Below are positions 1 to 58,171 of a stretch of DNA of 58,171 nucleotides, piece by piece. A model generated the notes under the pieces. The model had not been told where the DNA came from. It saw nothing but the letters and a program-made list of their open reading frames with translations, and ran no database searches. The stretch lies in NCBI GenBank assembly GCA_017996315.1, contig JAGOHE010000001.1, positions 1 to 58,171 of the forward strand, read 5' to 3'. The translations under genes were made by a program, and so were the position numbers. The stretch comes from Kiritimatiellia bacterium. Its GTDB lineage: Bacteria; Verrucomicrobiota; Kiritimatiellia; PWTM01. Numbering within the stretch: position 1 is the first letter of the stretch; each line of letters opens with the position of its first letter.

Positions 1-435
1 CCAACTGACCGTGCGCTCGGGCGCGGCTCCGGCGGCTTCGCCCTCCGCTGGGTCCGCTTCCAGCACGCGGGCTTGAATCGCTTCGGATTCCGCGCGGACT
101 TCGATGCGCGCGGCCAGCAGGCTCAATCGCGTGTTCTCGCCCGTGCGCACATTCCGCACCACCACGCTTCCATTCAGCGCGCCTTCGCGCATCATGCCCA
201 CAAATGCCATCGCGTGCGCCGGGCCGTAAAAGTTACCCGGCTCCGTCTCAATCATCCAGCGCATCTCCAGCGCGTCGAATTCCGGCGCCGGCCGCCACAT
301 CACCCGGTCGCTCGATACCGCATCGTCCGGTGCAATGCGCCCGTCGCGCGCCCATTCAACCAAATCCGGCAGTTCGGCGGGTCCGAACACCTCACCATCC
401 GCCTTGCGCACGTACCATTCGGTGGTGTCGGTCAT
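1..435 (-). CDS. GYF_2 (DUF4339)-like domain protein, N-terminal part; the gene continues past the left window edge
   Basis: Not in the ORF track because it is open to the edge. Reverse-strand ATG at 435-433 reads MTDTTEWYVRKADGEVFGPAELPDLVEWARDGRIAPDDAVSSDRVMWRPAPEFDAL..., the W-Y..G..GP...W pattern of GYF_2 domains. High GC3. It starts 2 nt after the stop of the upstream LysM gene. Confidence 0.6.
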   Translation of the reverse strand, partial: MTDTTEWYVRKADGEVFGPAELPDLVEWARDGRIAPDDAVSSDRVMWRPAPEFDALEMRWMIETEPGNFYGPAHAMAFVGMMREGALNGSVVVRNVRTGENTRLSLLAARIEVRAESEAIQARVLEADPAEGEAAGAAPERTVSW

Positions 436-436
436 G

Positions 437-1024
437 TTATTTCTTGGGAATAAAAAGCTTTTGCCCTTCGCGAATGAGGTTGGCATCGCGCAGGTCGTTC
501 TCCCGAAGCAGGGCGGAAACGCTCACGCCATAGGCCTGGGCAATGGTGGAGATGGTTTCGCCGGGTCTCACCACATGCTCATACCCCTCCGTCGCTCCTC
601 CGCTCCGGCTCCCGCCCCCGCCGCGCGGCGCGCTCCCGCCGCCGCGCCGGAGCATGTCGGCCATTCGTCGGCTCAGATCGTCAATGATGGCCTGCTTGTC
701 CCGCTCGCGCGCGGCCGAAAGCTCCGTCACGCGGCGCTGCAGGTCGTCCACTTGGGGCTGCATCGCTTTCACTCCCGCCTGGCCCGCCCCTTCGGCTGAG
801 CGCCGCGTGGATTCCATCTCGCGCGCCATGCGTTGCGTTTCCATCTCCAGACCTTCCATCCTCCCGGAGAGGGCCTGTATCTGTTCCTGCAAACGTTGCA
901 GCTCCTGCTCCTGGCGGAGCGATTGCTGCTGTTGCTCCTCAAACATCGTGACGCAGCCGTTTCCGGTGAGGACCATCCAACCCAGCCCCGCCGCCGCGGC
1001 GCATCGAATATAAGGTGTGCGCAT
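437..1024 (-). CDS. LysM-domain lipoprotein with a coiled-coil segment
   Basis: ORF 437..1135. The likely start is the internal ATG at 1024 (MRTPYIRCAAAAGLGWMVLTGNGC, signal peptide plus lipobox Cys). Q/E/L-rich coiled coil, G/R-rich linker, and a C-terminal LysM motif (YEHVVRPGETISTIAQAYGVSVSALLRENDL...GQKLFIP). Confidence 0.75.
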   Translation of the reverse strand: MRTPYIRCAAAAGLGWMVLTGNGCVTMFEEQQQQSLRQEQELQRLQEQIQALSGRMEGLEMETQRMAREMESTRRSAEGAGQAGVKAMQPQVDDLQRRVTELSAARERDKQAIIDDLSRRMADMLRRGGGSAPRGGGGSRSGGATEGYEHVVRPGETISTIAQAYGVSVSALLRENDLRDANLIREGQKLFIPKK

Positions 1025-1239
1025 CCCGACAAGATACCGGACCCATGCGCCTCCCGACAACCCCGAATTGAGACTCGGAACCCGCCGCGGCCGCACGCTC
1101 CGGCGGTGGTCTGCACGGAACGCGCATGGAATCACAGAACCCGCACGGGACTCCGCCCGCGCTCATTTCCCGTCGCGGCGGCGCGGAATTACCGGACGCG
1201 CGGATTCACAACGGCGCGGAATTAGGCCATACTGCGGCC

Positions 1240-2346
1240 ATGGCGTTCCATCCTCCATCTCCGCCCCGCCCCGCGGCCGGGGTCGCGCCCGCCGCGCGTC
1301 ATCCCGCCGAATGGGAACCGCAGGCCGCGGCCTGGATCATCTGGCCTCATACGCGGATGGACTGGCCCGGCAAACTCACCGCCGTGGCCTGGGATTTTGC
1401 CGAAATTGTCCGCATCCTCGCCCCGGACGAGCGCGTGCGGGTGCTGGTCCAAAACGCCTCGCACGAACGGCGGGCCCGGATGATCCTCGAACTCGCGCAC
1501 GCGCCGCTCGAGGCGGTGGATTTCCTGCGTATCCCGTCCGACCGAAGCTGGGCCCGCGATACCGGACCGATCTTTGTCGAACCGCCCGGCGGAGGTCCGC
1601 CGGCGATTGCGCATTTCGAATTCAATGCGTGGGGAAAACGCGACGCCTACGAAAAGGACGCCGCAATCCCGGAGCGCGCCGCCCGATGGCGGAATGCCAA
1701 AATCATCACGCCTGAACACCGCGGCCGCCGGGTCGTGCTCGAGGGCGGCGCGATTGATGTGAACGGCCGCGGTTCGCTGATTACGACGGAGCAATGCCTG
1801 CTCGATGCGAACACGCAGGTGCGCAACGAAGGCTTCCGCCGGGCTGATTATGAGGAGGTGTTCGCGCGCTGGCTGGGCGCCCCCAATACCCTCTGGCTGA
1901 ATCAAGGCATCGCCGGCGATCTCGATACGCACGGGCACGTGGACGATATTTGCCGCTTTGTCGGCCCCTCCGCCCTCGTGCTCGCGATGGAGAACAATCC
2001 GGCCGATGAAAATCACCGCCCGTTGCGGGAGAACCGCGAACGGCTGCAGGACGCGCGCCTGGAGGATGGCTCACGACCGACGGTGGTGGAGTTGCCCATG
2101 CCCGCCCCGCTCCGATGCCGGGGCCAGCGGCTGCCCGCGAGCTACGCGAATTTCTTCATCGGCCGCCACACCGTTCTCGTCCCCACATTCAATGATCCCG
2201 CGGACCGCGTCGCCCTCGGCATCCTGGCGGAACTGTTTCCCGACCGCGTCGTCCGCGGCATCCATGGCGTGGATATTCTGCTGGGGCTGGGCGGCATCCA
2301 TTGCCTGACCCACGAAGAACCAGAGCCCTTCCCCCTGCGCGCTTGA
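1240..2346 (+). CDS. aguA: agmatine deiminase (porphyromonas-type peptidyl-arginine deiminase family)
   Basis: ORF 1126..2346; probable start is the ATG at 1240 (MAFHPP...). Family motifs are present: EWEPQAAAWIIWPH, GGAIDVNGRGSLITTEQCLL, HVDDICRF, PASYANFFIG, and the catalytic Cys in GGIHCLTHEEP. Confidence 0.85.
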   Translation: MAFHPPSPPRPAAGVAPAARHPAEWEPQAAAWIIWPHTRMDWPGKLTAVAWDFAEIVRILAPDERVRVLVQNASHERRARMILELAHAPLEAVDFLRIPSDRSWARDTGPIFVEPPGGGPPAIAHFEFNAWGKRDAYEKDAAIPERAARWRNAKIITPEHRGRRVVLEGGAIDVNGRGSLITTEQCLLDANTQVRNEGFRRADYEEVFARWLGAPNTLWLNQGIAGDLDTHGHVDDICRFVGPSALVLAMENNPADENHRPLRENRERLQDARLEDGSRPTVVELPMPAPLRCRGQRLPASYANFFIGRHTVLVPTFNDPADRVALGILAELFPDRVVRGIHGVDILLGLGGIHCLTHEEPEPFPLRA

Positions 2347-2361
2347 GCCCGATCGCTCGCC

Positions 2362-2525
2362 ATCCAACCCTTGGACAGAAATTCGACCCCGTATCCAACC
2401 CTTGGACAGCCGGCGCATCCGCGGCTCGTTATCCGGCTTGGGGCAGAAATCGAAAGGTACTCGCCGGGATTGAAGGAAGCCCATGGGCGATTCATTCTTC
2501 CTATTTCCCCCAATCCTTGGTACAG
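2362..2525. repeat. Cluster of TCCAA-N3-TTGGA-type palindromic repeats (two exact 17-bp copies 31 bp apart plus two degenerate copies)
   Basis: ATCCAACCCTTGGACAG at 2362-2378 and 2393-2409. Degenerate ATCCGGCTTGGGGCAGAAATCGAA at 2431-2454 and CAATCCTTGGTACAG at 2511-2525. Located in the intergenic region upstream of the sulfatase gene. The same architecture occurs at 44765-44810 and 49005-49050. Confidence 0.7.
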
Positions 2526-2578
2526 ATCATTGCTTCGAGCTCCGCTCGCCCCATGCCGTACCGCAACAGGAGATTGAC

Positions 2579-4138
2579 ATGAAGCTCCACCCCTGGCTGG
2601 CCACTTCGATCCTCGCCACCACCGCATCGGTCGCGGCGGAGCGCCCCAACGTGCTGCTCATTTACGGCGATGATGTGGGCTGGGGCGACATCAGTATCCA
2701 GGGCGCGACGAAAATCCGGACGCCGAACATCGATCGCCTCGCGGCGCAGGGACTGCGATTCACCGATGGCCACTGCGCGTCGGCCACTTGCACTCCTTCC
2801 CGATTTTCCCTGCTGACGGGCGTGCACGGTTTCCGCCATGCCATCCGGGTGCTGGCGCCCGATGCGCGCCTCACGATTCCCACGGACCGTCTCACCCTGC
2901 CCCGCGTGTTCAAGCAGGCCGGCTATCAGACCGCCGTGGTCGGCAAATGGCATCTCGGGCTGGGTGCGGAGGGCCGGCCGCTGGACTGGAACGGCGAGGT
3001 CAAACCCGGGCCGATGGAACTCGGGTTCGACTATAGCTTTCTGCTGCCCTACACAAATGATCGCGTACCGTGCGTGTATCTGGACGGCCATCGGGTTCTC
3101 CGTCTCGACCCCTCCGATCCCCTCTTTGTCGGCTCGCGGCCGCCGGATGCGAAGGTCACCGAATACCCGGATGGCCGGAAGAATCCCGAAGCCATGACCT
3201 ATTACCGCAGCAGCCACGGCCACAACGAATCCGTCATCAACGGTATCGGCCGCATCGGCCGCCAATGGGGCGGCCAATCCGCGCTCTGGAACGACGAGAC
3301 CATGACGGATGAATTCGTGGCGCGCTCGAAAACCTGGCTGAAAGACCGCGACCCTTCGAAGCCGTTCTTTCTGTTCTATGCCGCGCAGAACATTCATGTG
3401 CCCCGAACTCCGCATCCGCGCTTCCGGGGCGCCAGCGAGCTGGGTTATCGCGGGGATTCGATGGTTCAGTTCGACGATGCGGTCGGCGAACTTTTGAAGA
3501 CGCTGGATGAACTGAATTTGACGGACGATACCCTCGTCATCTTCTCCAGCGACAACGGTCCGGCCTATGACGACGGATACGAGGACGGCACCACCGTGCT
3601 GACATCCTCCCGGGAATCGGATCGCGGGCACGACGCTTCGGGACCGTACCGCGGGGGAAAATACCAGATCTTCGAAGGCGGAACCCGGGTGCCGTTTATT
3701 CTCCGATGGCCGGGACGCATCCGGCCGGGCGTCTCCAATGCGCTGGTCAGCCAGATTGATTTCATCGCCTCTTTCGCCGCCCTGCTGCGACAACCCCTTC
3801 CGGACGGCGACGCCATGGACAGCCGCGACACGCTTTCTGCGCTGCTGGGTCAGGACCGCGTCGGTTTGCCTTACCTCGTGGAAGAAGCTCAAACACTGGC
3901 CCTGCGCGAGGGTCCATGGAAGTTTATTCTCGAACCCAAGCGCCCGGACGGCGACGAACTGTATCATCTGGAGCGGGACGCGGGAGAAACCGAAAATCTT
4001 CTGCAACAACACCCGGAACAAGCTGCGCGCATGCGTCAGCAGTTGATTCGCATCCGCGAGGCCCGGGGCGGCATCCGGTCGCTGGAGCGCGGCGCCGCCG
4101 GTGCCGTACCCCCACCCTCTCCGACGGCGGCCCGATAA
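2579..4138 (+). CDS. arylsulfatase (formylglycine-dependent sulfatase family), secreted
   Basis: ORF 2483..4138; likely start is the ATG at 2579 (MKLHPWLATSILATTASVAAERPNVLLIYGDDVGWGD, signal peptide). Contains the C-x-P-x-R formylglycine motif (CTPSRFSLLTG) and GKWHLG. Confidence 0.9.
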   Translation: MKLHPWLATSILATTASVAAERPNVLLIYGDDVGWGDISIQGATKIRTPNIDRLAAQGLRFTDGHCASATCTPSRFSLLTGVHGFRHAIRVLAPDARLTIPTDRLTLPRVFKQAGYQTAVVGKWHLGLGAEGRPLDWNGEVKPGPMELGFDYSFLLPYTNDRVPCVYLDGHRVLRLDPSDPLFVGSRPPDAKVTEYPDGRKNPEAMTYYRSSHGHNESVINGIGRIGRQWGGQSALWNDETMTDEFVARSKTWLKDRDPSKPFFLFYAAQNIHVPRTPHPRFRGASELGYRGDSMVQFDDAVGELLKTLDELNLTDDTLVIFSSDNGPAYDDGYEDGTTVLTSSRESDRGHDASGPYRGGKYQIFEGGTRVPFILRWPGRIRPGVSNALVSQIDFIASFAALLRQPLPDGDAMDSRDTLSALLGQDRVGLPYLVEEAQTLALREGPWKFILEPKRPDGDELYHLERDAGETENLLQQHPEQAARMRQQLIRIREARGGIRSLERGAAGAVPPPSPTAAR

Positions 4139-4281
4139 GCTGATCCGTGGCGGGACACATAGGCCAGAGCCACCTTTGTTCCGTTCTTTTATCGATTGAT
4201 GGCAGGGCCGGATGGGAGCAGAATGCCTGACAGAATCGTTATGGTGGCGGTGGCGGTGATGACGGTGGATCGGGTCCCTTC

Positions 4282-7200
4282 ATGAGCATTACAACCGGCC
4301 AGATGAAATTGCGATACGGGGTCTGCCTGGCAAGCTGTGCCCTGGCTCTGGCGGCGAGCCTCGCCTTTCTCCGTTGGACTGGGCGGGATCTGGATCAATG
4401 GATTCAAGACCAACTGCAGCATGGCGCGTGGCATGTCGCACAGTCCACCAATGTGGAGCTGGTGAAGAAGCTGGCGTCGGGAACCCAGCCGACCGTCAGC
4501 GCCGAACAGGAACGTCTGCACCAGCATCTGGTAAAAATACTGCCTTGGATTTCTCACGCAACGCGCCTGCGCATTCTTGCGGTGAAGGAGGGTCGTCCGG
4601 ACTGGGTTCTCGCGGATTCTCTTGCGTTGCCTCCTGCCGGCGCCCCGCCGCAGACCGCACCTCCGGCGCCCTCCGGCGAGACCGCGGATAGCTTGCGTCA
4701 TATCCAGACGCATCGCTCGTCCTCGACGATTCTTGTTCAGGCCCCGATTCTGGACGCCCGAACGGGCCGCGTCATATCCTTCGTGATTGTCGATTTCGAC
4801 CGACGCGCGTGGTCCGCCTTGAAGACGCAGTCCATGGTGACGCCAGCCGTATTCGCACTGGTATTCACGGCTCTTGGCGTCATCTTGAGCGTACTCTATT
4901 GCCTCCAGCAACGGGGATCGTCCGAAACGTTTTTCACCGCCCCACGCAGGACCTCCCCGATCCTGATCCTGCTGCTGGGCGCCACCGTCACGATCGCCGG
5001 CATGCACACCCTGTACCGGATGGAGCACCGCGCCGACAGAGAAAACTTCCGCGCCGTGGTGCGCACTTCGATCATCAATATCACCGATTCGATCCACAGT
5101 CTGGACGAAGTGCGCCTCGAAAGTATCCGGCGATTCATTGAAGGCAGTGAACAGGTAACGGAGGAAGAATTCGCCTGGTTTACTGAATTTCTACACGATG
5201 ACCCGTCCATTTTCGGCTGGGGATGGGCTGGACCGGCGACTTCGGATACGAACGGGAAGTCCAGCCGTGAATACCGTGTCCGGTACTTGAGCGGCTCCGG
5301 TCTTTCGAAAGCCGGTATCGGGTTTGTCCTGAATTCCGTGCCTGAGCTTTCCACCGCGCTGGAAACGACGCTTCGAACCGGACTCAGTACGGCGTCCGAC
5401 GCCATCCTTCTTCCCCGCCCATGGCCCCGGCAGAAAATCATGCTGGTGTTCCTTCCCATTCATGGGCCTGATCCCTCCCATGCCAATCACGGGGTGGTGT
5501 TCGCGGCGCTTTCCTGGCCCGACATGGTAAACCGCATGGCTGACTTGATGGCGCCCGAGCATACAACCATGCATTTCCGCATCAGCGAGCCGCAAGCGGA
5601 TGAGAATCTTGTCGAACTGGCCATGTTTTCCGGACTCACCGAAACGGGCGCGGCGCCCCCCCCTCTTTCCCTGCGCTCTTCCCTCTGGCACACGCGGACC
5701 CTTCAGGCGTTCGGCCGGACGTTTCTCATCAGCGCGGTGTCCGCAGAGGAGGGCCTGTGGGCAGGAAAACATTCCGGCACCCGGACCGCGGGAGTGGCGG
5801 GCCTGCTGCTCACACTCATGACGGCGGCCTTGATCCGAACCATCGAGAATCGCGGAAACATGCTGCGCCGGGAAGTGCGGGAGCAGACTCTGCATCTTCG
5901 GAAATCCGAAGCATTTGCCCGGTCCACGCTGGATGGGTTGTCCGCGAAGATCGCCATTTTGGGGTCGGACGGAGAGATCCTCGCCGTCAACCAGGCATGG
6001 CGGTCCTTCGCGGAGAAGGGCGCAGGATTGCTGTTCAGCGCGAAGGAGGGCGAAAATTTTCTGCGGATCTGCGACGATGCTCTCGCGGTGGGGCACTCGG
6101 AAGCCGGAAGCATTGCCAAGGCCCTTCGCGCGACGATAGAGGGGACTCCCCAGCCCAACGGCATCGAATGCCGTCTGCACACGCGGCATGGGGACTGCTG
6201 GCTGGAAGCGCGCGTTACGCCCTTCCCCGGAGCAGACCCCGCGCGCGCCATTCTGGCCTACGAAGACATCACCGCACGGCGGAAAGCGGAGCAATCCGAA
6301 CGCAAACTCTCTTCCGGGATCGAGCAGAGCCCGAACATGGTCATGATCACCAGTACGGACGGTCGGATCGAATACTCCAATCCCCGTTTCACGGAAATCG
6401 CCGGGTATCGGCTGGAGGATATACGCGGCAAGGATTTTCATGTCGTCATGGCCGACGACATCGCCCGGGAAGCTACGCTGGAGATCGAGCAGGCCCTGGC
6501 CGAAGGACGCATGTGGGAGGGTGAATTCCAGAATCGGAAAGCGGACGGCACCCCTTTCTGGCACCGGGTGACCATTTCTCCGCTGCGGGATGAGGACGGC
6601 CGGATTACTCATTTCATGGCGGTGGGAGAAGACATCACCAGGCAGCGCGACACCGAAAGCCAGCTGGCGCAGGCGCAGAAGATGGAAACCGTCGGACGGC
6701 TGGCCGGGGGAATCGCGCACGACTTCAACAACTTGCTGCAGATTATTCTGGGATCCGTGGAATTCGCGCTCATGGACACTCCGGCGGATTCGAGCATTCG
6801 CGGGGATCTTGAGGAAATCAAACGCGCGGGGGAAAAGTCCGCCGCGCTGACCCGCCAGCTCCTCACGTTTGCCCGGAAACAGACCATTCAACCTCGGGTG
6901 CTCGATCTCAATGAAACCATATCCAAATTGGTTACCATGCTCCGACGGCTCATCGGGGACCAGATCCAGCTGGACTTTCAACCGGGCGACGGAGTTCCCC
7001 CGGTCTACATGGACCCGATGCAAATCGATCAGATTCTGGTGAACTTGGTAGTCAATGCCCGGGATGCCATCCGGCCGCCGGGCAAAATCACCCTCTCCAC
7101 GACGCCCGTGGAGTTGCAGGCCCAAGAATTGGGAAATCTCCATGCTTCTCTGGCTGGAAAGTTTGCCCGCATCGAGGTCTCGGATACCGGCGCAGGCATG

Positions 7201-7860
7201 GATGAAGAAACCCAGGCCCGGATTTTCGAGCCGTTCTTCACCACCAAAGCCAACGGCCTCGGAACCGGGCTCGGACTTCCGACCATCTACGGCATTGTGG
7301 AACAGAATCGGGGACAGATTCACGTAACCAGCCAACTGGGAAAGGGCACCACCTTCCACATCGATATTCCGGCCACCACAAAATACCTTCCTCCGGACGA
7401 GTTCGACCCGGCCACCACCTCGGGCGATGAAACCATTCTGCTGGTGGAGGACAATCCTCAGGTTCTCAAGTCGGTGGAATCCATGCTCCGGGCGCTGGGG
7501 TACACCGTGTGGGCCACCACCGACCCGGAGGAGGCCCGCCGGCGGGCAGAAGACAAAGCCGTGGCTTTGCTGTTGACCGATCTGGTGATGCCCAATATCA
7601 ATGGCCGGGAACTGGCGGAGGCGATCCGCGCACACCGCCCGAACCTTCCGTGTTTGTTCATGTCCGGCTATAACGCCGAAATCATGGGAACCGACGGCGT
7701 CGTGGTCTCCAATATGTTTTTTATCGATAAGCCTTTTACGCAATCCGCCCTGGGGCACATCGTCCGGAAGGCGCTCGATTCCAATCCCCCGCCGTCTCCC
7801 CCCGCACCGTCTTCCAAACCTTCGTCCGGACCGTCGCACACCGGAACTGGCGCGGCGTGA
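4282..7860 (+). CDS. hybrid sensor histidine kinase/response regulator (periplasmic sensor, TM, 2 PAS, HisKA, HATPase_c, REC)
   Basis: 1192-aa ORF. N-terminal TM plus extracytoplasmic region and a second TM. PAS-like segments (STLDGLSAKIAILGSDGEILAVNQAW; SPNMVMITSTDGRIEYSNPRFTEIAGY). H-box AHDFNNLLQII, N-box NLVVNARDAI, G-boxes DTGAGMD and GLGTGLGLPTIYGIV. Receiver ILLVEDNPQV...LLLTDLVMPNINGREL. Confidence 0.9.
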   Translation: MSITTGQMKLRYGVCLASCALALAASLAFLRWTGRDLDQWIQDQLQHGAWHVAQSTNVELVKKLASGTQPTVSAEQERLHQHLVKILPWISHATRLRILAVKEGRPDWVLADSLALPPAGAPPQTAPPAPSGETADSLRHIQTHRSSSTILVQAPILDARTGRVISFVIVDFDRRAWSALKTQSMVTPAVFALVFTALGVILSVLYCLQQRGSSETFFTAPRRTSPILILLLGATVTIAGMHTLYRMEHRADRENFRAVVRTSIINITDSIHSLDEVRLESIRRFIEGSEQVTEEEFAWFTEFLHDDPSIFGWGWAGPATSDTNGKSSREYRVRYLSGSGLSKAGIGFVLNSVPELSTALETTLRTGLSTASDAILLPRPWPRQKIMLVFLPIHGPDPSHANHGVVFAALSWPDMVNRMADLMAPEHTTMHFRISEPQADENLVELAMFSGLTETGAAPPPLSLRSSLWHTRTLQAFGRTFLISAVSAEEGLWAGKHSGTRTAGVAGLLLTLMTAALIRTIENRGNMLRREVREQTLHLRKSEAFARSTLDGLSAKIAILGSDGEILAVNQAWRSFAEKGAGLLFSAKEGENFLRICDDALAVGHSEAGSIAKALRATIEGTPQPNGIECRLHTRHGDCWLEARVTPFPGADPARAILAYEDITARRKAEQSERKLSSGIEQSPNMVMITSTDGRIEYSNPRFTEIAGYRLEDIRGKDFHVVMADDIAREATLEIEQALAEGRMWEGEFQNRKADGTPFWHRVTISPLRDEDGRITHFMAVGEDITRQRDTESQLAQAQKMETVGRLAGGIAHDFNNLLQIILGSVEFALMDTPADSSIRGDLEEIKRAGEKSAALTRQLLTFARKQTIQPRVLDLNETISKLVTMLRRLIGDQIQLDFQPGDGVPPVYMDPMQIDQILVNLVVNARDAIRPPGKITLSTTPVELQAQELGNLHASLAGKFARIEVSDTGAGMDEETQARIFEPFFTTKANGLGTGLGLPTIYGIVEQNRGQIHVTSQLGKGTTFHIDIPATTKYLPPDEFDPATTSGDETILLVEDNPQVLKSVESMLRALGYTVWATTDPEEARRRAEDKAVALLLTDLVMPNINGRELAEAIRAHRPNLPCLFMSGYNAEIMGTDGVVVSNMFFIDKPFTQSALGHIVRKALDSNPPPSPPAPSSKPSSGPSHTGTGAA

Positions 7861-7902
7861 AGCGCGGTTGACAGCCCGATACGCAATGGTGAGAATACAT
7901 TT

Positions 7903-8631
7903 ATGAAAGGGTACCCTATGCCAACGCGTCGCATGCGCCGATTCCTGATGCTCGTCTCTGCACTTCTCGCCACAGCCGCTCCGATCACGGCCCGCGCCGC
8001 GGAACTGGCCACGAAATCCACGGGCCAATCCACGGGCCTGTTTGCGATCGGGCCCCGCTTCGGAACCACCGGGCTGGGCGCCGATTTGGCGTTTCCTCTC
8101 GGAGATCATTTCCGCGTTCGTTTTCTGGGATCCATTGGGTATTTCTCGTTCGATGGCGACATGAGCGATGTGGAATACGCCATTGACGTCAGCACCCCCA
8201 CGCTCGGCGGCGTCATGGATATTCATCCCGGCGGCGGCGCCTTCCGCTTCTCCCTCGGCGCATTCTGGACCGGCATCGACGCGGATGGATCGGCCCGACC
8301 GACCGACAATGTCTCCATTGGCGATGTGGACTATCCTCCCGCCGCCATCGGAAAGCTGAATGCCACGCTGGAATATCCATCCGCCATGGGCTATGTGGGC
8401 ATCGGGTTCGGAAACTCCTTCGTCGACAGCCGATGGACGGTCTCGCTGGATCTGGGCGTGCTGGTGGGCTCCTCTCCCGACTTCACCCTGGAATCGGAAG
8501 GCGGATTACTCTCCAACGATCCAACATTTCGCGCGGAGTTGGGAAAGGAGGAACAGGAGATTCGGGACGACATTACGGACCGGCTGCGCATCTATCCGGT
8601 GCTGACTCTCGGCCTCTCCTTTAGATTCTGA
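7903..8631 (+). CDS. outer-membrane beta-barrel protein (hypothetical)
   Basis: 242-aa ORF with a signal peptide (RRFLMLVSALLATAAPITARA), alternating beta-strand-like pattern and a terminal aromatic residue (LSFRF). Its stop overlaps the next start (TGATG at 8629-8633). Confidence 0.6.
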   Translation: MKGYPMPTRRMRRFLMLVSALLATAAPITARAAELATKSTGQSTGLFAIGPRFGTTGLGADLAFPLGDHFRVRFLGSIGYFSFDGDMSDVEYAIDVSTPTLGGVMDIHPGGGAFRFSLGAFWTGIDADGSARPTDNVSIGDVDYPPAAIGKLNATLEYPSAMGYVGIGFGNSFVDSRWTVSLDLGVLVGSSPDFTLESEGGLLSNDPTFRAELGKEEQEIRDDITDRLRIYPVLTLGLSFRF

Positions 8632-10616
8632 TGAATGCCATCCAAGCCGAACACACACCGCCGGTTGCTTCCGACCCGTCGTCATCCCCGCGCACCGGCG
8701 CATGGATGCTAGCTGTCGCCGGCGCCCTGGCTGTCCTCTGGATGTCCTGGCACGCAGCGGACGCGCCCGAGCTCTTTGAGCGCGCATCCATCGGCCGGGC
8801 CATGGCGGAGCGCGGTATTCTGCGCACGGAGCCCTTGAGTTTTGCCGCCTCGGATCAACCGTGGCAGAGCGCCCATTGGCTGTATGACCGGGCCGCCGCC
8901 CTGCTCGCCGGCCAGATCGGAATCGGTGGGCTGGCCTGGATTCACCGGTTGTTGGCGGCGATCTGCGCCGGTGTGTGGATTTTCTGGGGAATCCGGGACG
9001 GGGGACGATGGGCCGGAATCTTTGCCGCCCTGCTGTTCTTGATAATCAGCCGGTTTCAATTCGCGATCATCGGACCCGAAGCGATCACCTGGGGCTGGGC
9101 CACCCTGCTGGTTTTCCTGTTGCAGTCGCTGCCGCGCGCACCCGCCCTGCGCTGGACGGCGGCCCTGATCGTTCAACTGGCTTGGGCCAACACCGCACCC
9201 TATGCCCTGCTGGGGCCGGTACTGGCCGCCGGATGGATTGCGGATGAGTCCATCCGCGGAAAAACGGCGGCATTCCGTTCCTCCATCATCGCGGTGCTGG
9301 CGATGGTCGCGGTATGCGCCGCGACACCGTACGGATGGGGATCCTTGCGGGAGATTATCTCCAGCCGCGCGAGATCCGGATGGCCCATCGTGCTGGAACC
9401 TGGCTTCCTCCGGCTACCGGTCGAAACCGTGGTGATGTACCTCACGCTGGCCGTGATGTGCGGCTGCATGCTCGTGCGCCGCCAGCGGCTTCCAATCCTG
9501 TGGCTCCTGGCGGCCGGCGCGGGAATCCTCATGGTCGTTCGTCTCCAGGCCAGCGTCGCGACCTTTGCCCTGCTCTGCCTTCCGTTTGTCGCCATCAGCC
9601 TGGATTCCATCGCGAGATGGATCCGGGATTTCGCATTCCAGCATCTGAAACTTATCGCTTCGTTGCCCGCTCCGCTCCGCTTCGGCCTGGCGGCAATCGC
9701 GATCGGTTTCCTGCTCTGGACCCCATGGAACCAGTGCGCATGGGATGCCCGGGGTATATTCCGCGGAGAAGGCTCCCGGACCATCTATTCATCCCTGTCG
9801 GCCGGGCTGTGTCGCGCGCTCCAACGCGAGGATGCGCCCCAACGCCTGCTTCATCTTCCCGTGGACGGCGGAGCGCTGGCCTGGGCCAGGCCGGGCGTGC
9901 CGATATTCGCGGATACGCGCTCGTCCGATTATCCCCCGGAATTTCTGGACATGATCGATCGTTGGCAGGCGGGCGACACAGAGGCGTTCAAGGCGATTCT
10001 TCTCCGGTGGAAACCCGATGGCGTCCTCTTGCGCTGTCTTCCCGTCTCCCTGATGCCATCCCATGCCATGCTGGCCTCCCAGCCCGGCGAATGGGCGCTG
10101 ACCTACATGGACGGAGACCACGCGCTGTGGATCAGAATATCCGCTGTGCCGGAATCCTTCGCGCGCGATCCCGAACTCCACCGGGAGGGATGGGCGCTGA
10201 TTTCCGACACGCACAAGGAATGGTCCGCCGCGCGCCGGTCCCGGGGAGTATCGCCGCGAATAATCGGCGCGGGCGCCTTCTTGAGCACCGTGCTTCGCAA
10301 CTCCAAGCAGCTTCCCATGGCCGCATCCCTGTTCTCGCTGGGTGCGCGGCACGCCCCCGGCCAGATTCGGCTCAAATACTATGAAGCCATAGCCCTCAAG
10401 AACGTGCAGCGCCACGATGAATCCCGGGCCGCGGTGATCCATTATCTCAAAGCGCGAAACAAGGATGCCCAGGCATGGGCGCTGCTGGCCGGAATTGAAA
10501 CCGCGCGCGGCGACGTATCCGCCGCGAAGTCCGCCCAGAACCGCGCGGACACGCTGGCTCCGAACGAAGAGACCAACACCGGATCGGAACCCACCGCCCC
10601 GCCCCGCACCCCTTGA
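8631..10616 (+). CDS. polytopic membrane protein with a C-terminal TPR-like region (hypothetical)
   Basis: 661-aa ORF. Many hydrophobic helices in the first ~400 aa. The C-terminus has TPR-like repeats (YYEAIALKNVQRHDESRAAVIHYLKARNKDAQAWALLAGIETARGD). High GC3. Translationally coupled to the upstream gene. Confidence 0.6.
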   Translation: MNAIQAEHTPPVASDPSSSPRTGAWMLAVAGALAVLWMSWHAADAPELFERASIGRAMAERGILRTEPLSFAASDQPWQSAHWLYDRAAALLAGQIGIGGLAWIHRLLAAICAGVWIFWGIRDGGRWAGIFAALLFLIISRFQFAIIGPEAITWGWATLLVFLLQSLPRAPALRWTAALIVQLAWANTAPYALLGPVLAAGWIADESIRGKTAAFRSSIIAVLAMVAVCAATPYGWGSLREIISSRARSGWPIVLEPGFLRLPVETVVMYLTLAVMCGCMLVRRQRLPILWLLAAGAGILMVVRLQASVATFALLCLPFVAISLDSIARWIRDFAFQHLKLIASLPAPLRFGLAAIAIGFLLWTPWNQCAWDARGIFRGEGSRTIYSSLSAGLCRALQREDAPQRLLHLPVDGGALAWARPGVPIFADTRSSDYPPEFLDMIDRWQAGDTEAFKAILLRWKPDGVLLRCLPVSLMPSHAMLASQPGEWALTYMDGDHALWIRISAVPESFARDPELHREGWALISDTHKEWSAARRSRGVSPRIIGAGAFLSTVLRNSKQLPMAASLFSLGARHAPGQIRLKYYEAIALKNVQRHDESRAAVIHYLKARNKDAQAWALLAGIETARGDVSAAKSAQNRADTLAPNEETNTGSEPTAPPRTP

Positions 10617-10818
10617 GTCGAACCGAGGCACACTCCGCATCCGCGCGAACCACGCGCAAGAAGCCGGCGTAGATTCTGGAACAATGGGCACGCCTTGCGC
10701 GGTGCGCAGGGGGGCATCTCCGCGAACCGCGCCACCCCCGAATGGCCGGCCGGCCGCCGGCCTCGTCTTTCAACAAATCTGACGCGCCGCTCCCTTCTCG
10801 TCCGAAATGGGGTCGAGA

Positions 10819-10847
10819 TTGACACCCACCGCACCTTCGCGCATACT
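10819..10847 (+). promoter_or_regulatory. sigma-70-type promoter for tRNA-Ala(GGC)
   Basis: TTGACA (10819-10824), a 17-nt spacer, then CATACT (10842-10847). The -10 element ends 13 nt before the mature tRNA 5' end. Confidence 0.55.
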
Positions 10848-10860
10848 ATCCGCTTTTGTT

Positions 10861-10936
<76 letters not shown>

Positions 10937-11087
10937 ACATCACCGCACCTTGTCGTGAGCGCGCGCTCACTCCCCTGCCCTGCCGCGAAACGGCTTGCGC
11001 GGCAACCCGCCGCGCCCTCCCGCTCACGTCACCGACCAATTCCTGCCGTTCTCTCTGGCCTTCTCCGGCATGGCCTGTTAGCGTTCC

Positions 11088-14000
11088 ATGGTCACGCGAA
11101 GACGGCATCCGTTCGACATGACCGTAACCGAGTTCATCGCGAAGTGGCGCAAGGTGGAACTGAAAGAACGGTCCGCCGCTCAAACCCATTTCATTGACCT
11201 TTGCCGCGTCTTCGACCACCCCGACCCCGTGACGGCCGATCCGACCGGCGAAAGCTTCTGCTTTGAGAGGGGCGCAGCCAAGCACGGAGGCGGCGACGGC
11301 TTCGCGGACGTGTGGAAACGCGGCTTCTTCGGCATCGAATACAAAGGCAAACACAAAGACCTTCTTGAAGCCTACGACCAGCTTCTACGCTACCGCGACG
11401 CCCTGGAAAGCCCACCCCTGCTTCTCTGCTGCGACCTTGACCGCATCGTCATTCATACCAACTTCACCGGCACCGTTTCGGCGACCCATGACATACCCCT
11501 TGAAGCCCTTGCCGAACCCCGCAACATCGAAATCATGCGGGCGGTCTTCCACGATCCCGAAGCCCTCCGCCCAGGCCGCACGAGTACCGCCGTCACCCAG
11601 GATGCCGCCCGGCACTTCGCCGAAATCGCCGCCGCCATGCGCGCGCGCGGCCTTGACCCGGCCGCCGTCGCCCACTTCCTTGACCGCCTGGTCTTCTGCC
11701 TCTTCGCCGAAGACACCCGCCTCTTGCCCGATATGGTCTTCAGCCGAATCGTGACGCAAGCGGCCGGCGACCCCGCCCGCTTCTGCAAGATTTTGGCGCA
11801 ACTCTTCGACACGATGGCGACCGGCGGCGACTTCGGCCTTGAACCCATCCGCCATTTCAACGGCAACCTGTTCGATGACCGCACCGTCCTTGACCTCACC
11901 GCCGACGAAGTGAAGCGCATCGCCGCCGCCGCAACCCTCGATTGGAGCGCCGTTGACCCTTCCATCTTCGGCACCCTGTTTGAACGCGGCCTTGACCCCA
12001 ACACCCGCGCGCAACTGGGCGCGCACTTCACCAGCCGGGAAGACATTGAACTCATCGTTGATGCCGTGGTCATGGCCCCGCTTCGCCGGGAGTGGGCGGA
12101 GACGAAGGCGGTCATCGGGAATCTCCTCGCGACGGGGAATAAGGCTCGGAGCGCGGGCGTCCCGCCCGCATCTTCCTCGAGCGTGAGCGTCCCGCCCGCA
12201 TCTTCCTCGAGCGCGGGCGTCCCGCCCGCATCTTCCTCGAGCGCGGGCGTCCCGCCCGCATCTTCCCCGAAACCGCCCCGTGAATGGCATTCCCGCGGAT
12301 ACCTCCCGCATTTCGACCACCCGGGCCTTGTCCAGACCATCACCTTCCGCCTGGCCGACTCGCTCCCCCCCAGCCTTGTTGAACGTCTTCTCGCGCACAA
12401 GGAGAATGCCGACGATCCGATGCTACGCCAGGAAATCGAAGATGCACTGGACGCGTCGCATGGCGCCTGCTACTTGCGCGATCCGCGCGTTGCCGCCGTT
12501 ATCCAGAACGCGCTGCTGCATTTCGATTCCGAACGCTATCGCCTGCTCGCATGGGTAGTCATGCCCAACCATGTTCATGTCATGCTTGAGACGCGAACCG
12601 GCCACCGTCTCGAAGACATCCTGCATTCCTGGAAGTCTTTCACGGCTCACGAGTGCAACCGCCTCCTGAATCGCACGGGGCGTTTCTGGCAGGAGGAATA
12701 TTTCGACCGATTCATCCGCGACGCAGAACACCTGCGCAAGGCGCGGGATTACATCGAGCGCAACCCCGTTAAAGCCGGGCTTTGCAAGAGGGCGGAGGAA
12801 TGGGCGTTTGGAAGCGCCGGATACCCAAAAGATGCGGGCGGGACGCCCACGCTCCCAATTGCGGGCGGGACGCCCACGCTCCCAGGAAAGACGCTCAGCC
12901 CCGCGAAACTCCGCAAGGCGCGCGGCGAAGCCGGCAGCGTCTTGCACCAGTTCCTGACAAAACTCCGCGCCGTCAAGATTCTCGATCCCGCCTGCGGCTC
13001 CGGGAACTTCCTCTATGTCGCCTTGCTCCGCCTGAAAGACCTGGAGAAAGAAGCCGCCGTCACCTTCCCCGGTGAACACGGCTTGGGTTCCTACCTGCCC
13101 GGCGTCAGCCCGCTGCAACTCTACGGCATCGAAACGAACGCCTACGCCCATGACCTTGCACAGATGACCGTATGGATTGGCTGGCTGCAATGGATTCGCG
13201 CCAACGGCTTCGGCTTCCCCGACAACCCCGTCCTGCGCCCCCTCACCAATAACATCCGCCGCATGGACGCTATCCTTAGGAGCGCGGGCGTCCCGCCCGC
13301 ATCTTCGGGAACGGCGGCCGTCCCGCCCGCATCTTCGGGAATGGCGGGCGGGACGCCCGCGCTCCCAGGCGAGGAACCCGAATGGCCCAAGGTTGACTTC
13401 ATCATCGGCAACCCGCCGTTCCTTGGCGGGAACAAAATCCGCCAAGAACTCGGCGATGCTTATGTTGACGCTCTCTTTTCGTTGTACGCTGGCCGTGTGC
13501 CGGCTTTTGCCGACCTCTGCTGCTACTGGTTCGAGAAGGCCCGCGCCCACATCGCCGCCGGCAAGTGCAAACGCGCCGGACTGCTGGCAACCCAGGGCAT
13601 ACGCGGCGGCGCGAACCGGGAAGTCCTCAAGCGCATCAAGGAAACCGGCGGCATCTTCTGGGCGGAGAGTGATCGCCCTTGGATTCTCGATGGCGCGAAC
13701 GTTCACGTCAGCATGATCGGCTTCGGAGCTAAGGGCGAAATCCCTGGGAGCGCGGGCGTCCCGCCCGCTCTTAACGCTGGCGATAATGCGGCCGGGACGG
13801 CCGCGATCCCAGGGGCACTTCTCGACGGCAAGCCCGTCCCCACGATCAACGCGAATCTGACCGCCGCCGCCGACACGACACAAGCCGTCGTTTTGAAGCA
13901 GAATCTCAACCTGTGTTTCATGGGCCCGTCCCCAAAGGCCCCTTTCGACATCGGCCGTTCAACGGTGATGCCCTTGCTTGCACCGGCAGGGAACCCAGAT

Positions 14001-14942
14001 TGCCGGCCCAATTCTGATGTTCTTCGCCCCGTTGTAAGTGCTGTAGACATTGCACAAAGATCCCGTGGTGAATGGACGATTGACTTTGGGCTTCTCCCGA
14101 ATGGGGAAGCATCCAGATATGAAGCCCCCTTTGAGTATGTCAAAACCGTAGTCCTTCCCGTACGAGAGAAACGACGCGATGACTACCGTGGACTCTGGTG
14201 GCAATACGCACGTCCCAGACCTGACATGCGTATAGCATTGCGTGGGCTGGGTCGGTTTGTTGCAACACCCGCCGTGGCCAAGCACCGATTGTTTGTCTGG
14301 ATGGACCCCGTGTGTCTGTGTAACCAAGGCACGCTTGTCTTCGCCCGCTCCGACGACTACTTCTTCGGCATCCTGCACTCCCGCTTTCATGAAGTCTGGG
14401 CGCTGGCCCAGGGAACCCAGTTGCGAGAGAAGGAAAGCGGCTTCCGCTACACCCCGACCACCTGCTTTGAGACGTTCCCTTTCCCGGAGGCCCAGGCCGA
14501 ACGCGACGCGGCGATTGCCGCCGCCGCCAAGGAACTGAACGAACTCCGCGAAAACTGGCTGAATCCGCCGGACTGGACGCGCACCGAGACTCTGGAATTC
14601 CCCGGCACAGTCGGCGGCCCGTGGGATCGGTACATTGTCCCTGGGAGCGCGGGCGTCCCGCCCGCATCGTCGCAACGCGAGAACGAAAGCGGTCGGGACG
14701 CCCGCGCTCCCAGGGTGGGCACCGTGCGCTATCCGCGCCTTGTGCCGCGTGACGCCGACTGCTCGGCCCGGTTGAAGGAACGGACGTTGACGAAGCTCTA
14801 CAACGTGCGTCCGCCGTGGCTGGCCGACTGTCACGCCCGGCTTGACGCGGCGGTCGCCGCCGCCTACGGCTGGCCCGCCGACCTGCCCGACGAAGCGATC
14901 CTTGAACGCCTGCTGGCCCTGAACCAAGCGGCCGCCGGTTGA
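11088..14942 (+). CDS. MmeI-family type IIG/IIL restriction-modification enzyme (nuclease + N6-adenine methyltransferase + TRD) with embedded REP units and a RAYT module
   Basis: Single 1284-aa ORF (alternative start ATG at 11118, MTVTEFIAKWRK). N-terminal D...ExK nuclease core (FADVWKRGFFGIEYKGKHKDL), MTase motif I (ILDPACGSGNFLY), motif IV (IIGNPPFLGG), and the family C-terminus (LTKLYNVRPPWLADCHARLDAAVAAAYGW). All motifs are in one frame despite five blocks of repeat-derived sequence. Confidence 0.85.
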   Translation: MVTRRRHPFDMTVTEFIAKWRKVELKERSAAQTHFIDLCRVFDHPDPVTADPTGESFCFERGAAKHGGGDGFADVWKRGFFGIEYKGKHKDLLEAYDQLLRYRDALESPPLLLCCDLDRIVIHTNFTGTVSATHDIPLEALAEPRNIEIMRAVFHDPEALRPGRTSTAVTQDAARHFAEIAAAMRARGLDPAAVAHFLDRLVFCLFAEDTRLLPDMVFSRIVTQAAGDPARFCKILAQLFDTMATGGDFGLEPIRHFNGNLFDDRTVLDLTADEVKRIAAAATLDWSAVDPSIFGTLFERGLDPNTRAQLGAHFTSREDIELIVDAVVMAPLRREWAETKAVIGNLLATGNKARSAGVPPASSSSVSVPPASSSSAGVPPASSSSAGVPPASSPKPPREWHSRGYLPHFDHPGLVQTITFRLADSLPPSLVERLLAHKENADDPMLRQEIEDALDASHGACYLRDPRVAAVIQNALLHFDSERYRLLAWVVMPNHVHVMLETRTGHRLEDILHSWKSFTAHECNRLLNRTGRFWQEEYFDRFIRDAEHLRKARDYIERNPVKAGLCKRAEEWAFGSAGYPKDAGGTPTLPIAGGTPTLPGKTLSPAKLRKARGEAGSVLHQFLTKLRAVKILDPACGSGNFLYVALLRLKDLEKEAAVTFPGEHGLGSYLPGVSPLQLYGIETNAYAHDLAQMTVWIGWLQWIRANGFGFPDNPVLRPLTNNIRRMDAILRSAGVPPASSGTAAVPPASSGMAGGTPALPGEEPEWPKVDFIIGNPPFLGGNKIRQELGDAYVDALFSLYAGRVPAFADLCCYWFEKARAHIAAGKCKRAGLLATQGIRGGANREVLKRIKETGGIFWAESDRPWILDGANVHVSMIGFGAKGEIPGSAGVPPALNAGDNAAGTAAIPGALLDGKPVPTINANLTAAADTTQAVVLKQNLNLCFMGPSPKAPFDIGRSTVMPLLAPAGNPDCRPNSDVLRPVVSAVDIAQRSRGEWTIDFGLLPNGEASRYEAPFEYVKTVVLPVREKRRDDYRGLWWQYARPRPDMRIALRGLGRFVATPAVAKHRLFVWMDPVCLCNQGTLVFARSDDYFFGILHSRFHEVWALAQGTQLREKESGFRYTPTTCFETFPFPEAQAERDAAIAAAAKELNELRENWLNPPDWTRTETLEFPGTVGGPWDRYIVPGSAGVPPASSQRENESGRDARAPRVGTVRYPRLVPRDADCSARLKERTLTKLYNVRPPWLADCHARLDAAVAAAYGWPADLPDEAILERLLALNQAAAG
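12149..12266 (+). repeat. Four tandem 30-bp REP hairpin units (forward orientation) inside the R-M ORF
   Basis: Unit GAGCGCGGGCGTCCCGCCCGCATCTTCCTC repeated 4 times with a 30-bp period (10 codons, peptide SAGVPPASSS). Each unit contains the hairpin GCGGGCG-TCC-CGCCCGC. Confidence 0.9.
12829..12886 (+). repeat. Two tandem inverted-orientation REP units (27-bp period)
   Basis: GATGCGGGCGGGACGCCCACGCTCCCA then ATTGCGGGCGGGACGCCCACGCTCCCAGG, the reverse complement of the 12149 unit. Peptide DAGGTPTLPIAGGTPTLPG. Confidence 0.9.
13278..13369 (+). repeat. REP block: two forward units plus one inverted unit, just upstream of MTase motif IV
   Basis: AGGAGCGCGGGCGTCCCGCCCGCATCTTCGGGA, ACGGCGGCCGTCCCGCCCGCATCTTCGGGA, ATGGCGGGCGGGACGCCCGCGCTCCCAGG. 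Peptide SAGVPPASSGTAAVPPASSGMAGGTPALPG. Confidence 0.9.
13743..13813 (+). repeat. REPIN-like doublet (forward REP + degenerate inverted REP)
   Basis: CCTGGGAGCGCGGGCGTCCCGCCCGC ... GCGGCCGGGACGGCCGCGATCCCAGG. The inverted copy carries paired substitutions that keep its stem (GCGGCCG/CGGCCGC). Confidence 0.85.
14640..14714 (+). repeat. 75-bp REPIN with perfect 21-bp terminal inverted repeats
   Basis: CCTGGGAGCGCGGGCGTCCCG ... CGGGACGCCCGCGCTCCCAGG. Exactly 25 codons (peptide PGSAGVPPASSQRENESGRDARAPR) in the R-M frame. Confidence 0.9.
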
Positions 14943-15203
14943 CCCATCACGCCCCCGGCGATCCACCGACGATGAAACAGGCACTCCGTCCTGTGTGAAG
15001 GTCCCACAAGCCTGGGCGCGCGCGCACGAAAATTTTCTACACTCTGCGGGGCAAGTGCAAACAGACACCGCCTTCCGGCCGGTGTTCCGATTGAATCCGC
15101 GCCCTTCAGTCTGGTGTGTGTGCTTTGTGTGTGCGGTTGTGTGTGCTTTTTCTCTCCCGGTTTCACCGCTATTCACGCGGAAGCAATAAAAGGCCATAAA
15201 AGC

Positions 15204-15240
15204 AAAACCCCCGGATTTCCTAGGAAAACCGGGGGTTTTT
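15204..15240 (-). terminator. Rho-independent (bidirectional-looking) terminator immediately 3' of tRNA-Met
   Basis: AAAA-CCCCCGG-ATTTCCTAGGAAAA-CCGGGGG-TTTTT. 7-bp GC stem with an inner TTTCC/GGAAA extension, and A/T runs on both sides. Confidence 0.7.
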
Positions 15241-15250
15241 GGCTTCAAAG

Positions 15251-15327
<77 letters not shown>

Positions 15328-15339
15328 ATCAGAGGGTTT

Positions 15340-15367
15340 AGTATCGCGGATTTCTCGAAAAATGCAA
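15340..15367 (-). promoter_or_regulatory. candidate sigma-70 promoter for tRNA-Met
   Basis: On the minus strand: TTGCAT (15367-15362), a 16-nt spacer, then GATACT (15345-15340), 12 nt upstream of the tRNA 5' end. Confidence 0.4.
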
Positions 15368-15425
15368 GCGCATTCGCGGTCGAAAACATATTTTCCCGGG
15401 GCGCGCCGCGGGGTATGATGTCGCC

Positions 15426-15920
15426 ATGAACGCGAATTCGAAACCCCGCGCCCGATCGGCTGCTTCGCCGAGGGCGGCGCGGCCGCATGCCTACCAATTG
15501 CTCCTGCGCATGATGGGGCAGGTCGCGTTCTGGCAAACGTTGGGGTTTATCGCGCTGGTGTCTCTGGTCTGGGCTCTCCGCGCCAACCGGATTATCGAAT
15601 TCATCCTGCCCGGTACGCGTGAGACCGAGCGCGAATGGTTCGGCGCCTGGATTACCACCGCCGCCATCTTCGCCATCGGCATCATTGTGGTCGTCAACAC
15701 CCACCAGCAGCAGAAACGATTGCTCAGGGGACTCATTCGCGTCTGCGCGCATTGCCGGAAGGTGCACGTCGAAGCGTCCGAATGGCAGCAGATTGAGGAT
15801 TTCATCAGCGCCCGCACTCTGGTCGAGTTCACCCACGGGATCTGCCCGGAATGTCATCAAAAGCTGCTTCAGGAAATGGACGCCGCGGTTCCCGCTCCCC
15901 CGGGAGTCCGGACCACATGA
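15426..15920 (+). CDS. small two-TM membrane protein with a C-terminal CxxC...HxxCPxC zinc-ribbon-like domain
   Basis: 164-aa ORF. Two hydrophobic helices (VAFWQTLGFIALVSLVWAL; WITTAAIFAIGIIVVVN). C-terminus RVCAHCRKVHVEASEWQQIEDFISARTLVEFTHGICPECHQK. ATGA overlap with the next gene. Confidence 0.65.
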   Translation: MNANSKPRARSAASPRAARPHAYQLLLRMMGQVAFWQTLGFIALVSLVWALRANRIIEFILPGTRETEREWFGAWITTAAIFAIGIIVVVNTHQQQKRLLRGLIRVCAHCRKVHVEASEWQQIEDFISARTLVEFTHGICPECHQKLLQEMDAAVPAPPGVRTT

Positions 15921-16885
15921 CCCCGAGGTGGTCCGCGTGGTCCGCATTGACCATGGGCGCCGTGCGCGAAATCCTGCGCCAGCCTATCACCCTCATCCTG
16001 ACCGGCGGTATGGCCGTCGGCATTCTTCTGCTCCCCGCCGTGACCACCCAAACCCTGGGCGAAACCTCCACGGTGGTGCGCGACGGCGCCCTTGCCCTCC
16101 ACCTGTTCTTCGGTGTGCTGCTGGCGGGGCTTTCCGCCTGCCACGGCATGACCGGCGACCTGACGCGCGGCGCGGCGGCGACGGTTTTGAGCAAGCCGGT
16201 CTCGCGCACCGCGTTCCTGCTGTCGCGCTACGCGGCGCTCCTGATCGTCCTGCTCGTGTTCTCCCTCATCGCCACGTTCGAAACCCTCGTGACCGTGCGT
16301 GTGGCGCAGGACGCCTTCCAGCTTGAATGGAAACTCTGGGTTCCCGCGATTCTCGCCCTGCCGGCAGGATGGGCGGTGGCGGCGGCGATCAATTATGTCA
16401 CCCGCCGGCCGTTCCCTTCCGATGCCTTTTTCGCGGTTCTGATCGCGGCGCTGGCCGCCCTGTTGCTCGCGCTCCGGATGCCGCTTCCGGCGACGGATGC
16501 CGCGCCGGGCCCGTCGCTGTTCCCGCCCCTGCTTCCCGTGTGCGCGCTGCTGACTCTGGCGCTGTTCGTGATGGGCGGCATCGCCCTCGCGCTGTCCACA
16601 CGCCTGCCGCCGGTGGCAACGGTGACGTTGTGCAGTGTGATCTTCGTGCTCGGTCTGATGTCCGACTATCTCTTCGGCCGCGCCGCGGATACTTCGGTCG
16701 TGGCGGGGATTCTTCACGCGGCGCTCCCGAATTGGCAGCATTTCTGGCTGGCCGACGCGCTGCACATCAACCGGGACGTCCCCTGGAGCTATGTGGTCTC
16801 GGTGTTGGGCTATGCGGCGTTGTATAGTACCGGCATGCTCTCCATCGCCATCGCCCTGTTTCAGAGCCGGGAGGTGTCCGCATGA
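15917..16885 (+). CDS. ABC-2-type-like polytopic permease (no cognate ATPase nearby)
   Basis: ORF 15851..16885; likely start is the ATG at 15917, which overlaps the upstream stop (ATGA). About 7-8 TM helices. VLSKPVSRTAFLLSRYAALLIVLLVF resembles the ABC-2/NosY-type permease signature. Confidence 0.55.
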   Translation: MTPRWSAWSALTMGAVREILRQPITLILTGGMAVGILLLPAVTTQTLGETSTVVRDGALALHLFFGVLLAGLSACHGMTGDLTRGAAATVLSKPVSRTAFLLSRYAALLIVLLVFSLIATFETLVTVRVAQDAFQLEWKLWVPAILALPAGWAVAAAINYVTRRPFPSDAFFAVLIAALAALLLALRMPLPATDAAPGPSLFPPLLPVCALLTLALFVMGGIALALSTRLPPVATVTLCSVIFVLGLMSDYLFGRAADTSVVAGILHAALPNWQHFWLADALHINRDVPWSYVVSVLGYAALYSTGMLSIAIALFQSREVSA

Positions 16886-18795
16886 CCCCCGGCCGCACCG
16901 CCGAGCGATCCGCCCTGTTCGCCACCGTCGTGGCGCTGGTGGTCCTCGCGCTTGTGGCCGTGGCCCGCGCGCCGGCTGCGCTGACCGGTCCCGGCATGGC
17001 CGTCGCGCTATGGGCCGCGGCGGTGGGCTTGCTGACCGCGCTCCGACTGCGCGCGCATCGCCGCGCCGCGGAAGAGCAACGCGACCTCGCCGTCACGGCC
17101 GGGGATCGTTCCGCGCTGTTCTCCTCCGAAGCCGGGGAGGATCCCTTCTCCGCCGCGCGCGCGCTCCGCTGGATCGAGCGATGGATCGCGCCGGCGTTCG
17201 GACCGCTGGCGGGCGCGGCGCTACTCGTGCTCGGACTCCGCTATGGCCGGGCCCTGCGCGAGGGGCTGGTCGCGTGGCCGGCCGATGGCGTGTCGCTGGG
17301 CGCGGCCGGGCTGCTGGCGACCGCGGCCGCCGGCGCGGCGGTGGTTGCCCGCTATATCGCGGTTCTCTCGCGCGCGCCCGCCCATGCGCCGTTGCGCGCG
17401 CCGGCGTCGGCGCTCGCCGTACTGGCGGCGCTGACGGGTCTGGCCGCCGCGACCGCCGCCGCCGCGGCGTCGGGGATCGCTCGCGCGCTGGCGATCGGCG
17501 CTCATGTCCAATGGATCGGACTCGCCATCCTCGGCGTCGAAAGTCTGCTGGTCTCCGTGGCCCGATTCTACCGTCCGGCCGCGCGCGCCGGCGTATCCGG
17601 CCTCGCCGCGCGGTTCGATTCCCCGATCGGCATGGCGCTGGCCGATCCTTCGCGCGCTCTGCGTCCGGCGGCGGAGTCGGTGGATTATCAGCTCGGGTTC
17701 CGCGCGTCGCAGACGTGGTGGTACCAGTTTGCCGTGCGCGCGCTGTTGCCGCTGGCGGTGTTCCAGGCGCTGGTGCTTTACGGACTTTCATGCGTGGTCG
17801 TTCTCGGCCCCGAGGAACAGGGCATCCGCGAGCGGCTCGGCCGCCCGCTGCCGGATGACGCGGGGGGCCGGCTCCTGTCCGGCCTGCATTTCAAAGCGCC
17901 GTGGCCGTTCGAAACCGTGCGCCGGTTCCCGGTGCAGCGGGTGCAGCGGTTTGACGCGGGATTTGCGCTTGCGGACGACGCGCCGCCGAGGGAAATGCTG
18001 TGGGCGCGACCGCATTTCGCGAGCGAGGACCGGTTCCTGACGCCCTCCCGCGACGCCTCGGGCGGACCCGGCGGCGCCGCGCCGGTGAACCTGCTTTCGG
18101 TGAACCTGCCCGTGCTGTACCAGGTCACCGACCTGCGCGCGTGGCTCTATGGCCATCGCAATCCCGCCGCGCTGCTGCGCGAGCTGGCGTACCGGGCGGT
18201 GACCCGCGAAGCGGCGGGGCGCGAGCTGGACGACATCCTCGGCGCGGGTCAGCGCGCGTTCGAATCCGCCCTGCGCGACCGTCTGCAACGCGACGCGCAT
18301 GCGATGAATCTCGGCGTGGAGATTCGATTCGTCGGATTGAACGGCGTGCATCCGCCGGTGCCGGTCGTCGCGGAGTACGAGGCCGTCTCGGGCTCGATCG
18401 AGGAGCGCGAGGCGCTGCGGCTCGACGGCCTGGCCTACGCCGTGGCGCGCGTGCCCCGGGCCGACGCGGAAGCGGCGCGCATGCTCGCCGAAGCCGCCGG
18501 CGAATCCGCGCGGCGGTCGGCGTCGGCCCGCGCCGAGGCCGATAGTTTCGAGCGTCGCCGCAGCGCCGAGCGCGAGGCTCCGGAGGTGTTCCGCGGCCGG
18601 GCCTATCTCGACGCGCTCGCGCGCGCGCTGCGCGGCGCCCGGCTGTATGTCGTCGCCACACGCGCGGACCAGGAAATCATCCAGTTCAATTTCGAAGACC
18701 GCACCCCCTCCTCGCTGTTCGATTGGAGCCCGCCGGCGCCCGCCGCGGGCCGAAGCACAGGCGGCGGCGCGGACGACCCGGGAGAGACCCGATGA
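16882..18795 (+). CDS. membrane protein: ~300-aa polytopic N-terminal region fused to an SPFH/band-7 (HflK/C-like) domain
   Basis: 637-aa ORF, ATGA overlap at both ends. SPFH core begins VVVLGPEEQGIRERLGRP...GLHFKAPWPFETVRRFPVQRVQ. C-terminal Ala/Arg/Glu-rich helical region. Confidence 0.75.
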   Translation: MTPGRTAERSALFATVVALVVLALVAVARAPAALTGPGMAVALWAAAVGLLTALRLRAHRRAAEEQRDLAVTAGDRSALFSSEAGEDPFSAARALRWIERWIAPAFGPLAGAALLVLGLRYGRALREGLVAWPADGVSLGAAGLLATAAAGAAVVARYIAVLSRAPAHAPLRAPASALAVLAALTGLAAATAAAAASGIARALAIGAHVQWIGLAILGVESLLVSVARFYRPAARAGVSGLAARFDSPIGMALADPSRALRPAAESVDYQLGFRASQTWWYQFAVRALLPLAVFQALVLYGLSCVVVLGPEEQGIRERLGRPLPDDAGGRLLSGLHFKAPWPFETVRRFPVQRVQRFDAGFALADDAPPREMLWARPHFASEDRFLTPSRDASGGPGGAAPVNLLSVNLPVLYQVTDLRAWLYGHRNPAALLRELAYRAVTREAAGRELDDILGAGQRAFESALRDRLQRDAHAMNLGVEIRFVGLNGVHPPVPVVAEYEAVSGSIEEREALRLDGLAYAVARVPRADAEAARMLAEAAGESARRSASARAEADSFERRRSAEREAPEVFRGRAYLDALARALRGARLYVVATRADQEIIQFNFEDRTPSSLFDWSPPAPAAGRSTGGGADDPGETR

Positions 18796-19712
18796 ATTCC
18801 AAACGCGCATGGATGCTGGCGCTGGGACTCGCCCTCGCGGCGTTGTTCGCGCTCAACCAGATCATTCTCATCGTGCATGAAGGCGAAGCGGTGGTGATGA
18901 CGACCTTCGGCCGTCCCGCCGCGAACCCCCTGACCGAGCCCGGATTGTATGTGCGCTGGCCGTGGCCGGTGCAGGCCGCGCATCGCATGGACACCCGCTG
19001 GCACACGCTGGAAGGCCCGCTGGAGCAGACCCTGACGAAGGACGGTCGCACGGTCATCGTCGCCCTGTTCGCCGGATGGCGCGTGGAGGATCCGATCGCC
19101 TTTCTGCTGCGCGTGGGCACGGAGTCCGCGGCGGAGCGGAATCTCGCGGGTCTTCTCGCCAATGCCCGAAATACCGTGCTGGGCGAACACCCGTTTTCAG
19201 CGCTGGTGAACACCGACGCCTCGGCGCTGATGTTCGACGACATCGAGCGCCGCATCCTGGAGCTGGCGCGGGAGGAAGCCCGGCGCAGCTATGGCATTGA
19301 ACTCACCGCGGTGGGAATCCGCCGTCTCGGCCTGCCCGAGAGCATCACCGAGCAGGTCTACCGGCGCATGCGGGCGGAACGCAACGCCGTGGCCGAAGGC
19401 TTCCGCGCGGAAGGCGCGCGCGAAGCCGCGCGCATTCGCGCCGAAGCGGACCGCGAGCGCGAGGAACGCATCGCGCAGGCGGAAGCCGAAGCCCGCCGGA
19501 TTCGCGCCGAGGGCGAAGCCGAAGCGGCGGACGCCTATCGCGCCTTCGCGGAGGACCCCGAGTTCGCGATGTTCCTGCGCAAACTCGACGTGCTGGAAGA
19601 GGTGCTGGGCGAACGCGCCACGGTGGTGCTGGGCTCGGAGGCGGAGCCGTTCGATCTGCTTTCGGCGCCGTCGGCGGACACAACCCGCGCCGGGAAAGAC
19701 ACGACGCCGTGA
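18792..19712 (+). CDS. SPFH/band-7 protein, HflC-like
   Basis: ORF 18723..19712; start ATG at 18792 overlaps the upstream stop. MNSKRAWMLALGLALAALFALNQIILIVHEGEAVVMTTFGRP...GLYVRWPWPVQ, followed by a coiled-coil EA-rich tail. Confidence 0.8.
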   Translation: MNSKRAWMLALGLALAALFALNQIILIVHEGEAVVMTTFGRPAANPLTEPGLYVRWPWPVQAAHRMDTRWHTLEGPLEQTLTKDGRTVIVALFAGWRVEDPIAFLLRVGTESAAERNLAGLLANARNTVLGEHPFSALVNTDASALMFDDIERRILELAREEARRSYGIELTAVGIRRLGLPESITEQVYRRMRAERNAVAEGFRAEGAREAARIRAEADREREERIAQAEAEARRIRAEGEAEAADAYRAFAEDPEFAMFLRKLDVLEEVLGERATVVLGSEAEPFDLLSAPSADTTRAGKDTTP

Positions 19713-20761
19713 GCGAACCCGTCCATCCTTCGCCCGACGCCTCCGCATCGCCGGCCGCGCACGCGACGTCCGAAGCCCTGCGCGCGGCGGCGCTGGGCCT
19801 GCGCGCGCTGATGTGGCTCCTGCTGCCCGCGTACCTGCTCTCCGGGCTGAAGGTCGTGCGGCAGGATCAGATGGCGGTGGTGACCGTCTGGGGACGCGCG
19901 CAGGCGGTGTGGTCCCCGGGTATCCACTGGACCTGGCCCCGGCCGATCTCCGAAATACGCGCCATCAACATGTCCACGGTGCGCTCGATGGACCATCTGC
20001 CCGCGCCGGAACTCCTCGACGATCCATCCGCGCCGCCGCCGATCGAAGCGGACGCCTGGTCGAACCTCCTGCTCACGGGCGATGCGCATCTGGTCCGCGC
20101 ACACTGGCGCCTTCGCTACCGGCTGGCGGATGCGGAGGCATGGCTATTGCGCTGGAAAGATCCCGAAGCGCGGTTGCGAATGGAGTTCGCGCATGCGGTC
20201 ACGCGGGTCATGGCGGGGCAACCGGTGGACGCGGCGCTGCGCACGGACGTGGAAACCATCCGCGCGCGCATCGCCGAGGATCTCGACCGGCGGGTGACCG
20301 AGGCCGGACTCGGGGCGCTGGTGGAGCGCGTCGAAGCCGTGTCGCTGCGCCCTCCGCCGGCGGTCGAGCGGGCGTTCGAGCAGGTTATCGTCGCGGAGAA
20401 CGAGCGCAGCGAACAGATGAACGCGGCCCGCGGCTACGCGGCCCGCGCGCGCGAGGAGTCTCTGGGCGAAGTATCGCGCGTCACCGCCGCCGCGCAGGCC
20501 GACCGCATTCGAACCCTCGCTTCGGCGCGCGCCGACGCCCGGTATTTTGAGCGCCTGTTGCCCGAGTACCGCGCCCGGCCCGGGCTGATCCGCAACACGC
20601 TGTGGCAGGAAACGATTCGCCGGCTGGCGCCGCGTTTGAAAGACCGGTACGTGCTGCCCCCCGGCGCGGGACCCCGTGAACTGCGGCTCTATCTCGGGCC
20701 GGAAGCTCACGCCCCCCGGTTGCGGACCCCGCCCGCCGGCGAGCCGGAGAACGCGCCCTGA
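19709..20761 (+). CDS. SPFH/band-7 protein, HflK-like
   Basis: 350-aa ORF with a GTG start overlapping the upstream stop (GTGA). One TM, then LKVVRQDQMAVVTVWGRAQAVWSPGIHWTWPRPISEI and an SPFH core. Confidence 0.75.
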   Translation: MSEPVHPSPDASASPAAHATSEALRAAALGLRALMWLLLPAYLLSGLKVVRQDQMAVVTVWGRAQAVWSPGIHWTWPRPISEIRAINMSTVRSMDHLPAPELLDDPSAPPPIEADAWSNLLLTGDAHLVRAHWRLRYRLADAEAWLLRWKDPEARLRMEFAHAVTRVMAGQPVDAALRTDVETIRARIAEDLDRRVTEAGLGALVERVEAVSLRPPPAVERAFEQVIVAENERSEQMNAARGYAARAREESLGEVSRVTAAAQADRIRTLASARADARYFERLLPEYRARPGLIRNTLWQETIRRLAPRLKDRYVLPPGAGPRELRLYLGPEAHAPRLRTPPAGEPENAP

Positions 20762-22674
20762 TGCCCGCCGATCCACATGACACCTCCGCTTCCGGCCATC
20801 CGGGACACCGCCACGCGCATCCGCGGGGAGCGGCCCGCCTGTTGGGCTGGGTGCTGCTCGGCGCGGCCTTTGTAATCGGCGGCTTCGTCGCGCGATGGAT
20901 GTATCCGGCCAATCCGATGGCGGCCGAGTTTTCGGCGGCCATTGGCGCGCTGATGATGGCCGCGCCCATTCTGATCAACGCCGTGCGCGACCTGTGGCGC
21001 GGTCATACACACATCGATGAACTCGTCGCGCTGGCCGTGCTGGCCTCCATCGCGCAGGGCGATTTTCACACGGCCGGGGTGATCGCGTTTTTCATGCTCC
21101 TGTCGGTCGTCATCGAAACCCGAACCGCCGAAGGCGCGCACGCGGCGATTGAAAGTCTGGTCCGCCTGACGCCCGCCACCGCCCGGCGCATCGGCGCGGA
21201 CGGCACGGAAACCTCCACCCCCGCCTCCGAGCTGCGTCCCGGCGACCGGATCCGGCTGCGTCCCGGCGACCAGGTACCCGCCGATGCTGTGCTCTCGGAG
21301 GGCCGCACGACGCTGAACGAAGCGACCGTGACGGGCGAATCGCTTCCGGCGGAAAAGGGACCCGGCGATGAAATCTTTGCGGGGACGCAGAACCTGACCG
21401 GCGCGTGCGTCGCCGAAGTCCTGCGAGCCGGAGAAGACACCACCATCGGCCGCGTGCGCCAGTTGATCCTCGCCGCGGAAGGCACCCGCCTCCCCTTCAC
21501 GCGCATCATTGACCGGTATGTGGGGTATTACACGCCGCTGGTGCTGGCGATCGCGGCGCTGGTGTGGTTCTTCACCGGCAGTTGGAGCCGCGTCGTGTCG
21601 GTGCTGGTGGTGTCCTGCCCGTGCGCGCTGATCCTCGCGACGCCAACGGCCATGGTGGCGGCCTTGTCGGCGGCGGCGCGGATGGGCATCCTGATCAAGC
21701 ACGTGGCCGATCTCGAGGCCTGCTCGCGCATCACCGCCTTCGTGTTCGACAAGACGGGAACGCTGACGCATGGCCGGCTGGCCGTGGCGCGTATGGCGCC
21801 GGCCGATGGGGTGCGCCCGAGCGAACTGCTGGCCGCGGCCGCCGGAGCGGAACAGCACAGCCACCATCCGGTCGCCCGCGCGCTCGTTCGACTGGCCGGG
21901 GAATCGGGCGTGCCGCTGGCCGCGTCGGCCGATGTGCACGAGGAATCGGGCCGGGGGGTGCGCGCGCTCGTGGACGGCGTTCAGGTACGGGTGGGCCGCT
22001 CGTCGTGGATTCGCGAGGAGGGCGGCGCAGCGCCCGACGACACCGGAGCGACCGACGCGGGCATGAGCGTGGTGCATGTCGAGGCGGGCGGGCGCTATCT
22101 GGGCCGGATCGCGCTGCAGGATGAAATTCGACCGGAATCGCGGCCCTGCCTCGAAACGCTGGCCGGTCTCGGCATACGGCGGACGGCCATGTTCACCGGC
22201 GACCGCGCGTCGGTCGCCCAATCGGTCGCCAACGCGATCGGCGTTCCCGAACTGCGCGCCGAGTGCCTGCCGCAGGCCAAGGTGGATTTTGTGCGCGAGA
22301 TTCGCTCCGCGGGTCATCGCGTGGCGGTCGTCGGCGACGGTGTCAACGACGCCCCTGCCCTGGCGGCGGGAGATATCAGCATCGCCATGGGCGCGGCGGG
22401 CAGCGATGCGGCGATCCACAGTTCGACCATCGCGCTGATGAACAACGATCTGAACCGGATTCCGTTCCTGTTGCGGCTCAGCCGGAATACGCGCGCGGTG
22501 ACGGTGCAGAATATCGCGGTGGGGCTGGCATTCATCGTATTCGGGCTGGCGCTCAGCAGCGCCGGCAAGATTCATCCGATCGTCGCGGCGCTCCTGCACA
22601 ACGCGGGATCGCTGGTGGTGATTTTCAACAGCGGCCGGCTGGTCCGCTCGTCCGCGGCCGACCCCGCGGGCTGA
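20761..22674 (+). CDS. heavy-metal-translocating P1B-type ATPase (Zn/Cd/Co-like CPC type), no HMA domain, His-rich N-terminus
   Basis: 637-aa ORF. Motifs SCPCALILATP, FDKTGTLTHG, VGDGVNDAPALAAGDISIAMG. N-terminus SGHPGHRHAHP. Its start overlaps the upstream stop by 1 nt. Confidence 0.9.
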   Translation: MPADPHDTSASGHPGHRHAHPRGAARLLGWVLLGAAFVIGGFVARWMYPANPMAAEFSAAIGALMMAAPILINAVRDLWRGHTHIDELVALAVLASIAQGDFHTAGVIAFFMLLSVVIETRTAEGAHAAIESLVRLTPATARRIGADGTETSTPASELRPGDRIRLRPGDQVPADAVLSEGRTTLNEATVTGESLPAEKGPGDEIFAGTQNLTGACVAEVLRAGEDTTIGRVRQLILAAEGTRLPFTRIIDRYVGYYTPLVLAIAALVWFFTGSWSRVVSVLVVSCPCALILATPTAMVAALSAAARMGILIKHVADLEACSRITAFVFDKTGTLTHGRLAVARMAPADGVRPSELLAAAAGAEQHSHHPVARALVRLAGESGVPLAASADVHEESGRGVRALVDGVQVRVGRSSWIREEGGAAPDDTGATDAGMSVVHVEAGGRYLGRIALQDEIRPESRPCLETLAGLGIRRTAMFTGDRASVAQSVANAIGVPELRAECLPQAKVDFVREIRSAGHRVAVVGDGVNDAPALAAGDISIAMGAAGSDAAIHSSTIALMNNDLNRIPFLLRLSRNTRAVTVQNIAVGLAFIVFGLALSSAGKIHPIVAALLHNAGSLVVIFNSGRLVRSSAADPAG

Positions 22675-22723
22675 GCCCACCTTTACCTTTATTTTCCCCG
22701 GTCTTGGTTTATCATCCCCCGCA

Positions 22724-23899
22724 ATGAGCGCGTGGATGCGATATCGAATTCTTGCCGCTTCGGTGGCGATTCAGATATGTCTGGGCGGGGTCTACGCGTG
22801 GAGCGTGTTCGCGGTGGCGCTGGACCGTGAGTTGGTCATTCACGCCGAACGATCAGGTTTTATTTTCGGGCTCACCATCGCCGTCTTCACCCTGACGATG
22901 ATTCCCGCCGGACGTCTGTTGAGCCGGAGCGGACCGCGTGTGATGATGGCGCTCAGCGGCGGACTGTTTGCCGCGGGATATCTTTGGGCGGGATACCGCG
23001 GCGATTTCCCCGGTCTGGTGCTGGGGATCGGTGTCCTCGCGGGGATGGGCATCGGGTGCGGCTACGTGGTACCGCTGGCGACGTGCACCCGGTGGTTTCC
23101 GGACAAACTCGGCATGGTCATCGGTCTGGCCGTGGCTGGATTCGGCGCGGGCGGCATCGTCTTGAGCGGCGCGGTCGAGCACGCGCTGGAAGCCGGCGTG
23201 GCGGTTACCCGGATATTCCAGTGGATTGGCATTGGATATGGCGCCCTCATCGCGCTCGCGGGATCGCTTCTATGTTTTCCGCCCCGCGCCGGCTCCGCCT
23301 CTCACGCACCCGTGGCGCTGGGATGGACACGGATGACGCCGTTGATGCTGGGAATTTTCGCGGGCAGTTTCGGGGGCCTGCTCATCATCGGGCACTTGGA
23401 CTCGATCGCGTTGGACGCGGGTTTGCCACAGGCCGGATCCGCCCGCGCCGTGATGTGGTTCGCCGCGGGCAACGCCGCCGGCCGGATTCTTTGGGGAATT
23501 TTCTACGACCGCGCGGGCCGGGCGATGTTGCCGGTTTCGCTGGGCGCGCTGGCGGTGTGTATTGCGTCGCTCGCGCTCGTCCGCCATGCGCCGGGACTGA
23601 TGTCGTTATCCGCCGCCGCGGTCGGGTTCGGATTCGGCGGATGTTTCGTGCTGTACGCCACCGACCTGTCCCGCCGGCATGGCGCGGCGGTCATGACGCG
23701 CATGTATCCGTGGGTGTTTCTCTTTTACGGCCTCGCCGCCCTGATCGCGCCCGGGCTGGGCGGATATCTGAGGCTCGCGCACGGGCGATACCTGGAAGCG
23801 ATCCTGCTCGCCGCCGCCGTGCCGGCGGGGGCCGCCCTGCTGTTTCCGCCAATCCTGCGGCGCGCGGATCCAAGTCCTCCGCCGGCCGCGCGCGATTAG
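22724..23899 (+). CDS. MFS transporter (oxalate/formate antiporter-like family)
   Basis: 391-aa ORF with 12 predicted hydrophobic helices. N-terminus YRILAASVAIQICLGGVYAWSVF is typical of the OFA-type MFS family. Confidence 0.75.
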   Translation: MSAWMRYRILAASVAIQICLGGVYAWSVFAVALDRELVIHAERSGFIFGLTIAVFTLTMIPAGRLLSRSGPRVMMALSGGLFAAGYLWAGYRGDFPGLVLGIGVLAGMGIGCGYVVPLATCTRWFPDKLGMVIGLAVAGFGAGGIVLSGAVEHALEAGVAVTRIFQWIGIGYGALIALAGSLLCFPPRAGSASHAPVALGWTRMTPLMLGIFAGSFGGLLIIGHLDSIALDAGLPQAGSARAVMWFAAGNAAGRILWGIFYDRAGRAMLPVSLGALAVCIASLALVRHAPGLMSLSAAAVGFGFGGCFVLYATDLSRRHGAAVMTRMYPWVFLFYGLAALIAPGLGGYLRLAHGRYLEAILLAAAVPAGAALLFPPILRRADPSPPPAARD

Positions 23900-25386
23900 C
23901 CGGACGCGCGCGCGCCGGGCAGTTTCTGGAATCGCGCGTACGCCTCGTCCCATGCCATGGAGAAATTGGGCATGAACGTGGTCACCGGGAACGAACGCCG
24001 GACCAGCGCGCGACCCGCGGCCAGCGACGGAACCGCGCGCGTGGCGATCATCTGCAGGAGAATGTTTCCGGCGGCGGTCGCTTCGACCGGGCCCGCATGG
24101 ACCGGGCGGTTCAGGGCGTCCGCCGTAAACTGATTGAGCGTGATTTCGCGCACCCCTCCGCCCACCACATGCAGCGCGGCATGATGGCGTCCGGTGAGAT
24201 CCTCGAGATGGCCGAAGACTTCGCGATAGCGCAAGGCCAGGCTTTCATAGATCGCCCGGGCCACAGCGCCGCGTGTTGCGGGCGGTTTCTGCCGGGTGCG
24301 GCGGCAATAGGCGGCAATGCGCGCGGGCATGTCGCCCGGGGTGGAGAACACCGGATCGTCGGGATAGATCAACGCCGCGAACGGCTCGGCGGCGAGCGCC
24401 TCGCGCCGCAGGTCCTCGAAGGATACCCGTTCGCCCTGCTGCTCCCATATCCGGCGGCATTCCTGAATCAGCCATAAGCCGCAGATGTTTTTCAGCACGC
24501 GCAGGGTGCCGCAGACTCCGCCTTCGTTGGTGAATCCGTATTGGTAGCTGCGATCGTTGATGATCGGCTTTTTTGTTTCCACGCCCATCAACGACCACGT
24601 GCCGGAGCTGAGATAGGCGAACTCGCCGTCTTCCGCGGGGACAGCGGCAATGGCCGAGGCGGTGTCGTGGCATCCGGGGGCGATGATGGCCAGGCGGCCG
24701 AGTCCGGTTTCCTCTCGCACCGCGGCCTGGAGTTCACCGATCCGCGTGCCGGGCGGAATCAGCGGACAGAAAATGCGCGGGGGCAGGCCCATGCGGCGGA
24801 TCAATCCGCGCGCCCATGTCCGGGTGCGGGCATTCACGAGTTGGCTCGTGCTGGCGATGGTGTACTCGTTGGTGAGCTGTCCGGTCAGCCAATAGTTGAT
24901 GAGGTCGGGCGTAAAAAGAATTCGGCGCGCATGGTCCAGCGCCGGGGCTTTGCGTTTCAACTCGGCCATGAGCTGGAAGATCGTATTGAAAAACATGAAC
25001 TGAATGCCGGTGGTTTCGTAGACCTGACGCCGGGGCACGCGGCGGCAGACTTCGGCCTCCATGCCGTTGGTCCGGGGGTCCCGGTACTGGTGCGGCAACC
25101 CGAGCAATCGTCCGTCGCCGTCCACCAGTCCGAAATCCACGCCCCAGGTGTCGACCCCGGCGCTCACGATGCGGGCCCCGTGTTTGCGTCCCGCTTCCAT
25201 CAATCCTTTCTTGATGTCTGAAAACAATCCGACCAGATCCCAGTGGAACGACTCCCCAATCCGATGCCCGCCGTTGGGGAATCGGTGGATTTCTTCGAGT
25301 TCGATGTTCTTCCCGTCAAACACTCCGGCGATCACTCGTCCGCTGGAGGCGCCGAGATCAATGGCCAAATACACCCGTGATTTCAT
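23896..25386 (-). CDS. rhaB: rhamnulokinase (FGGY carbohydrate kinase family)
   Basis: ORF 23896..25434; likely start is the ATG at 25386 (MKSRVYLAIDLGASSGRVIAGVFDGKNIELEEIHRFPNGG, close to the E. coli RhaB N-terminus). FGGY C-terminal motif HVVGGG. Confidence 0.75.
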   Translation of the reverse strand: MKSRVYLAIDLGASSGRVIAGVFDGKNIELEEIHRFPNGGHRIGESFHWDLVGLFSDIKKGLMEAGRKHGARIVSAGVDTWGVDFGLVDGDGRLLGLPHQYRDPRTNGMEAEVCRRVPRRQVYETTGIQFMFFNTIFQLMAELKRKAPALDHARRILFTPDLINYWLTGQLTNEYTIASTSQLVNARTRTWARGLIRRMGLPPRIFCPLIPPGTRIGELQAAVREETGLGRLAIIAPGCHDTASAIAAVPAEDGEFAYLSSGTWSLMGVETKKPIINDRSYQYGFTNEGGVCGTLRVLKNICGLWLIQECRRIWEQQGERVSFEDLRREALAAEPFAALIYPDDPVFSTPGDMPARIAAYCRRTRQKPPATRGAVARAIYESLALRYREVFGHLEDLTGRHHAALHVVGGGVREITLNQFTADALNRPVHAGPVEATAAGNILLQMIATRAVPSLAAGRALVRRSFPVTTFMPNFSMAWDEAYARFQKLPGARASG

Positions 25387-25478
25387 GGCATGTGTTCTCC
25401 TGAAAATAGCCCGCGTATCATCTTCCCCAATCATCCGCCCGGCGGAAAGCGCCGAATGCGGTACTCCGGCTCCGCCGT

Positions 25479-27527
25479 CTATTCTTCATGGCCGAAAACA
25501 GAGTCGGGAATGGGCTGTTGGGAAAATGTCTCGCTGGACCAGGATAGGTCGAGACGCGGCTCGGCCCCCGGCGCGTGGCGGTAGCCGAGCACAAACGGAT
25601 GCGCTCCGGCCCGAAGATGCACGCGGGCGGAGACGGTCGTTTCCGACGTCTGCGGCCGGTCGGCATCCAGCAACTGCATGCGATGAAGGCGCAGGAATGC
25701 GCCAGTATCGGAGGACAGATAAAACGTGTACGTCCCGTCTTCCGGAATCTTCAGATATCCGCGAAATTCCATTCCAAATTCGTCCTTCCGCGCGGCCGCG
25801 CCCGGATCCGGACGCGCGGAAATTCCCGAGGCGGTCGCGCTCAATGTTTCGAACGAAGGCACCCAGGGGAATTCGCCGGTGAACAATCTCCACCCCACCC
25901 CCGCGCGCAACGCGGCAGCGGGCACCGCGGGAACGGGCTCATGATCATAGGGCCGCGGCGCGGACGGATCGGGGCGGCGCACCCGCAGGACGGCGTCCTT
26001 GAATTCCTGCTGGGAGGGTATCCCGGGACGCCCGGAAAGATCGTTCGTTTCCTTGGGATCCGCGGCCGTATCAAAAATTCTGAAATTGTCCGCGTGATCG
26101 GTCACGCGATACCGCACCCCTTTGAAGCCCCTGAGATAAATCGCCTGTTCCTGCCCGCGCCCCGCGCCCCGGCGGGAGGCTTCAAAATCCCCATAGGAAG
26201 GCGTGGCGCTGTCCGTAGCAAAATATTCCAGATACACCACGCCCTCGCGGGGCCGGCCGCGCGCGGTGAGCACGGGCACGAGCGACACCCCGTCCGAACG
26301 CGCAGGCGCGGGCACACCGGCCAGTTCGGAAAACGTGGACATCCAATCATGAAACTGCGAAGGATGGTCGGTGCGGCGGCCGGCGGGAATTGCCCCGGGC
26401 CAGCGCGCCAGCGCCGGCACGCGAACACCGCCCTCCCACACGTCCCGCTTGATCCCGTCCATGCCCGCGTAAGAACGAAAGAACCGGGGATCCTGGGTGT
26501 AGCGCCCTCCAAACCCGGATTCGTTGTGCGGGCCGTTATCGGAGGTGAACACGACCAGCGTGCGGCGGTCGATGTTGAGATCCTTGAGCAATTGAAGAAC
26601 ATCCCCCACCGCGTCATCCACCCGGCGCACCATGGTGGCATGACGCTGTTGGGCCGGGGACCAGCCCGGCCGCCCCGCATAGTCGGGGTGGATCCACGTG
26701 TCGTCTTCACCCGATGCGGTGTTGATCATCGCGCCGGGGTTGCCGTTCCATTGCACGCCACCCTTCAGTCCGCCCCCTGCGGGGTAGGCTTGGGAAGGAA
26801 CGTTCAATTGCGCGTGGGGGGCCGTGAGGGCGAGGTAAAGAAAGAACGGCCGCGCGGCATCGGCTGCGATCTGATCCGTAATCCACGTCTTCGCCCGTGC
26901 GACGAAAAGGTCGGTGGAATAGCAGTGGGCGGCGGCTTCCGTGATGGGTGTGTAGCCGTCGAAGATGGCGCAGGGTTGCCCCTGGTTATCCTTCCGGCCC
27001 GCCATCAGCCCGCCGTAATGAAAATGGCCGCTGAGGTGCGCGGTGAGCCCAAAGAAATAATCGAACCCCCGACGCATCGGATGGCCGGCCTGCTGCTCGG
27101 GTGTCCCCTCGCCCTGCAATCCCCACTTGCCGATCGCGGCGGTGGCGTAGCCGGCCTCGCGGAGCACGGACCCGAGCGTATGCTGATCCTCGAGGGCTTT
27201 GTCGAACTGGTTGTCGCGGACATTGGCGTGTCCCTGATGCGAACCGAGCAGCAATGAAGCGCGAGAGGGCGCGCATACCGGCGCGGCGCAATAATGGCGG
27301 GAGAGGATCATGCCTTCCGCGGCCAGAGCATCGAGATGGGGCGTGTCAATCGCCGGTTGTCCGGCCTCCCGCCGGGCGTTTTGATACAGGACCCCGAGAT
27401 CCCCATAACCGAGATCGTCGGTAAGAATGAAGATGATGTTGGGATGGGGCGCGTTTTCCGCGCCGGCGACGGCGGCCCACATGCATGCGCCGGCGGCCGC
27501 AAGGGTTCCAGTGGTTCGGATGTTCAT
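25479..27527 (-). CDS. secreted sulfatase with a C-terminal PA14-like domain
   Basis: ORF 25479..27839; likely start is the ATG at 27527 (MNIRTTGTLAAAGACMWAAVAGA signal peptide). NIIFILTDDLGYGD, the formylglycine motif CAPSRASLLLG, and a PA14-like C-terminus FGMEFRGYLKIPEDGTYTFYLSSDTGAFLRL. Confidence 0.85.
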   Translation of the reverse strand: MNIRTTGTLAAAGACMWAAVAGAENAPHPNIIFILTDDLGYGDLGVLYQNARREAGQPAIDTPHLDALAAEGMILSRHYCAAPVCAPSRASLLLGSHQGHANVRDNQFDKALEDQHTLGSVLREAGYATAAIGKWGLQGEGTPEQQAGHPMRRGFDYFFGLTAHLSGHFHYGGLMAGRKDNQGQPCAIFDGYTPITEAAAHCYSTDLFVARAKTWITDQIAADAARPFFLYLALTAPHAQLNVPSQAYPAGGGLKGGVQWNGNPGAMINTASGEDDTWIHPDYAGRPGWSPAQQRHATMVRRVDDAVGDVLQLLKDLNIDRRTLVVFTSDNGPHNESGFGGRYTQDPRFFRSYAGMDGIKRDVWEGGVRVPALARWPGAIPAGRRTDHPSQFHDWMSTFSELAGVPAPARSDGVSLVPVLTARGRPREGVVYLEYFATDSATPSYGDFEASRRGAGRGQEQAIYLRGFKGVRYRVTDHADNFRIFDTAADPKETNDLSGRPGIPSQQEFKDAVLRVRRPDPSAPRPYDHEPVPAVPAAALRAGVGWRLFTGEFPWVPSFETLSATASGISARPDPGAAARKDEFGMEFRGYLKIPEDGTYTFYLSSDTGAFLRLHRMQLLDADRPQTSETTVSARVHLRAGAHPFVLGYRHAPGAEPRLDLSWSSETFSQQPIPDSVFGHEE

Positions 27528-27561
27528 GCTCCGGCGAGCATAGGACAGCCCACGGTGAAAA

Positions 27562-28365
27562 TCATTCCTGAAATACGGAATTCGAAAGATCCATCGTTCC
27601 GCGCGCGCAGAGCCAGGCGGCGAGAATAAATTCCGCGGCGGTTTCGGCGCGCAAGACATGGGGACCCAGGTGCACCGGCCGCGCGCCCGCGGACTGAAAG
27701 GCACGGCGTTCGGCGTCGCTCCAGCCCCCCTCCGGCCCGACGTATACGGCGGGACGCCGGCAGTCCGGCGCCCGGAATTCTTCCCACACCGGGCGCGCGT
27801 CCGGCTGCCAGTCGGCCACGCGCACCGGACCATCCGCATCGCCGTCCAACGCGTCGGTCAATCCGCCGGCAACCCGGACATCCGGAAGCCAGTCGGCGCC
27901 GCATTGTTTGGCCGCGGCAATGACTTGATCTCGCCAGCGCTCCAGGCGCCGCTGGGCGTCCCGGCCTTCCCGCAAGCGAGCCACACTATGTTCCGATTCA
28001 AACCAGATGAGTTCGAATGCGCCCAGTTCCACGGATTTCTCGATCACCCAGTCCTGCCGGGCGCCGCGGGGCAGCGCGAGCCGAAGCCGCACTCCGTCCG
28101 GCCGGGGCGATTCACGGTAGTCTGAAATTTCCACCGCGCATCCGCGTCCCGGAGAAGCGCGCAGGCGTCCGTGTGCTGATCCGCCGGCGCCATTGAACAG
28201 TTCGAGCTCCGCGCCGGGCGAAAGCCGCAGCACACGCAATGCATGCCGGGCTTCGGCTTCGGGAAGTTCGATAACGTCCTGCCCGGGGCGAAGCGTCGGC
28301 GCGTGGAACCGGGGAAAATGCCGCGTCGCGGGATCAGGATTTCTGGAGGATACGGCGGCGCTCAT
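27562..28365 (-). CDS. rsmE: 16S rRNA (uracil1498-N3)-methyltransferase RsmE
   Basis: ORF 27562..28485; the ATG at 28365 gives RHFPRFHAP...[26 protein letters not shown] and the C-terminal SPOUT motif [11 protein letters not shown]...[11 protein letters not shown]. It overlaps the dnaJ 3' end by ~30 nt. Confidence 0.75.
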
Positions 28366-29506
28366 AGAATTCTTCCGCCTTGCGCAGGAATTCACGGCGG
28401 ACGGGGAATTGATCATCGCTGAACGATCCGGCGATGTCCTCCATCGCGCCGCGTTGGCGGCGATCGAGGCGATGAGGCACTTCAATCACGATCCGCGCGA
28501 AGTGATCGCCCGCTTCTCCGGTGCGCGGATGGGTCACTCCCTTGCCGCGCAGGCGGAAGATTCGTCCGTTCTCGACCCCGGGGGGCACTTTCAGTCGCGC
28601 CTCGCCATGAATGGTGGGCACGGCAATTTCGCCGCCCAGGGTCGCAATCTGGAACGGCACGGGGACATCGGAAGCGATGTCAAAATCGTTGCGCTCGAAG
28701 ATGGCATGCGGGCGCACATGCAACACGATATACAAATCGCCCGACTGACCTCCGCGCGCGCCACCCTGCCCTTTGCCCGCGAGACGAAGACGGGAACCGG
28801 TTTCAACGCCGGCTGGAATCTTGACCTGCAGGGTGCTGCGTTCTTTCACCCGGCCCTCGCCCCGGCACGTGCGGCATGGGCGGGAAACGACTTCTCTCGC
28901 GCCACCACAGGCGGGACAGGTCTGGCGGAACTGCATGAAGCCCTGGGAGGTGACCAGCACGCCGCGGCCGCGGCAGGTCGGACAGGTCTCGCGCTTGGAG
29001 CCGGGTTCCGCGCCCGTGCCCTGGCACTCCTTGCATTCGCGCAACAGCGGCAGGGTCACTTCGCGTTCGGTACCCAGCACCGATTCCTCGAAATCGATCT
29101 CCATGTCGAACCGGATATCCTCGCCATGCGCACGGCCATCCGAAGGATCGCCTCCGAAGAAATTGCCGAAAATATCGCCGCCCCCGCCGAAGGCGCCCAT
29201 GAAAGTCCGCAGCGCTTCTTCGAGGTCAATACCGCCGAACCCGCCGCCGAAGCCGCCCGGAGCGCCCGCCGCGCCGCCAACGCCCCGATGTCCGAACTGG
29301 TCGTACCGGGCGCGTTTGGATGCGTCGCTGAGCACCTCGTAGGCTTCGGAGATCTCTTTGAACTTTTCCTCGGCGGTCTTATCCCCGGGATTTTTGTCCG
29401 GGTGATACTGCATCGCGAGTTTGCGGTAGGACTTTTTCAGGTCTTCCGCCGACGCATCCCGGGAAACCCCCAGCACCTCGTAATAATCGCGTTTGGTCGC
29501 CGCCAT
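28334..29506 (-). CDS. dnaJ: molecular chaperone DnaJ
   Basis: J domain [38 protein letters not shown]-rich region, and four CxxCxG zinc-finger repeats ([30 protein letters not shown]). Confidence 0.95.
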
Positions 29507-29509
29507 GGC

Positions 29510-30094
29510 TCAGCCCTCGGAGGTTGTTTCGGAAGCGGCCGATCCGGCGGGGCCGGAGGACAAGGCGACCTGGGGGGCGCGGAGCAACCGGGCTCCGAGC
29601 CGATAGCCGCGCCGGAGTTCCTGAAGCACGTGGTCCTTGGGCACATCGTCGGATGGCAAGGTGACGGTGCACTCATGAATCTGGGGATCGAACGGCTGTC
29701 CGATGCAAGGGATCGGCTCGAGATGGAACCGGCCGAGCGCGGCGACCAGTTGATTCTGGATCAGCCGGAATCCATCCAGCACGCCCTCGGGCATCTGCTG
29801 ATCGGCGGCGGCCTGGAGACCCAGTTCGAGGTGATCCAGCACGGGCAGCAGCTCGCGCATAAGTCCCTCCAGGGAGGCGATACGCTGTTCGTCCGCGTCG
29901 CGGCGCACGCGTTTTCGGTAGTTGTCGAAATCGGCTTGAAGGCGCAGCATCCGATCTTTCATCACATCCATCTCGCCCTGCGCCTGGTCCAGCAATTTTT
30001 CGGACGCTGCGGCTTCGGCGGCGGCGGCCAGATCTGCGGCCGGGGCGGGCTCTCCGGGAGTGGTGTCCGGTTCCTTCTTTTTCTTGTGAGTCAT
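29510..30094 (-). CDS. grpE: nucleotide exchange factor GrpE
   Basis: 194-aa ORF immediately upstream of dnaJ. Coiled-coil RLQADFDNYRKRVRRD and the C-terminal GrpE beta domain (HECTVTLPSDDVPKDHVLQELRRGYRLGARLLRAPQV). Confidence 0.9.
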   Translation of the reverse strand: MTHKKKKEPDTTPGEPAPAADLAAAAEAAASEKLLDQAQGEMDVMKDRMLRLQADFDNYRKRVRRDADEQRIASLEGLMRELLPVLDHLELGLQAAADQQMPEGVLDGFRLIQNQLVAALGRFHLEPIPCIGQPFDPQIHECTVTLPSDDVPKDHVLQELRRGYRLGARLLRAPQVALSSGPAGSAASETTSEG

Positions 30095-30495
30095 GATGAA
30101 AACCTCTTGGTATCCGACAAAAACGGTGTGTCAGTGTATCACAATCTGTCCCGCGGGTCAGGTGCGTGGCCGTGGAAACACGTTGCAGCATGCGAGCCGT
30201 CCGCTCGCGAGCCGCTCGCTCATCCAAATCGCGGAGTTGCCAGACCGGCGGGAAATACACGAACACGGACCATCGTGCTCTGCGATTGTGCCGCCGATTC
30301 ATCAGCGACGAACTGAACCACGGTTGCGGAAAACTGCGGGAGGAAGGATGAATCAATATCGAATTTTTCCACAGGAGTCACGGTGCGGAATACGAATCGA
30401 ACATCCGTCCGGGCAGTTCGCGTGGCGATGAAGATTTTGATTTCGAAAATGGCGGCCCGAGAACAGGCGGTGTTGGGGGCATGGGGGGAGAAATG

Positions 30496-30530
30496 AAAAA
30501 GACGTTCGAGGGTTGGTTCGAACGTCTTTT
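30496..30530 (-). terminator. Rho-independent terminator of the rRNA operon
   Basis: AAAAA-GACGTTCGA-GGGTTGGT-TCGAACGTC-TTTT. 9-bp stem, about 10 nt after the 5S 3' end. A T-run follows the stem on the minus strand. Confidence 0.75.
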
Positions 30531-30540
30531 CAAATTTTTA

Positions 30541-30658
30541 ATCCCGGCAACGTGCTACTCTCCCGAGGCCTGTCGCCTGAGTACCATCGCCGCTGAGGGT
30601 CTTAACGGCCGTGTTCGGAATGGGAACGGGTGTTTTCCCCTCGCTATAATCACCGGGA
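30541..30658 (-). rRNA. rrf: 5S ribosomal RNA
   Basis: The reverse complement contains conserved 5S blocks (CCCGTTCCCATTCCGAACACGG...GGTACTCAGGCG...GGGAGAGTAGCACGTTGCCGGGA). Ends approximate within a few nt. Confidence 0.9.
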
Positions 30659-30724
30659 AAAAAGTATTGCATAGGAAAGGGGAGGCGGACGGCTCCGCGG
30701 GGGAGCCAATCCGCCGTAAAAATT

Positions 30725-33673
<2,949 letters not shown>

Positions 33674-33796
33674 AAAAATTGGTCGTTCAACATTCACTGA
33701 AAATTTCAGTGAGTCGTAATTTTTTCCCCAATTCCTATGCAATTGTCAAAGAACCACCCGCCAAAGCGGGAAAATGGTTTTACATGGCGGCACGCC

Positions 33797-33873
33797 TGGT
33801 GGGCGTGACTGGAGTCGAACCAGTGACCTCGTCCTTATCAGGGACGCGCTCTAACCAACTGAGCTACACGCCC
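33797..33873 (-). tRNA. tRNA-Ile (anticodon GAT) in the 16S-23S spacer
   Basis: The reverse complement is GGGCGTGTAGCTCAGTTGGTTAGAGCGCGTCCCTGATAAGGACGAGGTCACTGGTTCGACTCCAGTCACGCCCACCA; anticodon loop CTGATAA. Confidence 0.92.
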
Positions 33874-33952
33874 GGAGTTTCTGGCCTGCCCGGGCGTAGT
33901 TCCGTGATGGTCATCGCGCCCAGCTCCGTGTCCGTTCCGAGGAAACGAAGCC

Positions 33953-34028
33953 TGGTGGAGGCAACCGGGTTCGAACCGGTGACCCCAAGCTTGCAAAGCT
34001 TGTGCTCTACCAACTGAGCTATGCCCCC
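33953..34028 (-). tRNA. tRNA-Ala (anticodon TGC) in the 16S-23S spacer
   Basis: The reverse complement is GGGGGCATAGCTCAGTTGGTAGAGCACAAGCTTTGCAAGCTTGGGGTCACCGGTTCGAACCCGGTTGCCTCCACCA; G3:U70, anticodon loop TTTGCAA. Confidence 0.92.
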
Positions 34029-34204
34029 GGATGTCACCGGCGCCGGTCGGCATTTCCGGCCCGTACGCCATGCTGAATAGCGGAGCGCTGTAGTACCCTG
34101 AATCAAGAATGGTGCGATTTGCTTGGCTTGGCCCCTTCCCCCGGACGAATCCAGAGGAGATAACCTATCCAAACCCGAGCCGAAGCTCGAGATGGATGCT
34201 CCTT

Positions 34205-35764
<1,560 letters not shown>

Positions 35765-36069
35765 GTAATTATTTACATAGTTACTTTTGGAGCTGCCAGC
35801 GGGGCTAACCGCCAGCACTTTGTTGTCCTGTTACGGACCCAATTAAATTGCCTCTTGCGATCACTCGCAATAGGCCGGGCACAAGCTCGTCACAAATCGC
35901 ACCACTCTTGATTCAGAGTGGCGCTCAAAACGCTATTCAAATTTCAAAGAACACAAAGCAACCGCTTCAACCGTTGCCCCGACTTTTCAGCGGGGACGGC
36001 CTCGGCAGTCACCTGAACTGCTCCGGCGTGCGCGTGCTTTTATGCGCACGCCATCACTGAATCTTCCGC

Positions 36070-36125
36070 AGTATATACGAACCCGACTCCGCGTCAACAA
36101 CTTTTTTTACAAAAACTTTTGACTG
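36070..36125 (-). promoter_or_regulatory. candidate rRNA operon promoter with an A/T-rich UP element
   Basis: The minus strand reads AAAAGTTTTTGTAAAAAAAGTTG-TTGACG-(16 nt)-TATACT, about 300 nt upstream of the 16S 5' end. Confidence 0.5.
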
Positions 36126-36245
36126 CGATCAGGCCCGCATTCCTGCGGCGTCCGGCGCTTTCGCGCTCGAACGGGAAAGAGAGTAGCCGAACCCGCCGCC
36201 CAACGCAAGCGTCTTTTTGCGGGAGCCTTTAATGAGAATGTATTC

Positions 36246-37376
36246 TCAGTTTGATGCGGAGGCCGGGGATGGATCGTAGGGACACAGCGGATCCTCCGCT
36301 AAGGGGTCGCCGGTGACCGCATGGGCGCGCGAGCGCGACCCCCCGCAGACCGACCGATACGCGCAGCGTCCGCAGCGCCCGCGCAGGCGACCGGGATCAC
36401 GCAAGGCCCGGAAAAGCTCGGAATTCCGATAGATATCGCTCAGCCGGCGCTCGCGCACCCTCCCCGCTTCCATCGGAAGAAATCCGCTCGGACAAACCCC
36501 GCCAGTGTGATCCACAAACGCAAATCCCCGCCCCGCGTTCACCGGCGTCGGCGATAATCCAATGCGGCGAATCCCCCCGCCGTTCCGATGCGCGGCGCCG
36601 GGCGCCACGGGCATGCCCGTCAGCCCCCCCATCCGCTCCATCGCAATCCGGCGATGCTGGGGCGCCTCGGCAATCTTCACCAGATACGGTGCTCCTTCCG
36701 CATGATCGAGCAGCCAGGCCAGGATCTCATCCGCTCTCCGGGAATCCATCCGCTCCAAGTCCACTCCCCGCCCCGTGGGCACCAGAAAAAAAACTTCCCA
36801 AAAGACCGCCCCCAAACGACGAACCTCTTCAGCCAGCCGATCCAGCGCTCGCTCGTTCCAAGGTCCAATTACGCTATTGATTTGAAGGGGAACTCCGCAC
36901 TCTTTCACCCAACCTGCTGCTTCCAAAGCTTTTGCATGTGCCCCCGGCACCCCGCGCAGGTCGTCATGGGCCGCCGAATCGGCGGAATCGAGACTGATCG
37001 CCAACTGATCCACCCCGGCGTCGGACAATGACCTTATCCGATCCCGAGTGCAAAGTTCCGTCGCAGCAGGGATGACCCCCACCCTAAGTCCAAGTGACTT
37101 CCCATGGCGGACAAGGCATTCCAAATCATTGCGCTGCAACGGATCGCCTCCCGTGAAGACTATGATTGGGGTGCCCATTCCCGCAACATCTTCCAGCAGC
37201 CGGAATCCCTCCTCCGTGGTGAGTTCATCCGGATGGCGAACGTCTTCCGCAGCCGCCCGACAATGCTTGCACGCGAGGGTACATGCCCGAGTCACTTCCC
37301 AAATCACAAGAAACGGCGCCCGGTTAAAATCGACTATTTCTCCCGGGTGCCCAGCATGCTGGTTTGCGTGCTTCAT
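36246..37376 (-). CDS. radical SAM/SPASM-domain protein of the AhbC/AhbD/NirJ-like family
   Basis: 376-aa ORF. CxxxCxxC cluster (TRACTLACKHC), the FFLVPTGRG motif typical of AhbD/NirJ-type enzymes, and a Cys-rich SPASM C-terminus (CPSG...RGRCGRCAYRSVCGGSRSRA). Last gene of the heme operon. Confidence 0.7.
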   Translation of the reverse strand: MKHANQHAGHPGEIVDFNRAPFLVIWEVTRACTLACKHCRAAAEDVRHPDELTTEEGFRLLEDVAGMGTPIIVFTGGDPLQRNDLECLVRHGKSLGLRVGVIPAATELCTRDRIRSLSDAGVDQLAISLDSADSAAHDDLRGVPGAHAKALEAAGWVKECGVPLQINSVIGPWNERALDRLAEEVRRLGAVFWEVFFLVPTGRGVDLERMDSRRADEILAWLLDHAEGAPYLVKIAEAPQHRRIAMERMGGLTGMPVAPGAAHRNGGGIRRIGLSPTPVNAGRGFAFVDHTGGVCPSGFLPMEAGRVRERRLSDIYRNSELFRALRDPGRLRGRCGRCAYRSVCGGSRSRAHAVTGDPLAEDPLCPYDPSPASASN

Positions 37377-37433
37377 TTTCTCTTAACCTAAACGAGCATA
37401 AGCGATTTCGCAATCTCGAGCTGTAAATTTTGC

Positions 37434-38321
37434 TCACATCCAAAGGGGCGAAGGCGAAGGTTGTAACCGGTCAAGACGGCCGGATGCCAGGAGCGCGTCC
37501 AACGCTTTGAGCAAGGCTTCTTTGTCTTTCGGAAACCGGGCTTCCATCGGATGAGCGTTGGAGGCGTGGTTGGCCCGGAATACGGTTCCGGACAACTCAA
37601 ATCCGGCGATCATTTCACGCATTTCCATGATTTCTTCCCGCTCCGTGAGCATCTCGAACGCCCCCGTTCGATGCCACCGCTCCAGCGGGGTGCCCGGTAT
37701 GGGGATGACCCGCAAGGCTGAAAGTAATCGTGGCTGCATCCGGTTCACCGCCGACGCCGTCGCATGCGCATGTCGGGCGCTTCCTGCTCTCCCGCTCAAG
37801 CCCAACAGAACCATTACGGACATGTGCAGTCCGCCGGCCTGGGCCATGACGCCCGCGCGCACCATGTTCTCGGCGGTGTCTTTTTTCCCCATCCGCTTCA
37901 ATAATTCTTCATCGCCGCTCTCCAATCCCATGTAGAGCGTGTGCAGTTTTCTTCGCTTCAACTCGCTCAACCCCTCTGGGCCCAGGGCGAGGATGGATGA
38001 TCCATTCGCATAGGAATTGACTCGGGCCAGATCGGGAAATGCGGCGGACAACTCGTCGAGCAGCGCTCGCAGCCGATCGAGCCCCAACTGCAGTGCATCG
38101 CCATCGGCAAGAAATATCCGGCGGGTCTCGGGCTGTTCGCGAGCCAACCGCCGGAGATCCCGCGACACGTCTTCCGCCGGCCGCGCTTCGTACGCTCCAT
38201 CCCGATACATTCCGCAAAACGCGCACGCCGGATGCGGACATCCGTAGCTGACTCGCAGAATGACACTCGCGGCTTCGGCGGGAGGCCGGAACAGAGGCCG
38301 CTCAGCCCCCCGGCCATTCAT
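37434..38321 (-). CDS. radical SAM protein with a non-canonical CX4CX2C cluster motif
   Basis: 295-aa ORF. SYGCPHPACAFCGMY was checked against the DNA (tgt ccg cat ccg gcg tgc gcg ttt tgc). GDAL and GLESGD radical SAM core motifs. Its start overlaps the hemY stop (ATGA). Confidence 0.7.
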   Translation of the reverse strand: MNGRGAERPLFRPPAEAASVILRVSYGCPHPACAFCGMYRDGAYEARPAEDVSRDLRRLAREQPETRRIFLADGDALQLGLDRLRALLDELSAAFPDLARVNSYANGSSILALGPEGLSELKRRKLHTLYMGLESGDEELLKRMGKKDTAENMVRAGVMAQAGGLHMSVMVLLGLSGRAGSARHAHATASAVNRMQPRLLSALRVIPIPGTPLERWHRTGAFEMLTEREEIMEMREMIAGFELSGTVFRANHASNAHPMEARFPKDKEALLKALDALLASGRLDRLQPSPSPLWM

Positions 38322-39748
38322 ACCGGTGCGCTCCCGGAACGCGCCAAGGACAAGATTCGATCCGCCACCCGCAATGCCTGCTTGGCGCAGTCGGGAATTC
38401 CAAGGCCGCGATATCCGGCGCCGGCCAGATGCAACCCGGGAATCTGCAATACCCGGCGCTCCAGCCCGTCCACCCGCGCCTCATGGCCTACTTCAAACTG
38501 GGGATTGCCCCGGGGCCATTTCCAAACCCACGTCTTCAGCGGCGGCTGACGAATGCCCAGAATACGCTGGATTTCCTCCCGCACCATGGCGTCGATTTCC
38601 GATTCCGACAGCTCCGCCAGTTCCGGGTGACGCGCCCCGCCTACAAACGCGCGAAGGAGCTGGTGCCCCTCCGGAGCGCGGTCGGTGAACTTTCGGGAGC
38701 TCCACGTCAGCGCGAGAATCCGGCTCGATTCCCGCCTCGGCACGACAAAACCAAAACCTCCGCCGTCCACGCATTCCTTCAATATCTGGTCCGGATAGGC
38801 AAGGCTCACAACGGCCGATGGCGCATACCGGATCGCTTCCAGTTCGCTCGCGATTCCCGGATTCCACGGCCGCACCAGCCGCGCCGCTTCATGGGCAGGC
38901 ACACACAGCACGACATGATCGGCCCGGATCGTCCGGCGCGCGCCATCCGCTTCGACGCCGCCTACGGAAAATCCGCCCTCCGCTTCCGGCGTCAGGTTGT
39001 CCACCCGCACTCCCAGCCGCACGCGCTCGCCCAGCGCGCTCGTCAGCGCATCCGCCAGCGCGCCCATGCCCGTCCGCAGGGAGACGAACACCGATGCCGC
39101 CGGACGGTTCCGGGTCATCCGCCGCGCGCGAAGAATGCCGCGCGTCAGGCTGCCATACTTGCGCTCGAGTTCCACAAACATCGGAAACGTGCTGCGCACA
39201 CTGAGGCGATCAGGATCGCCAACATAAATGCCCGACATGATCGGTCCGGCAATGCGTTCCAGCGCCTCCCGCCCCAGCCGCCGGGTGATGAATTCCGAAA
39301 GGCTTTCATCGCCGTCCTCCCGGCGGCGCGGCAGCACCAGATCCAAGCCCATGCGCAGCTTGCCGATCGGACTGATCAGCGGTGATTTTACGAATGGCCA
39401 GAGTTTCGTCGGCACGGCCAGACGAAACCCATCCGGAAACGGCGTCAGCCTTCCCCGGTTCAGCAGACGGGTCCGATACTGCTCATCTCTTGACGGCTGG
39501 AGTTGTCCGCCCAGCCCCGCGTCGCGGCACAACTGCTCGCCCTCGGGTTTCTGCCGGATGAAGGAATCCGGACCGCCCTCCACCACAAATCCGTCAGCGC
39601 GCACGGTGACGAGCTTTCCGCCGGTGCGATCATCGGCCTCAAGCAACAGCAATTCCGTATCGGCGCGGGCGGCCTCGATGCGCTGCTTCAACCGGAACGC
39701 GCAGGCCAGCCCGGCGATTCCGCCGCCGATGATCACCACCCGTTTCAT
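38318..39748 (-). CDS. hemY: protoporphyrinogen/coproporphyrinogen III oxidase, FAD-dependent (HemY/CgoX type)
   Basis: 476-aa ORF. Dinucleotide-binding N-terminus MKRVVIIGGGIAGLACAF, and a C-terminal HemY-like region (FEVGHEARV...PGLHLAGAGYRGLGIPDC). Confidence 0.85.
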   Translation of the reverse strand: MKRVVIIGGGIAGLACAFRLKQRIEAARADTELLLLEADDRTGGKLVTVRADGFVVEGGPDSFIRQKPEGEQLCRDAGLGGQLQPSRDEQYRTRLLNRGRLTPFPDGFRLAVPTKLWPFVKSPLISPIGKLRMGLDLVLPRRREDGDESLSEFITRRLGREALERIAGPIMSGIYVGDPDRLSVRSTFPMFVELERKYGSLTRGILRARRMTRNRPAASVFVSLRTGMGALADALTSALGERVRLGVRVDNLTPEAEGGFSVGGVEADGARRTIRADHVVLCVPAHEAARLVRPWNPGIASELEAIRYAPSAVVSLAYPDQILKECVDGGGFGFVVPRRESSRILALTWSSRKFTDRAPEGHQLLRAFVGGARHPELAELSESEIDAMVREEIQRILGIRQPPLKTWVWKWPRGNPQFEVGHEARVDGLERRVLQIPGLHLAGAGYRGLGIPDCAKQALRVADRILSLARSGSAPV

Positions 39749-40668
39749 GCCGTGCGGGCTTCCTCCTCCCGCACGGCGTCCGCCACGGCGTCCGCCAGCA
39801 GCGAGGCCCCGTTGGGCATGGGGGTGCGCGCCATTTCGAGGCCCAGCGCCCGGGCTTCGCGCTGGGCTTCAATGTCGAGGTCGTACAGAATTTCGATGTG
39901 GTCGCATACAAATCCGATGGGAGCGACCAGCACCCGCCGCCGGCCGCGCGCGGCGAGTTCCCGCAGGACTTCGCCGATGGACGGGCCCAACCAGGGCTCC
40001 GGGCTCGCGCCGGCGCTCTGAAAGGCGAAGGATCCATCGGTCCATCCCGTCTGCTCCGCCAGCAGCGCGGCATGGTCGCGCAGTTGCCGTTCGTAGGCAT
40101 CCCCCGCGTTGCGCGCGCGGACGGGCAGACTGTGCGCGGTGAACAGCAGGTGGGGCGCGTCGCCTCCCGCGCGGAGCATGCGCTGCAGTCCCTCTCGAAT
40201 CTGCCCGGTCCACCATGCGTTGAGCGCCGGCTGACGCCACCATTCGCGCACGAACCGGAACCGGATCGGCGCGCCTTCCGCCACGGCCTCTTCCACCTGT
40301 GCGCGATACCGGTCGGTGCTCAAGTCGGACGCGTGCGGCGCGAGCGCGATCGCGGTCGCTTCCCGAAGTCCTTCGCGCGTCATGGCGGCGATCGCCTCGC
40401 GAATCCGGGGCGGCCCGTGACGCATGCCGACATGGACCGGACGCTCCGCGCCCCGGCGCCGGAGCGCTTCCCGGACCGCTTCGGCCTGTTCCGCCGTGCG
40501 CTCGTTCAGCGGCGATCCGCCCGCCTGCCGGTACCGCTCGGTCATTTCGGCCACGAGCGCATCGGTGGGTTCACGCCCGCCGCGAACGTCGCGCAGAAAA
40601 TCGCGCATATCGTCCAGCCGCGCCGGGCTCCCGTACGCCATCAGCAGAATGGCCGGTTTTACGCTCAC
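39745..40668 (-). CDS. hemH: ferrochelatase (HemH/CpfC)
   Basis: 307-aa ORF with a GTG start overlapping the hemE stop. ILLMAYGSP N-terminus, LLFTAHSLP, and IGFVCDHIEILYDLD motifs. Confidence 0.88.
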   Translation of the reverse strand: MSVKPAILLMAYGSPARLDDMRDFLRDVRGGREPTDALVAEMTERYRQAGGSPLNERTAEQAEAVREALRRRGAERPVHVGMRHGPPRIREAIAAMTREGLREATAIALAPHASDLSTDRYRAQVEEAVAEGAPIRFRFVREWWRQPALNAWWTGQIREGLQRMLRAGGDAPHLLFTAHSLPVRARNAGDAYERQLRDHAALLAEQTGWTDGSFAFQSAGASPEPWLGPSIGEVLRELAARGRRRVLVAPIGFVCDHIEILYDLDIEAQREARALGLEMARTPMPNGASLLADAVADAVREEEARTA

Positions 40669-41735
40669 CCGCCGGCCTCCGCGCCGGTGCGCGCGTGCAC
40701 GAAATCCACCAGCGCGGCCACGCGCTCCGGCGGGGTTTCCTTGAGCACACCGTGGCCGAGGTTGAAAATGTGACCGGGACGTCCGCCCGCGCGCTGGAGC
40801 ACATCGGCCGCCGCCGCGAGCAGCTCAAATTCGGGCCGCAACAGCATTTCAGGATCGAGGTTTCCCTGCACGGCGACATCGTCGCCCAGCGCGTTCCACG
40901 CCTCGTCCAGAGGCCGGCCGGAATCGAGTCCGATGACATCCGCGCCCGTGCGCCGGAGCAACGGCGCGTACTCCTCCGACGCGGTGCGGGTGCTGAAGTA
41001 AATCACCGGAACCGGGCGCGATCCCAGTCGCGCCTGACGGATCGCTTCCCGCGCGTAGGGCAGCACCCACGTTTCAAATTCCGCCGGAGTCATCAGTCCG
41101 GCCCAACTATCGAAAAGCTGGAGCGCGTCGGCCCCGGCGTCAACCTGCGCGCGAAGATACTCCCCTGTCAGCTCCGCCAGACGCTCGCACAACGCATGAA
41201 AGGCGTTCGGATGTTCGCGCAGAAAGCCGAGAGCGACGGAGAAGGTTCGCGAGCCGGCGCCTTCCACCGCGTAACAGGCGAGCGTGAATGGAGCGCCGGA
41301 AAATCCGATCAGCGGCGCGCGACCCGCCAGCGCCGTTTTCGCGCCGCGCAGGGCGTCGAGGGTGAATCCGACGGTTTCCTCCATCGGGCGCCGGGACAAA
41401 ACCCGTTCCGGTTCGCGCAATGGATTACAAATGCGCGGCCCTTCCCCGGCTTCAAAGGCCACTTCGAAGCCAAGCCCTCCGAGCAACGGAAGGATGTCGG
41501 CGAAGACGATGGCCGCGTCCACTTCGAACGCGCGCACGGGCTGCAGGGTGACTTCGACGGCCAGCTCGGGCGTGCGGATCATGTCGAGGAATCCGTGCTT
41601 CGCCCGCAACGCGCGGTATTCAGGCATGTACCGTCCAGCCTGCCGCATCAGCCAGATCGGGGTGCCCTCCGTCGGCTCGCGGCGGCATGCGCGCAGGAAC
41701 CGGTCGGCGCGGCGGAGCGAACCGGGGGCGTTCAT
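40665..41735 (-). CDS. hemE: uroporphyrinogen decarboxylase
   Basis: ORF 40665..42239; the true start is most likely the ATG at 41735 (MNAPGSLRRADRFLRACRREPTEGTPIWLMRQAGRYMPEYRALR), which overlaps the hemL stop. Confidence 0.88.
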   Translation of the reverse strand: MNAPGSLRRADRFLRACRREPTEGTPIWLMRQAGRYMPEYRALRAKHGFLDMIRTPELAVEVTLQPVRAFEVDAAIVFADILPLLGGLGFEVAFEAGEGPRICNPLREPERVLSRRPMEETVGFTLDALRGAKTALAGRAPLIGFSGAPFTLACYAVEGAGSRTFSVALGFLREHPNAFHALCERLAELTGEYLRAQVDAGADALQLFDSWAGLMTPAEFETWVLPYAREAIRQARLGSRPVPVIYFSTRTASEEYAPLLRRTGADVIGLDSGRPLDEAWNALGDDVAVQGNLDPEMLLRPEFELLAAAADVLQRAGGRPGHIFNLGHGVLKETPPERVAALVDFVHARTGAEAGG

Positions 41736-43021
41736 GCCCGAACGCCTTCGGCCGCGAACGCCTGTTCCCACGCGGGCCATGTGCCGTCCAGCACCGCCTC
41801 GGTGTGGGCCGTGGAAAGAAACGCGGCTTCGTACGGCGACGGCGCCAGATACACCCCCGCGCGCAGCAGCGCATGGAAAACCGCGCGGTAGCGCGCGGTG
41901 TCCGTTTGCTGAATTTCCTCGAACGACTGCGGCACACGATCCGTGAAGAAGAGCGAGAACATGCTGCCGACGGATACCGTCCGCACCGGCACGCCGGCGC
42001 TGCGGGCGCGCTCGGCGATGGCGGCCACATACGCGCGCGTCCGGCGCTCCAGCATCTCGTACGGGCGATCCGCATCCAGCCGGCGCAATGCCGCCAGACC
42101 GGCGGCCACGGAGACCGGATTCCCGCTCAGGGTGCCGGCCTGATACACCGGCCCCAGCGGAGCAAGCTGGTCCATGAGCTCCGCCCGTCCGCCCAATGCC
42201 CCGACGGGCAATCCGCCGCCGATGATTTTCCCGAGGCAAACGAGATCGGGGCGAAGGTCGCCGCCGAAGATTGACTGAACGCTGCCATAGGTCAGGCGGA
42301 AGCCGGTGATCACTTCATCGAAAATCAGCAGCGCGCCGCATCGCGCGGCCGCATCACGCAGTCCGGGCAGGAATCCCGGCTGAGGTTCGATCAAACCCAC
42401 ATTCGCCGCCACGGGTTCGACGATGATGGCGGCAAGATCGTCGCCATGCGCCGCGACCAACGACTCCACATCGTCCAAATGGTTATACCGCGCCACCAGC
42501 GTATGCTCGACATACGCGTCCGGGATGCCCGCCGAGGTCGCCGCGGCCAGACCCGCCACGCCGCTGCCGGCGCGGACGAGCAGGCCATCGGCATGGCCAT
42601 GGTAACAGCCGCTGAATTTGAGAATCTTGTTCCGTCCGGTCGCGCCGCGCGCGAGGCGCACCGCGGTCATGCAGGCTTCCGTGCCGGAACTCATCAAGCG
42701 GACCTTTTCGACCGACGGAATCGCCGCGCAGATGCGCTCGGCCATCTCGATCTCCGCTTCCGTGGTGACCGCGTAGCTGGTTCCCCGGGCGGCGGCCTCC
42801 ACGATCGCGCGGGTCACATCGGGATGCGCATGGCCGAGGATCAGCGGGCCGAACGACATGCAGAAATCCACCCGCCGTTGGCCGTCCGTCGTTTCAATAT
42901 GCGCTCCCTCCGCGCGGCGGGCGTAGAGGGGCTCGCCGCCAACCGACCGGAACGCCCGAACCGGGCTGTTTACACCACCGGGCATGACGGCTTCGGCTCG
43001 AATTTTCAATGACGGGGCCAT
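41732..43021 (-). CDS. hemL: glutamate-1-semialdehyde 2,1-aminomutase
   Basis: 429-aa ORF. MPGGVNSPVRAFRSVGG and the PLP-lysine region DLVCLGKIIGGGLPVGA. Confidence 0.92.
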   Translation of the reverse strand: MAPSLKIRAEAVMPGGVNSPVRAFRSVGGEPLYARRAEGAHIETTDGQRRVDFCMSFGPLILGHAHPDVTRAIVEAAARGTSYAVTTEAEIEMAERICAAIPSVEKVRLMSSGTEACMTAVRLARGATGRNKILKFSGCYHGHADGLLVRAGSGVAGLAAATSAGIPDAYVEHTLVARYNHLDDVESLVAAHGDDLAAIIVEPVAANVGLIEPQPGFLPGLRDAAARCGALLIFDEVITGFRLTYGSVQSIFGGDLRPDLVCLGKIIGGGLPVGALGGRAELMDQLAPLGPVYQAGTLSGNPVSVAAGLAALRRLDADRPYEMLERRTRAYVAAIAERARSAGVPVRTVSVGSMFSLFFTDRVPQSFEEIQQTDTARYRAVFHALLRAGVYLAPSPYEAAFLSTAHTEAVLDGTWPAWEQAFAAEGVRA

Positions 43022-43110
43022 GGGGGGAGCCTAACAAAAGCGCGGCGATCTGTCAGGTCGAAGGGGCGCACCGCGCGCGCGCCGGCGCGCCGCGTTCAGG
43101 CGCGCCGCGT

Positions 43111-44115
43111 TCAGGCGCGGTTCCAATCCAGAATCTGCGGCGTGAAGTACGATACGATCGCATCCGCGCCCGCGCGGCGCAGGCCGAGGAGGGATTCCTC
43201 CACCGCGGCGCGCAGGTCGAAGGCGCCGGCGGCGGCGGCATGATGCAGCATCGCGTATTCGCCGGATACCTGGTAGGCCAGCACGGGCACGCGCACCGCG
43301 TCGCGCACGTCGCGAATGATGTCCTGATAGGGACCTCCGGGTTTCACCATCACCGCGTCGGCGCCTTCGGCGATGTCGCGCTCCACCGCGCGCAGGGCCA
43401 GCGTCCGCGAGGCCGGCGGCAACTGATACGCGCGCCGGTCGCCGAAGGCGGGCTTGGATTGCGCGGCGTCGCGGAAGGGGCCGTAGAAGCACGACGCGAA
43501 CTTGGCCGCATAGCTCAAGATCGCCACCGGTTCGAAGCCCGACGCGTCCAGCCGGGCACGGATGGCGCCCACCCGCCCGTCCATCATGTCGGAGGGCGCG
43601 ACCACCTGCGCGCCGGCGGCGGCATACGCTTCGGCCACGTCCGCCAGCCGCGCGATGCTCGCCGCGCGATCCATGGAACCGTCGGCGCACAGCAACCCGC
43701 AATGGCCGTGATCGGTGTACGCGCACAGACACACGTCGGTGATGACGAGCAGCTCGGGGAACGAGCGGCGCAGCCGCGCGACCGCGCGCGGAACCGGTCC
43801 CCGGGGATCATCCGCGCCGCGTCCCTCCGGATCTTTCGGTCCTCGAGGTACTCCGAAGAGCAGGACCGATCGCAATCCTTGTTTCACCAGCGGAGCAAGC
43901 GCTTCCTCAACGCGGTCCGCGCCCCAGCGCCACTGGCCGGGCATGGACGCGATGCGTTCACGCGCGCGCGGGGAACCGGAGACAAAGAGCGGATAGATGA
44001 GCCGAGCGGGTTCCGTGTTCGTTCCGGCGCCGCCCTGCCATTCGCGCAGGACCGGATGCCCGTAGCCCGGATGCAGCCGTGTCGAGGCCGGACGGTTCGT
44101 GTCAGCGGGGGTCAT
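43111..44115 (-). CDS. hemB: porphobilinogen synthase (delta-aminolevulinate dehydratase), Zn-type
   Basis: ORF 43111..44304; likely start is the ATG at 44115 (MTPADT...). Cys-rich zinc site [14 protein letters not shown] and the active-site Lys region [16 protein letters not shown]. Confidence 0.9.
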
Positions 44116-45508
44116 AAAAAAGCTCTCCTTCCAAGCCGAGGTTCCGAAGGGCTTCCCGCGTCGGTGGGCCGATCGCAATCCATCGCCGCCGCGCGGATCG
44201 TTCTTCGGGATAATGTTCAAAATACGCGGCCACTCCGCTGGGACTTGTGAACAAGACGCGGTCAAACTTCGCGGAGGGCAACGGGCGGCGCGGATGCGGT
44301 TCAACGGAGTACATCGGCTGCGCCGCGAGCGTGACGCCTTTCGAGCGCATGAGTTCCTCGCGTTCGCCGGCGGGGGCCGCTTCGGAACACGGGTACCACA
44401 ACCGCGCGCCGTCCACCGTCGCGGCGGGCAGCGAGGCGAGTCCTTCGAATCCCCGGCCGGTCACGTCCGCACGGAATCCCATACGCTCCAGTTCGCCGGC
44501 GGTTGAGTCGCCGACGGCGCACAGTTTCTTGCCCGCCAGCGCGCGCGGGCCGGGGCCGTGAAACAGCGCGTCCATCGCGCAGCGCACAGCATACGGGGAT
44601 GCGAACAGCACGCCGTCACCATCGCGCAATCCGCGTTCGATCGCCACCACTCGTTCCGCGCGCGGCCGGGGAACCATGCGCAGCATCGGATGCCAGATCA
44701 TCGGGCGACAGCGGAAAAAATATTCCGGGCGCTGTCCGGTGAAGAGCCACGCGGGGGATTCTCCATCCAAGGCTTGGATGGAATTTTCCGATTCAATCCA
44801 AACCTTGGATGGCGCGGCGTCCGACGCCGGCGGGTCCAGCAGGGTCCGCCGGAAATCGAGCGGCCGCAGGCGTTCCTCCCATTCCGGTTCGGCGGCGCGC
44901 GCGACAATGGCGAGATGCCCCTGCAGCGGCGCGGAGGGACCGGGCAGATATCCCTGGATAATCCGGCTCAGACCCAGCCGGTCGAGCGCGCAGGCGGCGA
45001 TGATGAGCACGTCGTAGTCGCCCCGATAGAGCTGGGCGATGCGATCGCCGATGGTTCCGCGGATGGCCCGCACCGCGCAACCCGGCCAGCGGGCCGTGGC
45101 GGCTTCCATGCGCCGGGGACTGCTGACCCCCACCCGCGCGCCGGAGATTTGACTGGGATCCCATCCCGGACGGAAGACAAATGCGTCGCGCGAATCGCGG
45201 GCGGGCAGCAGGCAGGCGACGGCGAGTCCATCGGGCATGCGCCGCGGCAGGTCTTTGGCGGAATGCACGGCGATGTCGGCGCGCCGGTCCCGCACGGCTT
45301 CGTCAATATCGCGGGTGAAAAAATCGTCGGGGGTCTCGGGCGCGCCGAGCTCAAGGGATGTGTTGCGATCGCCGGGGCTGTCCAGAAACAACGACGCCGG
45401 TTCGGCATCCGGAGGCCACACGGGCCGCATCTCGGACACCGCTTCCGTCCATTGGGCTTGGGACAGCGGGCTGCGGCGAGCCGCGACAATTATTTTCCGA
45501 GGGCCCAC
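44102..45508 (-). CDS. hemCD: fusion protein: porphobilinogen deaminase domains 1-2 (HemC) + uroporphyrinogen-III synthase (HemD)
   Basis: 468-aa ORF. N-terminal half: [15 protein letters not shown]..., [40 protein letters not shown] (HemC). C-terminal half is HemD-like (VLFASPYAV...[12 protein letters not shown]). No HemC domain 3 or cofactor Cys is recognisable. Confidence 0.8.
44765..44810. repeat. Pair of TCCAA-N3-TTGGA palindromes 31 bp apart, inside the hemCD coding sequence
   Basis: CCATCCAA-GGC-TTGGATGG (8-3-8 perfect) starting at 44763, and ATCCAA-ACC-TTGGAT at 44796-44810. Encodes [18 protein letters not shown] in the HemC-HemD linker. Confidence 0.7.
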
Positions 45509-46392
45509 GTGTCGGCTCCCTCGGCGATGATACGCGCGGCGTGTTCCGCCCGGCGGCGGCGTTCATCAAGATTTCGGTGGGCCCGCGCCTCCACCTGTTC
45601 CAGGGTCTGAATATGCACGCCGGCAAGCTCCCGCACGTCTCCGGCGCAATCGGGAGGCGCGCCCAGATCAATGATGTGCAGGGGCCGGGACGACTTCTTC
45701 AAATGCCGCGCGTGAACCACGGGATGAGGCGCGGCCGTCGCGGTCACCAACCCGGCAATCCCGTCGAACAGCGATTCCAGCTCGTCGAGCCCTCCGCTGA
45801 ATCCGCCGACTTCCTGCGCCAGCTGCAAGGCATGCGCCGGGCATCGGCCGACGATGCGCACGGGAACTTTTCCCCGCTTGGCCAGCACCCGCACCACACT
45901 GCCGGCCAGACGGCCGGATCCGACCACCGCGATCGGAGATCCCGGCTCGGTGACTTCCATTAGAGCGCGCGCCGCGAGAGCGGCGATGGATGTGCCCGCG
46001 CTGTCGATCCGGCTGACCCGCCGGGCGCGGCGGGCGAGCGCCAGCGCGTCCTGGAACATGCGGTCGAGCGCCGCGTCGCGAACTCCGCCCTGTTCCGCGA
46101 ATTTCCGGTACGCATCCCGCACCTGGCCCAGCACTTCGAGTTCGCCGAGCACACGACTCTCCAGCCCCGCCGCGATGCGCGCCAGCCGCTCGAACGCGTC
46201 ACGGTGTTCCACCGACCGCGTCACGCGGAACGGATGATCCGGCAGCGCCCGTCCGAAACACTCCAGCCGCTGGCAGGTATGCAGCACCAGCACCGGCACC
46301 GGCGTCGCCTCGCATATCTGCCGCACCCACACCTCCCGCCGGGCGGGCTCGTCCGACTCCATTTGCCAGGCTCTGAGGGCGGGTGTGCTCAT
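45490..46392 (-). CDS. hemA: glutamyl-tRNA reductase, compact form (~300 aa)
   Basis: Catalytic Cys motif LHTCQRLECFG, NADPH-binding IAVVGSGRLAGSV. It ends soon after the NADPH domain, so it lacks most of the usual C-terminal dimerisation domain. Confidence 0.8.
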   Translation of the reverse strand: MSTPALRAWQMESDEPARREVWVRQICEATPVPVLVLHTCQRLECFGRALPDHPFRVTRSVEHRDAFERLARIAAGLESRVLGELEVLGQVRDAYRKFAEQGGVRDAALDRMFQDALALARRARRVSRIDSAGTSIAALAARALMEVTEPGSPIAVVGSGRLAGSVVRVLAKRGKVPVRIVGRCPAHALQLAQEVGGFSGGLDELESLFDGIAGLVTATAAPHPVVHARHLKKSSRPLHIIDLGAPPDCAGDVRELAGVHIQTLEQVEARAHRNLDERRRRAEHAARIIAEGADTWALGK

Positions 46393-46404
46393 TGGACTTC
46401 CCGG

Positions 46405-47061
46405 TCACATCGCCGATCCGCGTCGGCGGCGCCATAATACCAGGGACCGCGAATCGCGGACCGTTCGTTCGCCCCGCCCGCGGTCCACCCCATCCATTGC
46501 GGCATGGAATCCGTCTCGGTGTTCCGCGGAGGGCGCGTGATGTTCATACGGTTCCGGAACGCCGACGACCGGCGCAAGGCCGTTGCCGGCGTTCCGGCGA
46601 TTCCGTTGTGCCTTTCTTTTTCGATCCTGGCAGGCTCGACACCAACCACGGAATTCCACATAGACCGACTCCATCCGCCCCATCGCCCGCACCTCGGACG
46701 GCGGTGAAAGCCGGTCAAAATCATCGCTGTAAAAATCGCCCACGTGCCCGCACTTCGTGCAGATGAAGTGATGATGGCCACGGGTGTTGGGATCGAACCG
46801 GGCCCGGTCCTGCTGGGGTCCCACGCGGGAGATCAGACCTCTGTCCTCGAGACACCGCAGGGTTCGGTAGACGGTATCGAGGGAGAGGCGGGGAATCCGG
46901 CGGCGCACGCGCCGGCAAATGGCGACGGCATCGGGATGTTCCGTGGACCGGGCGATCTCGCGCATGATTTCCATGCGTTGCTTCGTGGCCTTGACACCCA
47001 TGCTCCGGCAGGCTCGGGCCGAATCCCGCGCCCAATCCATTTGAATGTAGTCCGGGGTCAT
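46405..47061 (-). CDS. fur: Fur-family transcriptional regulator with a ~65-aa C-terminal extension
   Basis: 218-aa ORF. Winged-helix TKQRMEIMREIARSTEHPDAVAICRRV...SLDTVYRTLRCLEDRGLI, and metal sites HHHFICTKCGHV...CRAC. Lies 13 nt upstream of hemA. Confidence 0.8.
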   Translation of the reverse strand: MTPDYIQMDWARDSARACRSMGVKATKQRMEIMREIARSTEHPDAVAICRRVRRRIPRLSLDTVYRTLRCLEDRGLISRVGPQQDRARFDPNTRGHHHFICTKCGHVGDFYSDDFDRLSPPSEVRAMGRMESVYVEFRGWCRACQDRKRKAQRNRRNAGNGLAPVVGVPEPYEHHAPSAEHRDGFHAAMDGVDRGRGERTVRDSRSLVLWRRRRGSAM

Positions 47062-47524
47062 GCGCTCAACATACTAAAATAGGAATGATTCCGGATTGGA
47101 CTTATCGGCCATGGCCGCGCGCGACGCAAGCTATTTTTGTGCGTCCCGCGAATTATTTTCCGCCCGCTCCGCGGCGGCGGCTCCACCGTCCCCGACGCCC
47201 GGTTGAACCGTCGGCAGCCGCAGCGGGTGTGCGGTGACCGCCGCGACGATCGCCCGCAGCCGAGCGAGCCCCAAGTTCATAGCATCCGGCGGGTTTCGGG
47301 CTGATTGCGGTGCAGGCCGGACCGCAGCTCGAAATGGCCCGATAGGAGGGCTTGGCTGTCCGTGAACACCTGCAGCGTTTCAGATGGGGTTGGCGGCGGG
47401 GCGGTGATGAGGGGTTTTCAGGGGTTCGATGGAAGGACAGCGCGAGGGGGATCTTGACGGCCTGAGCCGCTACGGCTCATTCAAGAGGCTGACGCCATTT
47501 CCTGAGCTGCTCGTTTCTTCACGC

Positions 47525-48220
47525 TCAACGTCGTAGAGCGTCAAGAAGCACCCAGTCGCCGGGAGCGCGTTCGTATTTCCAGAATTTCCAGCCGTTGCAG
47601 CTCCGGCGGTTGCAGACGCGCGCGCCGGCGACGGAGGGGGATGTATAGACCGCGCCGGCCATGAGGATCGAACCGTTGCGGCGGACGCGGGCGACGATGG
47701 TCCGGCCCTTGTATCTGGCCTTCAGAATCATGGGGCCGGAGATATAGTCGGCGAGAATGGCCTTCCGGCCGTCTTGTGGTGCGGCGGATTCCCGCGTCTT
47801 GTGCGGCTTGCAGACGTCATCAAACAGGCCATCGAGATCAGCCAGTACGCAACGCTTGATGTCGCGGCGGAACCGGCGGCGAAGATCCTCTGACTTCGCA
47901 AACTTGCCCTTCTGCTTGTTGCCCTTCGGCTTCACGACGCGGAGAATGAGGGCTTCAAGCTCACGCAGGTGGTGGTCGCCGATGGTGAGATAGACGGAGA
48001 AACGATCCCACGATTGGCCGTGGCGGTCGCTGAGGTGATTCTTCAGCCGGTTGCGAAGGTTCGTGGCAAGGCCGACGTAGTAGAGCTTCCCCTTTCGATA
48101 GAGGGCGTACACGCCCTGTCTGCCGCGGACGTACTGCCGGATAATTTCCTGGTGTTCCTCCAGCGCCTGGCGCGAGATGTTTTCAAGGTGCTGGCAAACG
48201 AGTTGGGCGCTCTTCTTCAT
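47525..48220 (-). CDS. GIY-YIG nuclease-domain protein with a C-terminal RAMA/DUF4357-like domain
   Basis: ORF 47525..48388; likely start is the ATG at 48220, overlapping the upstream stop (ATGA). GIY-YIG core GVYALYRKGKLYYVGLATNLRNRLKNH. C-terminus YTSPSVAGARVCNRRSCNGWKFWKYERAPGDWVLLDALR is the restriction/methylase-associated RAMA pattern. Confidence 0.7.
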   Translation of the reverse strand: MKKSAQLVCQHLENISRQALEEHQEIIRQYVRGRQGVYALYRKGKLYYVGLATNLRNRLKNHLSDRHGQSWDRFSVYLTIGDHHLRELEALILRVVKPKGNKQKGKFAKSEDLRRRFRRDIKRCVLADLDGLFDDVCKPHKTRESAAPQDGRKAILADYISGPMILKARYKGRTIVARVRRNGSILMAGAVYTSPSVAGARVCNRRSCNGWKFWKYERAPGDWVLLDALRR

Positions 48221-48921
48221 AGCGGCAGCTCGGGGTTGCGTTCGCCCACGAGACGCTTGGCGCCTTCTATCGTGTATATCGCGCCGCACTGTGGACAGCG
48301 CAGGATCCATTCGTAGTAGTACTGCTGGCCGGGCTTGACCTTCCGAGAAGTTTGCTGTTTGACCACGGGCGTCCTGCACTTGAAGCACGGATGGCCTTCG
48401 GATATTGCGGGAGGCTCGGGGTTAGCGAGCAATGCTTCGAAGCCGGCGTCAGGTTGCAGGTCGGGCCTCATGGACGCTTCGACGGCAAGACGGTCTGCGG
48501 CATCATTATCCGCGTCGTTGTTGTGGCCTCGTAACCACTCGACCGTGACCGAATGCTGTTCGATCAACGTCACGAGTTCTTGCCAAAGATCGCTGTTCTT
48601 GGCGCGTTTGTTCGCGGAAATCCACCAGCCCTTCGCGCGCCACTTGACCGCCCAGCCTTCTCCAATAGCCTTGGCCAGATACTGCGAATCGGTCCGGAAG
48701 GTGACGCGACACCTGCGTTTGAGCGCCTCAAGGGTCTTGATTGCCGCCATGATCTCCATGCGATTGTTCGTGGTCCGCCGATAGCCGCCTGACAAGGTCC
48801 TGCGATGGGTTCCGCTGATGAGAACGACACCATACCCACCGGGGCCGGGGTTGCCACGACAGGCCCCGTCGCCATAAGCCAGGACTGCGGGTGCGTCGAG
48901 GTCGTCTTGGTTTGAGGTCAT
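48217..48921 (-). CDS. ribonuclease HI fused to a C-terminal CxxC...CxxC zinc ribbon
   Basis: 234-aa ORF. RNase H catalytic motifs DGACRGNPGPGGYG, TNNRMEIMA, TDSQY, GHNNDADNDAADRLA. About 70 extra aa at the C-terminus with CFKC...CPQC. Confidence 0.8.
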   Translation of the reverse strand: MTSNQDDLDAPAVLAYGDGACRGNPGPGGYGVVLISGTHRRTLSGGYRRTTNNRMEIMAAIKTLEALKRRCRVTFRTDSQYLAKAIGEGWAVKWRAKGWWISANKRAKNSDLWQELVTLIEQHSVTVEWLRGHNNDADNDAADRLAVEASMRPDLQPDAGFEALLANPEPPAISEGHPCFKCRTPVVKQQTSRKVKPGQQYYYEWILRCPQCGAIYTIEGAKRLVGERNPELPL

Positions 48922-49004
48922 GCGCGGACCCTCATGCGGTTACAATTCTCCCTTGAAAGCGCGGTCGAGGATCGACGGTTTCATTGCGCGACGGGTCCGA
49001 TCTT

Positions 49005-49050
49005 TTCCAAGAATTGGAAATCTGCGACAGGGATTTTCCAAGGGTTGGAA
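49005..49050. repeat. Pair of perfect 7-3-7 palindromes TTTCCAA-N3-TTGGAAA, 31 bp apart
   Basis: TTTCCAA-GAA-TTGGAAA (49004-49020) and TTTCCAA-GGG-TTGGAAA (49035-49051). Located in the 133-bp gap between the RhuM/Doc gene stop and the RNase HI gene start. Confidence 0.75.
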
Positions 49051-49054
49051 ACTC

Positions 49055-50074
49055 TCATGTGTTGTGCCGGTCGATGAGGTTGACGAGGACGCGGGTGAGG
49101 ACGTTCTTCTCCGCCGGCCGGCTTTCGGCGATGAGCAGGGTCATGGAAACGAGCGCGTTGTCGGCGATGCGCTTGGTGCCATCGCCGCGGTAGAGCACGC
49201 GGTTCTTTTCGAGGAACCACAGGAAGAGCGCGGCGGCGATCCGCTTGTTGCCGTCCACGAACGGGTGGTTCTTGACGAGGAAGTAGAGCAGGTGCGCGGC
49301 CTTGTCCTCGAGGCTCGGGTACGCATCCCGCCCGCCGACCGACTGCATCACGGCGGCGAGGGAGGCGCGCAGGCCTTCGTCTTTTTCGCGGCCGAACAGC
49401 GGCGGGGCGTTGAACTTCTCGCGCAGCCGTCCGACGGCATCGAGCGCTTCCTCGTAACCGACGGCGGCCGCCGCGCCGGGCGTCGTCTCGCCAGCGGTGA
49501 GACGCTGATGATCGTAGTCGTCCAGCAGGTCCAACGCCCGGCCGTAATCGGCGACGACCCGGAGCAGGCCAGTCGCCTCGTCACCCGTCAGCGCGCGACG
49601 GCCCGCCACATCCGCCACGAGGCGAACGGCCTGGTTGAGTTCCTTCAGCCGGCGCTGGTGAACCGTGTAGCCCTTGAGGATGTGGTCGCGCAGGACGCCC
49701 GTGGCCCAGATGCGGAACTGGGTGCCGCGCTTGGAGTTGACTCGGTAGCCGACGGAGATGATGGCGTCGAGGTTGAAGTGCTCAACCTTATAGGTTTTTC
49801 CGTCGGTGGCAGTATGTGCAAAAAATGCACCAACTGAATCCCGCTTTAACTCCCCGGACTGAAAGATGTTGCGAAGATGCTTTGTGATAACGCTCCGCTC
49901 GGTCTTGAAAAGCTCGGATAGCTGTTTCTGGGTCAACCAGATCGTCTCTCGTTCCAGTCGGACGTCCAGGCTGGCGGCCCCATCCGGGGCGCGATAGATA
50001 ATGACCTCTCCGCCCGGTGCGCCGTAGGACGCAGGCGGCTCGGTCACATGCGGAATGCGTCGCCGGGATTTCAT
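49055..50074 (-). CDS. RhuM-family protein with a Doc-type Fic motif (HPFVDGNKR)
   Basis: 339-aa ORF. RhuM N-terminal pattern EVIIYRAPDGAASLDVRLERETIWLTQKQLSELF...DAIISVGYRVNSKRGTQFRIWAT. C-terminal Fic/Doc motif KNHPFVDGNKRIAAALFLWFL. Confidence 0.8.
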   Translation of the reverse strand: MKSRRRIPHVTEPPASYGAPGGEVIIYRAPDGAASLDVRLERETIWLTQKQLSELFKTERSVITKHLRNIFQSGELKRDSVGAFFAHTATDGKTYKVEHFNLDAIISVGYRVNSKRGTQFRIWATGVLRDHILKGYTVHQRRLKELNQAVRLVADVAGRRALTGDEATGLLRVVADYGRALDLLDDYDHQRLTAGETTPGAAAAVGYEEALDAVGRLREKFNAPPLFGREKDEGLRASLAAVMQSVGGRDAYPSLEDKAAHLLYFLVKNHPFVDGNKRIAAALFLWFLEKNRVLYRGDGTKRIADNALVSMTLLIAESRPAEKNVLTRVLVNLIDRHNT

Positions 50075-50499
50075 GGCTCCGCGGGGCTCCAGTTCGAGCG
50101 GTTCTGCTGGGCGATGAAGGGTCTGAAAGTCTCATGGGACGAATCCTTGTTGGCGCCCAGTTTCCGCACGAAGTGCGCCTCGCGCGAGTTCTTGTCCCAG
50201 AGCGGGTGGCGGCCGGCGCGCAGGAAGTCGCGGTAGTCTTCAAGCAGTTCCTCGAGGCTTGCCCGGGCTACGTTCACGAGCTTGAGCTCCGTTTCCTTGG
50301 ACGTGCCGGAGGCCTGGCTGTCTTCGTGGATGTTCTGCTTGCCCGACCGCGCCGCCTGGATCATCTGGTCGAGCGTGCGCGAGCGCTTGTCCACAAAGCA
50401 GTCGCAGAAGGCGGCGGTGGCATCATAAACAATCCGGGCCTTCCGGAAGGCCAGGAGGTTCTCATAGCCGCCATGAGGTGGGATGAAGCCTTTATTCAC
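50071..50499 (-). CDS. four-helix-bundle protein (family formerly called 23S rRNA intervening-sequence protein)
   Basis: 142-aa ORF. YENLLAFRKARIVYDATAAFCDCF...QMIQAARSGKQNIHEDSQASGTSKETELKLVNVARASLEELLEDYRDFL. Its stop overlaps the RhuM/Doc start (ATGA). Confidence 0.6.
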   Translation of the reverse strand: MNKGFIPPHGGYENLLAFRKARIVYDATAAFCDCFVDKRSRTLDQMIQAARSGKQNIHEDSQASGTSKETELKLVNVARASLEELLEDYRDFLRAGRHPLWDKNSREAHFVRKLGANKDSSHETFRPFIAQQNRSNWSPAEP

Positions 50500-50920
50500 G
50501 GGGAAAGCCTCCAGATGTAGGTCCTATGTGACCTATGGGCCTCATGTTTTCCACCGCAATTTCTGAATCTACTCTTGGGAACGATCTGCGTTCGGCATGT
50601 GTCCGCTTCGTTCATCGCCTCCCCGCGCCCGATTCACATGGGCGATTGGCCCTCCGGGTTTCCGCCCCGGATTGCGACGGCAGTATGGCACGCGAATCGG
50701 CGGACGACAATCTACCTTGATCGGACGCGGATCCTCCAAACACGCATGAAGGCTCAGGCGGATCCAACGCCAGCGGAACTTGATGTCGCGGCGATCAAGG
50801 CCAGCGGGCGCCGGGGCGAAAGGAAGCCGCAGTTCCTGATTCCAGGCGCTGCGGCTTCCACGACAAGCAATCTTCCGCCTCAAACTCTCCGGCGCAAACG
50901 GAGATCTCCACTCGCGCCAT

Positions 50921-53071
50921 CTATTCCCGGGCCGGCGCGGGCGCGGGTCCAAGGGCTTGGGCGGCGCGCACGAGCTTTAGAAATTCGGCGCGATAACCGA
51001 ACGGATCCGTCCCTACGGCCGGACCGGCAAGGGACAAAATCCGATCGTAGGAATAGTCTCGGATGTGCGGGCTCCCGCGCAGCCGTTGTCCGAACGCCGC
51101 GACGGCGGCGGCAAAGCGGAAGTCCGGCGAGGGATCGCCCTTGACCACCGCGTCGGCGGCGAGCGGGAATTCCAGCTTGCGCGAGGTATCCCCGTCCGGC
51201 TGCTTGTAGCGCAGCTTCACCGTCAACAACTCCGGGCGCGTCGCGTATGGCATTTCCTGCGCCGCGGGCAGGATAATCTCGGGCGGCGAGTACTTCAGCG
51301 GATCCACCGCGGGCGCGTCGCCCACCGGACGCCCCGCCGCGATCAGTTCATAAAACGCGGTCACCGTATGCCCGGCGCCGATATCGCCCGCATCAACCTG
51401 GTCGTTGTTGAAGTCTTCTTTCTGCAGGAGCCGGTTTTCATACCCGATCAACCGGTAGCCGGCGACCTGCGCGGGATTGAACTCGACCTGGATCTTCACG
51501 TCCTTGGCGATCGTCACGAGCGTGCCCATCATCTGGTCCACGAGCGCCTTGCGGGCCTCGTTGAAGTCGTCAATATAGGCATAATTCCCGTTGCCCCGGT
51601 TCGAAAGCAGCTCGAGCGTGGAGTCTTTGTAATTGCCCATGCCGAATCCGAGCACGGTCAGGAACACACCGGATTTTGCTTCCTCTTCGATCAGCCGTTC
51701 GAGATCGCCGCGCTGCGTGAGGCCGACGTTGAAATCGCCGTCGGTGCAGAGAATCACCCGGTTAACCGCGTTCCGGTCGAAGTTTTCCCGGGCCACCCGG
51801 TAGGCCAACTGGATCCCGCTGCCGCCCGCGGTGCTGCCGCCGGCCTCCAGCCGATCCAGCGCTTCGATAATTTCCGTCGTGCGCGCGCCGCTCGTCGCCG
51901 GCAACACCAACCCGCTGGAACCGGCGTAGACCACCATGGCAATCCGGTCGCGTTCGCCGAGTTGCCGGGCCAGCAGTTGCAGGGCGCGTTGGACGAGCGG
52001 CAGTTTGTTCTCGGGCGACATGGAGCCGGAGACGTCAATCAGGTACACCAGATTCAGCGCGGGCCGGCTCGCGGGCGCAATTTCGCGGCCCTTGATCGCG
52101 ATCCGGACCAGCGTGTTCTCAGGATTCCACGGCGCAGGCGCGGCTTCCAGGTGCGCGGCAAACGGGGTTTCGTCCGCCGGCGGCGCGTACGCGTACGGAA
52201 AGTAGTTGATCAGCTCTTCCACACGCACCGCATCCGGAGGCGGCAGACGGCCTTCATTCAAGAACCGGCGGATCACGGCATACGACGCTGTGTCGACATC
52301 CACCGAAAAGGTCGAGAGGGGATGATCCGTTACGCGAATGAACTTCTGGTCCATGCGTTCCGCAAAGTCATCCAAACTCGGACTCAATATTGGCTGACCT
52401 TTACTCTCCTCTTCCGACTTCTCCCGTTCTCTGAAATCGGCATCCACAATCTCTCCATGCCAATTGGCTCTTAACTCAGAACGCGCATCGCGGGTCCGGG
52501 TCAGGGATCTCTTAAGAACAGCCGACGGCGCCAACGACGGCGCTGGGCGCGCCTCCGCTGGCAAGCGCTCGGGCAGGGGTTGAGATTGCGGCTTCGGCGG
52601 TTCGACAGGCGCCGCGAACGCCTCGATCTTATCCGTCACGGCATAACCGGAGACGCTTTCATCCTGAGCGATACGTTCCGGCGCCGATGGAGCGTTGACC
52701 ATGAGCACAGCCACGTCTTCGACACCCCGGCTTGGCGCGGGGGTTTCATAATGGCGCAGGTTAAAGAAGGTCAGCATCGCCGCCGCCACGGTGCCCAGCG
52801 CGGGCAGGCTCCACCACAGCTTCCGCCGGGACGGCCGGTTGGATTCGCGGCTGGCCCGCCGGATCGCTTCGCGACGGCCGGTGTCGAGCGTCAGCCCGGA
52901 TTCGCGCGCCAGTTCGCGGGTGATCAGTTCCGCGGCGCTTCTGATTTCCTCCACCTCGCGGCGAAGTTCGGGATGTGCGTTCAGTTCGCGTTCGACCGCG
53001 GCCCGTTCGGCCGGGTCAAGCTCGTTCAACGCATAGGCGGTCAGACGGACATTATCGGTGTCGGTGTTCAT
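50921..53071 (-). CDS. anti-sigma-factor-like N-terminus + TM + von Willebrand factor A (YfbK-like) protein
   Basis: ORF 50921..53410; likely start is the ATG at 53071, 2 nt after the sigma gene stop (MNTDTDNVRLTAYALNELDPAERAAVERELNAHPELRREVEEIR). TM WWSLPALGTVAAAMLTFF. PLSTFSVDVDTASYAVIRRFL and the VWA MIDAS site LVYLIDVSGSMS. Confidence 0.8.
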   Translation of the reverse strand: MNTDTDNVRLTAYALNELDPAERAAVERELNAHPELRREVEEIRSAAELITRELARESGLTLDTGRREAIRRASRESNRPSRRKLWWSLPALGTVAAAMLTFFNLRHYETPAPSRGVEDVAVLMVNAPSAPERIAQDESVSGYAVTDKIEAFAAPVEPPKPQSQPLPERLPAEARPAPSLAPSAVLKRSLTRTRDARSELRANWHGEIVDADFREREKSEEESKGQPILSPSLDDFAERMDQKFIRVTDHPLSTFSVDVDTASYAVIRRFLNEGRLPPPDAVRVEELINYFPYAYAPPADETPFAAHLEAAPAPWNPENTLVRIAIKGREIAPASRPALNLVYLIDVSGSMSPENKLPLVQRALQLLARQLGERDRIAMVVYAGSSGLVLPATSGARTTEIIEALDRLEAGGSTAGGSGIQLAYRVARENFDRNAVNRVILCTDGDFNVGLTQRGDLERLIEEEAKSGVFLTVLGFGMGNYKDSTLELLSNRGNGNYAYIDDFNEARKALVDQMMGTLVTIAKDVKIQVEFNPAQVAGYRLIGYENRLLQKEDFNNDQVDAGDIGAGHTVTAFYELIAAGRPVGDAPAVDPLKYSPPEIILPAAQEMPYATRPELLTVKLRYKQPDGDTSRKLEFPLAADAVVKGDPSPDFRFAAAVAAFGQRLRGSPHIRDYSYDRILSLAGPAVGTDPFGYRAEFLKLVRAAQALGPAPAPARE

Positions 53072-53073
53072 GA

Positions 53074-53583
53074 TCAGGCTCCTTGCAGGGCGTGCATCCG
53101 GGCGCGGAGGGCTTTGATGCCCACATGGATGAGAAAGCCCACGTTGCTTTCGGATATGCGCATGACGTGGGCGATTTCGCGGTAGCTCAGGCTTTGCTGG
53201 AACTTCAGCCGGATGGCCTCGGCCTGCCGTTCCGGGATGGTCCGCAGCAGACGCGGCACCAGCGCCTCGGTGTCGGCCTGCATGACCGCATCGGCGGGCG
53301 AAGGTTCCGGAGCGGCGATCCGCTCCGTATCGAGGGGGGTCAAGGGTTGCACGGGTTTGTCCTTCCGTTTCATATCGATCACCCGCGACCGGCAGACCCG
53401 AAACAGCCACGCGGCTTCATGGCCTTCGATCCGTGAGCGTTTCACCTGGCACAAGCGCAGGAACGTTTCCTGCACCGCGTCCTGAGCCTGGCTGACCGAG
53501 CCGGCCAGGCTGAATGCGTATCGCCCCAGCGGACGTTCGTACTGTTCCACCAGCGCTTCAATCCATTCCGCGTTTTCGCTCAC
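53074..53583 (-). CDS. ECF-type RNA polymerase sigma-70 family factor
   Basis: 169-aa ORF. Region 2 (YERPLGRYAFSLAGSVSQAQDAVQETFLRL) and region 4 HTH (LSYREIAHVMRISESNVGFLIHVGIKALR). Confidence 0.88.
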   Translation of the reverse strand: MSENAEWIEALVEQYERPLGRYAFSLAGSVSQAQDAVQETFLRLCQVKRSRIEGHEAAWLFRVCRSRVIDMKRKDKPVQPLTPLDTERIAAPEPSPADAVMQADTEALVPRLLRTIPERQAEAIRLKFQQSLSYREIAHVMRISESNVGFLIHVGIKALRARMHALQGA

Positions 53584-53880
53584 AATCCGGCCTCCTTCGG
53601 ATGCCTGCCTTCACCATGACTACGATCCGCGCGGGAGTTTATTAGGATCCTCCCCTCATCCCTCCGGAATCCATGGTCGTTGCGATGGAAATTCCGCCGG
53701 AATTCCATCCTGGCGGATCCAGTGCGCGATATCGGGGCCGATCTCCGGAACCGAGACACGGTCTGGTTTACCGAAGGAGGCCATGGCGTCCCCCGTTCCC
53801 GTTCACGCATTGCCCGGATTCTGTGAACGGGCGCGGGACCGGAAACGAGGGTCAGGTGCCCCGCGCCTTCCGAGATTCGG

Positions 53881-54600
53881 CTAGGGATTCGGTTCCTCGG
53901 CGGGGGGTTCCGGGGGCGCCTCCGGCGCGGCGAGACGCCAGGCGGAGGCGCCGGAACGGGTGAGCGCGATGGCCGTGGCCTCGACGCTGGCGCCCAGCAT
54001 CTGTTTCCTTCTCAGTTCGATGCCCTTGTTGTCCCCCAGCACCCGCTCCCCGCTTCCGCCGGGCACGGGAATCCAGCCGAAGGGCAGGATGGACATCCAG
54101 AAGGTCTCATGGCGGGTGAAGGACACCGGAGCGGAGGTCATCGCATTTTCCGCCCCGGCGGGGATGGTGACTTCCACGTCATAACCCGTCTTTGTCTCCG
54201 AGCGCAGAGGAAGAATGGTCAGCGTGAGACAAGACACGCATCCCTCCATCCCCATGGAATCCTCATGGGAGGACCGGGTGATCTTCACCTGCGCCGGCAC
54301 CGCATCCGGCGATGTCGAGAACACATCCGGTCGCGTGCGCGCCGATTCGGCGTTCAGCAGCTTCGTAAGTTCGTCGCGGCCGATGTCGTACACGCCGAAG
54401 TCGATCAATCCCTCATCGGCGGCATTGGTGGAGATCATCAACTCCGCGGACTCGATGAAATAGCGCGGCTGCCCCGTGCGGTCCGCCGGTGTGCCCGGCT
54501 TGAGCGTATTGTCGATCCGATAGGACGTGCACCCGGCGCCCGTCGCCAACAGGAATCCCAGGAGCAGAAGAGCGTCATATGAACGGCGAATCATACTCAT
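53881..54600 (-). CDS. lipoprotein, function unknown
   Basis: ORF 53881..54777; likely start is the ATG at 54600 (MSMIRRSYDALLLLGFLLATGAGC lipobox). High GC3. No recognisable catalytic motif. Confidence 0.55.
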   Translation of the reverse strand: MSMIRRSYDALLLLGFLLATGAGCTSYRIDNTLKPGTPADRTGQPRYFIESAELMISTNAADEGLIDFGVYDIGRDELTKLLNAESARTRPDVFSTSPDAVPAQVKITRSSHEDSMGMEGCVSCLTLTILPLRSETKTGYDVEVTIPAGAENAMTSAPVSFTRHETFWMSILPFGWIPVPGGSGERVLGDNKGIELRRKQMLGASVEATAIALTRSGASAWRLAAPEAPPEPPAEEPNP

Positions 54601-54896
54601 GATCCATCTCCTGGAGGTTCGGCTCCCCCTCGGCCGGCCGCACCCCGCCCGGTTTGGTGGAGCGCCTGACCGACCAGCCTTCTGCCGGGATGCTGAGTCA
54701 ACCGGCCGGCCAATGCAAGGAAACAAACCGCTGATTCCGGGACCGACGCATCCCCATGGGGCCCCGGGGCCGTCCACGGCCGGACCGGCGCATCGGCACA
54801 GTCACCGGGGACGCGGTCCCTCGTTACCCGCGTCCCTGCGCCACCACCGGGTCGGCATTGCGATTTCGAGGCCCTTCGCCTACGATAGAGGGTCAC

Positions 54897-57800
54897 ATGA
54901 GCCAAGCTGAGGATACACTGGAACCATCCCCCGCGGATGCGGCCCCTTCGTCCCCTTCCCCGCGGTTTTTCCGCCGGGTGGATTGGGCGGCCTGCTGCAC
55001 GGTGCTGGCGGTGGCGCTGGGGGTCTATACCTTCACGCTCGCCCCCACAGTCACGCTCGAGGACGCCGGGGAACTGATTGTCGCCGCCGACTATCTCGGC
55101 GTCCCCCACCCTCCCGGGTACCCGATCTGGACACTGGGCGCGTGGCTGTTTCAGCGATTGTTCGGGTTCATGACGTTCCATGGCCATCCGAATCCCGCGT
55201 GGGGCGTGAATTTCTTCTCGGCCTTCTGCGGCGCGTCCGCTTGCGCACTGCTCGCGCTGCTCGTCAGCCGCGGCGGGGCGGATCTGCTGCGCCGCATTCC
55301 GAGGTTCGATGCCGGGCTGGGCGCCCGGACCGAATCGCTGTTCTGCTGGACCGGCGGAGTGGCGGCGGGCCTGCTGCTCGCGTTCAGCCCGGTGTTGTGG
55401 AGCCAGTCCACCATCGCCGAGGTGTACAGCCTCAATACCCTCTTCCAGGTGCTGGTGATGGTGCTGCTCTACCGCTGGATGGCCCGACCCCGGTCCGTCG
55501 TTCCACTCTATGCCATGGCGTTCGTGTTCGGATTGGGCCTGACCAATCACCAGACGCTGCTCTTCCTGGGAATCGCGCTGGGCGCGGCGGTGCTGGTGTG
55601 CGACCGCGAGCTGTTCCGCGATTTCGTGGTCGCCGTCGGCGCCCTGCTGGCCATCGTGATCACCAACGGCCTGCTGTACCGGCTGGCCGAAGCGGGCCGC
55701 ACGGAACTGCGGCCGCTGCTGTGGGTCGAGGGACCGGCCGCGCCGGGATTCTGGATCTCCACCGTGCTGTTTCTTGCCATCCCTCTCGCGGCGATATTCT
55801 GGCTCCCCCGGGGGCGCACGGTGGGCATCACAATCCTGATGGGGATGCTCGGCCTGGCGTTTTACGCCTACATGCCCCTGGCCTCCGAACAGAATCCCCC
55901 CATGAATTGGGGCTATGCCCGCACCTGGGAGGGATTCGTCCACGCCATCAGCCGCGGGCAATACGAGCAGGTCACCCCGGCGAACATCTTCTCCGCCACT
56001 TTCATCACGCAGTGTTTCGGCTATCTGACCAATCTGCGCCAGCAGTTTTCGCTGCCGGTGCTGCTGTTCGGGTTTCTCCCCTTCACGCTCTGGGAACTGG
56101 GCCGCGGCGAGCGGCGGTTCCGCATGGGCGGCGTCGCGCTCGTGCTCGTGGGCGCCGCGATCGCGCTGGTCGTCGCGGAAGCCATGTTCGTCGGCAACGG
56201 CGATGGCGCCGCTCCCGCGGTCATTGTGACCGCCTACAAGGCCGTCTCGGGACTCCTCATCGCCGCCGCATTCGTTGGCATGGCGCTGCTGGCCATCGAC
56301 GGCATCCGGCGGCTGCTGGATATGTTCCGCCAGGAAGGCGCCTACAACGCCGTCATCTCCGGCGCCCTGCTCGCGCTGCTGGTCGCGGTGGCCTCATATG
56401 TGCTGTTCATGACCTTCCGCCACATCGCCATCGCCGAAGACCTCGCGCTTCCCAATAAAATCATGGCCATGTCGGTGGCGCTGATGATCCCGCTGGGGCT
56501 CATCGGGCTGGCCTGGCTGCGCGCCGAGCCGGGCACCCCCATCCGCCTGGAGGCCGACGCGGACAGCGCAGCGTGGCTGTTCACCACCTGGCTGGGCTTC
56601 CTGTCGCTTAGTTTCATGTTCATCATCGTGCTCAATCCGGAGCTCGACGCGCAGACGGTGTTCATCCAGCGCGTGCAGTTCATCCCCTCGCACGCGATCT
56701 TCGCCCTCTGGATCGGCGCGGGCGCGATTCTCGTGCTGGCTCTCGCCGAACGTCTGGTGCGCGCCCTGCCCGGGGCGCGATGGGCGCTGGCGTTGACCCT
56801 GCTGATCCTGCTGCCCGGGGTGCCGCTGTGGAAAAACGCCTGCGACCCCTACATCGTCTCGGCCTTCGGCGGCGCCGAACAGCACGGGCATCATTTCGGC
56901 TGGTACTTCGGAAACTGGTCCCTGCGCGGCGTCGAAGGCATCCGCGAGGATCTCGAACACGAGCTCGACGCGGAGGAATTCCGTCGCGCGTGGGCGTCGT
57001 ATCCCGATCCCTCCTACCCGCCGGCGATGACCCCCAACGCCATCTTCTTCGGCGGCACCGATCCCGGGCGATTCGTGCCGACCTATATGATCTACTCCGC
57101 CCTCGTGCGGCCCGATGTGTTCCTGATCACCCAGAACGCGCTGGCCGACACCACCTACCTGAACGTCATGCGCGATCTCTACGGCGACCGCATTTTCATT
57201 CCTTCGATCGACAGTAACAATCGCGCGTTCGAACAGTACTACCGGGATATCGAGAGCGGCCGCACCTACGCCGGCGCCGATGTGGTCTCGTCGGGCGACC
57301 GCGTCAGCGTGCAGGGCGTGGGCGGGGTGATGCAGATCAACGCGATCCTTCTGCGCGAAATGTTCCTGCGTGACCGCCTGCGGCACGATTTCTATGTCGA
57401 GGAAAGCTACGCGGTCGATTGGATGAACGACTATCTCACCCCGCACGGCCTCATCATGAAACTCAACCGCGCGCCCACGCCCCTGACCGATGAGATGGCG
57501 CGGAAGGACCGGGCGTTCTGGGACTGGCTCAGCGAGCGCCTCATGAACGATCCGAAGTTCATCCGCGACGGCAATGCGCGCAGGAGTTTCTCCAAGCTGC
57601 GCACCTCCCTCGCCGGGCTGTACGCCTCCCGCGACCGGCCGGCCGACGCGGAATACGCCTTCGCCCAGGCGATCCGGTTTTATCCCATGAGCCCGGAGGC
57701 GGGATTCCGCCTCGCGGACCTCTACGTCACCACCCACCGCTTCGACCAGGCGCGGGAGATCGTGGCCGACATGCAGCGCGCCGATCCGGGCAACACGCGG

Positions 57801-58010
57801 CTGGGGCAATTCTTCCAATATATCGATAAGTATTCCAGCGCGATCCGGCGGCGGAGCGAGCTGGAAGAGATCAAAACCCGCACGTCGCTCACCGCCAAAC
57901 AGGCCGTGGAGCTGGGGTCGCTCTACCGCAATTTCCAGCAGAAGATCGAATTCGCCCATCTGCTGAACTACGCGCTGTCTCCCGACGCCCCGGCGCCGGG
58001 GCAGAATGAG
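54897..58010 (+). CDS. DUF2723/TMEM260-like membrane glycosyltransferase-family protein with a C-terminal TPR region; apparent +1 frame break near 57960
   Basis: Not in the supplied ORF track; read by hand. ATG at 54897 (an upstream in-frame ATG exists at 54756). LAPTVTLEDAGELIVAADYLGVPHPPGYPIWTLGAW, WSQSTIAEVYSLNTLF, PMNWGYARTWEGFVHAISRGQYE. This frame stops at 58008-58010, but TPR-like coding sequence continues in the +1 frame to the window end. Confidence 0.7.
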
Positions 58011-58171
58011 CTGCGCGCGTGGACGCTGCTCTGCGCGCAAATGCAGCGGGTGGATCTCGCGGAACGGGTTATGCGCCGTATCGTCGAGCTTGAACCGGAG
58101 AACTGGGAATCCTGGCTTGAACTCGGCGCCATCCTGACCGTGCTCGACCGTCCGCCCGAGGCGGTGGACGC

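Follow-up and report, generated by a model that had tools for sequence, protein, structure and literature searches.

Background

REPtrons consist of a gene for a REP-associated tyrosine transposase (RAYT, also TnpA_REP) with inverted REP flanks (Nunvar 2010; Bertels & Rainey 2011; Ton-Hoang 2012, PMC3333891; Corneloup 2021, PMC8266576; structure 4ER8), and those known are stand-alone intergenic genes having their own start and stop codons. REPs lying in frame within genes have been tabulated by Di Nocera 2013 (PMC3733652), being most abundant in the verrucomicrobium Opitutus terrae and including one host annotated as "N-6 DNA methylase"; that work also covers the palindromic elements (RPEs) of Rickettsia (Ogata 2000, cited therein). 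In-frame intragenic REPs are thus already known, and the contrast drawn in the initial annotation with REPs normally described as intergenic is overstated. In the text and supplementary tables of PMC3733652 that were searched, no in-frame transposase gene was found mentioned, and the parts searched contained neither a gene with five blocks and 13 units nor a bias towards defence methyltransferases.

The locus described here lies in a stretch of 58,171 nt from a Kiritimatiellia bacterium (hereafter the window). It resembles REPtrons in the HUH motif and catalytic Tyr of its transposase, which exceeds the NCBIfam equivalog cut-off, in its inverted-orientation REP flanks, in the REPIN doublets of the same gene and in that REP variants differ among RAYT-bearing genes. 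It differs in that the RAYT lacks start and stop codons and would be made as a domain within another protein, and in that every REP copy seen is within one host gene. Like the O. terrae REPs and Rickettsia RPEs of PMC3733652, it has short palindromic repeats in frame in a real gene, a situation that adds 20-80 residues, often affects DNA-handling proteins and involves the PVC superphylum. A second REP type found here (GTGVPPV..HGQDAHAT) starts with the GTGVPPV motif of the GTAG-19 peptides in PMC3733652, one of which occurs in the "N-6 DNA methylase".

A solitary type IIG restriction-modification gene

The ORF listing confirms a single open frame of 1284 aa without interruption, with tRNA genes directly on either side:

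10861..10936, + strand: tRNA-Ala(GGC), directly 5' of the R-M gene (context)
11088..14942, + strand: MmeI-family type IIG R-M ORF, 1284 codons, with in-frame REPtron and REPINs inside
11118..11645, + strand: MmeI N-terminal nuclease domain (aa 11-186; Pfam PF20464, 40.9 bits)
11298-11351, + strand: D-X9-E-X-K motif, within GFADVWKRGFFGIEYKGK, aligned to the MmeI 5HR4 motif
11664..11873, + strand: MmeI helical spacer domain (aa 193-262; Pfam PF20465, 48.8 bits)
12933..13727, + strand: MmeI methyltransferase domain (aa 616-880; Pfam PF20473, 78.7 bits)
12981-13013, + strand: motif I LDPACGSGNFL of the methyltransferase domain
13410-13421, + strand: motif IV NPPF of the methyltransferase domain
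13815..14330, + strand: variable (swapped) target-recognition segment, ca. codons 871-1080, delimited by nt identity comparison
15251..15327, - strand: tRNA-Met(CAT), directly 3' of the R-M gene (context)

The ORF is a type IIG restriction-modification gene of the MmeI family, the identity initially proposed, and is a solitary one. The profile searches then suggested found MmeI_N, MmeI_hel, MmeI_Mtase and MmeI_TRD each above its own Pfam cut-off and all in a common frame, PADLOC REase_MTase_IIG scored 893 bits, and MmeI (PDB 5HR4) gave four collinear matches in which D-X9-E-X-K, LDPACGSGNFL and NPPF are kept. Domain order (nuclease, helical spacer, gamma-class N6A methyltransferase, TRD), catalytic motifs and TRD swapping between close alleles are all shared with MmeI, but the window protein has low sequence identity to it and ca. 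365 extra mobile-element residues at five sites, and MmeI_C was not detected in the Pfam scan. Swapping is seen in the nt identity comparison, where the variable segment is 34-77% identical to relatives whose other host segments reach 73-99%; the Pfam MmeI_TRD match (aa 1071-1134) lies C-terminal of this segment. In the NCBI record of the product (MBP7274581.1) the label is just "transposase".

REP units in five blocks

A search of the 58-kb window for the core GCGGGCGTCCCGCCCGC with at most 2 mismatches returned 13 matches, all inside the ORF, when 0.35 were expected by chance and none of 100 shuffles reached 13. At 3 mismatches, 4 extra extragenic matches appeared in the window, which is chance level (2.85 expected), and none of the 4 forms a hairpin; a k-mer census of the window found no REP-type repeat beyond the R-M gene. 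The count of 13 units in five blocks and their absence from the other ca. 54 kb, both noted initially, therefore stand. Confinement to the R-M gene is based on these 54 kb plus ca. 20 kb flanks in three related loci, so that a density below ca. 1 per 25 kb elsewhere in the MAG is compatible with the data. The blocks and the domain between the first two are as follows:

12147..12266, + strand: REP block 1, left RAYT flank of four forward units repeating every 30 nt; translation RSAGVPPASSSSVSVPPASSSSAGVPPASSSSAGVPPASS
12267..12830, + strand: RAYT (HUH/Y1) domain (aa 394-581; Pfam PF01797, Y1_Tnp)
12570-12578, + strand: HUH motif (HVH) of the RAYT domain
12750-12767, + strand: catalytic Tyr555 (YIERNP) of the RAYT domain
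12829..12887, + strand: REP block 2, right RAYT flank of two inverted units repeating every 27 nt; translation DAGGTPTLPIAGGTPTLPG
13278..13370, + strand: REP block 3, forward, forward, inverted, i.e. a REPIN plus one extra unit; fold z -7.1
13743..13814, + strand: REP block 4, REPIN at the methyltransferase/TRD boundary; fold z -6.6
14640..14714, + strand: REP block 5, REPIN with 27-nt arms; folding energy -45.4 kcal/mol, z -10.6

Units fall between the conserved modules or on their margins, as first described, with block 3 splitting the methyltransferase domain (aa 616-880). The peptides originally assigned to them, SAGVPPASS and AGGTPALPG, hold for 12 of the 13 units, which use the SAGVPPA or AGGTPAL frame, but not for the inverted unit of block 5, which reads SGRDARAPR in a different frame. 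The REPIN-type doublets formed by blocks 3, 4 and 5 fold as long hairpins (z-scores -6.6 to -10.6). An identical stem mismatch occurs in both inverted units of block 2, and the inverted arm of block 4 has the compensatory stem variant GCGGCCG..CGGCCGC; in such variants the hairpin is kept at the price of two amino-acid changes.

Similar Gly/Ala/Pro-rich peptides occur at the same sites in homologues, as would be expected of native low-complexity linkers of the protein family, but this explanation is next to inconceivable given the strong DNA hairpins with compensatory changes and the lack of these segments in the nearest alleles, P0004 and P0005. In addition, the exact 21-mer of the hairpin is present in at least 120 unrelated stretches of genomes from many phyla, mainly outside long ORFs (no ORF spans 101 of the 136 clusters), and among these loci a free RAYT is adjacent in 4 and MmeI in none. 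Ordinary linkers having no other genomic copies are ruled out by this census, and the hairpins can be regarded as genuine REP elements, as initially proposed.

The embedded RAYT

The RAYT domain scored 91.6 bits against NCBIfam NF047646 (REP_Tyr_transpos; cut-off 80) and is matched by PDB 4ER8 (TnpArep). It is in frame with the host and has neither a start nor a stop codon of its own, while its free-standing relatives are ORFs of 198-285 aa bounded by stops and are at most 64% identical to it among the BLASTP matches listed. With four forward REPs on the left and two inverted REPs on the right, blocks 1 and 2 and the RAYT together make one complete REPtron in the linker between helical spacer and methyltransferase, where alignment to MmeI indicates that the RAYT insert stands in for ca. 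5 MmeI residues (341-347). Its catalytic motifs are intact, like those of the enzyme. The five independent insertions initially counted are thus too many, since blocks 1 and 2 flank a single RAYT gene. Residues 394-581, which contain the most unusual feature of the gene, had been passed over in that reading.

Homologues and insertion history

Alignment to REP-free homologues, as initially recommended, sets the insert of block 3 at +81 nt by comparison with the RAYT- and REP-free allele P0005, which has 93-99% nt identity to the window gene over codons 121-330; the inserts of blocks 4 and 5 are +69 and +42 nt. Block 4 was found in the window gene alone among the homologues compared. REPs at site 3 also occur in P0002, P0003, P0008 and P0013 and the REPIN at site 5 in P0008 and P0013. 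As these diverged homologues already carry REPs at sites 1, 3 and 5, those insertions were inherited and are not the separate recent events first envisaged.

RAYT and REPs show presence/absence polymorphism between near-identical alleles, and none of 80 metagenomic MmeI relatives compared has a RAYT. The same RAYT family, in two sublineages, is found at the same site in P0002, P0003, P0010, P0036 and P0246; a second family with its own 51-nt REP occurs at another site in P0017 and P0022, and further RAYT sites are found in P0319 and P0330.

The contig comes from a MAG and repeated REPs can mislead de Bruijn graph assemblers, so that shared REP k-mers might have joined a RAYT into the gene during metagenome assembly. 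Such an artefact is extremely unlikely, as the junctions (..SS/G/A-KPPREWH..) recur in independent NCBI MAGs and in ENA SPAdes and MEGAHIT contigs, and the RAYTs of the window gene, P0002 and P0003 group in a clade of their own, apart from free-standing RAYTs. A chimera would also require the right-hand host sequence to adjoin an inverted REP, which the solo-REP alleles P0008 and P0013 lack.

Absence of expression signals in a selfish enzyme gene that relies on host translation recalls inteins and other in-frame selfish elements, as does the presence/absence polymorphism. However, no intein family was found in the Pfam scan of the window protein, the RAYT insert is expected to remain in the mature protein, and its enzyme is no homing endonuclease but a HUH transposase that has cognate hairpins in the DNA.

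Reading frame and selection

Every inserted piece is stop-free, has a length that is a multiple of three and lies in an inter-domain linker or loop. Among the 40 REP hairpins of four genes with a RAYT at this site, 39 begin at codon phase 0, the sole Arg-free frame. The length-constrained insertion mechanism once considered is unneeded: REPIN spacings elsewhere are not multiples of three and the 739-nt REPtron is free of stops in just one of its six frames, a pattern explained if ORF-preserving alleles are those that survive. Against L001, L002 and L003, dN/dS was 0.07-0.33 in the enzyme segments that flank the RAYT and 0.13-0.15 within the RAYT; each comparator carries a same-family RAYT at the same site, and part of the signal could predate the insertion. 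Together with the intact catalytic motifs, these values bear out the earlier suggestion of selection to keep the protein open, which is the best explanation for frame preservation.

Alternatively, the insertions may have inactivated the gene, its frame staying open since stops are rare in 64% GC DNA. Several long spurious ORFs do overlap the gene in other frames, so GC-rich DNA here tolerates long open frames. A dead gene is nonetheless very unlikely: five of the six REPtron frames have stops, the catalytic motifs are all intact, dN/dS remains at 0.07-0.33 downstream of the RAYT, and at least seven diverged homologues, recovered from different samples with different assemblers, also have this architecture in an open frame.

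It is probable that a complete REPtron and three downstream REPIN doublets are resident in the reading frame of a type IIG gene. This reading is built on the anatomy and homology of the parts, on evidence of purifying selection, on similar arrangements in other genes and on hairpins that are recognisable as REPs. Because all pieces are stop-free multiples of three, the gene would be translated as a single 1284-aa polypeptide, RAYT and REPs included. The RAYT would form an additional folded domain, looped out between helical spacer and methyltransferase domain and held by Gly/Ala/Pro/Ser-rich, probably disordered linkers encoded by the REPs. In the AF2 model of P0003, block-mean pLDDT was 76-95 for the RAYT and below 50 for REP-encoded segments, at a low global pTM (0.32). 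Having lost its start and stop codons, the RAYT would be made only via translation of the host gene; selection on the enzyme would weed out every insertion not in the one stop-free frame, and selection on the RAYT and its DNA hairpins would maintain the element intact. We infer that enzyme and RAYT may both be active and that the downstream REPINs were probably seeded locally by the embedded RAYT. The cassette presumably predates its current flanks and would either pass between MmeI alleles by recombination or be lost without a scar.

Recurrence in defence methyltransferases

The 150 best relatives of the RAYT include 21 long proteins, of which 14 are defence DNA methyltransferases. These belong to four families unrelated to one another (type III Mod, HmaB and two of type IIG), in a count that uses cluster representatives and may over-count diverse methyltransferase hosts. 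RAYTs within one host family are mutual nearest relatives. For P0254/P0295, the only host pair whose alignment spans most of the length, the RAYT shows no less conservation than the host: HmaB RAYTs are 54-75% identical and these hosts 46%.

This recurrence, the kinship of RAYTs within host families, the conservation of HmaB RAYTs relative to their hosts, the RAYT dN/dS and the position of block 4 on the left border of the swapped TRD segment would all suit a functional partnership, in which the RAYT/REP module was retained because it serves, or acts together with, defence DNA methyltransferases. Within the enzyme, the HUH domain might work on single-stranded DNA, REP-bounded segments might be recombination borders that shuffle TRD specificity modules between alleles, or R-M genes could be a dedicated vehicle and homing site of the element. 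Exaptation is however unlikely, as most close MmeI relatives (80 of 80) and the closest allele, P0005, do without a RAYT, no REP is present at the right edge of the swapped TRD (ca. codon 1080), the host counts may be inflated by the use of cluster representatives, and the full selfish-element anatomy is kept (inverted REP flanks, REPIN copies), unlike in a clean domain fusion.

No description of a link between RAYTs and defence DNA methyltransferases was found in the literature searched, and a RAYT embedded in frame appears to be new. Embedding in frame generalises beyond the window gene, and a purely passive passenger model does not account for how strongly embedded RAYTs favour DNA methyltransferases as hosts.

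Host enzyme and genomic context

The window is an entire 58,171-bp contig of a Kiritimatiellae MAG. The R-M gene is a single reading frame of 1284 codons on the forward strand (11088-14942), open throughout. Its NCBI record, reached by homologue search, is a 1274-aa call (MBP7274581.1), and an exact-sequence look-up found no record of the 1284-aa product. Its assignment to the type IIG MmeI family in the initial annotation was borne out by domain searches, in which Pfam placed MmeI_N (40.9 bits, cut-off 27; the nuclease domain), MmeI_hel (48.8 bits), MmeI_Mtase (78.7 bits) and MmeI_TRD (28.2 bits, cut-off 27, last third of the profile only) on one polypeptide, each above its cut-off, and PADLOC returned REase_MTase_IIG with 893 bits. 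The protein aligns with the MmeI structure 5HR4 in four collinear stretches. Its nuclease domain carries the D-X9-E-X-K of PD-(D/E)XK enzymes (GFADVW..GIEYKGK, aligned with gfvDlf..liEmKsrgk of 5HR4) and is followed by the helical spacer and a gamma-class N6-adenine methyltransferase. MmeI_C was absent from the Pfam matches of this protein and was detected in the homologues P0012 and P0036; the C-terminal LTKLYN..AAYGW is kept across homologues.

Methyltransferase motifs and flanking tRNA genes
10861-10936, forward strand: tRNA-Ala(GGC), flanking the R-M gene
12981-13013, forward strand: motif I, LDPACGSGNFL, conserved relative to MmeI (5HR4)
13410-13421, forward strand: motif IV, NPPF, conserved relative to MmeI (5HR4)
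15251-15327, reverse strand: tRNA-Met(CAT), flanking the R-M gene

The R-M gene stands alone between the two tRNA genes, and the neighbours identified, genes for a sulfatase and for a hybrid histidine kinase, are of ordinary chromosomal appearance. No integrase was seen around it, and neither a promoter/terminator scan nor Rfam gave any feature within it. Elsewhere the window holds a complete rRNA operon on the reverse strand (30542-35766; 5S, 23S, a tRNA-Ile and tRNA-Ala spacer, 16S) and a region of raised GC (17000-22000; 0.70-0.74 against ca. 0.63 around it), at the start of which the ORFs tested had no Pfam match.

REP hairpin units

The hairpin core GCGGGCGTCCCGCCCGC has 13 matches at up to two mismatches in the window, against 0.35 expected by chance, and all lie within the ORF 11088-14942. 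This upholds the earlier description of five blocks and 13 units in one uninterrupted 1284-codon frame, as well as the claim that the remaining 54 kb hold no copy: at three mismatches the four extra matches outside the gene are at chance level and none is a hairpin, and a k-mer census of those 54 kb found no REP-type repeat.

REP blocks of the R-M gene
12147-12266: block 1
12829-12887: block 2
13278-13370: block 3
13743-13814: block 4
14640-14714: block 5

Each unit has a 7-bp stem and a TCC loop, and the units are palindromic, multi-copy and arranged in doublets as in REPs and REPINs. REPIN-type doublets make up blocks 3, 4 and 5, and each folds into a long hairpin (-36 to -47 kcal/mol, z -6.6 to -10.6). 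The peptides first assigned to the units hold in general, except that the inverted unit of block 5 reads SGRDARAPR instead of AGGTPALPG. Directly 5' of the stem the units of the window carry GGGAGC, that is GGAG and not GTAG. A different, 51-nt REP, found in the homologous locus L004, carries GTGG, the variant that Di Nocera et al. 2013 (PMC3733652) report for the GTAG-20 of Opitutus terrae.

A scan of GTDB genomes gave at least 120 stretches with the exact 21-mer GAGCGCGGGCGTCCCGCCCGC, and the hosts listed (L005-L124) include Proteobacteria, Chloroflexi, Planctomycetes, Acidobacteria, Verrucomicrobia, Sumerlaeota, Armatimonadota, Actinomycetes and others. Among these matches the spread over phyla is unusually broad for a REP family, which suggests either frequent horizontal transfer of the REP/RAYT pair (RAYT, REP-associated tyrosine transposase) or very strong constraint. 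A free-standing RAYT adjoins the REP in four of the loci listed, an MmeI gene in none. REPs are normally extragenic, whereas all 13 copies of the window lie within a single ORF; in 101 of the 136 clusters among the matches listed no stop-free frame reaches 80 codons on both sides, so that those REPs lie between genes or at gene ends, and a few clusters (L008, L097 and L033) appear truly in frame within other genes. In the window and in the homologous loci L001, L002 and L004, the REP-type repeats are all inside the gene and none is in the flanks. In the closest alleles, P0004 and P0005, plain linkers take the place of all the REPs. The hairpin units of the R-M gene are real REPs.

A transposase domain between blocks 1 and 2

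The stretch enclosed by block 1, with four forward units, and block 2, with two inverted ones, is a RAYT (residues 394-581). The segment matches Pfam Y1_Tnp (PF01797; 35.5 bits, cut-off 23) and the NCBIfam equivalog REP_Tyr_transpos (NF047646; 91.6 bits, cut-off 80), and it aligns with E. coli TnpA_REP (4ER8).

Catalytic motifs of the RAYT
12570-12578, forward strand, aa 495-497: HUH motif (HVH)
aa 555-560, forward strand: Y-x3-NP (YIERNP), tyrosine at 12750

The two arms, four forward units on the left and two inverted on the right, are 96% complementary, and since the RAYT lies between inverted REPs, blocks 1 and 2 are the flanks of a classical REPtron. The difference from a classical REPtron is that this one has neither start nor stop codon and is read in the host frame: no in-frame ATG, GTG or TTG was found between block 1 and WHSRGY, nor any stop past the RAYT domain, and free-standing relatives are stop-bounded ORFs of 198-285 aa. 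Separate translation of the RAYT from an internal start was considered and rejected; the sole nearby candidate, GTG 12183, lies in a mutated REP unit with no Shine-Dalgarno-like sequence upstream, and no start matching it was seen in homologue protein sequences.

The insert, 278 residues long, separates the helical spacer from the methyltransferase domain, where MmeI has ca. 5 residues (341-347). No record of the plasmid collection held the RAYT/host junction. An AlphaFold model of the 1198-aa homologue P0003 has low global confidence (mean pLDDT 67, pTM 0.32), so that only its per-residue confidence was used: block means in the RAYT domain are 76-95, and the REP-encoded segments (351-392, 570-587, 720-731 and 1087-1107) stay below 50. 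The model thus fits a RAYT that would form a folded extra domain on floppy tethers.

REPINs also occur in frame inside free-standing RAYT genes (P0125 and P0137; e.g. ..LLAGARASCPQNKDAGGTPALRQ.. in P0137), and a decayed relic, AGARAFGPQ, was found at the same loop in the embedded RAYTs of P0010 and P0036 (L003:5260-5276 in the latter).

Maintenance of the reading frame

Nei-Gojobori comparison of the window with L001, L002 and L003, each of which has a same-family RAYT at the same site, gave dN/dS of 0.07-0.33 in every segment of the enzyme, both upstream and downstream of the RAYT, and of 0.13-0.15 in the RAYT itself. The catalytic motifs of enzyme and RAYT are intact across all homologues. 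By these measures the type IIG gene is live-looking.

The initial annotation had left the choice between selection for an open protein and a length-constrained insertion mechanism, and the evidence comes down on the side of selection. In the 739-nt REPtron the sense frame of the RAYT alone is stop-free and the other five frames are not, so that any allele preserving the host ORF must carry the RAYT in frame. Among 40 REP hairpins in four genes, 39 begin at codon phase 0; this is the only arginine-free frame in each orientation (SAGVPPA and AGGTPAL, against GARASRPH, ERGRPAR and RDARAP). Net inserts are all multiples of three, in the window relative to REP-free or REP-poor alleles (+714, +81, +69 and +42 nt) as well as in relatives (+9, +48, +42, +147 and +33 nt). 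Among the matches listed elsewhere, doublets of the same REP are spaced by 23-179 nt and follow no such rule, which rules out an intrinsic element length divisible by three for the window REP; the 51-nt REP of L004, by contrast, is a multiple of three. Taken together, the single stop-free frame, the phase and the insert lengths make protein-level selection sufficient for the window REP, and a special insertion mechanism is not needed. Phase variation through a change in repeat number was likewise excluded because the 30- and 27-nt periods preserve the frame.

The hairpins are also under constraint of their own: in the compensatory stem variants GCGGCCG..CGGCCGC and GCAGGCG..CGCCTGC pairing is kept at the cost of two amino-acid changes.

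History of the cassette

The five blocks had been taken as five independent in-frame insertions, a view that does not stand, given that blocks 1 and 2 flank one RAYT and that sites 1, 3 and 5 are occupied by REPs in diverged homologues as well; they thus do not record five separate recent insertions. The window RAYT groups with the embedded RAYTs of P0002 and P0003 in an exclusive clade with 71-79% mutual identity, the best free-standing relative being 63-69% identical. Another RAYT sublineage, 80% identical to the free-standing P0170, occupies the same site in P0010 and P0036. In P0017 and P0022 a RAYT of a different family is located at the block-3 site, with its own 51-nt (17-codon) composite REP, two copies of which flank the RAYT in L004. 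Peptides from other repeat families were noted in P0008 and P0013 (L206:1501-4728), with PSTSSGQAAQ in place of GGGD just before the nuclease motif and PPSLKLRRTSPPSPGG..AGQAGGTS after NLFD, so that several repeat families colonise the same gene lineage.

The window gene and the RAYT-free allele P0005 share 93-99% nucleotide identity over codons 121-330 and 89-94% over codons 631-720. Between the RAYTs of the window and P0002, identity falls to 67-83%, and dS is 1.1 versus 0.3 in the flanks. The excess of RAYT dS over that of the flanks, together with the near-identical RAYT-free allele, indicates that the cassette is older than its present flanks; it has either moved between MmeI alleles by recombination or been lost without a scar. 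The TRD segment (target-recognition domain, codons ca. 871-1080) has been swapped between close relatives, and REP block 4 is located at its left edge. REPs as borders at both ends of the swapped segment were rejected, the left border alone coinciding.

RAYTs embedded in other host genes

An index-free search with the RAYT segment against 1.84 billion cluster representatives gave 16,068 relatives. A separate protein search with the same segment returned short free-standing RAYTs only, missed even the window's own protein and was not used to judge generality. Among the best 150 of the 16,068 relatives, 21 are proteins of at least 450 aa in which the RAYT is fused or embedded, and their hosts were named by Pfam, PADLOC and BLAST. 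Defence DNA methyltransferases of four unrelated families account for 14 of these 21, a share that has to be read knowing that representatives may favour long or diverse proteins and that an MmeI gene supplied the query RAYT.

Hosts of the 21 long RAYT proteins
MmeI family: P0246 (same site as the window), P0319 (inside the methyltransferase domain), P0330 (between methyltransferase and TRD)
HmaB / DUF1156 DNA-adenine methylases: P0254, P0266, P0275, P0277, P0295, P0323, P0363
Type III Mod methyltransferases: P0261, P0279
Second type IIG family: P0385, P0386
Other hosts (7 of 21): a metallophosphatase; a creatininase split by REP-RAYT-REP; a HAD hydrolase; a ferredoxin; a WYL-RAYT-WCX regulator; one unknown; one helicase-like

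A conserved host motif, TFSDLV, precedes the RAYT in at least P0254, P0266, P0277 and P0295, and the PADLOC matches of P0266 and P0363 put the HmaB insertion at profile position ca. 458-460. RAYTs within one host family are mostly mutual nearest relatives; those of HmaB hosts are 54-75% identical, leaving out P0275 (another site), and the only host pair whose alignment covers most of the protein, P0254/P0295, is 46% identical. Nearest neighbours among the best 150 relatives suggest that RAYTs entered methyltransferase genes on at least eight separate occasions.

Within the MmeI family, no RAYT was present in any of 80 metagenomic DNA-level relatives of the REP-free allele, so that embedding is rare there and confined to few lineages. 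Frameshifted or out-of-frame RAYT insertions were sought in this set and none was found. The ORF is intact in 79 of the 80, L145 being frameshifted. The apparent interruption in L129 was put down to a second copy of the final 33 codons of the gene (L129:6684-6782); this copy lies 1.3 kb downstream, separated from the intact gene by an HTH-like ORF, and may be a remnant of gene replacement.

MmeI homologue genes often directly precede small toxin-antitoxin-like or defence-like genes, which suggests defence-island contexts; the genomic neighbourhood differs among all these loci.

Genes following MmeI homologues
Loci: L002:7594-7824, L004:7678-8216, L206:4746-5989, L205:4463-5626
Gene types: MqsA-antitoxin-like, DUF4258, nucleotidyltransferase/HEPN, HIRAN

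Relation to known systems and significance

REPs and RAYT transposases are among the commonest bacterial repeats, and the manner of REP spread and the role of RAYTs are still unsettled. There are good published accounts of REPtrons, of RAYT biochemistry and of REPINs (PMC3333891, PMC8266576). The premise that in-frame REPs are unheard of proved wrong because Di Nocera et al. 2013 (PMC3733652) already list in-frame intragenic REPs in several species, mostly O. terrae, including GTAG-19 peptides (GTGVPPV...) in an "N-6 DNA methylase" and in dnaE2, which those authors relate to the RPEs of Rickettsia. The window repeats resemble Rickettsia RPEs and the GTAG REPs of O. terrae in being in frame, in the conserved product and in having sites that are empty in close homologues. 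In the literature searched, no paper was found to describe a RAYT residing in frame within a host gene, or an association between RAYTs and methyltransferases.

The locus is an in-frame REPtron with REPINs inside a live-looking type IIG R-M gene, and it is one case of a wider, apparently undescribed habit of RAYTs, that of in-frame residence in defence DNA methyltransferase genes. The best supported explanation, and a likely one, is passive: a selfish passenger filtered by selection. This leaves the bias to methyltransferase hosts unexplained. The other explanation, which we consider rather unlikely, is a specific, repeatedly evolved functional partnership between RAYT/REP modules and defence DNA methyltransferases. 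Under such a partnership the RAYT may be an in-frame domain of R-M and methyltransferase genes (two type IIG families, type III Mod and HmaB) that diverges together with them; these horizontally mobile genes may serve as its dedicated vehicle and homing site, or the RAYT may aid their function, possibly by single-strand DNA processing or by REP-bounded shuffling of specificity modules.

The fusion leads annotation pipelines astray either way: the NCBI label of the window R-M enzyme is "transposase", and JGI labels several free-standing RAYTs of ca. 200 aa (P0136, P0196, P0207 and others) "putative DNA methylase".

The locus offers a compact natural system, with the transposase, its flanking REPs and all REPIN copies seen on the contig in one gene and with near-identical cassette-free alleles for comparison. 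It indicates that a transposase is able to persist for long as a predicted translated internal domain of a host enzyme, with no splicing. The host bias points to an unrecognised link between REP/RAYT modules and restriction-modification, and the partnership, if true, would provide a concrete biological context for RAYTs.

Follow-up and report, generated by a model that had tools for sequence, protein, structure and literature searches.

A REP-flanked RAYT cassette nested in frame within an MmeI-family restriction-modification gene, and its recurrence in other hosts

The host gene and the RAYT domain within it

The window, by which we mean the whole 58,171-nt stretch of DNA that was analysed, carries on its forward strand an MmeI-family Type IIL/IIG restriction-modification ORF (11118..14942, +) that encodes 1274 aa from the ATG at 11118 and hosts all of the insertions described below. 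A second in-frame ATG lies upstream at 11088; the start of the homologues corresponds to the Met of 11118, and the ORF has zero internal stops from either position (11088/11118-14942, +). The gene is flanked by two tRNA genes, and its RAYT-less homologues are located on integrase-bearing elements. PADLOC calls the ORF as REase_MTase_IIG (E=9e-269), the top fold match of the protein is MmeI (5HR4), and Pfam finds MmeI_N, MmeI_hel, Y1_Tnp (aa 480-559 of the 1284-aa ORF), MmeI_Mtase and MmeI_TRD in one frame. The domain order of the MmeI family is present, with an N-terminal nuclease, a helical spacer, a gamma-class methyltransferase and a target-recognition domain in a single polypeptide. Residues D70/D74...E84-Y-K86 of the PD-(D/E)XK nuclease, DPACGSGNF (motif I) and GNPPF (motif IV) are invariant in 12 aligned alleles including that of the window, both with and without a RAYT. 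The host enzyme, which retains all of these nuclease and methyltransferase motifs, probably still works. GenBank lists the window protein as 'transposase'. The window DNA has a GC content of 64%, at which long spurious ORFs are common.

The linker that leads from the helical spacer to methyltransferase motif I is occupied by a REP-RAYT cassette (12149-12886, +) that is in frame throughout. An earlier note, made from the letters alone, had placed a complete RAYT module in frame at this point, between the nuclease/helical part and motif I, and the Pfam domain positions agree. The RAYT (TnpA-REP, Y1 HUH) domain itself comprises 189 aa (12267..12833, +) and lacks start and stop codons of its own. 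Its completeness is borne out by a score of 95.5 bits against the NCBIfam model REP_Tyr_transpos (NF047646, cut-off 80), by alignment with E. coli TnpA-REP (4ER8), in which the HUH and Tyr positions match, and by the predicted AF2 core. The HUH codons, His-Val-His (H485/H487, numbering from Met 11118), lie at 12570..12578 (+) within NHVHV (12567-12581), a column that is nearly invariant or invariant among 116 homologues. The catalytic Tyr codon, Y545, lies at 12750..12752 (+) in the motif DYIERNPV, which aligns with DYIYINPV of 4ER8, and its column is invariant in the same alignment. All three motifs quoted by the earlier note, REWHSRGYLPHFD, VMPNHVHVML and RKARDYIERNPVKAGL, were found. In the AF2 model of the cassette alone, pLDDT is 86-97 for the core and 82 for the whole, and Foldseek ranks 4ER8 first among PDB structures (target-normalised TM-score 0.67, E = 2e-9). 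The prediction of full-length structure that had been proposed was less informative: in the model of the whole 1200-aa protein (mean pLDDT 62) the MmeI domains reach 70-90, whereas the RAYT, with a shallow alignment, stays at a low-confidence 30-73. With HUH and Tyr kept, the RAYT is probably still a nuclease/ligase of ssDNA hairpins.

There is no stop codon between the RAYT and either host flank, as had been claimed. In 15 aligned free-standing relatives, the initial Met precedes the (K/R)EW motif by 4-6 residues (in some by as many as about 40), so the window RAYT lacks only the start codon and the domain is whole. A scan of the 60 codons before the RAYT for in-frame ATG, GTG, TTG or CTG found a single GTG (12183..12185, +), within REP unit 2, which is not conserved in the homologous loci L001-L003 and has no Shine-Dalgarno sequence before it (the preceding sequence is CGCCCGCATCTTCCTCGAGC). 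This is in accord with the earlier observation that an ATG and a ribosome-binding site are absent and that GTG 12183 is the only candidate. Internal initiation of the RAYT is unlikely, because L001 has no start-like codon of any of these four kinds in the 60 codons before its RAYT. A search of 10900-15300 yielded no promoter-like site. An intein was considered and rejected: Pfam finds no Hint domain in the host ORF, and the junctions NKAR/SAGV and LPGK/TLSP lack splice-junction residues, as the note had said, and are not conserved among fused alleles. RNA-level removal or ribosomal bypass of the 738 nt was also dropped, with no supporting feature.

REP units, their reading phase and further REP clusters

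At its 5' side the cassette consists of four forward REP units in tandem, each 30 nt or 10 codons long and read as SAGVPPASSS (12149..12268, +). Their cores are at 12155, 12185, 12215 and 12245 (spacing 30/30/30 nt), and each hairpin has a 7-bp stem and a 3-nt loop (GCGGGCG-TCC-CGCCCGC). The 3' boundary is formed by two inverted units at a spacing of 27 nt (12829..12886, +; cores at 12834 and 12861), read as DAGGTPTLP and IAGGTPTLP. The flanking pattern first described, four direct 30-bp REPs upstream and two inverted 27-bp REPs downstream, is therefore recovered from the core positions. The four forward and two inverted arms are 92-96% complementary and the hairpins fold as predicted; the REP ssDNA oligonucleotide sequence is GGAGCGCGGGCGTCCCGCCCGCATC. 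The tag before the stem is GGAG or CGAG in the window units and GTGG in L004 and L005. GTAG-type REPs carry GTAG, or GYAG, GTRG or GTGG, at the foot of the hairpin, and GGAG is not in that list of variants (PMC3733652).

We counted 14 matches to the 15-nt REP core with up to two mismatches in the window (1.8 expected; 0 of 100 shuffles reach 14). All 13 good cores are within the host ORF and none lies in the remaining 54 kb. Nine further cores, grouped in three clusters of this ORF outside the cassette, are in frame as well and were absent from the earlier note. One cluster is an in-frame REP triplet (two forward, one inverted) inside the methyltransferase domain, flanked by MDAIL and EPEWPKVDF (13279..13369, +; -46.8 kcal/mol, z = -7.1), at the site where the homologues P0017 and P0022 carry their RAYT. 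The other two are REPIN-like inverted pairs, both in frame. One of these pairs is located at the boundary between methyltransferase and target-recognition domains (IGFGAK...LLDG; 13743..13810, +; fold z = -5.9) and is found in none of the compared homologues; the other is in the C-terminal region, where it reads GSAGVPPASS...SGRDARAP (14639..14715, +; fold z = -10.6). Altogether there are five window-specific insertion blocks, each in frame and each missing in L006, L007 and L009. The REP clusters are located at domain boundaries, and disorder is predicted for the segments that they encode (pLDDT below 50).

The REP is stop-free in all six frames. Across six MmeI loci, all 35 forward cores are nevertheless in the single phase that gives (S/G)AGVPP(A/V), and 12 of 13 reverse cores read AGGTPAL. 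This reading-frame bias reflects selection on the REPs at the level of translation. In the window and in L001-L004 every REP lies within the host gene. In L005 a single core-like match lies upstream of the gene, and in the RAYT-less alleles L006-L010 the gene contains zero REPs. Gene-confined REPs could alternatively stem from horizontal transfer of an already decorated gene into a REP-free genome. In metagenomic contigs, the listed matches to the exact 17-nt core are mostly single and fall in GC-rich MAGs of many phyla, with some hundreds of matches expected by chance for a word of 16/17 G+C in about 600 Gb (a rough estimate). Among the matches listed, none of the loci has an MmeI gene and only two have a RAYT.

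Recurrence in other hosts and constraint on the RAYT

The search for proteins that combine a RAYT with MmeI-family domains, which had been suggested as a check, yielded at least six other MmeI homologues with an in-frame RAYT. The insert occupies the same linker site as in the window in P0002, P0003, P0010 and P0036, a second linker site with a different RAYT lineage in P0017 and P0022, and two further MmeI linker sites in L197 and P0450. We also examined 80 metagenomic RAYT loci picked irrespective of host. The RAYT is nested in frame in a long ORF in eight of them (six HmaB/DUF1156, one MmeI and one isoleucyl-tRNA synthetase, IleRS), and in each case both host halves share the frame of the RAYT. 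Among the best 150 RAYT cluster representatives, 22 have a length of at least 440 aa and at least 11 of these 22 have MmeI, DUF1156 or N6_Mtase hosts; artefacts of ORF extension in GC-rich DNA may account for some of the long, terminally fused RAYT proteins. The same RAYT family is also nested in a WYL regulator. The IleRS search returned a single RAYT-bearing allele, with no evidence of long-term upkeep in this essential gene. JGI records give some free-standing RAYTs the name 'putative DNA methylase', possibly owing to such fusions.

Alleles with an empty site, also suggested as a comparison, were found in P0004-6 and L006-L010. The case that was said to speak against a fusion, a free-standing RAYT gene that merely abuts two restriction-modification gene fragments, was found in none of the relatives, which have either the empty site or an in-frame fusion. 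In-frame REPs also occur within RAYT genes themselves (P0121, P0133, P0010).

In a neighbor-joining tree, nested RAYTs are scattered among free-standing lineages. The nearest relative of the P0010 RAYT is the free-standing P0167 (80% identity), and the RAYTs of the window, P0002 and P0003 form a clade of their own that also includes the fragment P0199. Exact monophyly of the fused RAYTs is recovered in 0 of 200 bootstrap replicates because this fragment is nested within them. The tree suggests independent origins of the nested RAYTs.

The sequence of nested RAYTs is under constraint. Nested RAYTs have a dN/dS of about 0.1-0.2 (0.12 for the window against L001, 0.14 against L002), and dS is saturated in most comparisons. 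Between the window and L001, dS is 1.24 in the RAYT as opposed to 0.30 in the N-terminal host part, which means that either the locus is a mosaic or the insertions were independent; some of the divergence between the RAYTs may predate their insertion. In L004 and L005 the RAYTs are conserved as much as or more than their hosts, with dS saturated. Near-identical fused pairs differ at only a few positions.

Interpretation and relation to known systems

We consider it likely, though well short of certain, that the window contains a REPtron without start or stop codon that sits in a permissive MmeI linker and is translated within the host protein, and that this is a recurrent lifestyle of RAYTs. 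The anatomy of the locus could also be read in other ways. An inert or decaying passenger, with a functionless RAYT and a frame kept open by selection on a loop-tolerant host enzyme alone, is an unlikely explanation. It is compatible with REPs that are stop-free in six frames, with the frequency of spurious long ORFs at this GC content, with close relatives that lack the insert and look intact, and with the lack of REPs outside the gene in the window, which gives no sign of RAYT activity in trans. However, the RAYT dN/dS values of 0.11-0.14 and the HUH and Tyr kept in every nested copy argue against it, as does the score of the window RAYT above a curated equivalog cut-off. A neutral 189-codon insert would moreover be expected to gain stops or indels over a dS greater than 1, and in the pair L140 and L180 the RAYTs are better conserved (67% identical) than the host halves (58-62%), with dS saturated. 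That the cassette is a domesticated switch or functional domain, which toggles or reshuffles the enzyme by ssDNA excision and re-insertion or whose HUH adds ssDNA nicking, seems quite unlikely as well. Empty alleles show a native 13-aa linker and no REP scar, the recombination breakpoint between P0010 and P0036 lies after NPPFLGG and not at a REP, and nesting in IleRS and the WYL regulator speaks against a function specific to restriction-modification. These observations stand against the strong bias of hosts to defence methylases, the position of REP clusters at domain boundaries, the polymorphic presence of the cassette among alleles 95% identical over the N-terminal 340 aa, and the precise excision from ssDNA of which related IS200/IS605 Y1 transposases are capable.

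Separate expression of the RAYT, by initiation at GTG 12183 or a non-canonical codon or by proteolysis of disordered REP linkers, with the fusion ORF being incidental, is very unlikely. The GTG is in frame 28 codons before the RAYT, the REP-coded linkers could be protease-sensitive, and some free-standing RAYT ORFs start upstream of the 5' REP and read through it (P0124, P0134). The GTG is, however, a point variant of the REP unit without a Shine-Dalgarno sequence, no conserved candidate start exists in L002 and L003 and none at all in L001, nothing promoter-like was found, and internal initiation would leave the 3' junction, which is always in frame and stop-free, unexplained. Finally, a metagenome assembler may be misled by REP repeats, and the window is a MAG contig in which a RAYT locus might have been joined to an MmeI gene across shared REPs. 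We regard such an artefact as extremely improbable: the fused architecture recurs in independent ENA, NCBI and JGI assemblies in diverged copies (62-79% RAYT identity) that are always in frame, host sequence on the two sides belongs to one gene, and near-identical fused proteins are found on two or three contigs of different sources (P0002/P0242; P0017/P0243/P0244).

The best explanation is a recurrent lifestyle of the RAYT family, mostly in horizontally mobile defence DNA methylases, to which the probable independent origins of nested RAYTs lend support. According to this explanation, a RAYT gene with inverted REP hairpins on its two sides would have entered, in frame, the linker that joins helical spacer and methyltransferase domain. 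Its translation would be driven by the promoter and ribosome-binding site of the host, and the RAYT would most likely be made only as an internal domain of a roughly 140-kDa host polypeptide, because the cassette itself supplies neither a start nor a stop codon. The Gly/Ala/Pro/Ser stretches encoded by the REPs may act as flexible tethers. The RAYT would most plausibly act in cis, with REPs close to the gene that encodes it as substrates. Such action would account for the fact that the ORF contains three additional in-frame REP clusters while its flanks contain none. As for the origin of the arrangement, in 8 of 38 free-standing loci both flanking REPs fall within the longest ORF; a REP-delimited unit derived from such a relative, with an ORF that overruns both REPs, would carry neither start nor stop. 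We infer that such a unit could replace an in-frame REP pair already present in a permissive loop, and that selection would retain in-frame products only.

RAYT genes flanked by inverted REPs, of the REPtron type, were reportedly described by Nunvar in 2010. The window resembles a REPtron, defined as a RAYT/TnpA-REP gene flanked by inverted REPs (Bertels & Rainey 2011, PMC3116915; Ton-Hoang 2012, PMC3333891; Corneloup 2021, PMC8266576) in the context of the Y1/RAYT family (PMC6006769, PMC8266576), in having a TnpA-REP-family Y1 HUH protein bracketed by inverted cognate short hairpin repeats, and in its REPIN-like doublets. Unlike the gene in those systems, the RAYT lies in frame inside another gene and lacks both a start and a stop codon. 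Its REPs are intragenic only in the 58 kb seen, whereas those of REPtrons are dispersed extragenically, and their 5' tag is GGAG/CGAG instead of GTAG.

Palindromic elements that lie in frame inside ORFs are said to have been found in Rickettsia (Ogata 2000). In-frame REPs inside ORFs are known from 'REP-decorated proteins' (Di Nocera 2013, PMC3733652), and both of these systems are similar to ours in having in-frame units or doublets that add 10-30 residues to loops of DNA-handling enzymes. Like the REPs of decorated proteins, those of the window lie in an ORF, in multiples of 3 nt and in loops, and have homologues without them; the GTAG-19 peptides of Opitutus terrae (GTGVPPV, HGQDARAT) are of the same kind as those of L004 and L005 (PMC3733652). 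The published accounts deal with repeats only, whereas here a transposase gene is nested, recurrently, at linkers that also take REP-only insertions. In-frame REPs were also observed within tnpA-REP genes by Quentin 2018, who found a few 'unexpectedly long' TnpA-Y1 proteins per subclass and discarded them as 'gene fusions or annotation errors' (PMC6006769). In contrast, the proteins described here are recurrent, in frame on both sides, biased to certain host families and under sequence constraint. The earlier note knew of no description of the fusion architecture. We found no paper on a RAYT nested in restriction-modification or defence methylase genes, but the architecture is recurrent rather than unique, and genes with REPs in frame have been published before (PMC3733652).

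Two further systems invite comparison. IS200/IS605 elements share a related Y1 HUH transposase and ssDNA hairpin ends, and no target duplication is expected for either. This family was rejected as an assignment: the IS200 model NF033573 reaches 23.9 bits (cut-off 55), and the RAYT is single-copy in the DNA seen, with no tnpB and no IS ends. Inteins and homing endonucleases are, like the cassette, selfish enzyme units that lie in frame in a host protein without translation signals of their own, and their decay by frameshift or nonsense mutation destroys the host as well. The window cassette has neither a Hint domain nor splice residues, and presumably stays in the mature protein.

More tentatively, and with somewhat less than even confidence, we propose that these loci represent an unrecognised, lineage-spanning RAYT/REP lifestyle, in which cassettes without start or stop codon reside inside MmeI-type IIL/IIG and HmaB frames and occasionally inside essential genes, are translated as internal domains and are carried between phyla by these highly mobile defence genes. 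They would be intein-like without splicing and shielded from decay, since a frameshift would kill the host gene too. The names 'transposase' and 'putative DNA methylase' on such proteins mean that annotation practice is affected. The loci also offer natural cases in which an enzyme of roughly 250 residues is tolerated in MmeI-type and HmaB linkers, which may be useful in protein engineering.

RAYTs are held to be free-standing, single-copy, vertically inherited and domesticated transposases. If true, the proposed lifestyle would contradict the view that they are strictly so. The dependence of a RAYT on the ORF of a mobile defence methylase suggests a vehicle by which RAYTs and REPs may spread to new genomes, as well as an intein-like mode of persistence.

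A transposase domain within the ORF of an MmeI-type enzyme

A single ORF without stop codons runs on the forward strand of the window from 11088 to 14942, and its homologues start at ATG 11118. The MmeI_N, MmeI_hel, Y1_Tnp, MmeI_Mtase and MmeI_TRD domains of Pfam are found on this one translation, in that order. The host gene is an MmeI-type enzyme; PADLOC assigns it to class REase_MTase_IIG (E = 9e-269), the best fold match of the protein is the MmeI structure 5HR4, and an alignment of host alleles shows no variation in the columns of the PD-(D/E)XK, motif I and NPPF motifs. Judging from these sequences, the restriction-modification gene is apparently intact. The protein is deposited as MBP7274581.1 (1284 aa, from a Kiritimatiellae MAG) under the GenBank name "transposase", which hides the restriction-modification identity of 80% of its length. 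Long ORFs (337-1011 aa) also lie on the reverse strand opposite to real genes, at 11385-13883, 13959-15947 and 5191-8226, as is typical of DNA with 64% GC; an open frame by itself is weak evidence in the window.

The insert is a complete RAYT. Its 189 codons (12267-12833) score 95.5 bits against a curated cut-off of 80 for the NCBI REP-associated tyrosine transposase model, and its HUH motif and catalytic Tyr align in register with the E. coli TnpA-REP structure (4ER8), which is also the best PDB match of the model predicted for the cassette. That model, built from a 116-sequence alignment, has a core pLDDT of 86-97 and low-confidence tails encoded by REPs. An IS200 identity was rejected, as the IS200 model was not passed. 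Free-standing relatives (53-64% identity, 187-250 aa) have their Met a few residues ahead of the conserved (K/R)EWxSRGY, and the RAYT in the window thus lacks only an initiation codon.

The host gene forms a single-gene island between tRNA-Ala(GGC) (10861-10936, forward) and tRNA-Met (15251-15327, reverse). A complete rRNA operon (5S, 23S, tRNA-Ala, tRNA-Ile, 16S; 30542-35766, reverse), visible as a GC dip at 30-36 kb, indicates that the contig is chromosomal. Phage-type integrases adjoin the RAYT-less homologous loci L007-L010, which suggests that the host gene family moves horizontally.

REP units and their reading phase

The four direct 30-nt REPs upstream and two inverted REPs downstream reported in the earlier note were recovered within 12149-12886, one set on each side of the RAYT, with cores (GGGCGTCCCGCCCGC) on the forward strand at 12155, 12185 (one mismatch), 12215 and 12245, and inverted cores, spaced by 27 nt, at 12834 and 12861. 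The units each fold into a hairpin whose 7-bp stem closes a loop of 3 nt. With up to two mismatches allowed, the window contains 14 copies of the core against an expectation of 1.8, and the 13 good copies among them all lie within the host ORF. Nine cores beyond those of the note form three further in-frame clusters (13279-13369, 13743-13810 and 14639-14715), which are predicted to fold into long REPIN-like hairpins (z-scores -5.9 to -10.6). Exact 17-nt cores are present, among the matches listed, in MAGs of Planctomycetota, Acidobacteriota, Chloroflexota, Proteobacteria, Verrucomicrobiota, Armatimonadota and others, and on several contigs in several genomes (e.g. Reyranella sp. CA_2019_TPBS_184); lone matches may be due to chance in GC-rich DNA.

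Stop codons are absent from all six REP frames. Across six MmeI loci, 35/35 forward cores are read in the (S/G)AGVPP(A/V) phase and 12/13 reverse cores in the AGGTPAL phase, and this usage avoids Arg-rich alternative readings. The bias indicates either that selection acts on the encoded protein or that the insertion mechanism is phase-specific. Disorder is predicted for the segments encoded by REPs. REP-coded peptides (e.g. AGARASCP, DAGGTPALR) are also present in frame within the RAYTs of P0121, P0133, P0167 and P0010, in the loop after the first strand-helix unit, as in subclass 2.4, where REPs within RAYT genes have been reported (PMC6006769).

Recurrence of in-frame nesting

MmeI domains are combined with Y1_Tnp in 7 of the 120 closest homologues, the window's own protein included. 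The insertion site of the window is also occupied by a RAYT in the homologues P0002, P0003 and P0010/P0036. In the nearest alleles (P0004-P0006; 94-95% identity to the window over the N-terminal 340 residues) this site is empty and has a native 13-residue linker. In P0017 and P0022 a RAYT of a different lineage (RRGAYLPHW type), with different REPs (GTGVPPV/HGQDAHAT peptides), occupies a second site, at the exact position of the window's REP triplet. All REP cores of the RAYT-bearing loci L001-L004 lie within the MmeI gene, and in L005 a single core-like match precedes the gene; no REP cores were found in the genes of the RAYT-less L006-L010. REP-like peptides occur in 24/120 homologues, clustering at residues ~350, 500 and 870, as counted by a 5-residue pattern that permits chance matches. 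P0010 and P0036 (L003) are identical to residue 744, RAYT included, except at residue 11, and diverge strongly right after NPPFLGG; their differences total 159 when the RAYT is left aside. Mosaic evolution is evident from this comparison, which shows a recombination breakpoint that swaps the target-recognition half.

Querying metagenome contigs with the RAYT domain yielded 80 loci; in eight of them the RAYT frame extends without a stop for hundreds of codons in either direction. Six are HmaB/DUF1156 defence methylases with two insertion sites and both host halves in the RAYT frame, one is a canonical MmeI enzyme that has its RAYT behind FPWP, in a third linker, and one is an isoleucyl-tRNA synthetase. 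In the last (L165 1925-6070, P0245, Planctomycetaceae MAG) the RAYT, with flanks encoded by REPs, is found at aa 693-877, ahead of the KMSKS region; this case is a singleton, and its nearest relatives (88-89% identity) have no insert. When 1.84 billion cluster representatives were searched exhaustively with HMMER, 22 of the 150 best RAYT matches proved to be proteins of at least 440 aa; at least 11 of these have MmeI, DUF1156 or N6_Mtase hosts, and another is a regulator with the RAYT between its WYL and WCX domains. P0450 has a RAYT at a fourth MmeI site, the junction of methyltransferase and target-recognition domains. The HmaB/DUF1156 proteins that contain in-frame RAYTs, which use at least two sites, include L131, L132, L139, L140, L152 and L180, and P0374, P0386, P0395, P0397, P0415, P0443 and P0483. 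In L180 the HmaB gene also contains, in frame, a low-complexity insertion of ~150 aa (KEEEGKKKEEEG...SSSSHSS; about 2780-3200) at the site that holds the RAYT in L131, L132 and L139. JGI records give some free-standing RAYTs the name "putative DNA methylase", which may stem from annotation models trained on RAYT-methylase fusions.

In-frame intragenic REPs are known as "REP-decorated proteins", including similar peptides of Opitutus terrae (PMC3733652), and long TnpA-Y1 proteins were seen earlier and set aside as "gene fusions or annotation errors" (PMC6006769). Our literature searches found no paper linking RAYT/TnpA-REP to MmeI, DUF1156 or in-frame nesting. The components and in-frame REPs are known; no description emerged from these searches of a transposase gene nested without start and stop codons, of the recurrence of this nesting, or of its host bias.

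Translation and origin of the nested RAYT

A linker of the host gene contains, in frame, a complete RAYT that is under constraint, is accompanied by cognate inverted REPs and has no start or stop codon of its own. The earlier note's observation of such a module, lacking intein splice junctions, is confirmed, and its interpretation as an internal domain of the enzyme is supported. The RAYT would be made as one segment of the host polypeptide, with the REP-coded tails as flexible tethers, and we lean towards a fusion protein that is made and has both parts functional. Internal initiation or processing, which is less probable, would instead yield a separate RAYT. Within 60 codons of the RAYT, GTG 12183 is the only in-frame codon that resembles a start, and it has no Shine-Dalgarno sequence ahead of it; no promoter-like site was found around the host gene, no intein signature was detected in the host ORF by Pfam, and L001 has no possible start codon in the 60 codons upstream of its RAYT.

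Less probably, the RAYT is an inert passenger, or a domesticated switch of the host enzyme. Its dN/dS (Nei-Gojobori) is 0.12 between the window and L001 and 0.14 between the window and L002, with synonymous sites saturated in most such comparisons, and the HUH motif and Tyr are kept in every nested copy. At the HmaB site shared by L140 and L180 the RAYTs are 67% identical and the host halves 58-62%; between L004 and L005 the values are 72% and 77-88%, with synonymous sites saturated. The window and L001 are discordant (dS 1.24 for the RAYT versus 0.30 for the flanking host part), which points to mosaicism or separate insertions. The remaining rival, an assembly artefact, is improbable; the start- and stop-less configuration recurs independently. 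In the tree, nested RAYTs are interspersed with free-standing ones, which shows that nesting had many separate origins.

A fused RAYT may act mainly in cis, which would explain why the REPs are confined to the gene. The cassette could have originated when a REP-delimited RAYT unit took the place of an in-frame REP pair. The longest ORF begins before the 5' REP and ends after the 3' REP in 8/38 free-standing loci, and a REP-delimited unit from such a locus would consequently carry neither start nor stop codon. By residing in mobile defence genes, the element may gain a means of transport and at the same time be shielded from decay.
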